Assembly: GCF_902459465.1 (NCBI RefSeq)
Contig: NC_047081.1
Location: 4,712,001-4,776,000 of the forward strand
Direction: 5' to 3'
DNA length: 64,000 bases
From: Asterias rubens
Taxonomy: Eukaryota
Numbering within the stretch: the first letter of the stretch is position 1; the number at the start of each line of letters is the position of its first letter. This document shows, piece after piece, positions 1 through 64,000 of the stretch. Below the pieces are notes generated by a model, which was not told the DNA's origin, did not search any database, and saw only the letters and a program-made list of their open reading frames with translations. The translations under genes and the position numbers were made by a program.

Positions 1-958
1 GGATGCAACGAAGCAGACAAACTCTACAGTGTGTCGTGTCCAAGGCCAGGTTGTAATAAAGTCGAGAAGGTTCCAGACAGATGTGGCAAAATAGAATATG
101 AGCTTGGTTAACTTAGATGGGAGCCTTTAAAGTTACAATCCATGTTTATCGCCCAATCGTTTGTTTTAATCGTGTGGGTGGGGGGGGGGGCAACAAATAA
201 AGTGCAGCATTTTATGGTTCCACTTAATCCTATCGATGACTATTGTTTCAAAACGTGCCGTTAAATTCAACTGGAGATATGAATTTCCCCTCGATTCACC
301 AAGGTGGGAAATAAAGAAAGTAGGCCTGCTTGATAACAATAGCCAATTTCATCGTATAGGCATTGAATGCATGATTTCATCCGAGCGCTAACCCATGGTG
401 TTTTCAGATCCAACGGCACGCGAGATTGGACTTTATAGTCAGAGGAGGATGTGTACGATTTGGAGGACCCAGTTCGTGGAAACCATAAACTATTCCAGAT
501 ATTCTCCTTATTTAGGTACAAGTTATCAGACAGGGAGATCCGCTGAGAAAAATTGCCGCCCGATAACACTTTCAGAAGAGAATGTTGACTTTGCTCCACC
601 CTGGTTGGCTACAGGTTTCCTTGTAGACCAGCCAGGTTAAATTTAAGAAGACTGATGACAAAACTGACAGCATACGACTCCTCGTGTAGGATCCGATCAT
701 CTTGGTATCATTGGCAGCCATCTTTGAGTCTATGTTTGTTGATAGGCCTTGGCCTCAAGTTCATATCTGTGTGGTGTTAGGCGCTTCGTCGTGCCCTGCG
801 TGTGATAGTGCAGACAGCATGAGATGATGCATAGTGAGATTGGAAATCTAGACAGGCACTCAAGGTCAAGGTTCACCCAAGGGATGTCAGAATGGGGGCG
901 TGGCTCTTTCTAACGCATTGGGGGACTCTCTGCGAACAGCCTAGCGGGAGGAAGTGTA

Positions 959-1262
959 TTAAAGGCACTTGACACTATTGGTAACTACTCAACGTAATTG
1001 TTACCATAAAAGCTTACTTGGTACCGAGCAATTGAGAGCTGATGATATTATAAAACATTGTGAGAAACGGTTCCCTCTGAAGTAACGTAGTTTTTGAGAA
1101 AGAGGTAGTTTTCACTCAAATAATAAAAGACTACAGGCATGAAGCCTTTTATTATGCATCTGAACGCACACAAAGCTGTGCACAAGTTTTTTTTGTACAC
1201 AAAAACTTCGATGACTAACTTGAGCAAAAAATTTCATAAGTCAGGTTGGTTTATTTTATGCA
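959..1262 (-). mobile_element. Family A MITE, truncated (strand convention: + means the GTCAAAGACCAG end is on the left)
   Basis: TTAAAGGCACTTGACACTATTGGTAACTACTC terminus plus internal homology to the other copies. Confidence 0.85.
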
Positions 1263-1369
1263 TTACAGCTCTTCGTATTCTCCTAACGAAGACCTAGTCT
1301 GTTTAACTGTCCCTGTAGGCGTAGGCCTATAGTCAAGTGTAAAGCTTGGAACGCTAAAGTTTGCTGTTG

Positions 1370-1718
1370 TTAAAGTAACAAGTTGCCTTGAATCGGCCGA
1401 GTTGGTCTTTGAAAGGCGTTTGTTATAGAAGCATATGGGTAGAAAGATGCAGCTGTACAAGCACAATACAATGATCCACACAAACATGCCTCCAAATTGC
1501 ACGGTTTTCAACTTTTTATGGGAATCTTTTGACTCCCAATGGCCGACCGTGTTTTACTGTTAGTTCGCAAAGTAAAAGGAAAACCACGCAATTTCGAGGC
1601 AAATTTGTGTGGATTATTGTATTCTACTTTTAAAACATCTTTCCAACCATATGCATTATATAACAAACGGTTACAAACGCCTTTTATAAAATAACTCGTC
1701 TGATCCAAGGCAACGTCA
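1370..1718. mobile_element. Family B palindromic TTAA MITE, internally deleted
   Basis: TTAAAGTAACAAGTTGCCTTGAATCGG...TGATCCAAGGCAACGT; homologous to 5932-6324. Confidence 0.85.
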
Positions 1719-2500
1719 TTCTTTTACTGAAAGAAACAATACTACGAAATGCCCGGATGCAACTCCCTCAGTATAAATTTCGAGATAACAGTCTTTATTT
1801 TCTTCCTTCATGAAATGGATAATCGTTTCCAGATAACTGTTGTACCCAAGACTCCAATTATTAATGATTGTTATTGAGCTGGACCGACCCGGTGAACCAG
1901 GGACTCTCCGTCCAGTCACTGACGGCCTGTGAAGCATCAGCTGATTGTCGATGACTATGCAACCGGTCGGTCGCGTCAGTAGCGGCTTCATATTCTCCAC
2001 AATACAGGAAGTTATCGATTAAGTCCATCTCGTAACCGTCATATGTTACTTTAATCAACGACTGTGAGCCTACCAATAAAACGATACAAGCCTTAATTAC
2101 ATTACATCTATTATAGAGTTGTGTAGCTGGACAAGACTAGACGCTACGTGTCCTCGGATTCACCTTGGACTGCGCGCTAATTTATGCTACATGTAGACTA
2201 CCTTTATAGGTTTATGCCGAGTGGTTCTTTATAGGTTTATGCCGAGTGGTTTTGGCGGGAAGTATTCCGTGCAGAGAAATGACTACGTTCAAGAAAGACT
2301 GGATGATTTTTTTTGGGGGGTGGGATTGTAAGTCGTGATGTTTTTGGACCCATAAACATGAAGTTGATAATTCATGAACTGGTACATATTTCCATGTAGT
2401 TGTTAACCGGATATAATGAACTGTAAACCCATAGGTTGCGATGGGAACCAACCTCTTTTCCAGGAAAAACACGGACGATTTGTTTCCTTGCACCGTTTCT

Positions 2501-2850
2501 TTCAAGACACAGACATCTTTGGTAGCCAACTTATCAAAGACCAGTCTTCTAACTTGGTGTATCTCAAAATAATATGCATAAAATAACAAACCTGTGAAAA
2601 TTCAATTGGTCGTCGAAGTTGCGGGAGAATAATGGAATAAAAAACACCCTTGTTGCACAAGTTGTGTACTTTCAGAAGCTTTGAATTCGAGACCTCAGCT
2701 GAGGTCTCGAATTTAATTCAAATATTTTAGTGAGAAATTACTTCTTTCTCAAAAACTATACGTTACTTCAGAGGGAGCCGTTTCTCACAATGTTTTAAAC
2801 TATCAACAGCTCTCCATTGATCGTTCAACAAGTAAGTTTTTAATGACTGT
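2501..2850 (+). mobile_element. Family A MITE, degraded ends
   Basis: caaagaccagtc...cagagggagccgtttctcacaatgtttt core. Central perfect palindrome TTCGAGACCTCAGCTGAGGTCTCGAA. Confidence 0.85.
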
Positions 2851-4458
2851 TTGTAAGTCTTTCATTGCCGATTACCACCAGTTTCTTTTTGTAGGCGTAT
2901 CTGTTCTCGTAAGTCTAAAAACGGAAATGACCAAATGTAGATAAACAAAAGGGAGATAAGAGGAACCCATTGTTTCGGATGTTTTATTGCTGTGTTCGAT
3001 TTAGCAAAATGTTTATTTTGCACCATTGTGTTATGACATGTCATCTCAACGGACTTGACGCACCCGACAACTTAACATCTAATGCCTCTTTCAAGCTAGA
3101 CGAGTTTGCCAGGTTAGTCCAAGGAATAGTGATTGAAGTTTTTACATCTGAATCGCTTACCCCAGCTAACTCCTGGGGAATAGCAGTGTTCATTGATCTA
3201 ATGAAAGTTGCACTGAGTGTGAATGAACGAACATGGATGGAACAAGTCCGCAGGAATCTGCGGATATTTCTGCGGTTTCCTGATAATTGGAAAATGGTGT
3301 AACAGGAAAATTATGACTTTTGTTCTTTGGGAATGAATTATGAATCATACTTACTCTTTAAAGATTGGACGACGATTATTTTAATTCATGTCAGTATTCA
3401 AATGTAAGCCAATTACTGCTCAGCTTGAGCACAATGTACGGAGGGTGCTACAACGGCGTGTAGAAGCCCAGGAGTTTCTGTTGAATGAGAGCTATAGATC
3501 ACAGTGTTTTCCATTTTCAGACTCAAAGAGAAAGACCATATTACATGTTGCAACATCATGGTACATGGCAGGCCCTCTTCATTCATAAAAACATTTTATA
3601 GGAGTATGTGATAATGCTGCATATTAAGTAACAATTTTCAATTTTCAATTTATAAGGTTATATTTGATTTACTAACTTCCAAAAGTTGCATGGGCATTTT
3701 AGGTGTGAATATTGTTTATGGTGTCTGGTAGCATCGCAATTTGTCAGTAAGAGCAGTAAGCATGGTCTATAAATTGATAAAAGATATAATTTTCCCTTTG
3801 ATTTCAAGGAAATTATACCCCGTCTTTGGCTAAAACGATAAGCCGTTTGCCTCCGTAGTGGATGAAAGATGTTTATCAAAACTCAAGATAAAAATAAATT
3901 GTTTTGAAGTTTGATTTTTTGTAATCTGATACATCCTTTGAATATAAATTATCTCGGACATAGCAATTTGGTCAGGATATGTTTTATCACCTGCAGTCTC
4001 AGTCCATTTCAGCCTCTGTCTGGAATTTATATTGATACTTGTACATTTCGGGAAACCTTTATTGAATAAGTATGAACTGCCTACTTAAGTTTTACGTGAG
4101 TTTAACAAGAATCAATAACTTAATGAAATGCATACTTTTTGTTGTGGAAGTTTGACTGTAGCCACCTGACGTTTTGATGGATATCCCCTTGGGAATTCCT
4201 TGCATCTCAGACCCCCAAATCCTCTCATTAGGGCTAAAGTTTCGACAGGCAGAAAGTGCACTTGACTTGGTGACTACTGTGGAAAGTGCAAGGGGGCAGT
4301 GTAGCATTGATCCTCTATGCAGACCAACCCTTTTAACACCATTCCGGTTGAATCAAAGTAGTTGAAAGTATACAGTGACTAGATTTGACCAAACCATGTA
4401 TGCCTATACCGAGGAGTCATGCATTCACAACGTTGCATCTCAAACCAAATCTAACATT

Positions 4459-4802
4459 GGACAGTGGACACTATTGGTAATTACTCAAAATAATTATTAG
4501 CTTAAAAACTTACTTGGTAACGAGTAATGGGGAGCTGAAGTAACGTAGTTTTCGAGAAAGAAGTATTTTCCACGAATTGATTTCGATACCTCATATTTAG
4601 AATTTGAGGTTTTGAAATCAAGCATCTAAAAGCGCACGAACTTTGCGTGACAAGGGTGTTTTCTCTGTCATTATTATCTCGCAACTTCATTGACCGATTG
4701 AGCTCAAATGTGCACAAGTTTTTTAAATGTATGTATATGTTGGGATACAGCAAGTGAAAAGACTGGTCTTTGACAATGACCAATTGTGTCCACTGTCTTT
4801 AA
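4459..4802 (-). mobile_element. Family A MITE
   Basis: GACAGTGGACACTATTGGTAATTACTC...CAATTGTGTCCACTGTCTTTAA terminal inverted repeats. Confidence 0.9.
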
Positions 4803-5931
4803 GAACCAATCTGGATAACGTGCAGGAGACAACGAAAATGTAAAATTTACTGGAGCTGAAACTTATGGACAACCATTACTATCAGACGCTGATCTACAAA
4901 ATCAGGTAAAACTGATATAATTGAAGCAAATGACATATCAAAATTGAAAATGATGAAGAAAACAGTCCAATCGGCATTCCACACTCGAATCACTGTATCT
5001 TTCAGTAATCTTAAAATCCAATCATTCATAATGAACGTTCTCATCAAAGTTTTACGAATTAAGAAAGGGTTCCCCGCCCCTCCTCTCCCCTTCCCCCATC
5101 GGCCATATGCGGCCACCTAGAAGTTAAATAAGTAAATATTGGAATCTAATTGATTACTTTCCTCTGCCTCGCCCAACTCCGAGATATGTGGTTCGATATA
5201 TCTCGGCGCTCCAAGGTAATGACGAACAAAGTTAGGAATTGCAAAGTACATTGTCGTCAGCTTCCAGATGCTGGTCCCATTCACTAAGGGCGGGAAGGAA
5301 TTTCATTGGTCACATTGTCGTGTCAACTAAATCTACTCTTTGGTGTGAGACACTCTGTCATGTCCTAACAACTGCACGCGTACATTCCACAGTTGGTTAC
5401 GTCTATCAGACCACAAAGTGCTTAGCGACACATTCTCGTCACCCTTATCGGTCGCCCAAGTCTCAGTCGTCTTGGGTCACGAATTTTACCTGTACTTTCG
5501 TTCGTGATTTAGTCAAGATATTGTTCCGACCTGTAGAATAACGATTTCGCACATAATGTAATGAACCTCCAAACGATTTAGACTTGTCTAAATCTTGAAG
5601 ACTCAGGAATAAATCAATCGGACAGTGAAACAAACTCTGATACAGCGAAGAGTACAAATGTATCAATTAATCAGTTAGAGTTGGAAGTCAATCCTTTTTA
5701 ATTCTTTGAAAGCTCAGAGGAATGAATTCATCATGATGCTGAAGCTGTTTTATGAGTTCGAACTAGATCTGAATGGCTCCGAAGAGGTGTTTTCCTTAAA
5801 TATAACTTAACCCTTGACTCTTCGCGCAATGTCATCGAGGTATGCCACAATATTTGATTTAGTACTTGGTAGTTTACACTGTCGGCGTTAAAGACAGATG
5901 CTGCCTTTTCTGAGTGATCATTTTGCTCATG

Positions 5932-6324
5932 TTAAAGGAACACGTTGCCTTGGATCGGACGAGTTGGTCTATAAAAAGCGTTTGTAACCGTTTGTTATAA
6001 AATGCATATGGTTGGAAAGATGTTTTAAAAGTAGAATACAATGATCCACACAAGTTTGCCTCGAAATTGCGTGGTTTTCCTTTTACTGTGCGAACTAACA
6101 CGGTCGGCCATTTATGGGAGTCAAAAATTGTACTCCCATAAATGGCCGACCGTGTATTTGACTCCCATAAATGGCCGACCGTGTTAGTCTACGATGTAAA
6201 AGGAAAACCGTGCAATTTCGAGGCATGTTTGTGTGGGTCATTGTATTCTACTTTTACATTATCTTTCTACCCATATACATTTTAATGACCAACTCGACCG
6301 ATCCAAGGCAACGTGTTCCTTTAA
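5932..6324. mobile_element. Family B palindromic TTAA MITE (Kolobok-like ends)
   Basis: TTAA|AGGAACACGTTGCCTTGGATCGG ... CCGATCCAAGGCAACGTGTTCCT|TTAA. The two halves are inverted copies of each other. Confidence 0.92.
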
Positions 6325-6374
6325 TGTCAAGCTTTCCCTGACATCATCACCAGTGAATTCGATTTGCTGATAAT

Positions 6375-6530
6375 TGCCCAATTTCGTAAAGTTCCTTAAG
6401 CAAAAAATGCTGCTTATCTAAAAATGAGCAGGATATCAGCACCAGAAACATATTTTGCCCTCGTAATTTTATTACGTTAAGAATAGATGTGCTCAGCCAC
6501 TTTTGCTTGAAGTAGCTATGAAATTATGCA
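6375..6530. mobile_element. Family C MITE (GGCCCAATTTCAT-type TIR, PIF/Harbinger-like by inference)
   Basis: tgcccaatttcgtaaag...aagcaaaa at the left, ttttgcttgaagtagctatgaaattatgca at the right. Confidence 0.6.
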
Positions 6531-6630
6531 CTGGCTGGTGTTTACCGGGATGTTGGTTTTACAATGCATGCAGAAAGACCGTTTAGTACCGCGACGTCAT
6601 GCTACTCATCATTAACGTCACTGTGCCATA

Positions 6631-6770
6631 GAGATGAACCTGACTGTATTTCTTAAGTCTACTCAGCCGTCTAAACAAGCTACTATGGGCTATTGAGATG
6701 TACCTGACTGTATTTCTTAAGGCTACTCAGCCGTCTAAACAAGCTACTATGGGCTATTGAGATGTACTGA
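6631..6770. repeat. 64-bp tandem duplication (about 2.2 copies)
   Basis: gagatg(a/t)acctgactgtatttcttaag(t/g)ctactcagccgtctaaacaagctactatgggctatt starts at 6631, 6695 and (partial) 6759. Confidence 0.95.
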
Positions 6771-7865
6771 TGGCGCTTACTCGAAACCCAAGTCAGGGAA
6801 ATGAAAAATTAGTCTAGCCTCAAGAAATCTCAGCCGCCAATTAGACGTAACTTTAGAGGAAATTGTTCTTCAAATTCGGCTGATTTAAGTAATTATTCCC
6901 GAGAGATGGCGAGATGGATAGAGAGTTCATCTTGGGGACCCGTACCCCGAGAGACCTCGATATTACTGCCCTTTCACGAATATTAGTATGGCTATTTTTT
7001 GATAGTATGAGATCGGTTTAGATTTTTATTTTGCTACCGCGGTATCGCAGCTGATTCACAGTAGTAACGTGTTTATGAGTAGGCGGTACTTTCTCTACGG
7101 AAATAAGGCTCTCTGCATGGATTGTTTTGGATTTTGCGTCCAGGTGAAAAATATCACAAGCTAAGGTTCATTTTTCATAATTTTTTTTCTTTCTTCAAGA
7201 ATGTTTTTGGTTTACCTGCATCATATATTACTGAATTGTTTTTATGTTAGGGAGTTTATCCTTTATAATTGCATGTCATCTGTTTCGCAAATACTTGTCG
7301 TCGTAAGCAATTCTTGAGTTGTGTTAGGTTGCTGAGCGCAAGACAGTTTATAAAATCTGAAGATCTGAGTTTCAGATGGTACTCTGTGGTGCTCTCGCAC
7401 ATAGGGTCTCATTCCCGGTACCGTAACGTTCGACAATAGCAATAAAGGTTATTGTCAGTAGCTTCCCATCAGACAATCCATTCAGACAAAACATTTTGCT
7501 TCCAGACAATCCATTCAAATGGTTTTCTCTCAGACACTCAACTCTAAGAAGAATGTATTGGACTATTTCTGTGTCGTATTTTCCTTGCGTTATATTGTAC
7601 ATGAGGTTATATTGATTCAGTGGCAATTAATTCCGCTGCAATGACATCTCAGTGTGTTGTCATCGGTCAATCCATACTTTATATCGCCCTCATGTGATCA
7701 GAAAGTTCCAATCACGCAACTTCCATATATCAATTACACTCAACCGTCGATATGCATGTCTAAGTATTTATTTCATAATGCATATAGTTTTGATTATGTT
7801 TTATTGCGAAAAGTGCTTTACTTGCCAACAGAGAGTAGTATGCGGTCATTTTGCTTTAAAATTAT

Positions 7866-8262
7866 TTGGCTACCAGGTATTTGTTTAAAATAACTTGGTT
7901 ACCAGGTAGTTGTTTAAATTAACCTGGTTACCAGGTGGTTGTTTAAAATAGCTTGGTTACCAGGTAGTTTCTCAAAATAACTTGCTTACATAGTAGTTGT
8001 TTAAAAAAATCTGGCTACCAGGTAGTTGTTTAAAATAACTTGATTACCAGGTAGTTGTTTGAAATAACCTGGTTTCCAGGTAATTTTTTAAAATGACCTA
8101 GATTCCAGGTAAATAGAATGTTTAAAATAACTCAGTTACGTTGTGGTTAGTTTTAAATAAATTGGTAACCATGTAGTTAGTTTTAAATAATTTGGTAACC
8201 AGGTAGTTAGTTTAAAATAAATTGGTAACCATGAAGTTAGCTTTAAATAACTTGGTAACCTT
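7866..8262. repeat. Degenerate 29/30-bp minisatellite, about 14 units
   Basis: Consensus ttggttaccaggtagttgtttaaaataac. Unit starts 7866, 7895, 7924, 7953, 7982, 8011, 8040, 8069, 8098, a transitional unit at 8131, then 30-bp units at 8162, 8192, 8222, 8252. Confidence 0.9.
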
Positions 8263-9138
8263 AAGCAATAGTCAGGCAGTTATCTTTTACTATATAGTTA
8301 ACATGAAGTTAGTTTGTAAAATTATTATGCTTACTAGGAAGTTAGGTTTAAAATAACTAAATTACCAGGCTGTTAGTGTTTAGAATAACTAGTTCTTCCT
8401 TTAGAAATAATCAGAAAGTTATGTCTTACCCCTTTAGGAAGTTTGAGCGTTGTTTGAACTTTCCTACTCTTTATTGTGTTTTATTCGCGAGCAACAATTT
8501 TGTTGTGTCTTTTCGTAAATCACAACAAACAATATTTTGGCGGGAGATGATAACTCTTATTTGATTGTTGTGATAGAATTAATCTGGGGTGTTTCAACAT
8601 CTTTGGCATCACTCAGATGTGGTTAAAATGAACATTAACGGTCAGTAATGAATGCAATTGTCATTATAGGGAAAACGATGTTAGTTAAAAGTAAGATTTA
8701 ATCTTACATGAAAACGTAAATTTCCCTTGACAAGATAAAGCATCGCTTTGGTTTTGCTGATGAGAAAGCAAGACATCTAAAACACATTTCTAGTGAAATT
8801 AACATGCTACTTAGCTTACGCTAAGTGATACTTCACAACACAACACAAAGCACCGAAAGACTCGAGATTTAACATAAAATACTATTTCAATAGGGAGTTT
8901 AGCGAATTAAATTACAAAATATCTCTTCGTGAGCAACAATTGTCAATATCTTCAAAAAAAACTGCTAAAAATGTACCTGTTCTGTTATTAGTATAACTGT
9001 GTAAAGCTCATTTGAACATTTTTGTTGAAAATGTGGTATACAAATACATTACTACTTTATTTCAATTAAAGAGGTGTAGTGTCAGTAACCAGGAACATTA
9101 CGATAGCCTATATTTGCAATATCTTTGTTTCCTGCACA

Positions 9139-9508
9139 TTAAAGAGAATGTACACGTTTGGCAATTACTCAAAACAAATATTAACTTAAAAAACTGACTT
9201 GGTAACGGGCATTGGAGAGCTGTTGATAGTATAAAACATTGTGAGAAACTACTCCCTCTGAAGTATAGATTTTGAGAAAGAGGTAATTTTCCACTAAAAT
9301 AATAAAAGACTTCTATCCAGTAGAATTTTATTCCTATCGAAAGCACACTAATTCGTCCAAAAAGGGTGTTTTTTTCTTTCATCATTTTCTCGCAACTTTG
9401 ATGACCAATTGAGTTTAAATGTTCACAGGTTTTTTATTTAATGCTTATGTTGGGATACACTGAGAAGACTGGTCTTTGATAATTACCAAACGTGTTCAGT
9501 GGCTTTAA
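9139..9508 (-). mobile_element. Family A MITE, diverged (subfamily lacking the long central hairpin)
   Basis: TTAAAGAGAATGTACACGTTTGGCAATTACTC...AATTACCAAACGTGTTCAGTGGCTTTAA. Confidence 0.85.
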
Positions 9509-10984
9509 CGATATCTGTCAAACCTGTTCCACATTTCTGTTTTTAAGGGGCGTGATTGTTGCTTTCTTCCGTGCGATACTATCCAGAAATAGTTTGCATT
9601 TTTATGAAAGAAAGATCAAGCAACATTTTCGAAACTTGATATCGTTGTTATCGAAGTAGTTTAATCTGTTTTACCGCAAACAAATTTATAACAATATAGC
9701 ACGTTTGAAAAATGTGGTTTCATGAAAAAAAGTTTCACTTCAAGATAACCAGTTACCCCCCGCAGCAACCGGCCATTTTGCTTCCGCTTCAGAGGGCTCA
9801 TTCTATAGCACTACAGCTTACCAGCTTAAATAACACTAATCGTCAATATATCTGACTTAACTTGTAAAGTCTGTTTACCATCAGTGGTACAATATTTCCC
9901 CATGGTTAGGCAAACCAGGATAAAACTAGGACCGTTCATAGGATAACCTAATCGATAAGTCATTATAACCCGGGGGTGCCGCTCCCCGTTTAGAACTGGT
10001 TATAGGAAGTTGTTTGTTCCACAACTCGAATGATGTCGAAGTCACTGTACACAACACTGTAGGCGTGCTATTGTTTATTAAGACGCTTGCTATTATTATA
10101 CAGACTTGCAACTGTATCGATCTCTATTGCCAATGTAAAAAGCCCTCCAACAATGTTTCTCAGCTCATCTAATTCAGGGCGTCTGACAATCGTTTCTTTG
10201 CCCAGCCTAACGGGTCATACACCAAGGAGTGCATACTGAAAGCACTTGCCTTCCAGGCCGGCCGTTTATGTAATCCACACTCGGACCCTTTCAACGTCTC
10301 ACTTTGTGAGTCCAGGCTCCTTTTTCTCTTGTTGACACTAATTTCAAACCACGCTATTCTGAGCTTTTGAGCTTAGGCGTGCGCCACCTATGTAGTAGGT
10401 ATTTCCATAGAGAAAGGACCACGGATGGTATTTCAAACCATGTTCAAAGCTAGTTTGTGCATGGTTTGTGGTTGTGGTTTTCTCTTCAGTGGGACGAGCC
10501 GTGCAGTCATTCACCACAGGCTAATTAGTGTTGTGCTTCATATAATGAGTGGTGATGACTTTACCTCACTAGTAATTTGGAAAATTAAAGGGAACAAACC
10601 CACTTGGTTTGAACAATGGTAGCTTTGGATAGAACCATCCTTAAAGCGTTTTCACAATCACTTTACTGCAAAGTAATGTGAATGTTTTTATCCCCCAAAA
10701 TTTTGCATTTGAGAAACGTTTCTGTCCGATACTTTTCTCAGACTTTGTTTTCTAATTACGAATCATTCTTTCTGCGTGGACAATTTCGTCCGGATTTTTG
10801 GCGATATCTCAAAAAACGGTACCACTTTTTGAAATGGAATGTTCACAGGTTGGCTTCCACTGGGTGACCGATCGGATTGGAAGATTTGAATGAAATACAA
10901 ACGACAGATCGATGCAAACGGGCAGTCTTATTGGCTTTTTAAGTATCGTGACGGCTCGGGAAAGGCACACACCCCCATTGTTCA

Positions 10985-11190
10985 ACTTTACAGATGCTTT
11001 ATTTTAAATCTGAGGCCTCGAAATCAAATTCGAGGAAAATTACTTCCTTCTCGAAAACTATACGTCACTTCAGAGGGAGCCGTCTCTCACAGTGTTTTAT
11101 ACTATCAACCTCTCCCCATTACTCGTCACCAAGTCAGGTTTTATGCTAACACTTATTTTGAGTAATTACCAATAGTGTCCACTGTCTTCA
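10985..11190 (+). mobile_element. Family A MITE, right half only
   Basis: tgaggcctcgaaatcaaattcg...gagtaattaccaatagtgtccactgtc. Confidence 0.85.
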
Positions 11191-12732
11191 TATAAGAGAT
11201 TTTACCCCGGTCCTCGTTTCTCTTAACAAAACAACCGAGCATGTGTTGCTGAAACCAATGTTTAGTGGCAACAAGTTATTCTAAGAACACAGTGACATAT
11301 ATGACAGAATGTGTTGGGAATGTGTTGGGATGTTAATATCATCAACTCTTCACTTTGAATGTATTTAGTCCAAATGATATTGACGAACAATTGAGGAAGT
11401 CATGCTAAGTTTCAAGAGTTCTTGGCATCATCAATCTACTGAGTCAAACACTTTATTAAAAATAATTTCATCAAACTCTCCAAGGGTAACTCGCACTTTT
11501 CCCGAAAAACCCTCTAAATTAAATTAGCTGGAGTTATGAGCTTGGTTGCAAAGTGATAATAATTGCCCGGTCGCCAATCAGATTTGGCACTAGAGGGGAA
11601 ACCCCTGAAGGACTGTATTTATTAGTCACATATTTGTCGGTCACATATACATGAAGCTTGAAACAGTTTTACTTGTAGCTGTAAGATCTCAATGAAAAAC
11701 GGCCTCAGGATCTTTAAAAAAGACCACACAAGTCAAGAATTAGTTAGAATTTGTTCAATACACCACGACGTGTTGCTTGCAAAGTAGAGAATGCAATCGT
11801 TTTATTCTGAGAGGTTTCTATTTTATGTTGTTTCTTGAGTGACCAGTGTGTGCGTGACTTATTATATATGACTGGTCTCTTCTGGCATTTATCTGAGATT
11901 TTCTTGCGGAAAAGCAACTTTTTTGCAGTTTCAACCGGAAGTGGTGAAGTACAGTAAACGTCCCACTGGTGCCTGGTCATAAACTTATTGGTCGTGATAG
12001 AATCAGATTTGCCATATGTTACGAAAGGACAACTATTACAAACATGAAATGTTTGAAAGGACAAGTTGGAGTGTTTATCTTTAGAGAGTGTTTTGGGCAC
12101 TAACATGGTCCGTTCTTTAACCATGGAGGAAGAAATAGTCTACCATAAAACTCCACATGTATTATTAAAACGAAATGTGACACGTTTGATAACAGGGGTG
12201 AGACTGCTCCATAATGGTTGAAGATTATTGGTCAATTATTATTACACGACGTCACGCAAGAATGCATTTACTTAAACCTGCTAAATTTATTTGTGCGCCT
12301 TGTTCATGTGAATAATTGTTTTTGTTGACAGCACAATGCTCCTTGAAAAAAAACCTGTGGATTTTTGATATAACAGAGGGATAAAACAGAGTGATCCCAA
12401 GTGACCCGTCTACAATAGATACTTGCTATACCTCAATACTCTGATAACCCAGTGATGTATATAGTTCAAGCCAGTCAATCACTACACGCATCAGCTGTGT
12501 GTCCCGGTGTTCCTGTTTGTCTTATTGTGTCCTTGCTTTCTCTATCTCAGACATTTTATTTCGGCATCTTGATAATGTCCCATACCTTCCCCGGTTTGTT
12601 AGATTTCCTATTATTTAAGCCTGGTCAGTATTCAAAGTCGGTTGTGGGCATATAGGCCTATTGTTTGCTTCAATTTTCTAATTGTCTGTTTATTTATTAT
12701 TTGCGTCTAGAAAACACACATGCCGATTTGAT

Positions 12733-13104
12733 TTAAATACCCTGTACACCTTTGGTAATTGTCAAAGACCAGGCTTCTTACTTGGTGTATCTCAAAATGT
12801 GCATAAAAAAAAACACCTGTGAAAATTTGAACTCGATTGGTTGTCGAAGTTGCGAGACAATAATGACAGAAAAGCACCGAAGTTTTGGGCTTTCAAATGC
12901 TTGATTTCGGGACCTTAAAATCTAATTCTGAGGTCTCGAAATCAAATTTAAATATTTAAGTGGAAAATTCCTATTACGTTACTTTAGAGGGAGCCGTTTC
13001 TCACAACGTTTTATACTATCATCAGCTCTCCATTGCTCGTTACTAAGTAAGGTTTTATGCTAACACTATTTTGAGTAGTTATCAATAGTGTCCAGTGCCT
13101 TTAA
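12733..13104 (+). mobile_element. Family A MITE
   Basis: TTAA-bounded; ggtaattgtcaaagacc...tagtgtccagtgcctTTAA. Confidence 0.9.
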
Positions 13105-14633
13105 AATAAAACGAGAAAATAAAGTCAGATGTACTTCCCTTACATTCCCGAATGTCTATCCACCATGATCCAATACTCCCTTAAAACTTACTCACATTTA
13201 AATACTTACCAGATAACATCAAGGATATGAGTGAACACAGCTTAGGTCTGATAGCGAACTTTGTTATCATGTGGTGCTGCATGAATAAGTGGCCGACATT
13301 TTGGAGTCTTTTGGCAACTTCAATTGTAAGGTGGCTGCACTTTAAACAGCGACTCATACCTGGTATGCTTACTGGAACGTAGGGTATATATTGGATGATT
13401 AGTTCACCTAACTGAGTGAGTCAATGGCCTCCTATATGTATACCCCAACCTGATGTGTCCCACATAACGATGGCGACCTATTGACTGGCAGGCTCGTTCA
13501 TCACTTCCAATTCAAAACCTGTTGACTTCGCCAGTTTTAAATTTCTAGGGTGTGACCTTTGAAGGGCGTGGCTCCATTTGAAGAGAGAGGAGGAGCTTTC
13601 GGGAAAACTTCTCTCTTGACTTAAATATATCACTCACTCAAGTAAATTATGAAATAAATAGTTGTTTCTTCTAAATTGATTTAATTTTGTATGCAATTTT
13701 ACGAAGCGCAGAAAGTGAAAACCTTTTTGTTATAAATTGAACAGATAAACTTGAAAGCAACCTTTTCCGTCAGATGCAGTGCCACCTTTGGGTTCCGCAC
13801 CTATTTTTAAATCTTGGGAGCTTGATACCCTAGGCTTACTCACTGTTGCTGTTCCCCTATTTGATGTTTAAAAAACACTTAATGTTTTGTTATTTCCCAC
13901 ATCGAAGCCGTAACTATTGATATAGAATGTTAACTTAGTTGTTTGCTTTTGTTTTCTATGTGTTTTCAAGAGATAAATTCTACTTCGTTATTCGTGGCGA
14001 ATAATTAAAGAAAAATAAGATACCTGTAAATATAAACAAAGTCAACTCGGGTATCTTGATCTTTTCTAAAAAACTTATTTTGTAACTAAACTTTTTGAGA
14101 TGAAGACTGTAAATGCGGATAGGAATTTTCCAAGCCTCGGTTGGTTTGGCTTCACCGTCAGTCTTAGAAGCTTTTACCTATACATTCAAACGGTTCAGGA
14201 GATTCACCTGTGAAATGCAAAGTGCATTTTCTACACTAATGAACGCATCAAAATCAAATACTTCACATGACCGCGGGCACTTTGAGCGCTTTCCCGTTCC
14301 CACCAAAAATCTGGGCTAATGAAGCTGTGTGCTTGAGTAGAGCTTGAGTGAGCTTGAGCGTAGAGCGAGTATCTCTTGCCATGGAGTCATTTATTTAGCT
14401 AAAGGCTTGATTAGAACTGACATGTTTTTCTTCTCGTCGGAGGTTGATTGACCCTACCGTACATTTAGTTTTATTGTAGGTTTTGTGGTGTGGATGAGTT
14501 ACCCTTAGTCGTCCTTGCATTCTCTTGCTCTATGCTTGAACTTCCCTGACCTGTAATACACGAAGGATGGCTCTTCGGTTCAGATAGAGTTGTTATTATT
14601 TATTTATTAATGCGAATCAGTGTATCAGGTGTT

Positions 14634-15027
14634 TTAAAGACACTGGTCACCTTTGTTAATTGCTTGATGCTTAAAAGACCAGTGTTAAAAGCTTGATGTA
14701 TCTCAACAGAACATGCACAAATAACAAACCTGTGAACATTTGAACTAAATGACCGTCGAAGTTGCGAGATATAAATTGAAGAAAAACACCCTTGTCACAC
14801 AAAGTTGTGTGCTCTCGATGCTTGATTCGAGACCTCAGCTGAGGTGAATCAATTCAAATAGTTCACTGAGAAATTACTTCTTTCTCAAAAACTACGTTAC
14901 TTCAGACAAAGGGAGCCGTTTCTCATAATGTTTTATACTATCAACAAGTCTCCATTGCTTGTTACCAAGTAAGTTTTTATGCTAACAATTATTTTGAGTA
15001 ATTACCAATAGTGTCCAGTGCCTTTAA
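14634..15027 (+). mobile_element. Family A MITE
   Basis: TTAAAGACACTGG...aattaccaatagtgtccagtgcctTTAA. Confidence 0.9.
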
Positions 15028-15224
15028 AGTGCAAAAAGTGTTTGAGAATCCACGTCCATTTCCTGTGACCACAGTTTGTGCTCAATATGGCATGGTGTAC
15101 ACTCTCCCACAATATTGTGTCTTTATCGAGCTTTGGGAGTTTCAGGAATTCACCAGAGGATTTTCAGGGATGGAGGTTACTTCTCTACAGGAAGGCTGGA
15201 AGAGTTGTATGTGGGCAATAGGAA

Positions 15225-15328
15225 CACATGTTGTTGTTGGTGTTTTTGTTGTTGTTGTTGGTGTTTTGTTTGTTTGTTAAGTTTGGTCTTGTGGTCTTTG
15301 TTTGTTTGTTTGTAGTTTGTTTTGTTAT
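15225..15328. repeat. (GTT)n/(GTTT)n low-complexity microsatellite
   Basis: gttgttgttggtgtttttgttgttgttgttgg...tttgtttgtttgtttg. Confidence 0.85.
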
Positions 15329-18300
15329 ATGAGAGGGGTGGGATGGCTCCTCCTGCCACTCAGTCATGGTAAAGACGAGCAAGAAAAGTGGCGTTTGAAT
15401 TTCCTGTGTCCATTGCATTGTATACTCTCAAGGAAACAAGGTTTATGCCAATATCATCTTTCATGCTATCGAGTCAGTTGTATAACATCATTGATGCTGA
15501 CAATAAGACCTCTAGATGAAGACATGCAAACAGATCATCTTCAAAATGGATTGGACAATTTGAGATTGTCCGAATAAACTGTAAGTGATCTTGACAAAAC
15601 ACAGTTGTTATTTTATCTTTGGTTGTAAGAAGCTTGTTGGAATCAATTTCAACAGTCAAAGATTCCATGAAAAACACAAAGTGGCAAAACAGCTTCGTAT
15701 CGGTTCATTGCTGGTCACTTACTTACATTTTTCTGCATTGTGTTAACGTTGTAGTAGGCGCAGATCAATACGGCTTACGCATGTTTTTGCACACTAGCAG
15801 ACTAATTAGTTAATACCGTTGAGCGGTGGACTCATCCTCGGTACATGATTGGCTGTAATCTTACATCGTCCATCTTCACTCCATCCCTTTACTCGATTTA
15901 ACAATGTAGACCTCCCCCTGTGGTGGCTATGTCTGAGCCTCACTTCCGATCTAGTTTCCCCAATAGCAAGCGGATCATCAAAACCAGCACCGTAAGAAGC
16001 GACAGAAGGACAGAGGTGAGCAGGGGACATGCAGTGTGAGATGACACTAGGCCACCGTGTGGATACATTATGGACCACCCCTTATCTATTCTGGTACTAG
16101 TCAAGTTTGGCCGGCTTTGACCATTCACAATCAGTATCACGTATCTCTACCAAGCTGGAAATACAGCCAACGTTCGTGTGTATAGCTGGACGTTTGCTGA
16201 GTTGGCTAACAACACTGATGTACATGTTGACACACGTGGATATAAGATTTGGCGGCAACGGCAGAGTCGTTTAATTTGTGCCAAGGCTTTTGAGTAGGGC
16301 TACAGTTAACTCGTGGAAGCTTTAGTTGTGCGCTGTGCTAGATGACTTTACATCTCGGAATTAATACTGTGACTCTTGAGGAACTGCTGCGTTTTAAAGT
16401 GTAAGTTGTTTTCGAAATTGTTCGTTCATTTCTTGTCTGTGCTGTTTCGATTATTTTTAATTGTTCACACAATATAAATTATTAATCAAATGGTGTCATC
16501 CCCATAGCTTTTCAATTATTTTCTTTTGTTAATGTTGATTTTATTTTTTTAATTTTGTATACAGTTGGTGAGCATTTATAGCCTCATGGTCAGACCATGG
16601 CCAGATGAATTATTGAAGATAAAGTCAATAATGATATGTTTTTCACGTAGTCCTATCTTGTCTAGGTTCCGTTCGTAGTTTGCATGCATGCTAGCATAGA
16701 AGAATACGTCCCTTGCCGTTACCGTATGTGATTCTATACTTAATTCGCAGTCACCCAACCCTAATTCGATATTGAAACCCGCTAACAATTAGGAACTGAA
16801 AAAAACCTGCGGCTGTCCTCGGGAAAAGGCATGACGAGCTGCAAATTTTCAAACTTCCTGCAAACTATTAAATTACTTACTACCTCGATAACGTGAACGT
16901 GCATGTTGTCTTGGGCTTGGCACTCGGCACTAGAATCACTACGTGACATTACGGCTATTTTGCGCTCCATTTTGTCATAACTATTATCCAGTTCATAAAT
17001 TGGAGCTGTAGTCACTTGGTACGATTTTGACATGTTGATTGGAATGACCTTGCATTGCATATGGCGTTTACTGCTGTATGAAGCGTATGTTGGTAGGGAG
17101 TAGCCAGTTGCAAAAGTCAATGTCAGTTCCATAACGTCATCATCTAACGCAGCCCTAAACATGCTTCAGTAGTTGCTGTGTTAAATTCAACGGTAGAATC
17201 ACACACAGGAATGATTGTTTTGACAAAGCTACCTGGATTGAAGATCTGCTTAAACAGTATCGGGTATATTTAAAGAGCTCTGTGTGTTTTCTGTTCCCCA
17301 CGACCGAGTACAGTTTGCTATATGAACACGTTAATTACCTAATGATGTAGTGCCTGCTTATCGTAGCTTTTTTATTGTAATCCAAAGCAACACCGCGTAA
17401 AAAAATGTGTAGGTTACCGCAGTACTGCCCAAATCAAAACGGACTTTAGGAAGTCTAGTAAAAAGTACAGCGTGACCCCTTAGGTCCCTTGAACGTTGGA
17501 TCTATGGATACGTCAATTCATTGCTAAAGGGGAACCATTGCACCTGCCGAGGAAGTGCCCAGATCGGTGGTACACTTCCAACTTGCATGTTCTTCTTTTC
17601 TTTTCCATCACTTTCTCTTTTAGAGGTCAGGCGGTTCACTAAGTGGAGGCCATACACAGAGAGTGGGTGTATGAGTGATTGGTTTGACGGGGCAGTAGAA
17701 TTAGTACGCGGATGTGAAGCACAATAGATATGTTGGGTAACTGATGTGGTTTGAGGGAATCATATGAAGAGCTATCAAAACACATATTGGAGGTTTTAAA
17801 AATCAAAATCGGGGGCCTACTTACCCTACTAATGTATAATCAATGTCCGCATAAGTCATGAACATCATGTTATTTTGTGTATACTTAACTGTCATAGTTG
17901 ATAGATGTAGGGAATGAAGGATTCCACACGATCAGAATGCTTCTGTTCGAAAATTCACATGAATAAATAAGTTGTCCAAAGTTTAAAAGTGTCATTTTTA
18001 TTGATTGTGCAGTGTAGTCAAGTTTACTTTCAGATTATTTTCTGTAGCACTGAGATAGACGGGCAATAATTCTGTTATGGAACCCACCTGTTTGATACTG
18101 GTTACTGTCCAAGAGGCTTACTATTGTAAGTTATAGAGGATTTGAGGCATTGCATGAAGTATCAATATATATTTGGTTTGCGGTAACACCATATGTGTTC
18201 TCTAAGAACAAACTCTAACTGGCAAGTAGATACACACATTGTGTTACCGCAAACCAATAATATGTGGTAAGTTAACTAGGATGAAACTTGGATCGATGAC

Positions 18301-19430
18301 TGCAACGCATCGTAACTCGCAAACTCTGAGGCTCAGCAATTGACTTACTCTCTGCTCGAGATTATTTGAAGCTCATGTGGGAAGTAAAGGTGATTGTTCG
18401 ACCTACTTCCTTTGGGAAAGAGAACTTTACTTTTTATCGAGTTGTTTGAATGCTTTGGTAAACAAACACCGAGCCACAAAAAACACTGAATAGCAAATAC
18501 GTCACCTGTAACTTTTGTAGAATTATGTACATCGAGGCCTTTGTAGTGGTTTGTAGTTGTAACCGATACGAACTACATAAATGAATTCATGTATCGGGAC
18601 TCTATGCATCAGTTTCGTCAGTGTGGCGATTTATTTGACAGTGTGTTTATTTACGGTTGGCTGTTTGCATTGTGTATTGACCATGTGAGAACTTTAGACC
18701 AATCAGGTCGTGTACCCAGTCTGTCTGTACGGCGTGCAGTGCAGGCAAAAGGTGTTCGACCAAAAACAAATTCTATGACAAATTCAATAAACATATAATC
18801 TTTAAATAAATGTGAACACAATTTAATGGAATGTTAATAAAGCAAAATGAGCTCTTGACACGTCTGAATATTTAAACCGTATATAGTGATCAAGGATCAA
18901 ATTGAAATGTCCATATTAAATTTGTCTATATGAGGCAGTAGTTTACAATTTGTAATTTGCTAATGGCTTTTGCCTTCGTGGTGGTTGTTTCAAGTGTTGA
19001 TGACACATAGCGTCCCCGTTGAGTGACACAAGGCACGATTTGCTACACACGCATGTGACAAATAGCCCAGTCATCGCTGCAGGTAATCCCCATGTAGCTC
19101 TATCGACACTGATTAGTTAGACGTGACTTAAACACACTCATACCATGCAGCTGATTCTACCTACATGCTCAAACCAACTACCATCTCTAGACCCCTTCGG
19201 AGACAAGTCAGCACACCAACTGCCAATCTTTATAGACGTGCAGAGTAAAAATTGTGGTGGTGCAGTAGCAATGATGAAAACATGATGTGTTTATAATTGC
19301 ATGAACTTAAAACAGTATGGCTGTTTTTAGCAGAGACGCAATCAACCAATATAGTATTATAAATAACATGTATTGTGGACAACATGTAACAGAAAATTGG
19401 GGTTCTGAGAAGAACCAGGGTAGAGATAGA

Positions 19431-19827
19431 ATAAAGGCAGTGCACACTATTGGTAATTACTCATAGTAATTATTAGCATAAAACCTTTCTCGATTACGAG
19501 TAATGGGGAGAGGTTAATAGTATAAAACATTGTGAGAAACGGCTCCCTCTGAAGTGACGTAGTTTTCAAGAAATAAGTAGTTTTCCACGAATTTGATTTC
19601 GAGACCTCAGAATATAGAATTTTAGGTCTCGAAATCAAGCATACGAAAGCACACAACTTCGTGTGACCATGGTGCGACAAGGGTGTTTTTCTTTCATTAT
19701 TATCTCGCAACTTCGACGACCGATTGAGTTCACATTTTCACAGGTTTGTTATTTTATGCATATGTTGAGATACACTAAGTGAGAAGACTGGTCTTTGACA
19801 ATTACCAATAGTGTCCTGTGTCTTTAA
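19431..19827 (-). mobile_element. Family A MITE
   Basis: AAAGGCAGTGCACACTATTGGTAATTACTC...AATTACCAATAGTGTCCTGTGTCTTTAA. Confidence 0.92.
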
Positions 19828-21312
19828 AACAGTATGGCTGTTTTGAGCAGAGACGCAATCAGCCATTGACTATGTAGCTCTATAAATGACATGTACTGTG
19901 GACAAGTAGAAAGCGGTGGTTCTGAGAAGAACAAGGGTCGAGATGGGTTCCCAGTTTCGATGATCAGAAGATGCTGAACGGGCAACATCACGACACATCT
20001 TACCTATCATCTTTGTTATCTCGTTCTTTCGTGATGATTGCTATCAAAGGGTTGTCACAAATAAACTTTTAAAGTTTCAAATCTTACAGTTACTGGAACT
20101 CTACCCGTTTGCATTTCATCAGCTTATGAATGCAAAAGGTTGTGGCGCTTGTTTATTTAAATATTTTACCAAAATTAAATATCATACACAATACAAATAT
20201 CGGAGACAAAACCCCTGACAAAACTGTTAATTGGCTGATGAAGACATCGCATTTTGTAAAATTTAAACAAAAGTTGATGTTAAATGCGGATTCTGTGAAC
20301 GACTTGTGAAAGTCGTGTTTAGTCTGATAATATAATACTTTCAAATCAGAATGGTGTATCAGCTTCCATGACTTTATTTAGGTGTGTAACGATTGTAAAG
20401 TTGGGTCAAAGTACGATTGACGTAGAATTGTAATTGAGGGCGCAATTTTACCATAACAATTATTATACCATCTATCATATTTTCATGTTGCATATTTGGA
20501 ATGTGTAAGTTGCATCATGGTTGCATCAAGTATGTTTGATGGATTAATCAGGAAGATGAACATGACGGCAGTTCGTCTATGACTGACTAAACATGAGCAA
20601 CTTGGCAGGGAGTGTTTTGCCCAAAGGAACGCCAAGGTTTCCAGGGAACTTTTCTGTCAATTTAAGAAGGAACTTCATGTTTTGGAGTGTATGGAGCGTG
20701 TGACTTTGACCTTGCCCAAAAAGTGCAGGGGACTCGGGAAATAACTCATCTGTATCAATTTGTGGACTGCTTAATTTGATTGTGTCCAGGCATGATACGG
20801 GAGTAGCTCATCAAACTGCAGCGTGATAACTTACAAATTGTATCGTTTAGGATATCAGTACCGGCTGAATATTTTAGCTGTTGACAAATGGCGGAATATG
20901 TTAGACGTTGAAAAATGCAAGGCATTCAAATAAATTAGTTCAGAACCAATGCGTTGATATTCAGCCAAAATAGTTTCAAGGTTCTCGTTTGAATATTGCT
21001 ATTTGTCCAGATGTATAATTAATTTAGGAGATATGACTTTTTGCATGTTGTATATAGAGTGTATTTGATCGGATTCATATGTTGTGTTAGCATTATATTT
21101 GCCATGTCATCCTGAGCAGCGAGTTCCGTATGGAACAGTCCCAATCATTTTCCAACAAAGAACGAGATTTCTACTCAAAACTCATTTGTTTGTTTGTTCT
21201 GAAACAAGTATTGACGATAACGACCAGGAATAGTTGGAAATCAATATGACCGTTCTTTGCAATTTTTAAAGTGCTTTGGTTGATATCAAAAAAGAGTTAA
21301 GACTAGTCTTAA

Positions 21313-21489
21313 TTCAAGACAGTGGCACTATTGGTAATTGTTCAAGGCAGTGGACACTATTGGTAATTTCTCAAAATAATTATTAGCATAAAACATTTCT
21401 TGGTGACGAGTTATGGGGAGAGGTTGATGGTATAAAACATTGTGAGAAACGGCTCCGTCACAATTACCAATAGTGTCCACTGCCTTTAA
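21313..21489 (-). mobile_element. Family A MITE, internally deleted, with duplicated left TIR
   Basis: Two successive TIR starts (21313, 21341). Junction gagaaacggctccgtc|acaattaccaatagtgtccactgcctTTAA. Confidence 0.88.
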
Positions 21490-21607
21490 CTTGAGTTAGG
21501 ACGAGTTAAGGACTATATAGCTTCGTATGTTTTAATACCTCTTATAGGAATAGTCCTATCTATTGTGAAATCGACCACAGGTTGACACTTTAATGACAAT
21601 TGTGCAC

Positions 21608-23580
21608 AATGTAGGGTGGGGAAGCCTATTGCACACATTCCCTCGATTAGGCCGGTGCTAACTTTTCTTTGTTTAATGTAGGTGAGGGGAAGCCTATTGC
21701 ACACATTCCCTCGATTAGGCCGGTGCTAACTTGTCTTTGTTTAATGTAGGTGTGGGGAAGCCTATTGCACACATTCCCTCGATTAGGCCGGTGCTAACTT
21801 GTCTTTGTTTAATGTAGGTGTGGGGAAGCGTTATGCACACATTCGCTCGATTAGGCCGGTGCTAACTTGTCTTTGTTTAATGTAGGTGTGGGGAAGCCTA
21901 TTGCCCAAATTCTCTCGATTAGGCCGGTGCTAACTTGTCTTTGTTTAATGTAGGTGTGGGGAAGCCTATTGCACACATTCCCTCGATTAGGCCGGTGCTA
22001 ACTTGTCTTTGTTTAATGTAGGTGTGGGGAAGCCTATTGCACACATTCCCTCGATTAGGCCGGTGCTAACTTGTCTTTGTTTAATGTAGGTGTGGGGAAG
22101 CCTATTGCACACATTCGCTCGATTAGGCCGGTGCTAACTTGTCTTTGTTTAATGTAGGTGTGGGGAAGCCTATTGCACACATTCGCTCGATTATGCCGGT
22201 GCTAACTTGTCTTTGTTTAATGTAGGTGTGGGGAAGCCTATTGCACACATTCCCTCGATTAGGCCGGTGCTAACTTGTCTTTGTTTAATGTAGGTGTGGG
22301 GAAGCCTATTGCACACATTCCCTCGATTAGGCCGGTGCTAACTTGTCTTTGTTTAATGTAGGTGTGGGGAAGCCTATTGCACACATTCGCTCGATTAGGC
22401 CGGTGCTAACTTGTCTTTGTTTAATGTAGGTGTGGGGAAGCCTATTGCACACATTCCCTCGATTAGGCCGGTGCTAACTTGTCTTTGTTTAATGTAGGTG
22501 TGGGGAAGCCTATTGCACACATTCGCTCGATTAGGCCGGTGCTAACTTGTCTTTGTTTAATGTAGGTGTGGGGAAGCCTATTGCACACATTCGCTCGATT
22601 AGGCCGGTGCTAACTTGTCTTTGTTTAATGTAGGTGAGGGGAAGCCTATTGCACACATTCCCTCGATTAGGCCGGTGCTAACTTGTCTTTGTTTAATGTA
22701 GGTGTGGGGAAGCCTATTGCACACATTCCCTCGATTAGGCCGGTGCTAACTTGTCTTTGTTTAATGTAGGTGTGGGGAAGCCTATTGCACACATTCTCTC
22801 GATTAGGCCGGTGCTAACTTGTCTTTGTTTAATGTAGGTGTGGGGAAGCCTATTGCACACATTCGCTCGATTAGGCCGGTGCTAACTTGTCTTTGTTTAA
22901 TGTAGGTGTGGGGAAGCCTATTGCACACATTCCCTCGATTAGGCCGGTGCTAACTTGTCTTTGTTTAATGTAGGTGTGGGGAAGCCTATTGCACACATTC
23001 GCTCGATTAGGCCGGTGCTAACTTGTCTTTGGTTAATGTAGGTGTGGGGAAGCCTATTGCACACATTCCCTCGATTAGGCCGGTGCTAACTTGTCTTTGT
23101 TTAATGTAGGTGAGGGGAAGCCTATTGCACACATTCCCTCGATTAGGCCGGTGCTAACTTGTCTTTGTTTAATGTAGGTGTGGGGAAGCCTATTGCACAC
23201 ATTCCCTCGATTAGGCCAGTGCTAACTTGTCTTTGTTTAATGTAGGTGTGGGGAAGCCTATTGCACACATTCGCTCGATTAGGCCGGTGCTAACTTGTCA
23301 TTGTTTAATGTAGGTGTGGGGAAGCCTATTGCACACATTCCCTCGATTAGGCCGGTGCTAACTTGTCTTTGTTTAATGTAGGTGTGGGGAAGCCTATTGC
23401 ACACATTCGCTCGATTAGGCCGGTGCTAACTTGTCTTTGTTTAATGTAGGTGTGGGGAAGCCTATTGCACACATTCCCTCGATTAGGTCGGTGCTAACTT
23501 GTCTTTGTTTAATGTAGGTGTGGGGAAGCCTATTGCACACATTCCCTCGATTAGGCCGGTGCTAACTTGTCTTTGTTTAA
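21608..23580. repeat. 68-bp minisatellite, 29 units
   Basis: aatgtaggtgtggggaagcctattgcacacattccctcgattaggccggtgctaacttgtctttgttt. First unit at 21608 (67 bp), then every 68 bp from 21675 to 23511. Confidence 0.98.
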
Positions 23581-24510
23581 ACATGAGTGAGTTACGGGTA
23601 ATAGTAATACTACTTAACTGCAAGGCGTCTGAACCCAAATGCAACGAGAAGATCATGTCATTACATTCAACAAATGCAATGATATGCGGAAGTAATTCTC
23701 CTTGGACTGTATCCTGTATATAACCAACTTTCATTCTGGAATACTTTGTGTTGCACATTTTGCGATGTATTATATTCAGATTTTGTTTTCGCTCTTACAC
23801 AAGTCCATATGGCATAATGGCTATGTATCTTATTATTTTATTTTATTTCCAAAACCTCTTTGATAAATCATTGCACGGATGACTTCATGAGGGGGTAATG
23901 CACCATAAGTTGTGCATCATTGGTTCAAGACTTAACATATTAAGTACATTATTAATTTGTTTATTTTTCTGCTTTTCAATTTGTTGGATTGAATTTGGAA
24001 ATTAGGGAAATGGTGTTCATGTTGTCACGACGAATAAGAATAATTTAATTATAGGTGAATTACAATTACTTCTGCCAACTTACGGGTTCATAAAGGGCGA
24101 ATCAGGAGTTTGTTTAATCCGAAATGGTTGAAGATGACAATGCCGTGTGCATTCGTAGAATCTCCGAGTTATCGTTTGCACAGCAAATAGTTAGAATGGT
24201 TTGTGTCATTTTCCCTTACCCCTGTTCCAGAGTTTACTTTCATCATTTTTCTAGCCGGGGTAGTTTTTAACTGGCTCTGTTTACCTCTTTACGGTTGCCC
24301 TTTAAAAATAATAATAAATATTTTCAACATTTTTAGAAACGTAAAAGTGTGCATCTCGAAGCCTGTGTTAGGGTTCGGCCCGCTTAAGGGCCCCTGCAGA
24401 CAATATTTTATGAAAAGATACCCTTAATTGTAGGTGGAGCAGTTTGAACCGTCACTAGATTTCTTCCGGCTTTTGTTCTCTCAATAGGCGGGAAAAGGGG
24501 ACGGACAACA

Positions 24511-24901
24511 TTAAAGGAACACGTTGCCTTTGATCGGACGAGTTGGTCTATATAAAGCGTTTGTAACAATTTTTTTTTAAATGCATATGGTTGGAAAGAT
24601 GTTTTTAAAAGTAGAATACAATGATCCACACAAGTTTTCCTCCAAATTGCGTGGTTTTCCTTTTACTGTACAAACTAACACGGTCGGCCATTTACGGGAG
24701 TCAAAAAATTGACTCCCATAAGTGGCCGACCGTGTTAGTCGACAAGGTGAAAGGAAAACCGTGCGATTTCGATGCATGTTTGTGTGGATCATTGTATTCT
24801 ACTTTTACAACATCTTTCTACTCATATGCATTTTATAACAAACGGTTACAAACGCTTTTCAAAGACCAACTCGACCGATCAAAGGCAACGTGTTCCTTTA
24901 A
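24511..24901. mobile_element. Family B palindromic TTAA MITE
   Basis: TTAAAGGAACACGTTGCCTTTGATCGG...CCGATCAAAGGCAACGTGTTCCTTTAA; centre gggagtcaa aaaa ttgactccc. Confidence 0.93.
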
Positions 24902-27142
24902 CTGGATTAAACAAACTTGAAAGGTTGATAATGCATACTTGCTTTTAATTTTTGCTTGCATTGTTGCGCTCTTCCGTAAAGTGAGGTGCAATTTTACTTT
25001 GAACACAATGAATAAAGTATCAGCCAAAATAAAAACAACAATTTCAGCTCATCTATTTCCGAATTATTTGAGTTCAACTTTGTGTTTTAGTCATCAAAGT
25101 CCAGAGTTGCCGAGAGGTTATTGAACTCGACCAAGAGATGATGCAGGCATTGTCAGCTATGCCTAACGGAAACATGATGTCGCTCTCACAATTACAGCCA
25201 AGCTCGCTGGCCATCCATTTCCAATTTGTCTGTAATTTGTTGAGTCTAAAATCGCTGTAAATTGTAATCGATCAGTTGTGTAGATGAAAGTTGGATTGTA
25301 CAAAAAGACGTGTTTACGAAATCGATTGTTGTCGTTATCTGTCAATTAGACGTGTAAATGCATTACTGTTCTTGAACAACAAATGAGTTTGAAATGGTTG
25401 ATTTGACTTGATGGCTTTCCTGATACTATCTTTGCAAAAGTGCAGCCATTTCACAACAGATTCTGAAGATCTATTGATGAGCCCAAGAAACAAAAACAAT
25501 TGTTTTAAAGGTTGATCGCAAGTGAAATTGTTTCTCAGGTAAAATTGATTGAAATTCCGTCATGTAATTCATTACAGTTTGTATGACTTATGGTAGCGTA
25601 TGTTCACATGTCCATGGTGCCTAGGCCAAATCATGATGAATAATAAAAAATATAAAAACACAATGACAGTGTAGTTTTCATAACTGGAATTTTAACCTTC
25701 TAAAATTGCAGAGTCACTAGATGCATTAATATCATTGTAATATGTGTATGTGTCTACACCACTTGGGACGAACTATTTGTTAATGACCTTCAAATACATT
25801 AAAGATAATTTAGGCCCATCTCAAAGTGTTTCAAGACAGTGTTCATTCCCGCATCTAACTTGAATCACCGTCCAATATCAACGAAAACAAATCTTATTCC
25901 ACTCCAGCAATTGTCACTTCAAAGTTTGTATTTAACGAAGAAAGCAAATAACTTGCCACTGGTAATAACGTCTGTCATTCCCCATTTCAGCAATGAACGA
26001 GGCTTGAGCCTACTTTAAGCCCACCTTAAGCCATGCTCAAGCCATGCTATGAAAACCATTGCAGAGTTGAAAATGTTGTCGATATACCAAATTAAAGCTA
26101 GACAAGGTGCACAGCTACCCGTGGTTATTACAAACTTCGTCATGGGTAAAGTGGCAATTTCAAAAGGTCATCAACTTCCCCCAATTATGGTTATGTAAAA
26201 AAAAATACAATTTTGAGACAGTGAAAAGGTTCAACTTGCAGTTCACTTGTACCTTTTTGGCGCCGTTTTTAATGTGTTTTTCCGATATTTTGGCAGTAAA
26301 AAGAGATGTGGTTGGCATAACGTAGGTTGTTAATGTCATATTGAATTACTCTTCGGCTTGTTTATGTATTTTGACCATACCCTTAGCATTCTCAAGGGAT
26401 CGGAGTTTGATAATCTGTGCATAAAACACCCGCTGTTAAAAATCATATAAACACGTGGCCTTAAAAGAAACTAATAAAAGAAACTAAAAATAAAAACCAC
26501 AAAACAGTATTGAGTTGCCAACCACCGGTTCATCTCAGAACAACCACTAATCAAGTCCAAAGAGATTTACACACAGTATTATCAATTAAAAGAACATGTC
26601 CTTATCTTGTTAAAAGGAAGAATTTTAGTCTGAACTATTTTAAGTAAATACAAGTTTATTTGTGAGTGTAGTGGATAACAGTTAGATAGTCATCATCTAT
26701 AGCTCCAAATCGCATTTCGTTCTAAATATGTACAAAAAACAAAAATGCTGAAAATAAATGGCAACACATGGAAGAACAACCAGTGAGATTAGTTTAACTG
26801 ATTATAATTATTAATAATAATACATTTGACCTTATCTCCCCCTATCAACAACTATGCTTGACTGAACTTTTCCATGGATACTTGATGTGTTATTTTCTTC
26901 ATCTGTTTCGGTACTCCTTGATCACTGATCCATCGAGGTGGCTCAGGAGATATATGCGGTTTGCTGCCTGCCTGCTATCTGATGCTGGGGGGGGGGGGGG
27001 GGGGGTTAAGTTGGGGCGACTGGCCCGGTTTTGGCAACTACTTCCATGTCTTCACTTTGCAGTGACAGAGTTTGGCCTACTTATGACATTAACGAAGACC
27101 CATTAGTATAATATAATGACATGGTAATTAAAACAGCTTTGT

Positions 27143-27503
27143 TTAAAGACAGTGTACACTATTGGTAATTGTCAAAGAGCAGTCTTCTCACTTGGTGTAT
27201 CTCAACATATGCATAAAATAACAAACCTGTGAAAATTTGAGCTCGATTGGTCGTCGGAGTTGCGAGATAACTATGAAAGAAAAAACACCCTTGTCACACG
27301 AAGTTGTGTGCTTTCAGATGCTTGATTTCGAGACCTCAAGTTCTAAACTTGAGGTCTCGAAATCAAATTCGTGGAAAATAACTTCTTTCTCCAAAACTAG
27401 GTCACTTCAAAGGGAGCTGTTTCTCACAATGTTTTATACCATCAATCTCTCCCCATTACTCGTTTCCAAGTAAGGTTTTATGCCAATAACTATTTGAGTA
27501 ATT
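27143..27503 (+). mobile_element. Family A MITE, right TIR truncated
   Basis: TTAAAGACAGTGTACACTATTGGTAATTGTC start; central hairpin ttgatttcgagacctcaagt/acttgaggtctcgaaatcaa. Confidence 0.9.
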
Positions 27504-30500
27504 AACTCAAACTGCAGTATCTCTGAAATAGCTGAGGTAGCTTTGTAGACAGGGGAAGAGGGCTGATTCTGATTGCTTTAGTTACGAGACTCATTTGAGC
27601 AATGTCAAGTTCGTTTATTTTCATGCATAAGGTTTGCTAATTTGCATACATGAACTCCTCCCAAACAAAGTGAAATCACAAAGTGCACTATGATGATAAG
27701 GTTACTCAACACAACACTCAGCAGATGATGTACTTTTATGCTACCTGTCATCTGTCACTTTTCCTAAATCTTTCGGACTCTTTTGGCGGGCAATTGAAGT
27801 AGCTTTATATCCTGCCTCTATGAAAAACAACTGTATTGGATTTATTACACTCAATCACGACGAGCAACATACCTAAGATGGTTAAATCACAGTCACATAT
27901 GAGTTGGGATACCAGACCAGCGAATCACCCAAATACTAACACTTTTAAGCTGATTTAAGATCAAGGTGCCTGCGCGGTCGGAAATGTTTGGAAAACTCTA
28001 ATTTTTACAAGACAAGTTGTAATGATTTGGTTGGAGTGCAGAGTGTCTTGCGTGTCAGTGGAGATAATAAATCAGGGACTCAAAAGCTTACCTCATTAAA
28101 GAGATTTATGTGTAATTGATAAAAGGTTCGGAGTCCCTTGTGGTTTATTGTTGTGACATCTTTATATATAGTTATAAAGGTATACATAGTTGTTTACACG
28201 AATCAGTCCAGTTTAAAAAGAGCATCATCGCTTAAATTGAAATCACTAGTGACTTTTGGAAATTAAACTTGGTATCCCCTTTTTCACAAAATTTTGAAAT
28301 ATATTGACAACTCACTTAAGTGTCTATTGATGAAAATGACATGAATGTTTTTGGATATGACCTCCTTCTGCCCTGTGTAAAACATAGGTTGATGGTATTC
28401 CTGGTACCCTACCGCAGCCAGACACGGCCATAGCAACGCTTAGTATCTGTCCTCACTGTGTCTCCCCTATAATTCGATTTTCTGGACTAAAATTCGATTC
28501 CAGGGTCCTCCTACGGGACAGTGATTATGCTCAGAAACGTAATCAGGCGTAAATGATGGAATTATGGCTGCGGATATTTGTGAGATCTAGTTACCGCCGC
28601 TGGTAATTCCTGTCCGTATTCACTTGAACGAGCCTGGGTAACTAGCCAACATGGCGGAGACTACTCCACCAAACCTAGGCCATAGCCTAGGTTTGGTCAG
28701 CAAGATACTATTAAAAAAATACTACTTTTTTGCTGAGTCGTCATCGAATCACAATGGTTATTCGAATACTTTCTTATTGTTAGTTCCTAGTCTTCTTAAG
28801 TGCTCCGCAGGCTGTTCCTTCTTCGAACTTAAGCATGACGATAAGCTAATAAAAAATAGTCTACAATATTTGGTGGTGATTGGGCATTTTTTACCTGACT
28901 TTGAAATGGTTAATACATTCGCCGCTATAACAAGGTCACACGTGGCTTCATAATTAACTACCACTTGTGAATGTACACCCAGCTATCCTGTGCCAAACCC
29001 TTCACCTGAGCAATACCTGTGTGTTTTCCTTGATATGTTTTCTGGCGTTAGCAGCAAGCTCATATAAATCATTCAGTCTTCACACTAGTTTCACTTCATG
29101 TTTTTGACATACATGATATCTGGATGGATTAGTAATGTCCTGTTTGTGAAACTTAGATTTCCCGAAGTCGTGACCTTAAACTTTGCACTTTTGTGCCTCT
29201 TCAAAGACCTGCTTCCAAGAGGCCGAGGGACTGACTGTACAGACTGGAACAATAATTAATGAGTAAGGATAATTTTGGATGTTGTAAATGTTCTTATGCA
29301 GGAAGCATGATGGATATTGTGTCATTCATCACTCATACAAATGTTCCAACTATCATAAACTTCCAAGGAAGTCTAAAGTACACGCGCGTGTGTGTTAATT
29401 AATAACAAAAAAGGTCCATGACTTAAAATTGCCTCCCTTGGAATTTCTCAGTGTAGACTGTATTTGTTTATTTTGTTGTTCATTTTTGCGTTTCTACCTC
29501 CATGGTTAGATGTATGGATTGTCTATAGGAATGTTCTTTGCTTCATGCGGGTACTTTCATGCATGTATGCATCGTATGTAAACACATTATAATTTCAGCG
29601 GGGGCAGCTGTCTCCCCATTTCAACTGGAGAAATTTCATTAAGTCCCCATTAGTCCCGGTGAGAGACCGAGGCAGGGAGGGTTTGACGGGGCGGTTGCAC
29701 GCTCGGCCTGACCGTCTCTCGCGGCTATGTCCCTGCTCAGACGCGCCTTGGTGGCATGCCTGCCTGTCGCTCTACGTGCACGCTCATGTTGATACTACAC
29801 TTTTTCCTCCTCCAGCGTCAAAACCCATCGGCTACGGTGACAGAACACCCAGACTCTCTTAAGTTTAAAAGCGCACCATTAATTAATGACTGTCGATTGA
29901 TGAGCACTTCCTCTCAACTCCCATATCTCATTTTTTTTTTTTTTTTTTGATAAAGATTATTATTTATATACTTTTTGTTTGTGTTTTTTTGTTTAGGACT
30001 ATCGAGTGGCCAATGAATTTCTCACGTCATTCTTGCCACGTCCCTTGGCGGTCTTACTCAGTGTGTTGCTGAGTATATACCTTTCCACACGCACAAAGTC
30101 TACCAACATCTATTTCGTTAGATATAGCGTATCTAAAAGCAGTTTGATCACCAGGCTATTGGAGGATAATATATGACACATTTGGACTTGCGGGGGCATT
30201 GTAGTTTATAAGAAGCAACCTCATCACAGCGAGATATTACCTCTGGAACTACCGCACATTCTCTGTTGCCTTCTAGCGGTAAGCTATTTTGTTCAGATGC
30301 TATTGTAAAATAACCAAAACCTGGATGCAAAACTGTTCCTCTTTGAGTATGAGATTTCTGTTAATATGGCCATGAAGGAAAAAGACATGTTCAAGTTGGT
30401 TTTCTCGTTATCACTTTGCGATAGACCTACGTAGTGTATTCACAGTAATAGTCTGGTCATGATGTTATAGTTATATGCACTGTGAGAGTTGAGGAACTGT

Positions 30501-30806
30501 TTGGTGCGTTTCTAATATTGACTAACTTCACACCGGTTATTAATACTTTATCATTACATTGTGGTTGACTTTTTAAAAGTCTTTCCAATTCCCGAAGGTG
30601 AATATTAACTCGTTATGGTTTGTTGACGCTGTGCATATTTCGTTTCATTACCATTTATCACCATTCATTACCACTGCAGCTATATCATTTGTTGGGGAAT
30701 TGAACTTCGAAGACTAATTAGAGCTTTAAGTAAACCTACTCACTCAATGTGAACACTGTCGTTGTTAGGTTTTGCTGCAGTTTAGACGTTAACACGACCA
30801 GACCAC

Positions 30807-30995
30807 GGCCAAATTTCCTAGAGCTGCTTAGCAGACAAGGCTGCTTAACAAGTTTCCGCTTTGCAGAAGTGAGCAGGATACCACTCACAACGTGTACATG
30901 TGACATTGTAGGTTGGCTGATAACGCCATTTTGGTAAGCATATTTTGTTGTATATAGCTACATTTTTGTCTGCCTAAGCAGCATGAAATTGGGCC
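30807..30995. mobile_element. Family C MITE
   Basis: ggccaaatttcctagagctgcttagcagaca ... tgtctgcctaagcagcatgaaattgggcc imperfect TIRs. Confidence 0.7.
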
Positions 30996-31667
30996 AAGCA
31001 TAATGATGACAGTGGTTTGGTTTAATGTCATGGCTGTGTGCAATCAGTTGAGTTCTTCAACTTTTAATCTAATAATGTAAATCTTGAAAATAAGTTAGAA
31101 AAGTTTAATTTGAGTGAATGAAGAGAAGACCACAATGTAAAGCGGTATTGACATGTGAATTGGAAATTGCATCGTACACAACGTACTGTACATACACTTA
31201 CAACTACTGCGTGTATCAAGACGTGTGACATTCGGAATTGAAGTGGTATGGGTTGGTCCAGACGTTTATTCTGAAGTGATGCCTCATCCTAAACCCCTCC
31301 CCTCTAATATTTGACAGCATTGTTTTCCTCCATGAATGAGGAAAACAACAGCTTGTTCCCATGTGGGTTTTGAGGTTTCGTCACAGTTCTCGACATCCGC
31401 TATGTCTGTCAGTTCTACAGAGTGCGCGCTAGTCGACAATTATGATTGACAGCTGATTGACCTCTGCGTCTCATTATGACCCCATGTGGAGAAGGGTCAG
31501 GTCCGTAGAAGCTTTTCCTGTGTCAGTATTTGTCAGCGAGTCATTTTGCTGAGGTCACTGTCCTGGGGCAAGTTGATTCCAATTCCCTTGTTGCATCTCG
31601 TCTCCTTGGCCGTATATAGCGATTAGTGTTCTTCCAACGGCTGACCTGACTATCTAATGACAGTAGG

Positions 31668-31766
31668 ACAACGTATAGGCACATGGTTCAGCATATATTC
31701 ACAACGTATAGGCACATGGTTCAGCATATATTCACAACGTATAGGCACATGGTTCAGCATATATTC
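31668..31766. repeat. 33-bp tandem repeat, 3 identical copies
   Basis: acaacgtataggcacatggttcagcatatattc at 31668, 31701, 31734. Confidence 0.97.
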
Positions 31767-31904
31767 TCCATTGAGAATTATGAGCTAGTTGGAAAGGACT
31801 GAATACATTTACCGTGAATTTATTACGGGTGCTGTTCAATAGCCCATGAACCCCTTTTTCAAAAATAAATATCCAAAATCTCTGAGAGACATTAATAAAA
31901 TAAT

Positions 31905-32143
31905 GGGCCCAATTTCATGGCTCTGTTTACCGCCGAAGTCTGTGCTTACGATCAACATTCCCCGCTTACTTGCAGGTGCTAAATGTCTGCGCTGGCTCTG
32001 TAAGCGTATAATACCTAGTAAAATGGAGTACGTACACGCACAAGTCAAAATACCCTGCCAACCCTTGAAACTTGTTTGATGTAAGCACAGAATTCCCTGC
32101 TTCCATAAGCACCGATTCCTTGCTTACCGTAAGCAGAGCCATT
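31905..32143. mobile_element. Family C-related MITE
   Basis: gggcccaatttcatggctctg at the left; inverted cagagccat at the right, where the outer TIR is lost. Confidence 0.6.
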
Positions 32144-32343
32144 GTATGATATTAACCAATCCTAATTGATAGTGCAGCAAAGGGTTATGAAAATATCTTT
32201 GCATAAAGTTCTATATTCAAAGTAGACGTACATTGGTTAACATTGAGCTCATTAAAGTTTATGCCACTTTGCGAGACTGGTAGCCTATGGTAGCCAATAT
32301 GATGGCCATAGGTCAGTAGTATCAGTAGTATGATCGACCAGTA

Positions 32344-34165
32344 TTGGCACTCATGGAGCTCCGTACAATCAGCCAGCCCAAAGACATACATGATGGCACT
32401 CATGGTGCTCCGTACTCTCAGCCAGCCCAAAGGCACACATAATGGCACTCATGGAGCTCCGTACAATCAGCCAGCCCAAAGACACACATAATGGCACTCA
32501 TGGAGTTCTGTACTTTTAGCCAGCCAAAAGTCTCACATAATGGCACTCATGGAGCTCCGTACAATCAGCCAGCCAAAATACACACATAATGGCACTCATG
32601 CACTCCGTACAACCAGCCAGCCCGAATACACACATAATGACACTCAATGAGCTCCGTACAACCAGCCAGCCCAAAGACACACATATGGCACTCGTGGAAC
32701 TCCGTACTATCAGCAAGCCCAAAGACATGGCACTCATGGAGCCCCGTACTATCAGCCAGCCCAAAGACACCGGAATGGCACTCTTGGAACTCCGTACTAT
32801 CAGCAAGCCAAAGACACACATAATGGCACTCGTGGAACTCCGTACTATCAGCAATCCCAAAGACACACATAATGACACCAATGGAGCTACGTACAGTCAG
32901 CCAGCCAAAGACACACATAATGGCACTCAAGGAGCTCCGTACTATCAGCAAGCCCAAAGACACACATATGGCACTCGTGGAACTCCGTACTATCAGCCAG
33001 CCAAAATACACACATAATGGCACTCATGCAGCTCCGTACAACTAGCCAGCCCGAATACACATAATGGCACTCAATGAGCTCCGTACAACCAGCCAGCCCA
33101 AAGACACACATATGGCACTCGTGGAACTCCGTACTATCAGCAAGCCCAAAGACATGGCACTCATGGAGCTCCGTACTATCAGCCAGCCAAAAGAAACCGG
33201 AATGGCACTCGTGGAACTCCGTACTGTCAGCAAGCCAAAGACACACATATGACACTCGTGGAACTCCGTACTGTCAGCAATCCCAAAGACACACATAATG
33301 ACACCAATGGAGCTCCGTACAGTCAGCCAGCCAAAGACACACATAATGGCACTCAAGGAGCTCCGTACTATTAGCAAGCCCAAAGACACACATATGGCAC
33401 TCGTGGAACTCCGTACATTCAGCCAGCCAAAATACACACATAATGGCACTCATGCAGCTCCGTATCAGCCAGCCAAAGACACACATAATGACACTCATGG
33501 AGCTCCGTACTATCAGCCAGCCCAAAGACACCGGAATGGCACTCGTGAAACTCCGTACTATCAGCAAGCCAAATACACACATATGGCACTCGTGGAACTC
33601 CGTACTATCAGCAAGCCCAAAGACACACTTAATGACACTCGTGGAACTCCGCACTATCAGCCAGCCAAAGACACACATAATGGCACTCATTGAGCTCCGT
33701 ACAATCAGCCAGCCCAAAGACACCGGAATGGCACTCGTGAAACTCCGTACTATCAGCAGCCCAAAGACACACATATGGCACTCGTGGAACTCCGTACTAT
33801 CAGCAATCCCAAAGACACACATAATGACACCAATGAAGCTCAGTACAGTCAGCAGCCAAGGACACACATAATGGCACTCAAGGAGCTCCGTACTACCAGC
33901 CAGCCCAAAGACACACATAATGACACTCGTGGAACTCCGCACTATCAGCCAGCCAAAGACACACCTAATGGCACTCACTGAGCTCCGTACAATCAGCCAG
34001 CCCAAAGACACACATAATGACACCAATGAAGCTCAGTACAGTCAGCAGCCAAAGACACACATAATGGCACTCAAGGAGCTCCGTACTATCAGCAAGCCCA
34101 AAGACACACATAATGGCACTTGTAGAACTCCGTACTATCGGGCAACCAGAAGACACACTAAAAGA
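32344..34165. repeat. Complex minisatellite of 42-49-bp monomers (about 38) with higher-order structure
   Basis: Consensus atggcactcatggagctccgtactatcagccagcccaaagacacacata. A 9-monomer block recurs at 32589, 33017 and 33443 (spacings 428 and 426). Confidence 0.95.
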
Positions 34166-34264
34166 CACTCAAGGCTCTCTCTGAGCCCTATTCCAGAACA
34201 CCAGGATCAACCTCTTCTCCTTATGATAGTGTATGCACTTCACAACACACAAGACCAACGGCTT

Positions 34265-34411
34265 CACGTCTCATCCGAAGGACGCAACAATAATGGTGAA
34301 GTGTCTTGCTTAAGGACACAGGTGTCACGACTGGGACTCGAACCCACACTCTGCTGAACAGAAACACCACAGCTTGAGCCCAGTGCCCTATATCCACTCG
34401 GCCATGACATC
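34265..34411 (-). mobile_element. tRNA-derived SINE (5' head and body)
   Basis: Reverse complement reads gtcatggccgagtgg (A box) ... gggttcgagtccc (B box) ... gtgtccttaagcaagacactt. Confidence 0.8.
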
Positions 34412-34764
34412 TCTAGGTAAAGATGTAAATATGTTTACCCTTTTCTTAGAAATTCTTGAATTTAAATGGAAAAATACCGTGTGTTTGATTTAACCTCTTT
34501 ATGAAAAAGTTAACCATATTCTTTACTCGTTCATAATTATCCTCACGGTGTATTGCAACCGAGGATAATATGACGTACGGAAAGGTAATTGGAATCTGCC
34601 TTATCTGACATGACCATGGTTGACCATGATTTGGCCTTGACTTTGTGGTTAATGTGGGCTGTAATTGAAAATACAAGATCGATTCTGTATCTTTTATTTT
34701 GTCGCATTGATCATACTGTGTGTTGGTAAAGATGTCATACCATACTAATCTCATTACTGCGTAT

Positions 34765-35138
34765 TTAAAGGGATACGTTGCTTTGGATTTGGGCGCTTCG
34801 AGCTTTACAAGTGAAATGAACAGTATATGTGGAAATATGTTTTAAAAGTAGAATATGTAATCCACCCAAATTAACCTAGAAAATATGTGGTTTTCCTTTT
34901 ACATCTTGACAAAACACAGTCCGCAATTTGTTGAAACAATTTGTTTAGTGTACACACATAATGGTAGACCGTATTGTTCACAGAATAAAAGGTAAACCGC
35001 GTAGGTTGGAGGGATTTATTTTGTAAATCATTATACTGTATACTTGTTAAACATGTTTTCAAACATATTCAATTCAAACAAACGCTTTTGATAGTCTAGC
35101 CCAAAGCGCCCAAATTTGAAGGCAATGTGTCCTTTTAA
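34765..35138. mobile_element. Family B MITE, old and diverged
   Basis: TTAAAGGGATACGTTGCTTTGGAT...AAGGCAATGTGTCCTTTTAA. Shares its right TTAA with the next family A copy. Confidence 0.8.
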
Positions 35139-35505
35139 AGGCAGTGGACACTATTGGTAATTGTCAAAGACTAGTCTTCTCACTTGGTGTATCTCAACAT
35201 ATGCATAAAATAACAAACCTGTGAAAATTTGAGCTCAATCGGTCGCCGAAGTTGCGAGATAATAATGAAAGAAAAAACACCCTCCGTCACACGAATTTGT
35301 GTGCTTTCTGATGCAAGTTTTAAACTTGAGGTCTTAAAATCAAATTCGTGGAAAATTACTGTTTTCTCGAAAACTACGTCACTTCAGAGGGAGCTGTTTC
35401 TCACAATGTTTTATACTGTCAACCTCTCCCTATTACTCGTAATCAAGAAAGGTTTTATGATGATAATTATTTTCAGTAATTACCAATAGTGTCCACTGCC
35501 TTTAA
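35135..35505 (+). mobile_element. Family A MITE with perfect TIRs
   Basis: TTAA|AGGCAGTGGACACTATTGGTAATT ... AATTACCAATAGTGTCCACTGCCT|TTAA. TTAA target with purine-purine ends is Kolobok-like by established superfamily rules. Confidence 0.95.
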
Positions 35506-35756
35506 AAGTTCGATGCAGTAATTTCAGTCTTGTAATCTTCGTGCTATAAGCAAACACTAAACCTTTCATGCTCTCGTCTAAAAATCGTGTAAACTTTATA
35601 CTTGATACAGTATACATCTGAGCCTTGTAATATACGTCTTGAAGCCTTGTTGCTGCTAGTATAATTGGATAGTTCCTCCAGGTGTCTCAGGTGCTGCCAT
35701 CACGTTGTCCTTACAATATAAGTACGGTGTAGTTCAAATCTAGTTCATTGTACATG

Positions 35757-36444
35757 CAGACCTACCAAGTCTCGCGCATTAGGCGTGAGACTCACGCATT
35801 GGGGCCAGACCGGGAAAAAAATAAAAATTAACGACATGCATTGCCAAATCGCGCTCGTGTGTACAAAAAACGCAATCTACAATGTTTGCACAATCTTCAG
35901 ATTGCACGCAGTTTATCAGAATCATCATTTGTGTACAAACTTTGTACAAACAGAGCGCAAGTTTGCAGATTGCGCACGCTTTTGCTCTTCCAGCAGGTTC
36001 AGCTAAACTTCGGCAGAGCGCAAAACGCTTATTGCGCACAAGTTTTTACCGATTCGTTTAGCAAATTCGTTAAATGCGCTCCACTAGCGAAGACACAACA
36101 GGCAGAAGAAGTGAGCGGAGGATTTTGGACATCTTTTTTAGTCGATCTTTTTTAAGTTTGGAAGGAAATAATCTGACGCAATCGTACCTCCACATTTACC
36201 ATCAACATCTCCTGTGTACCTCATGTGAGTTTTAATTATTTTGAAGAGGTTTTTGATGCATTTTGGAACACTTTTTTTGTCCACTATTAAATTTCGGATT
36301 TATTTTTTATTTTATTAAAAATAAAAATAAAGTTGGGCGGCGATTTCGAAAGGCCTTCTAAAACTGGAAGAAAAAAAATCCGGGGGGGGGGGTTGAGCTT
36401 TGAAAAATCTCACGCATAGCTGGCCTCTGGACTTGGCATCTCTG
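35757..36444. mobile_element. Possible non-autonomous hAT-like element
   Basis: CAGACCTACCAAGT versus (rev-comp of right end) CAGAGATGCCAAGT, 11/14 match. Subterminal ctcacgca motif near both ends. No 8-bp TSD recognisable. Confidence 0.35.
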
Positions 36445-37022
36445 CCATACTCTGCCATACTGATGCCAGAAGAGCATTTGCAAGCTGTGTTTATTTCTAA
36501 AAAAATATTTCCAAATTCCAGGTCAGTACCATGCTCGTTTTACTCCTATTCTATGCAGTTTGGCTGGAGGCTTGATCCAAACTAATGTGTATGTATGTAC
36601 ATTGTTAAGGGAAAATCACCATTGTTTAAGGGAAAGTAAATTCATTTCTATTGTCCGGTTCAAGTTTAAAAACATCATACAACCATTTACACATTTCATC
36701 AAATCGTGCTGTTTGCATTTTCGAGAAAACTACAAAAAAACGATTGATTTTTTCATGGTGCACGTTCACTGGTGTGAGCAAAGTGATTTTTTCGGTCTTC
36801 AAATGCGATTTCCTCGTCATTTCGCGAAAAAAAACGGGATTAGCATGGGCTTAATTGAATGAAATAAAATGGTTTAACTTGAAATGAAGGGATGTTTGAG
36901 ACTTTGTATGGCCTGGTTCATTAAGTGTGGATACAATACTTCGTTAAATCTTTGACAATACAATGTTGTACACCTGCTGTTATTAAATTTAGAAGTCTGA
37001 AGTTATAATTGTCACAAATAAA

Positions 37023-38068
37023 ACCCGTATAAGACCAGTGATGTTTTGTTGTAGGAGATGCTTGGCCTATGTCTTACCCGTATAAGACCAGTGATGTTTT
37101 GTTGTAGGAGATGCTTGGCCTATGTCTTACCCGTATAAGACCAGTGATGTTTTGTTGTAGGAGATGCTTGGCCTATGTCTTACCTTGCTTTAAACCCGCA
37201 TAAGACCAGTGATGTTTTGTTGTAGGAAATGCTTGGCCTATGTCTTACCTTGCTTTAAACCCGTATAAGACCAGTGATGTTTTGTTGTAGGAGATGATTG
37301 CCCTATGTCTTACCTTGCTTTAAACCCGTATAAGACCAGTGATGTTTTGTTGTAGGAGATGCTTGGCCTATGTCTTACCCGTATAAGACCAGTGATGTTT
37401 TGTTGTAGGAGATGCTTGGCCTATGTTTTACCTTGCTTTAAACCCGTATAAGACCAGTGATGTTTTGTTGTAGGAGATGCTTGGCCTATGTCTTACCTTG
37501 CTTTAAACCCGTATAAGACCAGTGATGTTTTGTTGTAGGAGATGCTTGGCCTATGTCTTACCTTGCTTTAAACCCGTATAAGACCAGTGATGTTTTGTTG
37601 TAGGAGATGCTTGGCCTATGTCTTACCCGTATAAGACCAGTGATGTTTTGTTGTAGGAGATGCTTGGCCTATGTCTTACCCGTATAAGACCAGTGATGTT
37701 TTGTTGTAGGAGATGCTTGGCCTATGTCTAACCCGTATAAGACCAGTGATGTTTTGTTGTAGGAGATGCTTGGCCTATGTCTTACCCGTATAAGACCAGT
37801 GATGTTTTGTTGTAGGAGATGCTTGGCCTATGTCTTACCCGTATAAGACCAGTGATGTTTTGTTGTAGGAGATGCTTGGCCTATGTCTTACCCGTATAAG
37901 ACCAGTGATGTTTTGTTGTAGGAGATGCTTGGCCTATGTCTTACCCGTATAAGACCAGTGATGTTTTGTTGTAGGAGATGCTTGGCCTATGTCTTACCTT
38001 GCTTTAAACCCGTATAAGACCAGTGATGTTTTGTTGTAGGAGATGCTTGGCCTATGTCTTACCTTGCT
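37023..38068. repeat. Dimorphic 53/65-bp minisatellite, 18 units
   Basis: acccgtataagaccagtgatgttttgttgtaggagatgcttggcctatgtctt with an optional 12-bp accttgctttaa addition. Confidence 0.97.
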
Positions 38069-38824
38069 ATGACCTGTCTTGATTTCTGAACTCTGTCAAT
38101 GTGGACATATTTTCAGATATCGTATGTTTTGAATGTTCCTATATTTTGAGGATTCCAAGGTTCTGTACTGTAGCAACCATTGTAGCAAGCGTACTCTATC
38201 TTCCTGTTGCACCTCTAAAGCAGGTTATATATAGGTTTGGATTTGGCTAAGATAAGACCCGATTATTGGTCCATAACTACCTTATTAATGTCATACCCGG
38301 GTACAGGATATCATGAAGGCCGAGAATTACTCAAATTCATTTAGGAATTGACTTTTTTGTCTAGACTAAGCGCAGCTAATTCTTAACTTGAAGTTATCTT
38401 TATATAATAAAGTAGAATCCGGGATTATGGAATAATGTTGTGGATGACAGATTTAATTAGTTTTTAAGATAACAAAACAGGTTGTTGATGGATGCTGAGC
38501 ATGGTTTAATACCCTACTGGTTTGGCTGACCTCTCAAACCTCTCGGTTCAACGATTTGATTTTTATAAGAGAGTTTCCAGTTGGCTAATCTGGAGATACT
38601 TCCGGGTTGTCGTGTCCAATCAGAGAGGTCTTTAATCACAATAATATCGTGATGGGGTTTGTAACGAGCAGATCACGTCCAGCCACTTACCGGTCGTAAT
38701 CACAATAATTACTGCCTCTAATATCTCTATTGAATACCTCTATCCATCTCATCTATATCGACAAAACAACCAAACAAGTTGAGTTTGGTTAATGTGGTGT
38801 GTACTGCTTCTCAAAGAAGGTTCA

Positions 38825-40640
38825 TTAAAGACAGTGGACACTATTGGTAATTGTCAAAGACCAGTCTTCTAACTTGGTGTATATATCAACATATGCATAA
38901 AATAACAAACCTGTGAAAATTTGAGCTCGATTGGTCGTCGGAGTTGCGAGATAACTATGAAAGAAAAGAACACCCTTGTCACACGAAGTTGTGTGCTTTT
39001 AGATTTTTGATTTCGAGACCTCAAATTCTAAACTTGAGGTCTCGAAATCAAATTCGTGGAAAACTACTTCTTTCTCGAAAACTGTGTCACTTCAGAGGGA
39101 GCCTTTTCTCACAATGTTTTATATTATCAACTTCTCCCCGGTGACTGCTCTATGTTCCGACACCCCTATGTTCCGACACCCCTATGTTCCGAAACCCCTA
39201 TGTTCCGACAACTCCTATGTTCCGACAACTCAACCTATAATCCGACACCCCTATGTTCCGACACCCCTATATTCCGACACCCCTATGTTCCGACACCCAT
39301 TTATTCCGACAACCAAAACACCCCTATGTTCCGACACCCATATGTTCCGACAACCTGCACCAACATTTTGTGTTAGCAATTTTTCAAGAAAAACGGTGCG
39401 AGTATAATTTATATGAAAAGTGTTATTCTGCAACTTTGGTTTAGTAAGAAGTGCTGAGTAAATGGGGGGGGGGGGGGGGGGTAGACTTGATTATTTGTTA
39501 TTATTAATTGTTAACGTATTATTATTACTTGTATTATTATAAATAAATAAAAAATTGGGGGGGGGGCAAATGAAAGAAATTACACATCGGCGCTAAAAAC
39601 GCAGGGGAGAGTTGTAATTTTTATAAATTATGAAGGCTCGCATCTAACAAAGGAAATTGTAAAGTACCGAGCATTTTCTTGTGGGCTTACTCGGGGAGCC
39701 ACAACTCATGTTTATAACCACAAAACAAAAGCACCAAATTCATGTGTGATTCAATTATCTTAATTTTGATTCAATCACTTTAAACAAACAATTAACAAAA
39801 TTCAACTGATGATTGTTCAAACTTATTACCGGCCGAAATTCGCCGGGCAACATGTAATACAACTTGTGTTTGTGTTATTGGTCAACAGAGTAACAATGTG
39901 CGAATATAACTTGTCGGAACATAGGGGTGTCGGAACATAGGGGTGTCGGAATATAGGGGTGTCAGAACATAGGGGTGTCGGAATATAGGTTCAGTTGTCG
40001 GAACATAGGGGTGTCGGAATATAGGGGTGTCGGAATATAGGGGTGTCGGAACATAGGGATGTCGGAATATAGGCTGAGTTGTCGGAACATAGGGGTGTAG
40101 GAACATAGGGGTGTCGGAACATAGGGGTGTCGGAACATAGGGGTGTCGGAATATAGGGGTGTCGGAACATAGGGGTGTCGGAACATAGGGGTGTCGGAAC
40201 ATAGGGGTGTCGGAATATAGGGGTGTCGGAACATAGGGGTGTCGGAACATAGGGGTGTTGGAACATAGGGGTGTCGGAACATAGGGGTGTCGGAATATAG
40301 GCTGAGTTGTCGGAACATAGGGGTGTCGGAACATAGGGGTGTCGGAATATAGGGGTGTCGGAACATAGGGGTGTCGGAACATAGGGGTGTCGGAACATAG
40401 GGTTGTCGGAACATAGGGGTGTCGGAATATAGGCTGAGTTGTCGGAACATAGGGGTGTCGGAATATAGGGGTGTCGGAACATAGGGGTGTCGGAACATAG
40501 GGGTGTCGGAACATAGGGGTGTCGGAACATAGGGGTGTCAGAACATAGGGGTGTACCCTTTTCCCCATTACTTGTTACCAATTGAGGTTTGATGTCGATA
40601 ATTATTTTGAGTAATTACCAATAGTATCCACTGCCTTTAA
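38825..40640 (+). mobile_element. Family A MITE split by a nested insertion (pieces 38825-39139 and 40558-40640)
   Basis: Left piece ends ...tatcaacttctcccc. Right piece resumes cttttccccattacttg...aattaccaatagtatccactgcctTTAA. Confidence 0.92.
39140..40557. mobile_element. Foldback/TU-like element with inverted arms made of 15-bp tandem repeats
   Basis: Left arm (ctatgttccgacacc/c)n at 39149-39352; right arm is the reverse complement (gtcggaacatagggg/t)n at 39913-40553. Termini GGT...ACC. 9-bp TSD cttctcccc (39131-39139) / cttttcccc (40558-40566). Confidence 0.88.
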
Positions 40641-42497
40641 TATACACTGAAGGCAACATTTGACACATTTTATATCATTTTTATGTTTAAAAACATTTGT
40701 CAAGGTAACATTGTTTATTTAGTTAAAGGTACGCTTTGTGGAGAAAACTAAGGAAACAAACCAACTATAAGAGCAATATACTAAATTTTACCCTATTTAT
40801 ATTTTAAATTATTCAATAAAGGCTTGTTTTATTTGATTCGTTATTACCACATTTTATTTGGGCTTGAATTGTGAGCTCTGGTAGGTTCTGATGAATCTTC
40901 TCACGCCGTCCAGTTGACATTATTCTCCATTCGATAAATCTGAAAGTACACCTCTTTTCTGGCCACGTCTGAGACCATATCAATCACATGATGGACGTGG
41001 GAAGCCCACCACCGTGTTGTTTATATAGACACCATTCCCTTTTAAAAAGTGTTAACACAATAAACAATATTGCCTACACGGAACCGTTGAATATTCATAA
41101 ATGCTTAAGCGAATCTTAAAGGAATGGTTGCTCCTCTTACATTAACTGCCTATGGATGGGCGTGTTATCTTTTTAAGCCAACACGTGGTTCCGTTTTTAG
41201 TACTTTTATTTTTGTGTAAATATTTATATATTTATATATATTTAAAATACAACCAGGCAGTACCTATCAAAATGGATGACGTATCAAGTTTGACGATGTG
41301 TCAGAAAGTTGATGCTTGACTGTGACACAGCAGTGCAAAGTGTGGTTGTGTTGGCCCTTTAATGTGATTAATGACGTGATTTGTCTTTGACGCAGACGAA
41401 GCTGGGTATCTGATACCACGCTGGAAAAGTGTGTTTTTATAAATGTACAGAGTGATAATAATATCTGATAGCGATTTAGCGCTGTTACAATTCTCATCAT
41501 ACTTATTGCACTCATCGTTGGATTGTTGGACCAAGGTTGCACCAAGTTTGAAACAAGCAAAACATATCCCTACAAGTATATCTCTTATCGTGGAATGCAA
41601 TGCAATGGCTGGGGGAATAGATGATCACAACTCTCTTTGTAAAAAAAAATATATATGTAGTTTGTTATGAAAGGCTTTCTTGTGTCCTTTAGGATATATT
41701 GGATGCATCATTAACAATCTCAGATGCTCAACATTAAACAAAGATCTGACTGTGTTTGTCTTCAGGTATAGGTTTACAATAATCAGGGAGTAGGGGAAAT
41801 AATCGAAAAGAATTGGAGAAAACAAGATTGATGTGACTCGAGGAAAGGTCGTGAACATTAGAGAGGTGGGCGTCTAGCCTATACAGTTATATTTATAGGC
41901 CTTTAATACAATTAATTTTTTTAATGTTACATTAACGCATACAATACAAGCTCACACATTAACCTTTCAGCAGAATCGATTCGATTTCCAATCCTGATCT
42001 GTATCAACATAAAAGACGTGTATTTCGCTGGTTCTCATCTATGTCAATGATTCTATTACTTAGTCACGTCTCAGTCAGTATGACGTCACATACGGCCTTC
42101 AGTGGATGCATGCATTATGTTTAAGACAAGAACAACAAGATATATTCAATACATGACGTACTTTCCAGAGTTCAGTCGATATAAATAAATACATTTATAA
42201 ATATATTTCACTTACGGTTTTAATTGATAAGGTTTTAAGAGCTTAAATAATAGGCCAGCTTATTGCACCCTATAGTTTAGCGGTATTCTTTCAATAAGCT
42301 TGGGTGTTTAGGTTCTTAAGGCCTTATAAACAAGTTCACCATCAGGGAGATTTGTTCTAATTTCTTAAAACTCTGAGTTTATAGCCTACTAGAAGTTGTT
42401 AATGTGTGTTCATATGTAATACATACAGTAATTTAGGTTTACCGTACTTTGTTTGTTACGTGTCGGACGATAAGTTAAAATTTTAATTTTGGTTAAC

Positions 42498-42798
42498 AAA
42501 CAAAATTAATGTTCTTTATCTCCGATGCAAATTTAACATCTATTATATCGTTGCGGTACCCGCTGCCAAAACATAGGATTCGAACTGCCTCTAGCTACCG
42601 GGTAACTTCGGTAGTCTAGTTGGTAAGACACTGCTCTAGAATTGCAAGGGTCGTGGGTTCGAATCCCACCCGAGTAACATGCATGTGATTTTTTTTCACA
42701 GGACTCGGGAAAGTGCTGAGTATACAGTACTTACACACATCGGTGTATGGGTAAAAAACAAAATTAATATTCTTTATCACCGATGCAAATTTAACATC
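42498..42798 (+). mobile_element. tRNA-derived SINE-like element bounded by 43-bp direct repeats
   Basis: Cloverleaf-like 42605-42677: D stem gtct/agac, T stem gtggg-ttcgaat-cccac, A and B boxes. Repeats at 42498-42540 and 42756-42798 (2 mismatches). Confidence 0.7.
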
Positions 42799-43131
42799 AA
42801 GTTTGAATTTGTTTTAAATGTTTATTTTTATTTTGACATGCATGTATTACATTGCAGTGCAGTACACTAGCACCTTACATGTTGTTTAATGATGATCTGT
42901 TCTGAATACATACAAACGTGATTCTTGACCCGGCTCCAATTATTCTTCAACGGCTTTCTAGGCTTTCTTTTAGGTTTCCACCTAGCTCCAAATATGTGTT
43001 GATAGCTGAAAAAATGACGGACGAAAATATCGCTATGAATAATAATCATGTCTGTCAAAAACAACGAAGCTCACTAGTCAATCTAGTTAAATGGTGCTGC
43101 AGTTCTGAAGGGAGGCTTGATCAAGTTAGTG

Positions 43132-43303
43132 TATAAATAGGAGTTCAAATCGATAACATTCTGTCAAAAAAAACCGTCAGCTTTTGGCGGTCGTCTATAC
43201 ATAAAAGCTCTTTTCGAGTTTTAATTTATACCTTGAAAAACATGAAAACCGATGACGTCATTGGAAACTTGTGCATAGTCATTGTGCGCAGACACAGGTG
43301 AGT
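43132..43303 (+). promoter_or_regulatory. Candidate TATA promoter and non-coding first exon of NDNF
   Basis: TATAAATA at 43132-43139, Inr-like CATTCT at ~43157, palindromic TGACGTCA at 43253-43260, consensus donor CAG|GTGAGT at 43298. The NDNF ATG exon begins at a splice acceptor, so an upstream exon is required. Linkage is inferred. Confidence 0.45.
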
Positions 43304-44650
43304 TCCGGCTATGGTTTTTATCATCACCCGTTATCTCCATTAACATCTATAGGCCCCCTATCCATATTGAAACAAAGATATATGCAGATGTTCTTGTGTC
43401 AACTTTACTTCTTGAACAGAGACTACTCAACAATTTGAACCCGTCAAGGCCAAAGCTCATATTCCACAACAATAATAACTGAAACAAACGGATATACTAT
43501 CGCTTGCATTTGAATATCCATTTGAATAGGCCATACATAAATGGCAAAGCATGTCCACACTACGAACATGTACCTAGCAATGTCATTGAACGGTTCCATA
43601 CTTTGAGCAAGTCCATGTTCTATGATCTGATGAAGCGGTATAGTTATTACGAATTATACTTAGTAATATGCAAGACTGAGATTCGAAACTTCCTCTTTCT
43701 TTCTCACCCTTTTCGTCCCCTTTCGTTTGTTTGTTAAAATTAAAGAAAGGACTGCAATTTGCAACGTATAATAGAAACACAAGGAAGCCTAATAAACATG
43801 ATAGTCGTTTGGCCGTCAACGTCCTACCATTTAGATAATCAGCTTTTAATTGATATTTCCAGTTTTAGATGTCCATTGTGTTTTGTTACCAGACACTTGT
43901 ATAGGTTGTATAAGGTGGTATGCGTGCTTAGTCCCTGGTACCAGCCTTCAGTACAGTATTTTACTTGAGCTTAACCAGATCACCACCAGCTGCAACCTAC
44001 TACTATTCACGCACACCTGTCGCAAAGCTGATTAGCTGGCAACACATGTGCTTTTACACCGAGTAAATCACTGATGTATCGCCAAACGCCGACCGGGGGT
44101 TACTTTCAGGTTAATGGTGGGCTCTGGAAATATACAACAGGGAATTCGGTCATTTAGTGTCAAACCTATTTTATAACTCATAAAATAACTTTTTAGTCTG
44201 CATGAACACATTTTGTTTTGTTCTGTACCATCTACGATTACTTACGGGTAAAATGTTTAAATTGATCTGTGCACTGTTGTTTGCAGTGAGAATGTTGAGG
44301 CAGTGTGTACTTTGTGTAATTACTCCCGTAAAACTTGGAAAGGATCACCGGAGAGATGTAGAAACGACCCTGTGAAGTAATATAGTTTTTGATCTTGACC
44401 TTGATATTTTTACTGCACAAATCGCAATAGATGTGGCTGTTGACGTGCAGTCCCACATGTTTTTTGGGGTTATTTTTCCACCCCAAAAATAATATGAAAA
44501 CGAGAAAGGCTTCCGCAGTGCACCCTTTATATGAAAGCACACAATTCTATGCAACGCGGGTGTTTCGCGGGTGTTTTCACTTCTGTCATTGTTTTCTTGC
44601 AACTTCGATGACAAACTTAGCCCATATCATTTCCACTGGATTGTTATGTT

Positions 44651-45027
44651 GGCACTATTGGTAATTGTCAAAGACCAGTCTTCTCACTTTGTGTATCTCA
44701 ACCTATGCATGAAATAACAAACCTGTGAACATTTGAACTCAATTGGTCGTCGAAGTTGCGAGATAATAATGAAAGAAAAAAACGCCCTTGTCACGCGAAG
44801 TTGTGTGCATTTAGATGCTTGATTTCGATACCTCAAATTCCAAATCTGAGGTCTCGAAATCAAATTTGTGGAAATCTACTTCTTGCTGGAAAACTATACT
44901 TCACTTCAGAGGGAGCCGTTTCTCACAATGTTTTACACTATCAACCTCTCCCCATTACACGTAATCAAGAAAGGTTTTATGATAATAATTATTTTGAGTA
45001 ATTACCAATAGTGTCCACTGCCTTTAA
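44651..45027 (+). mobile_element. Family A MITE
   Basis: ggcactattggtaattgtcaaagaccag...aattaccaatagtgtccactgcctTTAA. Confidence 0.92.
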
Positions 45028-45284
45028 GCTTGTCTAATAGAGGAACCGTCTTTATGGTATGATCACAGAGGCTCTGAAAGCTCACACCCTCCACATCTAT
45101 CCCCTGAATAGATGTTACACAATTTAATATACTTTCTCTTACTGAAGGGTATATCAAACGGCGCGTGCGAGCACATGGTGAGTAAGGGGTGTCTATTAAG
45201 TGCCATTCCTTGCAGGGTGTTAATCCATTACACGTGTGCTCCTCTAGAAGCAACGAGTAGTAAAACATAATAACGAGTGATTTG

Positions 45285-45545
45285 TTGTGATAACTAGCGA
45301 TTAGTTGTGATAACTAGTGATTGGTGGAATAACTAGTGATTAGTGGGATAACTAATGTTTAAGGGGTAATGGTGATTAGTGGGATAACTATAATAACTAG
45401 TGGATAACTTGTAATTAGTTGTGCTAACTAATGATGGGTGGGATAACTAGTGATTAGTGGGATATTAAACTAATGTTTAAGGGGTAACTAGTGATAAGTG
45501 CTGATAACTTTAATGATTAGTGGGTAACTAGTGGTTAGTTACGAT
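45285..45545. repeat. Degenerate ~19-bp tandem repeat
   Basis: Recurrent (g)ataactagtgattagtgg(g) units containing ACTAGT, with two aatgtttaaggggtaa interruptions. Confidence 0.8.
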
Positions 45546-48500
45546 ATCTTTTGGTTAGTTGTTACATGGAGGAAGGAGTTGTAATGACACAGAAAATGCA
45601 GCGTATCATCAAACACTAGGATCTGGGTCAGACCTCTGGTTCCAACCAATAAGGTAGAATCTTGGTGTCCAAAAAGGAACAAGGATACAAACTGTGAGCA
45701 AACGAACATGATATTGGTTGTTATCAACCGAGCACAGTTTGAATTACATATTCTTGTGAATTCATCAGACTTTCTTGAAGTGATGACTAGAGAATCTTTA
45801 ATTTAGATAAAGTTTGATGGAGTTGAACTATACTCGTGGTAGTCTGTGAAATAGCAGTACGCATACATTAAAGGGTCTATGTACACAAAACACAATGTCC
45901 ACAGATTTAAAGTTTGACGATAATGATAGTAAACGCTGCCATTAAATTATTACCTACTGATGCGCTGTAGTTTGAGAGATTGTTAATACTATGTCACGAA
46001 AATAATTTGCGTCTCAGTTTTAGCATGTAAAAATGTATTAACCAGTTATGGTAATATCATAACTACAATATCATAACTGGTTATCAATTTAATACGTTAT
46101 GCTAAAATATTTATCATTTGAGACGAAAACTATTTTGTGACTTGTTTTGCTAATTTCTCAAAAGCTACAGCACTCAAGTAAGTAATAATATTTGAAGGGA
46201 AGCTTTATACTCCATTATCTTCAAACCGTGTTGTTTTAATGTAAATCGGTGGTCGTCTTTAAAAAGTACCCGAATCCATTAAGCTAGTACATTTAGGCCT
46301 ACAATGTATGCTCCTACGTGTTCTCTGACATTCGACGTACGGATGGATGCCAGTAATGTGTCCAGGACGGGCATAAGGAAATGCACGGTTTCAATAGAGG
46401 GGTTCAATCAGAGGCCATTGTAATTTGCGCGCTGTATACAGCGTGTAGCCTAGGAGTGGGGTCGAGGAAATGGGCCATTGCATGGACATATCGACGTCAC
46501 AGCTGTTACTACGTCATCAAATACAGCCAACACCACAGAAGATAACCACGCACTTTAGCATTGCACAATATCCAGCCCGTAACTAACCAGCATCAATTAA
46601 TCACTGACAGCTAATAGCTATACCCTATCGTAACTTCATTAATTTCAGTAACCAATTGTTGTTTCCATGTGCTTTACATTTGTAAGTCGGTATTCTTTTC
46701 CGAAGACGTTTTAAATTTTTTTTTATTGGAAACACCCTAAGGGGGGGGGGGGGGGGGGCTCCTGCAAGCTCAAAACCTTATAGTTAAACCGTATTTCCAT
46801 CATGGAAGTTTGAAATAATAAAATGTATTGTATTGTATTGTACTCCATTAATACTGTGTTTAGTGTAATGTAGTGTACTATGTATTTTGATGCAGGGACA
46901 AATCCCATAACCCTCGGTAGGGTTACATTATGTAAATAACAACAAGTATAACTTGACATAAAATAATAACAGTTCTCTCAACGATCATGTTTATGCATTA
47001 TATCACTTTTAACTACCATACAATGTAATCACCTTACAATTTTTTTTTTTTTAAGTTTAAATTAAAAAAACGAAAAAAAAAAAAAAAAACCGCCAACACA
47101 GAGCTATAGATATCTCAGTTGCTTCTAATCCCGCTTTAGTATTTTTCTTTGTTCAGCCCAAATTTGAAAAGAAAAAAACCTATTGGATTGAGTCAATCTA
47201 AAAACTTGTACATAATGGTTGGTGCATGAGACTAGTTTTTTATTAACCGTACTGCGGGAATATATCTCTTTGTGTAGTTGGCATTGTGGCATTTTGTACA
47301 GTTCAGATTGTAACTACGCATATTGGATGACCATACACTGGAGCTTTCCAACTAAGTTACATCACTAACAGCTCAACTTGACTTTCTTACTTCTTTCAAC
47401 GAGAACTTACTTGAAACATTAAGTCATTCAACATGATCAACTGATCAAGACTTTATAATTTTCCCCACCGCCAAAAATATTACCATCAATTTTCTTTCTC
47501 AGACGAAGCAATAACGAGCGGAATGTGTGTCTGGCTTATTCGAGAGACCGTGCTATTCAGTAGGGAAGCTTAAATCATCATTTGTCTTCATCTTCTCGTT
47601 TCCACTCCAGGGAGTGGAAATTTATTCTCTAAAGTTATTGGAAATATTAAGGAAAGGAAGGACACTCTGTAACTCTAGAACTTCAAGACCTTTTTTATAG
47701 TGCCCAATAAAGTGGGCAATTGTAAATTACAAGTGGTTTTAATAACGACGCTGCGACGGTTTGCTATCATATTACCCAATGCGTCTAATGTATAAAAAAA
47801 AAAAAAAACTCTATCAACTCGGCAACGGCTGAGGCCTGTTCAAATAAACTACTGGGATTGTCTTTGAAAAAATCCGAAATTATATATTAGAGAATTCCAT
47901 AGGAATGCCTTGGTACACATTCAAATGGTATTGATTGATGTATTTTTGTTTCTGTAAAACTAGTGGTTTTATAGTGACCAAAATCGATTAGAGAATGATT
48001 GTATACTTGGAAGAAACCAATCAGCATCACAACATGATCAAAACAAATAGACTTTTAAAAAGTCCTTAATTACATGCTGATTAATAGTTTCTCATGAGGT
48101 TTTTGCTAAAGAAAAGGGAAGTAATTTGATTTGACCTTTATTATAGGCCTATCTGTTTCAATTTGCCATTGCGAAATAATGAACATGTTGTCTTCAGGTG
48201 TCATAGACCTATTAGACTAACCAATATTCGCGTGCTCGAGGTTAAACATGAAGACTGCCAGAAAGTTCTGGTGCGAGCCACACCGGCTGGTTGTGGGCGT
48301 CGGTCACCCATCGCTGCCGGTGTTTGTCCGCGGGGAGGCTCCTAGTTCCAGGCGACTTACTGACGGTAAGACCCGACCTGCTCAGGATCCTTGTCTTCCC
48401 GCATGATTCAAGCATTCAATCACGCTTCGGTGGACGATATGAAATTGAAATAGATGAACTTGATTTTAGTAACGGATGATACGTCTAAATGAAATAATTG

Positions 48501-48719
48501 TTCTCTTTATTTACGTTGATTTAGAATGATCGCATAGCCTCATCTGCTATAATGTATCTTATAGTACAGTCTTGGGGCATATTAAAGCCTTACTCCTGTC
48601 AACATTTTTAGGTCATTGTATTTTTATTTCCTACAATGTGTTTTAGCGTGTGTCGTAGTATTTGACGAACTTCAGTCATATAGATGTCTAGCTGTGTTGC
48701 TGCCAACTGCACACATGGG

Positions 48720-49490
48720 CAACCAGCAGGAGACGTCAGTTCTAGTTAGAACTCTTCGTTTAGCGGACGACGTTTAGCGGACTTCTCGCCTACCATGCGT
48801 CCCGTAGCCGGCGTGTCTACTCCGGGCATCCGCTCCAGTGCCTGATGCCCTCCGTACAACCAGATTTAACTATTTCATCGTAAAGAAAACTTTTGAGTTT
48901 CTCCTGCTTGCCAGCTTTGTAGTCGTCGTTGAGACTCGCCCGGATGTTCCGGGACGGGATACCGTGCTGGTTTGATCTCCGGAAGTTGAGTTGAGTTAAG
49001 AACCTGCGTGCCCATACAACCAGCAACGTGTCATCCAGCCTCAACTAGCGAGAGACCAGTGTAAATAGCCATCGGCTTACACCAGGGCATGTCATTCGGG
49101 GGTGCGAGAAGCTTCCATCAAGAACTTATCCAGCCGCATACTTGTTGGTTTTAACCATCATCTTTATCATAAAGAAAATTTGACCGGGATTATCAGCTGT
49201 GTAAATCCAACGTGTACGTCAACTGCTACTGATGCTGTAGAGCATCATTGTAGGTTGCTCTTCATCATCACTGGTCACCGAGGCCAACGCAACGCACACC
49301 AAGCCAGTTGCTAACTAACTTGTGCAATAAACCATTGAGTCACGTCCGTAAAGAAGTCTCACAGAGCACTTTTGGCCTCCCTGAGTCTAGGTTGGATGAT
49401 CCCATAGTACCTTGTGTCATAAAGCAATAACTGCTCCAGCAGTCTAGACAGTGTCAGCCGTGGAAATAAAACGTTCTTCAAAAAGTAAGT
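48720..49490 (+). other. GC/CpG-rich segment ending in a strong splice donor; alternative candidate 5' UTR exon of NDNF
   Basis: Visibly richer in GC and CpG than its flanks. Inr-like TCAGTT at 48736, AAA|GTAAGT at 49485, followed by AT-rich sequence. Confidence 0.3.
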
Positions 49491-50244
49491 TGAAACTGAA
49501 TAATTGTATATTTCTAAAAAATCAAGTTCTATGCTTGAAAACCCGATTGCGCTTTACGTGTCAGTGTGTTAATTCTAAAGATGATTGGAGGAGATTGTAC
49601 ATAATAGGCAAGTACAAGGAAATGTGGCTCATTGTGTTAGTTGTGAATTGCCAGGGATGAATTGGTGATTGTAAGATTACTTAATTGCTGTGGAAAAGCT
49701 TGATATTGGTTAGCAGCCTCCTCAAAATGTTCAATCGCGAATATGCCAGGTATGTCATTATCAAGGATAACACTTAATGTGAGTTTGGACAATTAGACAT
49801 GAAGAAGCATCATTGTGAACTCTAAACATGTAAGAATCCCATCGTGATTGTAGCTGCTCATGAATCGAGGAAAAATGTTACAGTTAGTTGTACAATACCT
49901 ATAAATACGTTGTGTACCCAATATGTTGAAGATAATATCTGACTTAGTATACCAAGTAATTAGTTCACATCTCACTGGTAATCGAATATTCGTAATACAA
50001 AAGCCGGGTTCAGCGTTTCAGTTAATGAAGCATCAATGTTGTGTTAATAAATCACCGGGAAAATAGTCCGAGAAAAATTTATGAATGAAGTGTTGATGTG
50101 TTAAGGTCACACACTTATTAACGTTATAGTTTTGGTTATTAGGTAAATCAAGCCTATCAGAAGTATCACTTTCTGACAAAAATCCAAAGTACTAAACTAC
50201 AAGGGAACCTGACTGATAAAGATTGGGTTTGAACAAAGATACAT

Positions 50245-50322
50245 TTACTGGAGCGGGACTTCAACCAACGAACTACGGGATTAACGTTACCGCGGCGCTC
50301 TACCAAGTGAGCTAGCCAACCC
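50245..50322 (-). mobile_element. Degraded tRNA-derived SINE head
   Basis: Reverse complement ggctagctcacttggtagagcgccgcgg...ggttgaagtcccgctcc (A- and B-box-like). Confidence 0.5.
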
Positions 50323-50848
50323 TTTCTGAAATCTTGCCATTCACCAGGTTTGCATATAGAATTCCTTTCTCCATTACACTATCATAAGACACATAAGTAT
50401 ACGAATAACTACTTGTATACTAATACAAATTTGGTATGATATTTGTGTAAGCTTTTTTTTTTCCATTAATAACATAAATGTTGAAGAAGATGTTAGTTTT
50501 CTGAAGCAGTGTTGTAAAAGTTGAATGCATATCGCGGTCAGCGAGTCAGATTCAAGATGTGGTGTTAGAGAGAGTCATATGAGGGCTGGTTCACATCCCG
50601 GTCGTTACACTGTGCTTTTGAGGAACTCATCTGTAATTGGTTCTCTTCACCTGGGAGTGAATGTGTATTTACGAAGTTGGAGATTGTTTATGTGAAATTC
50701 AGTGTGTCCTTCTCTTATAAGGGTAATTTTAACTGCCGGTGGTGCATACTCCTAAGGAGTTGAGATGGAATATGCGTATAGTGTACAACGAACACGGGGC
50801 AATAATATTAACCACTTGCTTCGAGGGGATTGGCTTGAAAAGCGCCTT

Positions 50849-50890
50849 TACAAGGTGTCTCAAAAAACCTATACACTTTTGAAATGACTG
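50849..50890 (+). mobile_element. Possible Tc1/mariner-type terminal repeat (single end)
   Basis: TA|CAAGGTGTCTCAAAAAACCTATACACTTTTGA resembles TA-CAGGGTGTCCCAAAA-type ends; no partner end found. Confidence 0.25.
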
Positions 50891-51321
50891 CCGAATAGCT
50901 GGGGGAAGAAGTTTATATGTATGGATAGCTCGAAATTCGGATATATTATGGGCTCATGACACCAAAAAGTCCGAAAATAGTTTATGATTGGGTGAGCACT
51001 GCTCACTTTTGTAAAGGGTATATGAAAATAAGGTTGCGCAGTAATTAGCCTTCCAATTACTTTGGAGCTTACAAATTCACTCCAAGATGTCGGCTACTTA
51101 TTCTTCAGGGAGCGGTGCTCACACAAGCATGAATTGTTTTAAGACTTGTTGGTGTCATATTAAAGTTGAATCCATAAGCTATCCGTACATCTAGACCCTC
51201 TCCCCCAGAATCATATATTTTTTATTCGGCAGCCATTCCAAAGTGTATATTTTTTTTAGGTACACGGTTAGCGAATAAGGGCCTGGTTATCAATATTTAA
51301 CCCATTAAATTGTTGTAATTG

Positions 51322-51526
51322 TTGTCATGGAAGTGTCGTGGCCGAGTGGATAAGAGCACCGAACTCTGAGGGCAGAGATGGTTCTGGTTTAGCCGAGTAG
51401 CGCATATATTGCGCACAGGCTGTATACTCCCCAGGGAGCTGAGATGGTGTGAGGAATGATTTAAGGCCCAGTGACCAGTGGTAATAATGTCGGAAGCGCT
51501 TTGAGACACCCCTCTGGCGTGAAAAG
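51322..51526 (+). mobile_element. tRNA-derived SINE, internally deleted, running into the gap
   Basis: gtgtcgtggccgagtggataagagcac head, same as the copy at 34265-34411; then ctgtatactccccagggagctgag...aagcgctttgag tail-type sequence. Confidence 0.7.
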
Positions 51527-51671
51527 NNNNNNNNNNNNNNNNNNNNNNNNNNNNNNNNNNNNNNNNNNNNNNNNNNNNNNNNNNNNNNNNNNNNNNNNNN
51601 NNNNNNNNNNNNNNNNNNNNNNNNNNNNNNNNNNNNNNNNNNNNNNNNNNNNNNNNNNNNNNNNNNNNNNN
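51527..51671. other. Assembly gap (145 N)
   Basis: Run of N. Confidence 1.
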
Positions 51672-52306
51672 GACAAACGAAATTGTCTTATTTCTTTGCT
51701 TCAAAAGTAATGAATACTATAGAACATGGCGTACTTGCTGTCGTTGAATCGAAAAATTACGCGATTTGGCGTGTGTATGTATGATGTATTTTGATTGTTA
51801 GAGAATTCAATCGGGCTAAGATTATCTGTTCCTTTGAAATTATTGTAAAAGCTCCCAGAGTAACATGACAATACGTATCCTGTTATGCTTGCTAGTAATC
51901 AAGTATAATGGGCATCTTACATCTCACTATCTGTATTATCAGGCTCGTGTTTCCAATCTACGTGTTAATGCAACGTGAATGTCAAGGAGACTAATCTGGC
52001 TACCATTTACCACAATCATTACGTTATTAGAAACTGACACTGGGTTCCAGACATGCTTAGAAAACACCATTAAACTGCACCTTAAGCTATATTACTATTA
52101 GGCGATTTCAGATTTTCCGTACCAGCAAAAAGGGAAACTATTTATGCGGTTGAAGTGTTTAAGTATCTGACATTCTGGCAAATGTCATTATTGTTACATC
52201 TCGTTGCACGTTTTTGAGTTGAGGTGGAATTTTGATGCATTTTTATGTATGGTGGTAGTTGACTCATTTTCATATTTTCTTTTCCTTTTTGGCCATAGGT
52301 CTGGAC

Positions 52307-52548
52307 ATGAGCATGTATACAACGACGGATAACCGCCTTGGACCCTTCACAGTCATGCATTCGCTGAGTATGGTGTTCATTTTACTGCTGGTCGCCTTCT
52401 CCAGGCTGGCAATGAGCCAACCATTTCCATCTCGCGACGAGGAATTATTCATCCATCAAATGTCAAACCCAGAGTCAGTTGCGGACACGAAGCTGCTTCC
52501 AGATGGAGCTGAGACAAAAGACTACGTTTTTCAAGACTCACGTAAATT
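52307..52548 (+). CDS. NDNF: NDNF-like secreted protein, coding exon 1 (signal peptide and N-terminus)
   Basis: Polypyrimidine tract and acceptor (ttttctttttccttttt ggccatag|g; exon starts 52299), ATG at 52307, donor tt|GTAAGT at 52549 (phase 2). Translation MSMYTTTDNRLGPFTVMHSLSMVFILLLVAFSRLAMSQPFPSRDEELF...LLPDGAETKDYVFQDSRK. It has a hydrophobic signal peptide, and PSRDEELF / PDGAE match my recollection of vertebrate NDNF (PTRDEELF / PDGAE). The true start could be 52307, 52313, 52355 or 52370. Confidence 0.93.
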
Positions 52549-53091
52549 GTAAGTATGTTTGTAATGGCGTCTGTTTTAAAGCAGTGGTCTTTTTGTGTCA
52601 GCGTTCAGTAAGTTTGCAACTTGTGTAAGCTATCGCACACGATTTCTGAACCGCGTTTGATTAATACATGAGTTGACTTCCCTTTCAAGATTTGCAAATT
52701 TGCTCTCAACCCCTTTTTGTGTTTTCTGTTTTCTGGGTCTACAATGGGTCATCATTTCTTCTTTGTTTTAACATCATACTCTATGGTTTTAGCAAGCTGA
52801 CCTTTCAGTCAAATCCCCACCCTATACAAATAGTGCTTTCACTGGAGCTACAGGTAAAACAAATATTTTAAATCGGGCAGCTTATTCTTTGACATTCGAA
52901 AAATGCAGAAATCCCCCCATGGGACCAATGAAAATATTATCTCTAACCTCGCCTTGACCCTTAGTGTTACCCGGTCCTGGGTGATGTGACCCCCATCAGC
53001 AACCGCTACCCTTGCCGTGTCTGCACAGTGTGTGTAATAGACTCGGTCTCACTGCTAAGTCTGTTCAAACTTGGCACCAACTAAGAATGAT

Positions 53092-53429
53092 TTAAAGGCA
53101 TAAAAGCATAAAACCTTTCTTGGTGACGAGTAATGGGAAGAGGTTGATGGTATAAAACAATGTGAGAAACGGCTCCGTCTGAAGTGCCACAGTTTTCGAG
53201 AATTTTGATTTCGAGACCTCAAGTCTAGAACTTGAGGTCTCGAAATCAACCATCCAAACGCACACAACTTCGTGTGACAAGGGTGTTTTTTTCTTTCATT
53301 ATTATCTCGCAACTTCGATGACCGATTGAGCTCAAATTTTCACATGTTAGTTATTTTATGCATATGTTGAGATACACCAACTATGAAGACTAGTCTTTGA
53401 CAATTACAAATAGTGTCCACTGCCTTTAA
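53092..53429 (-). mobile_element. Family A MITE in the first NDNF coding intron
   Basis: TTAAAGGCA start with a deletion; 20-bp-arm central hairpin; ends aatagtgtccactgcctTTAA. Confidence 0.92.
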
Positions 53430-54084
53430 AATGAAGAGGTGTAGGTGCAATGATTAGTGTTTTTAACACCTCAATAATATTCAATCAGAGCATGATCAAA
53501 GATACGTTGATCTCCACATATCCGTTTGTCTCTCGACCTACTTACAGTGACTGGTACAAGTCCTGCTAAGGATGTTGTGATTGAATAATTACTATAATTT
53601 GCTTATTCGTCAGTTCCTAAAACCATCTTGTTAAACACCTAAACAACGTTAACACAACGTGTTAAGATCGCACGTTTATTAGTGCGGGTGAAAGTTTTCT
53701 CGCGTTCCCGTGGGAAATAAAGGTGTGAAATCCGTTTGTTTTGATCGTCAAATTGACCGGATTCCCGGAAGCCTGAAGCCAGGTTAAACAGTACGATGTA
53801 TATAGCCATGGTGCAGCCACAGAGGGATGTTCCTTCCTCCACGGTTGTTCCATGATCAACGTGGGAAAAAGTTGATCAGCTTTTTGCGGTTTGTTTTGTG
53901 TTCTTCATTCAACACCTTTAATGTTGGGACGCACCTATGAAATTGTTTTGTTGTTGTTGCATACACAAAATCGTTGGCAAGCTAACTTGGATTTCCAATC
54001 CAACTTGATCACCCAGACCGCCAGACAGACCATTGAGCAAGGACAAGACCTTATAGTCCTATGCTCAGACATTGTAGAATTGGT

Positions 54085-54451
54085 TTAAAGGCCCTGGACA
54101 CTGTTGGTAACTACTCAAAATAATTGTTAGCATGAAAGTTTACTTGGCAACGTGCAATGGCAAACTGTTGATAGTATACAACATTGTGAGAAAAGGCTCC
54201 CTCTGAAGTATCGTAGTTTTTGAGAAAGAATTAGTTTTTCACTAAAATATACCTCGCTGAGGTCTCGGACTCATTGCATCTAAAAGCACACAACTTGTGC
54301 GAAAAGGGTGTTTATTCTGCCGTTAAGCTCGTAACTTCGACGACCAATTGAGTTCAAACTTTCACAGGTTTGTTATTTTATGCACATGTTGAGATACACT
54401 AATTGAGAATACTGGTCTTTGACAATTACTAATGGTGTCCACTGCTCTTAA
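54085..54451 (-). mobile_element. Family A MITE in the first NDNF coding intron
   Basis: TTAAAGGCCCTGGACACTGTTGGTAACTACTC...GGTGTCCACTGCTCTTAA. Confidence 0.9.
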
Positions 54452-55070
54452 CATCGTCGGTACGGTGAACTTGAAAGCAATGCCAAACCATGGGAAAATG
54501 GCACTGTGCAAATAAACTGTTTACCGCTTGGGCGTGAAGTTGATGATCAATCATGGCGTCCTGCCAGAAAGCCTGAAACCTGCAAAGAGAAACATCAAGC
54601 TTTAACACCAGGGATCTGCTTGTAATCATTTTATTCATGTCTGATCCAGTAATCCAACAGAATTTACAGAAACATGCATTTGGATTCGGATGGGTTGGGT
54701 TGGTAATTAATTTATTATAGAAATTAAGGACCGTTTAGTTGGTGTGGTTAGGTGCATTCACTTATAACCAAGCTACTTTAGTTTCCGTAAAAAGGAAGGT
54801 TTGATTTCAAGAAGATTGTGATCATATCAATTCTCATGAACTTAATTGTATCTGGTGAAATGGACAGCTACCATAACAAGTCTCGGATACAGTCATAATT
54901 CGTCTTCAAACTGTTCTTTCTGTATTTGTTCATTAATAAGCGTGTGTTCTGACTCTGTTTGGTTTTTGTCATAATACGAACACTTCCCCTACATCTGAAA
55001 CAGTTATATCAGATATTAAAATATTGGACATGTTCCAATATTTTTCTATATACAATTAACTTGTAAGCGC

Positions 55071-55225
55071 TTAAAGGCACTAGACAATATTGGTAATTAC
55101 TGAAAATAATTGTCAACATCAAAACTGATTTGGTAACGAATAAGTAATGGAGAGCTGTTGATAGTATTTATTGTGAGAAACGCCCCCCTCTGAAGAACAC
55201 ATATATTTTAGAAAGAGGTCAATTT
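55071..55225 (-). mobile_element. Family A MITE, left part only
   Basis: TTAAAGGCACTAGACAATATTGGTAATTACTG...gtgagaaacgcccccctctgaag. Confidence 0.8.
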
Positions 55226-55489
55226 TATTTGATATGTTTTGTTTGCTTTTTAAATGTTCTGTTACTTTATATATAAATTAAAAGTAACATGTGATTTTAT
55301 TTTATTAAAGATATTTATTGCCGAAAGTCTCAAGCGGTTATGTCCTCGCCTAGGGCGAACAATCCATACTTGGAATACACAATCTGAGAAACGTTTCATA
55401 CAGAAATGGTTCTCAAATTCAAATTTGTTTTGAATCCCTCACTCTCTAAAAGTAAAACCACATTCCTTTGTAGGGAATGTTATTCAAAA

Positions 55490-55531
55490 GTTTGTTTGTT
55501 TGTTTGTTTGTTTGTTTGTTTGTTTGTTTGT
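55490..55531. repeat. (GTTT)n microsatellite
   Basis: About 10 gttt units. Confidence 0.95.
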
Positions 55532-55756
55532 TGTTCGTGTGAATGATCTTCACACATCAAGGGAACTCGGTAAACTCCCAAAAAGGGTTATAAACACCAA
55601 GCTGGCAACAACCAATCTCTCTCATACAAACATTGGTTTAACGTCTATGACTATAAATTACACAAATCAAGAAATTTTGATTCAGTAACCAATTTATTCC
55701 TCCATGCTATAGACGACAATATTTATTCTAGTCATTGTGATATCAGTGGTTATCAT

Positions 55757-55823
55757 GGGGGATTTGAACCCACAACCTTGTGATTGCAAGTCATGCAATC
55801 TAGCCACTTGACCACGGTGACAT
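55757..55823 (-). mobile_element. tRNA-derived SINE head
   Basis: Reverse complement gtggtcaagtggctag...ggttgtgggttcaaatccc. Confidence 0.55.
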
Positions 55824-55970
55824 TATCAACAGAAACCACATTATACAGCTACATTGTTTCTTACCAAGTGTGTTTTGTTTGATCGTTATTTTTTTGAGTA
55901 ATACCAAAGGTACGAACACCGGGTTAAGACTCTGATATTGATGTTGTGATGTGATTTGTTCTTGCAACAG

Positions 55971-56089
55971 TTTTTACTTCCTAGTAGAAGAAGACAGCGC
56001 CCCTGTAGCGATAACAGTCACACCTTGTGCAGCTGAACTGCAGTGGACTTTGTCTCTCATGGATTTACCTGAAGATGGAAGCGGATCAA
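55971..56089 (+). CDS. NDNF: NDNF-like, coding exon 2
   Basis: Acceptor ttcttgcaacag| at 55970, donor a|GTATGT at 56090. Phase 2 in and phase 1 out fit both neighbouring exons. Translation (F)FYFLVEEDSAPVAITVTPCAAELQWTLSLMDLPEDGSGS resembles recalled human YFFVVEEDNTPLSVTVTPCDAPLEWKLSLQELPED. Too short for the ORF track. Confidence 0.93.
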
Positions 56090-56282
56090 GTATGTAGATT
56101 ACTCTAATCAAATTCATGTCAAGTTTTGCTGTAAACTGTCTAAGGTTTTGATTTAACTCACTTTTTTGTGTAAATTATTATTATTATTATGGTTTATTAA
56201 AAAAAACTGCTCATTGCAGCCTACTTGCTGAATTACAAAACAGTATACATTAAAATGAAAACGAAAAAAAACCCGCATATAA

Positions 56283-56605
56283 TTAAAGGCAGTGGACACA
56301 ATTGGTAATTACTCAAAATAATTATTGACATAAAACCTTACTTGATGTATAGTTTTAGAGAAAGACATAATTTTCCGGCAATTTGATTTCGAGACCTCAG
56401 ATTTAGAACTTGAGGTCTCGAAATCAACCTCTAAACGCACACAACTTCGTGTGACAAGGGTGTTTTTTCTTTCATTATTATCTCGCTAGTTTGATGACCG
56501 ATTGAGCTCAAATTTTCACAGGTTTGTTATTTTATGCTTATGTTGAGATACACCAGCTGTGAAGGCTAGTCTTTGATAATTACCAATAGTGTCTTCTGCC
56601 TTTAA
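56283..56605 (-). mobile_element. Family A MITE in the second NDNF coding intron
   Basis: TTAAAGGCAGTGGACACAATTGGTAATTACTC...aattaccaatagtgtcttctgcctTTAA; central hairpin intact. Confidence 0.93.
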
Positions 56606-56949
56606 GCAGAGAGGCAACTTTCAAATTAACGTTACCCATCTCCGCCCCCTCCCACCACAACTCACTCAAGAGGGTTTAAACGTAAATTTCGACACTTAAA
56701 TCAATACAATTTAAACGAAACATTACTACAGAGGGATTCAAACATTTAACCTCTGGATAAACATACCAGTGTGTCTTCTTGCCGTCTTATTTGTAATCAT
56801 AGCATTACAATACAATGGGAAGCGGCAGCAGAGAGATAACCTCAACAAGATGAAACTTTTTATTTCAAGTATCGAGTAATAAATTACGAGGGAAACCCAC
56901 TGTTTGACTTTTATACAGAAAATTTTAAGCGAGATCAATACATGTCAAT

Positions 56950-57247
56950 TTAAAGGCACTGGACACTATTGGTAATTACTTAAAAATATTTGTTATCATA
57001 CAAAAATAACTTGGTAACGAGCAATGGAGGGCTGTTGATATAAAACAAAACAAAACAAAATAATTGTGAGAAGCGGCTCCCTCTGAAGTAAAGTAGTTTT
57101 TGAGAAAGAGGTACATTTCCTACCCGATATGTTAAAAGACTTCAGACCTGAAGCTCTTTTTGTCATTTTATTTTTGTATGTTTATTGGGATACAGCAAGT
57201 GAGAATACTGGTCTTTGACAATAACCAAAGGTGTCCAGTGCCTTTAT
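56950..57247 (-). mobile_element. Family A MITE in the second NDNF coding intron (short-hairpin subfamily)
   Basis: TTAAAGGCACTGGACACTATTGGTAATTAC...ccaaaggtgtccagtgccttta. Confidence 0.88.
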
Positions 57248-57609
57248 TTAAGAGCCAACCACCCCTTTGTCCTAAAGAAAACAACAACTTGAAGTAATGT
57301 TGGTCTTCTCATCAACTGTTCAGTTTCATCCTCTACTTCCCCATCTTTTGTATGTTCTTGTTGTCGTTTGTAGTCGTTTTCGTTCATTATCTCTGTGCTA
57401 TCGATATTCCCCATGTTAATTTGTGTGGGTTTTACTTCGTTCTCATTACTTGCTGTTGCCGTCGTTCTTGTTCTTATACTCCCAGTCTTATTCTTGCCTA
57501 TTACTGCGTAACAGGTTAGCACGATCGGTGTGCAAATACGAACATTATAACAATGTGATCTCTTATTACATCAATGGTTCATTAATTGAACGTGTTTTTT
57601 TTTCTACAG

Positions 57610-58982
57610 GTGACGATCAATTGAGTGAACAGCGCCCTCGCCGACATCCAAACGCAAAGGTTGGTACTGTGGTGAAGACCTACACTGGGTATGACGTCAG
57701 CACATACGTCACCTACAACTCTCCAGCTGGAATTTACACCCTGGAGATCCACAGTTTAGAGAAGAGCACGAGTGTGCAAATCTATGCCACCACGACCCCG
57801 GATTCAGACCACTTGTACCCAGAGTTGCCCACCGACCCACGGCTTGACATCACTTCATTTAGGAAGAATAAGGTGTCATTAGCTTGGAAACCAAGCCCCT
57901 CTGACGTGATCTATCGAGAGCCCATCGTGTATTGTGTTGCACTCAATCCAAGGCGTAATTACCATACATGGTGCAGTGTGCAATCATGTTTGTATGGGGA
58001 TGCTCCTCCAGCTCGTCCTCCCAATACAGGATTTGGCTTCGAGAACGAGAAAACCAAGAGAGATGAATATCGCCGAGATCGTAAACGAGATAAAGGAGGT
58101 CGGGATAGAGACAATGGGGAGGAAGATGATATCATTGTGGAATGTGTAGGAAAGAAGACACTGCACACATTCACCAACTTGGAACCGGCTCAGCGCTATT
58201 ACTTTGACCTTTTCGCGGTAGACGAGACCAATAACAGGAGTATTGCTTATACAGGGACCTCCATCATTACAAGACCAGGGCCAGCCACAAGAAAGTACAT
58301 TGCCCTCAAGGATGGTAACCTACGGACATCGTCAGTTCGTCGGTCGTCTCCTGTTAAAACATTCAACTTTAGTGTCGGTGAGACGGTCAAGGACGTCCTG
58401 GTCACCGTCCAACCCTGCACTGAATCCATCACGGCTGAGTTGTGGCGAGATGGAACCAAAATAAGAAGTTCTAACATCCGAGATCTGAAAGATTTCCGCG
58501 TACGTGAAGTAACGGGCGACATACAGGTCAAAGTGAAGAGTTTGCGCAGAGGGTCTACGCACTTCAGAATCTTCGCCACGACGAGACCAAACAAATACCC
58601 GTTTCCCCAATTGCCTGTTGACAAACGGATAAAAGTCTTTGAAAATCTGCGACAGTGTGATTCCATCACTCTGGCTTGGCTTAGCACGAAAGAGGTATCG
58701 CAGTACTGCCTGTACAAACGCGAAGATAGGCAGAAGAAGCGATCTAAGAAGAGTAATCGTGAGGGAAATACGCAGTGCCACGAACCAGACATGAGAAAGA
58801 GAACTGAAAAGGTGATTTGCCGACCTGTTAGTGGACCTGATACAGAGAGGGATGTACTCACGGAAACGGTTACCGGGCTAACACCGGGTACCACGTACGT
58901 CTTCGATGTTTATGTCAGCAGTTTTGGAAAGCAAACGCTGGCCTATAGGAGTGCCAGGGTTACAACGAAGAAGGTATGCTGA
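57610..58982 (+). CDS. NDNF: NDNF-like, coding exon 3 (FN3-like regions and C-terminal NDNF domain, ends KKVC-stop)
   Basis: Acceptor tttttttctacag|g at 57609 (phase 1), TGA at 58980-58982. Motifs YATTTPDSDHLYPELPTDPR, LAWKPSP, YYFDLF, FPQLPVDKRIKVFENLRQCDSITLAWL and a terminal Cys match NDNF. Spliced CDS is 242+119+1373=1734 nt, i.e. 577 aa plus stop. Confidence 0.96.
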
Positions 58983-60845
58983 TTCTTGATAGAGTCTGCC
59001 TCAATAAGACAGTTATTAAGTGAACTGTGTAATGTTGCCGTGGAAACGATGCAGATCCCTCCCCGAAGTACTTATCAAGTTAATGACGCAGACTCTTCGT
59101 GAGATTTTGTACGCCGAAGAGACCCGGTGAGACTATGAATACTTGTTTCAAGTATAAGAAACTGAGGGTGAAAAGTCATCCCAAACACGTATATTTCAAA
59201 AGAGGGCGCCCTTACAGTTGACCAGGATCTACTGTCATGATAGGGAAGCGGTTTGTTTGGTGAACGAGTGTTTGATTTTTTCTCTTTCGAAAGATTTCAC
59301 ATTGGATAAAATGAACACAGGAAAAAGACAATGACTTTGGCCGAGAGGCTGCATATAAACCGTAAAGCAGTATTCTTACAACGTTGTATGAGAAAAGTAT
59401 TGGGAAAGGACCGCAGAATGTGAACATTTGTAATTTATGATATTGTATATTATAAAGAATCATTCGTCGCTTCTTGTTCTTGAGTCGGTGTATATATTGT
59501 TTTATGAAAAGGACTAGTCAAGATTCGATGTTTTAGCGGAAAAGCAGATGTGGATAAAATGGAAGTCGAGTATGTGAAAGCTATAACCACTGCCGTAGTT
59601 ACCACAACTGTACATGCTATATAAAGTAATGGTGACTTCATTGTATCTCACTACAGCCATAATAGTATTGGTGGTATACAATACTGTTCATGAGTATCCT
59701 ATTCTATAAAATGTGCCTAGTTTATGTGCCCATTGACTTGTATGGTTAGGAATTTAGAAAGCCTAAATAGACAACCAAGGTCATGACGAAAAGTCAACAC
59801 AATCACTGGACAGCGAAGAGTGTTACGTCATAGACCGATACATAGGGTGCGTTCGATTAGCTTCCCATGGCGGACCCCGGTCTGCCCCCGGTACGTTCAA
59901 ATAGCTTCGACGTCATTCCAGGGGCTCACCCGGGCTACAGTGCCCTGCTCGTGGAACGGGTCACTTGGGGCAGGCCCGAGGTGCATGTCGTCACCACGAG
60001 AGGGCTAGTGTGACATAACACTCTTCGCGGTCAGGGGCCCACCCGAATGAGTACCGCGGGGTCGACCCAGGGAAGCTAATCGAACGCACGCATAAACTGG
60101 TGATTAATTGGGCATCATTGCAAAGGGGATAATGCCATGCCTGTAGTATACATCCATATCATCGTTTGTTGAGCTCAACAAACGCACATTATTACTAACC
60201 CAAAGGAAACTGTTCCAAAGACGTAATACCCGATCATGCACTGGTCACCAGACTAAAGCTCTAATAAGACAATGTAACTTGGCTCATAACTCGATTGTGA
60301 GCCAAGTGCCTGACTGAGTACATGTCATGAGACTGTTATAATTGCATTACCGAATCATCCTTCACAGCAAACTTCAAATACTTGACAATGAATAAGCATA
60401 ATGTATACTACTAAAACAGGGATCAGGTTTGAAAATTAATTTAGTTAAAATTAAGGCACCAACAACAAGTTCTGGAACCGCTTTATGTAAATAGTATTAA
60501 TGTATCGTGCATTATGCTGACTGTTAACTTGCACTATACTTACATTTGTAAATGTGTATATTTTTTCGAAGCACCCAATGGTTTTGTCAAATTCATTCAT
60601 TATTCTTTTTTGTATAAGTTCTCCTCATTAATTTTGCTTTATTGTTATTTAAAAAGTTATATTTTTTAGTTTAGGTATCCAAAGATGATTCCGACGTTTG
60701 TTTGTTTGTGATTTTCCTTTTATTTGTTTAACCAGACCATCAATACATTTTTCATCGGTCTAAAACGGCTTTTTGTAAATTTCAAATTTGTATTCTTTGA
60801 AAATGATCGTAATTTATAATAAAATGTGTATGAAATGCGGCCTGC
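58983..60845 (+). other. Putative NDNF 3' UTR with polyadenylation signal
   Basis: AATAAA at 60818-60823 is followed by a GT/T-rich tract (60890-60965). The end position is inferred. Confidence 0.4.
59845..60091. mobile_element. GC-rich 247-bp MITE with 22-bp TIRs in the putative NDNF 3' UTR
   Basis: gggtgcgttcgattagcttccc ... gggaagctaatcgaacgcacgc (1 mismatch), with ATA on both flanks (3-bp TSD). Confidence 0.85.
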
Positions 60846-61310
60846 AAGACTTCGACTTCAGTTAATCAATCCTTTTTGTGGCCAGTAATTTTGTTCTCTT
60901 CGGATTCGTTGTTGTTGTTGTTGTTGTTTGTTTTGTTTTATTATTGTTGCTGTTTTTGTTGTTGTTGGATTTTAAACGCCTTATGAAAGAGACGATTAAG
61001 TCCTACGGAATCTCAATTGCGAATTTAAACCTGGCATGTTTAAAAAGTATATTTTGTAAACGTAATCACCTTGTTTTTAATGTAAAAAGTGTGCAAATTT
61101 TAAAAATGAAAAAGTTATAAGTATGCATTGATGTTTGAATAATATGACTTCAATTGACTGGGTGTTTGTTGGATATCCTGATACCAGAGGGTGTTATTAT
61201 TGTTTGTATTGACCTGTGTGGCGTAGGCCATAATGTCATCCAAAACTTTAGAAAAACCTTTGGAACTTAGTCTTTCTATATGTTATAATTTGTTTTGAAA
61301 ATGTGAAATG

Positions 61311-61735
61311 GGTGCCAACCGCGAGCCAGTTAACCTCAATCCAGCTTACCGCGAACCAGCTAATATCAAACCAGCTAACCGCGAACCAGCTGATATCAAA
61401 CCAGCTAATCTCAAACCAGCTAACCGCGAACCAGCTAATCTCAAACCAGCTAACCGCGAACCAGCTAATCTCAAACCAGCTAACCGCGAACCATCTAATC
61501 TCAAACCAGCTAACCGCGAACCATCTAATCTCAAACCAGCTAACCGCGAACCAGCTAATATCAAACCAGCTAACCGCGAACCAGCTAATCACAAACCAGC
61601 TAACCGCGAACCAGCTAATATCAAACCAGCTAACCGCGAACCAGCTAATATCAAACCAGCTAACCGCGAACCAGCTAATGTCAAACCAGCTAACCGCGGA
61701 CCAGCTTACTGTGAACCAACACCGCGAACTAGCAA
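61311..61735. repeat. 30-bp (2 x 15-bp) tandem array, about 13 units
   Basis: aaaccagctaaccgc-gaaccagctaat(c/a)tc; both halves share aaccagctaa. Confidence 0.95.
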
Positions 61736-62133
61736 TAGAGAACATTTGGGACGCTTGGTGACAGAAGACTTACCAGGTTTAAAATTCCATTGTTCTCGGC
61801 GAGGTGCGCAGGCTCAATACTATGTAAGTAATGAAAATTTACCTGGTAAGTCTGCTGCCACCTAGCGTTCCTAAATCTCCCATTGAATTATGTACAAGGT
61901 CTGACACAAAATATGTTTTAAAGGTGGAAGCCTTTCTCCTCGTTCTCGCCAAACAAAATATTGTTTCTCAACCACTTGAATATCTTGTACCTTTTCACAG
62001 AAACTCAAACATTAAAATTAAAAACTTTGAATTAAAATGGTGAAGATGTAAATCTGGGGAGGTGAGATAGAACATTATGTTTGACCGCAATGCGTTGAGT
62101 CTGCAATTAGAGATGGTTTACAAGTCAGTAAAC

Positions 62134-62331
62134 GGGGCCCAAATTAAAAAAGCCTGCAAGCACAACAACCTGCTAAGCACAGAATAGTATTGATTAGCAA
62201 AAACAGGTTAACAGCCAAAATTACGTTAAGTTTTCTTTGCTGTGGCTGGTGCCCCACTTAATTTTTGCTAGGCAAAGAAATAATTAGTCGAGCAGTATTT
62301 TCTGCTTTTAACAGCTTTATGAAATTGGGCA
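62134..62331. mobile_element. Family C MITE
   Basis: ggggcccaaatt... at the left; cagctttatgaaattgggc at the right. Confidence 0.6.
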
Positions 62332-64000
62332 CAGTTTGGTGAACTGTTTCTTCAATGTTTTCGTTGCAGATTTGAGGCAGTACCATGTCCTCAAGATAAA
62401 GATGGATTCATAATAGTTTTTGTAAGATACTGTAACTAATTCTGCCCGGCTACCTCTTGCCAGCAGTTTGCTGTCGGCCTATGCCTACTTGTCAAGGGTT
62501 GATCCGTGGTGGGATGTGCTTCAAATCGCTGATAGTGCATGAAAATTGTACCGACAAAACCTGTCGGACAATTGGAGTTAACAAAACAAATGAATATGAA
62601 GTGCAACATTTATCGGGGCATAAAATGTGTTAGGTCGGACATCTTGGTTGGACACAATGGGTTGGAGGTAACGGTTAGGACAGCGTGGGTTGGACATACT
62701 GGTTGAACGTAATTAATGGTATATGTGATGTAATCACACGTAACATATGCTTTAATAATTATGCATGTATTATGTACAATGTACTTTTAAGTATTCTGCA
62801 GAATAAATTGACATGTTATTTTGTCTTTTGGCAGGCTTGTTATAGAATAAAAAAGCCAACTTTAGTACGATTTTTGGTTGAAAATGTGATAAGGTCAGAA
62901 TTTCAAAAGTTTGCTTTAGACTTTTAGACAATGATGACCGTTATCTTAGGGAGATTATGTGAAACAATTTTGCTCAGAGTTGAAGTTCCATTGTAAAAAC
63001 TTATCATTTCTGTCCCATTTTAAATATCACATTGGATTACATTAAAGTTGTTCCATGTACAAATCCATGTCTATAAACCACATAGTGACTGTGTTTTGCA
63101 GGTGTTTTTTTTAGTGGCAGTAAATTTTTATACTAAAATGACTTACAACAAAATAATTAACCAAGTTTAAAATGTGCCCCTCCCACATATAATCATGGTA
63201 GGGTTAAAGTTCACACTACAAGTCAGCTTGTGGACTGCCTAAAACGGAACGAAAAGGTTTTACTAGACAAAGCATGTGACAACAAAACCAAATTACGGAA
63301 TTAGTTCTAAAACCTCCAGTGGAACAAAACGTTGCTCTGACCCTTTGAGTTATTGACAAAAAGTTCAAATATTTTCTAACACGCTGATATCTTTTCGTTA
63401 AATATTATGTTCCAGCATTGTTAGTGTTTGTATCATTCTTCATTGTGTAAATAAACTCAAACTGATCCAAAGTACATTTTTAACAAGTAGATTTTAAAAT
63501 GACGACCGATTGAAATGTTGAGGTCCGACAGGTTTTTGTTGACTCATACATCCTGCCAATGTTATACCTTGATATCGAAATAAGATCAAAAGTTTAGCCA
63601 GCTTGGCTTCACATAGAACTTCAATTAATTATTCAAATAATTATTTAATTTTGTCCAGAGACTTTTTTGAAAAAAGCTTTTGTGTTAATATTATTGACAA
63701 GGATTTGATGTATAAAAATGAGTCAATTCTAAACCGAGTTTTCTTGTGTAATTTTCTGTTTTCCCATTCATAACGTACACATGTAAATATATAAAGACAT
63801 TTAAAGTAAAACAATGTTTAAAAGTTTAAACCTTTTGCATTAAAAGTACTTAATAGTATTAAATGTTTCCATTGAAGGCATACTTAACTTTGTGATCCAC
63901 AATACCTTAAAACATTAAACTCAATTCCGAATGTAATAATTCTATCTTATGAACATTGAAGCTGATAATCAAATTCATAAACAGCAACACATAAGTATAA

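What the first reader, a model, noticed from the sequence alone, without database searches (positions are those of the whole stretch)
39131..40566. Foldback/TU-like transposon with 15-bp-repeat arms nested inside a MITE, with a 9-bp TSD
Seen: what looks like two separate minisatellites is one 1,418-bp element. The 15-mer array on the left (~200 bp) is the reverse complement of the array on the right (~640 bp). They enclose a ~560-bp AT-rich non-coding spacer with G-runs, and the ends are GGT...ACC. Removing it restores a continuous family A MITE, and the target 9-mer is duplicated (cttctcccc / cttttcccc). Periodic variant units (gaatataggctgagtt) recur in the right arm. Established: sea-urchin TU elements and Drosophila FB elements have long inverted arms built of short tandem repeats (15-bp outer-domain repeats in TU), and 9-bp TSDs typify FB and Mutator-like elements. 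Inference: a non-autonomous member of such a family, possibly undescribed in this lineage, younger than the host MITE.
Basis: partly seen in the sequence, partly recalled or inferred. Interest (0 to 1): 0.7.

Follow-up and report, generated by a model that had tools for sequence, protein, structure and literature searches.

The report
Gene-less foldback transposon inside a MITE
This is a real copy of a hairpin-shaped, gene-less "jumping gene" that landed inside an older small transposon in a starfish-type genome. It belongs to a family of at least about 200 copies and is an ordinary new member of a known kind of element, whose driving enzyme I could not find.

Summary
Window 39140-40557/8 is one 1,418-1,419-bp insertion. 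It has a left arm of 12 tandem units (+ strand), a conserved 556-bp non-coding spacer, and a right arm of 39 units of the same repeat on the other strand.

There are two corrections. The unit is 16 bp (CTATGTTCCGACACCC), not 15. The target duplication can be read as 9 bp (8/9 match) or as 8 bp (7/8 match).

Seventeen uninterrupted copies of the host MITE carry the target once, so the empty site is shown.

It is a dispersed family:
- At least 203 left ends (GGTGACTGCT plus array) and about 135 right ends (GGTTACACAC or GGTNACACCC plus array); reversed-pattern controls gave 0.
- The spacer recurs in about 50 copies at 69-93% identity.
- Paired copies range from 119 bp to 4.1 kb.
- Target duplications are 8, 9 or 10 bp in 13 copies.

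No copy in hand encodes a protein. None of the genome's MULE, Merlin or Ulp1 hits lies between listed family ends.

The best reading is a non-autonomous foldback-type cut-and-paste transposon. It is most likely of the Mutator/Foldback superfamily (about 50%). The closest published analogues are nematode Tm1 and sea-urchin TU. It is a new member of a known kind and is moderately old: the spacer is 3.5% from its consensus.

The parts
38825..39130 (+). Left part of the host MITE. Its terminal inverted repeat lies at about 38825-38852, and an internal palindrome at about 39004-39054.
   Evidence: BLAST to 14+ other copies in the window and loci. Ends compared. The genome search found 6,774 first-look candidates.
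39131..39139 (.). Target-site duplication, left copy: cttctcccc. The 8-bp alternative reading is 39132-39139.
   Evidence: The intact MITE consensus has cctctcccc once.
39140..39149 (+). Left terminus GGTGACTGCT.
   Evidence: The same 10-mer plus array occurs at 203 or more genome sites; the reversed-pattern control gave 0. It is shared by all oriented copies.
39150..39355 (+). Left arm: 12 tandem units of about 16 bp (CTATGTTCCGACACCC and variants, including one 20-bp and one 25-bp unit).
39356..39911 (+). Non-coding, AT-rich spacer of 556 bp. It has G-runs at 39464-39481 and 39557-39566 and the palindrome CCGGCCGAAATTCGCCGG at 39829-39846.
   Evidence: Conserved in about 50 genome copies at 69-93% identity. 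The alignment shows both G-runs and the palindrome conserved. No Rfam hit lies inside it.
39912..40548 (-). Right arm: 39 units of the same repeat on the opposite strand. The 20-bp variant units are spaced 132, 228 and 84 bp apart.
40549..40558 (-). Right terminus. Read from the end it is GGGTACACCC, a diverged form of the family's GGTTACACAC / GGTNACACCC. Base 40558 belongs either to the terminus or to the duplication.
   Evidence: The window's own end is listed as C21:4752536-4752558.
40558..40566 (.). Target-site duplication, right copy: cttttcccc. The 8-bp alternative reading is 40559-40566.
40567..40641 (+). Right part of the host MITE, including its right terminal inverted repeat (about 40613-40641).

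Best explanation
Window 39140-40557/8 is one copy of a non-autonomous, foldback-type, cut-and-paste DNA transposon family of a starfish-type genome. It inserted into an older MITE.

Shown:
- The family has fixed but unequal 10-nt termini, GGTGACTGCT on the left and GGTTACACAC on the right as read from that end. Both share GGTNAC.
- Each terminus is followed by an array of a 16-bp unit, so the two arms are inverted repeats of variable and unequal length.
- The arms enclose a conserved spacer of about 556 bp with no coding capacity.
- Insertion duplicates 8-10 bp of target.

Inferred mechanism:
- A transposase supplied in trans binds the reiterated 16-bp subterminal units and the GGTNAC ends. 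It excises the element and makes cuts staggered by 8-10 bp in the target.
- Array length then drifts by slippage or unequal exchange. Right arms range from a few units to about 2.4 kb.
- Hairpin-prone arms favour internal deletions, which give ends-only mini copies of 119-340 bp.

On the 8-10-bp duplications and the close structural match to Tm1, FB and Tetris, the transposase is most likely of the Mutator/Foldback (Phantom-like MULE) superfamily. I put that sub-claim at about 50%. The autonomous partner was not found. The copy is not recent: its spacer is 3.5% from the family consensus and its duplication has one mismatch.
For: Structure of the copy.

Family and copy number:
- 93 BLAST matches to the left arm, many covering 1-280.
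- 203 left ends and 113 right ends with up to 2 mismatches, controls 0.
- About 20 further variant right ends.
- 52 matches to the spacer.

Consistent termini and flanks in 15+ loci.

Target duplications with fixed termini:
- 8/8 in L003, L016, L023, L027, L032 and L034.
- 9/9 in L006; 8/9 in L005, L012 and L014; 6/9 in L015.
- 9/10 in L042.
- 7/8 or 8/9 in the window copy.

Empty site: 17 intact host-MITE copies.

No coding capacity: no ORF of 100 aa or more outside the arrays, and no Pfam hit, in the 2.8-, 4.1- and 6.1-kb copies. The long copies are explained by array expansion or nested insertions.

Relative age: spacer 96.5% to its 7-copy consensus, against 93.3% for the host MITE copy to a 14-copy consensus.

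Literature:
- Tm1 has asymmetric 7-bp end motifs, 13-15-bp tandem units in unequal numbers, 8-10-bp (mostly 9) duplications and a Phantom-type MULE transposase (PMC3169594).
- Tetris has 8-10-bp duplications and was assigned to Mutator on that basis. Most foldback elements are placed in Mutator (PMC4079207).
- Phantom has 8-10-bp duplications and Rehavkus 9 bp, both with minisatellites (PMC6446971).
Against: - No autonomous copy was found.
- The only four MULE-domain hits in the genome do not lie between any listed family ends. This includes a 1046-aa MULE+Ulp1 open frame at C5:16413168-16415153.
- The lists of ends are truncated at 100 rows per search, so left ends with 2 mismatches, and those with 1 mismatch beyond contig 16, were not seen.
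- Duplication length alone does not fix a superfamily, and foldback architecture has arisen in several superfamilies (PMC4079207, PMC3169594).
- Eight of about 27 sampled left ends have no right end within about 9 kb, and left ends outnumber right ends by about 1.5 to 1. Simple cut-and-paste does not predict this.
Confidence: 0.85

Rival explanations
1. It is the same kind of non-autonomous foldback element, but mobilised by a non-Mutator transposase that makes 8-10-bp duplications. Candidates are AcademH (9-10 bp), Merlin (8-9 bp), hAT or P (8 bp), or an undescribed enzyme.
For: No MULE partner was found. Foldback architecture is polyphyletic: Galileo belongs to the P superfamily. Earlier notes of this scan report AcademH and IS3EU foldback-like families in this genome. 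Merlin is present with about 8 near-identical copies carrying 312-aa open frames.
Against: - None of the 16 Merlin hits lies within a few kb of any listed family end. The exact-match lists of ends are complete.
- Clear 9-bp and 10-bp duplications (L006, L005, L012, L014, L042) argue against hAT and P, which make 8 bp or fewer.
- Clear 8-bp duplications (L003, L023, L032) argue against AcademH, which by my recollection makes 9-10 bp.
- The AcademH-like elements noted in this genome are described with TAG...CTA termini, not GGT...ACC (an unchecked lead).
- IS3EU makes 6-bp duplications with TA..TA termini (PMC10045372).
Confidence: 0.3
2. It is not a mobile element. It is a local inverted duplication of a minisatellite that happens to lie in a MITE.
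For: The window is rich in unrelated minisatellites. The two arms differ three-fold in length.
Against: More than 200 dispersed sites on nearly all large contigs share the same termini and spacer. Thirteen copies have 8-10-bp flanking duplications in different target sequences. The host MITE gives an exact empty site.
Confidence: 0.01
3. It is a direct relative of the sea-urchin TU elements by sequence, that is, an echinoderm-wide TU lineage and not an independent foldback family.
For: The host is an echinoderm-type genome (scan notes). The modular plan is the same: outer tandem-repeat domain, non-repeat middle, ends-only mini forms, 8-bp-class duplications. The TU features are recalled from Liebermann et al. 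1983 and Hoffman-Liebermann et al. 1985, which I could not read here.
Against: The unit is 16 bp, not 15. No TU sequence was available for comparison. Short subterminal repeats turn over fast, so a shared plan does not show common descent.
Confidence: 0.15

Closest known systems
Tm1 (Mutator/Foldback family of root-knot nematodes; Gross & Williamson 2011, PMC3169594)
   Same: Both have unequal short terminal motifs at the two ends, followed by arrays of a 13-16-bp tandem unit. The unit numbers are variable and unequal in the two arms. Both have a non-coding middle, MITE-like short derivatives, and 8-10-bp target duplications without a target consensus.
   Different: There is no sequence similarity of unit or termini: Tm1 has CGATTCAGTATCCGC with CGGTTAA / CCTACCC. 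Tm1 has an identified Phantom-type MULE transposase copy; none was found here. This family has a conserved 556-bp spacer with poly-G runs, whereas Tm1 has a histone-hairpin motif.
Sea-urchin TU elements (Liebermann et al. 1983; Hoffman-Liebermann et al. 1985). Features are from memory and from the citation in PMC4079207.
   Same: Both come from echinoderm hosts. Both have long inverted arms whose outer domain is a short tandem repeat, a modular structure with a middle segment, and 8-bp-class duplications. This family also has ends-only short copies; ends-only mini forms of TU are only my recollection and were not checked.
   Different: The unit is 16 bp here against 15 bp reported for TU. Sequence relatedness was not testable. 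I know of no superfamily assignment for TU.
Drosophila FB and Tetris foldback elements (PMC4079207)
   Same: Both show the foldback architecture and variable arm length through tandem repeats. Both have 8-10-bp (Tetris) or 9-bp (FB) duplications and mostly gene-less copies, with the autonomous partner hard to find.
   Different: The repeat units are much shorter here: 16 bp against about 220 bp in Tetris and 10/20/31 bp in FB. The copy number is higher than the 3 complete Tetris copies. No satellite-scale arrays were seen; the largest arm is about 2.4 kb.
Phantom and Rehavkus MULE groups (PMC6446971)
   Same: Both have 8-10-bp or 9-bp duplications and long TIRs (18-613 bp), with minisatellites associated with the element ends.
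   Different: Those groups are defined by their transposases (FLYWCH/SWIM or PHD plus a MULE DDE domain). No transposase is linked to this family.

Membership tests
Foldback-type elements (structural class: FB, TU, Tetris, Tm1) | Long inverted arms built of short tandem repeats, of variable and often unequal length | tested here: met
   16-bp unit, with 12 units against 39 in the window copy. Other copies have 2 to more than 100 units per arm.
Foldback-type elements (structural class: FB, TU, Tetris, Tm1) | Dispersed multi-copy family with defined ends and target-site duplications | tested here: met
   203 left and about 135 right ends, controls 0. Duplications in 13 copies. Empty site shown.
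Foldback-type elements (structural class: FB, TU, Tetris, Tm1) | The strand can fold back on itself | tested here: met
   The DNA fold pairs the whole left arm with the right arm, MFE -295.5 kcal/mol. No shuffles are given at this length.
Mutator superfamily (MULE / Foldback / Phantom) | Target duplication of about 9 bp (8-10/11) | tested here: met
   8 bp in three copies (L003, L023, L032), 8 or 9 bp in four more (L016, L027, L034, window), 9 bp in five and 10 bp in one.
Mutator superfamily (MULE / Foldback / Phantom) | An autonomous copy with the same termini encodes a MULE-type DDE transposase | tested here: inconclusive
   No ORF or Pfam hit in the 2.8-6.1-kb copies. Of the 4 PF10551 hits in the genome, none lies between listed ends. 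The lists of ends are truncated, and no more genome DNA could be fetched.
Sea-urchin TU elements | 15-bp outer-domain repeat and TU terminal sequence | not testable with these tools
   The unit here is 16 bp. The TU sequences and primary papers are not held.
Merlin superfamily | An IS1595/IS1016-type DDE transposase between the same termini; 8-9-bp duplication | tested here: not met
   16 PF12762 hits, about 8 with 312-aa open frames. None lies within a few kb of any exact or 1-mismatch family end. The 10-bp duplication in L042 is also outside the range.
hAT / P superfamilies | Fixed 8-bp duplication (7-8 bp in P) | tested here: not met
   In-register 9-bp duplications in L006 (9/9), L005, L012 and L014 (8/9), and 10 bp in L042. 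The transposase families themselves were not searched.
AcademH | 9-10-bp duplication; helicase-encoding autonomous copies | tested here: inconclusive
   8-bp duplications in L003, L023 and L032 do not fit. The termini differ from the TAG...CTA reported for AcademH-like elements of this genome in an unchecked scan note. The primary paper is not held.

The most novel reading that the evidence does not exclude
The family could be the asteroid counterpart of the sea-urchin TU elements. To my knowledge their transposase superfamily has never been assigned. With more than 200 copies and defined asymmetric ends, it would then offer a route to the TU-type transposase.

The 1.5-fold excess of left ends and the frequent solo left ends could reflect hairpin-driven breakage or one-ended events, not ordinary decay.
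Probability: 0.12. Interest if true: 0.5.

Novelty: new member of a known kind. Interest (0 to 1): 0.3.

Why it matters
It adds a well-defined foldback family, with termini, unit, spacer, duplication length and size spectrum, to an echinoderm genome.

In other animals such elements are known to seed satellites and to cause inversions and deletions. The family's hairpin-prone arrays of up to 2.4 kb and its solo ends make it a plausible source of local rearrangement and of assembly trouble.

By itself it does not change what is known about transposons. Its value would rise if its transposase were found, since that could also place the classical TU elements in a superfamily.

Tried and rejected
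1. Autonomous copy. I fetched 10 kb inward of ten left ends without a nearby partner, plus the three longest pairs.
   - The interiors share only other repeats.
   - Their ORFs gave no transposase. One is a reverse transcriptase of a nested retroelement (L033), and the others are low-complexity.
   - The 6.1-kb pair (L041) and the 2.9-kb pair (L043) have no duplication.
2. Transposase searches by coordinates. MULE PF10551, Merlin PF12762 and Ulp1 PF02902 gave no hit between listed ends.
I did not try to get round it. So the MULE+Ulp1 locus on C5 and the unlisted ends could not be inspected.
5. TU comparison. The 1985 TU paper was not held, and a search on its author and on 'TU elements' found nothing relevant. 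The Phantom and AcademH primary papers were not held either.
6. Rfam scan of the element: nothing inside it. The only hits are sub-threshold miRNA-like matches on the host MITE's palindrome.
7. The bacterial-type promoter/terminator scan is uninformative for a eukaryote.
Full-text searches found no description of foldback families in starfish.

Full report

Tandem Repeats Finder gives two arrays with the same unit on opposite strands, 39150-39352 (12.8 copies) and 39912-40554 (39.2 copies). Both have period 16, not 15.

The 16-mer CTATGTTCCGACACCC has 49 matches with up to 2 mismatches in the 64-kb window. Eleven lie on the + strand in the left array and 38 on the - strand in the right array. 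None lies elsewhere, and chance would give 0.01.

The arms are 88-94% complementary over 69-104 nt. As single-stranded DNA the whole left arm pairs with the right arm.

Between the arms lies a 556-bp spacer with GC 0.32-0.34. It holds an 18-G run and a 10-G run.

Unit by unit, the arms mix a G-type unit (CTATGTTCC...) and an A-type unit (CTATATTCC...). A 20-bp variant (CTATGTTCCGACAACTCAGC) recurs four times in the right arm, 132, 228 and 84 bp apart, and once in the left arm. It recurs but is not strictly periodic.

**Insertion into a MITE.**
- The flanks belong to a very abundant MITE: 6,774 first-look candidates in the genome, with many copies in the window itself.
- Seventeen uninterrupted copies read ...atcaaCCTCTCCCCattact... 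with the target once.
- In the window the left junction is ...caaCTTCTCCCC|GGTGACTGCT and the right junction is ...GTGTACC|CTTTTCCCCattact.
- Both copies of the duplicated stretch share a derived T not seen in the MITE consensus.
- If the right terminus is aligned without a gap to the family's 10-mer, the element ends at 40558. The duplication is then 8 bp with 7/8 identical.

**A family, not a one-off.** The assembly is 417.6 Mb in 150 contigs, and the window is C21:4712001-4776000.
- The left arm plus 65 bp of spacer finds 93 matches, several over the full 280 bp at 91-97% identity.
- The spacer finds 52 matches at 69-93%.
- The left terminus plus first unit (GGTGACTGCTCTATRTTCCGACA, up to 2 mismatches) occurs 203 times.
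- The right terminus (GGTTACACACCTATRTTCCGACA) occurs 113 times.
- The reversed-pattern controls gave 0 for both.
- A variant right terminus (GGTNACACCC...) adds about 20 more, including the window's own.

In 30 fetched loci the arrays are mostly paired in convergent orientation. All share the same unequal termini: GGTGACTGCT at one end, GGTTACACAC (read from the end) at the other, with GGTNAC in common.

From the coordinate lists I could pair about 35 elements of 119 bp to 4.1 kb. They include a class of ends-only copies of 119-340 bp.
- Long copies are explained by array expansion: right arms of 1.9 kb in L042 and about 2.4 kb in L043.
- Others are explained by nested insertions, as in L032 and L034. 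In L033 a retroelement carrying an RVT_1 ORF has inserted into a solo left end.

**Target duplications.** With termini fixed as 10-mers:
- 8/8 in L003, L016, L023, L027, L032 and L034.
- 9/9 in L006; 8/9 in L005, L012 and L014; 6/9 in L015.
- 9/10 in L042.
- L016, L027, L034 and the window copy could be either 8 or 9.
- The targets show no common sequence.
- L041 (6.1 kb) and L043 have none. Each may be two elements or a rearranged copy.

**Spacer and age.**
- The spacer alignment of nine copies shows both G-runs and the palindrome CCGGCCGAAATTCGCCGG conserved, even in a subfamily only 72-80% identical.
- The window's spacer is 95% identical to its three closest relatives and 96.5% to a 7-copy consensus. 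Fourteen of 15 consensus CpGs are kept.
- The host MITE copy is 93.3% identical to a rough 14-copy consensus.
- The nested element is therefore younger than its host, as nesting requires, but it is not recent.

**Coding capacity and the missing transposase.**
- No copy in hand has an ORF of 100 aa or more outside the arrays. The ORFs tested gave no Pfam hit.
- Interiors of left ends without partners share only other repeats.
- Genome searches gave four MULE-domain hits, sixteen Merlin-type hits and six Ulp1 hits.
- One 1046-aa open frame at C5:16413168-16415153 carries both MULE and Ulp1 domains.
- None of these places lies between listed family ends.
- The lists are complete for exact matches, but they are cut at 100 rows.
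- No further genome DNA could be fetched. So the absence of a partner is not established.

**What it is and how it likely works.**
- Shown: a non-autonomous, dispersed, foldback-type DNA transposon with asymmetric termini, reiterated 16-bp subterminal units and 8-10-bp duplications.
- Inferred: a trans-acting transposase recognises the reiterated units and the GGTNAC ends and makes cuts staggered by 8-10 bp.
- Inferred: arrays expand and shrink by slippage or unequal exchange, and hairpin formation favours internal deletion to ends-only forms.

**Comparison with known families.** The closest published structural analogue I could read is Tm1 of Meloidogyne. It has asymmetric 7-bp end motifs, 13-15-bp tandem units in unequal numbers, 8-10-bp (mostly 9) duplications and MITE-like derivatives. 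It also has a Phantom-type MULE transposase (PMC3169594).

Tetris shows 8-10-bp duplications and was placed in Mutator on that ground. Its authors note that most foldback elements fall in Mutator, though not all do (PMC4079207). Phantom (8-10 bp) and Rehavkus (9 bp) MULE groups carry minisatellites (PMC6446971).

Hence Mutator/Foldback is the leading assignment, at about 50%.
- Merlin is disfavoured, because its near-identical copies are nowhere near family ends.
- hAT and P are disfavoured by the 9- and 10-bp duplications.
- IS3EU is disfavoured by its 6-bp duplications and TA..TA termini (PMC10045372).
- AcademH is disfavoured by the 8-bp cases and, on an unchecked scan note, by different termini.
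- The relation to sea-urchin TU elements is one of plan only. Unit length differs (16 against 15, the latter from memory), and sequences could not be compared.

**Context from earlier notes of this scan.** These are leads and were not tested here. The genome is described as starfish-type. It is said to hold several other foldback-like families: a Mutator-type one whose transposase is fused to USP and Ulp1 proteases, an IS3EU-type one with 6-bp duplications, and AcademH-type ends-only palindromes. The MULE+Ulp1 open frame that I located on C5 agrees with the first of these.

**Verdict.** The superfamily is still open. This is a new member of a known kind, of modest interest.

Noticed in passing
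genome-wide; L031, L033, L036-L040: Left ends (at least 203) outnumber right ends (about 135) by about 1.5 to 1. Eight of about 27 sampled left ends have no right end within about 9 kb. One (L033) is split by a retroelement; the others break at different points of the spacer.
   Followed up: partly
G000 C11:9780982-9781100, C6:2672485-2672620, C3:2257364-2257513, C17:8338616-8338766, C6:17920722-17920878, C5:14531006-14531177, C4:11277262-11277446 and C4:11280127-11280311: Ends-only mini copies of 119-185 bp (left and right termini with a few units, no spacer). The two on C4 are 2.9 kb apart and identical in size, so probably a local duplication.
   Followed up: no
G000 C17:7.33-7.47 Mb, C6:16.71-16.99 Mb, C20:6.25-6.89 Mb, C18:13.17-13.42 Mb, C4:8.808-8.825 Mb: Copies of the family cluster within tens to hundreds of kb, although the mean spacing expected for about 200 copies is about 2 Mb. 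This could be local hopping or segmental duplication. It was not quantified.
   Followed up: no
G000 C5:16413168-16415153 (- strand): One 1046-aa open frame carries both a MULE transposase domain (PF10551, 38 bits) and a Ulp1/C48 protease domain (PF02902, 51.5 bits). It could not be fetched.
   Followed up: partly
G000 C11:8033983, C18:8669560, C20:9435452, C3:13709491, C8:15784245, C29:55918, C13:7815259 and others: A Merlin-type (DDE_Tnp_IS1595) transposon family with about eight near-identical hits, each in a 312-aa open frame without stops. It looks young.
   Followed up: no
window 57423-58979 (+): A 519-aa open frame encodes a neuron-derived neurotrophic factor homologue (NDNF 2.1e-32, NDNF_C 5.7e-67), about 17 kb downstream of the element.
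   Followed up: partly
window 38825-39130 + 40567-40641, and copies at 27144-27504, 35136-35505, 44653-45027, 19432-19826 and others: The host MITE (about 390 bp) has TIR AAAGGCAGTGGACACTATTGGTAATT and an internal palindrome at 39004-39054 that draws sub-threshold miRNA-like Rfam hits. It is extremely abundant: 6,774 first-look candidates, and more than 12 copies in this window.
   Followed up: partly
window 21608-23580, 32345-34158, 37023-38063, 61317-61733, 7850-8260: Several unrelated minisatellites: 68 bp x 29 at 97% identity, 48 bp x 38, 53 bp x 18, 15/30 bp x 28/13, and 29/58 bp. The 53-bp array lies only about 760 bp upstream of the host MITE.
   Followed up: no
L033:1005-2261 (-): A 419-aa open frame with a reverse-transcriptase domain (RVT_1, 3.1e-24) sits about 200 bp beyond the point where spacer homology ends. 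A retroelement is nested in a copy of the foldback family.
   Followed up: partly
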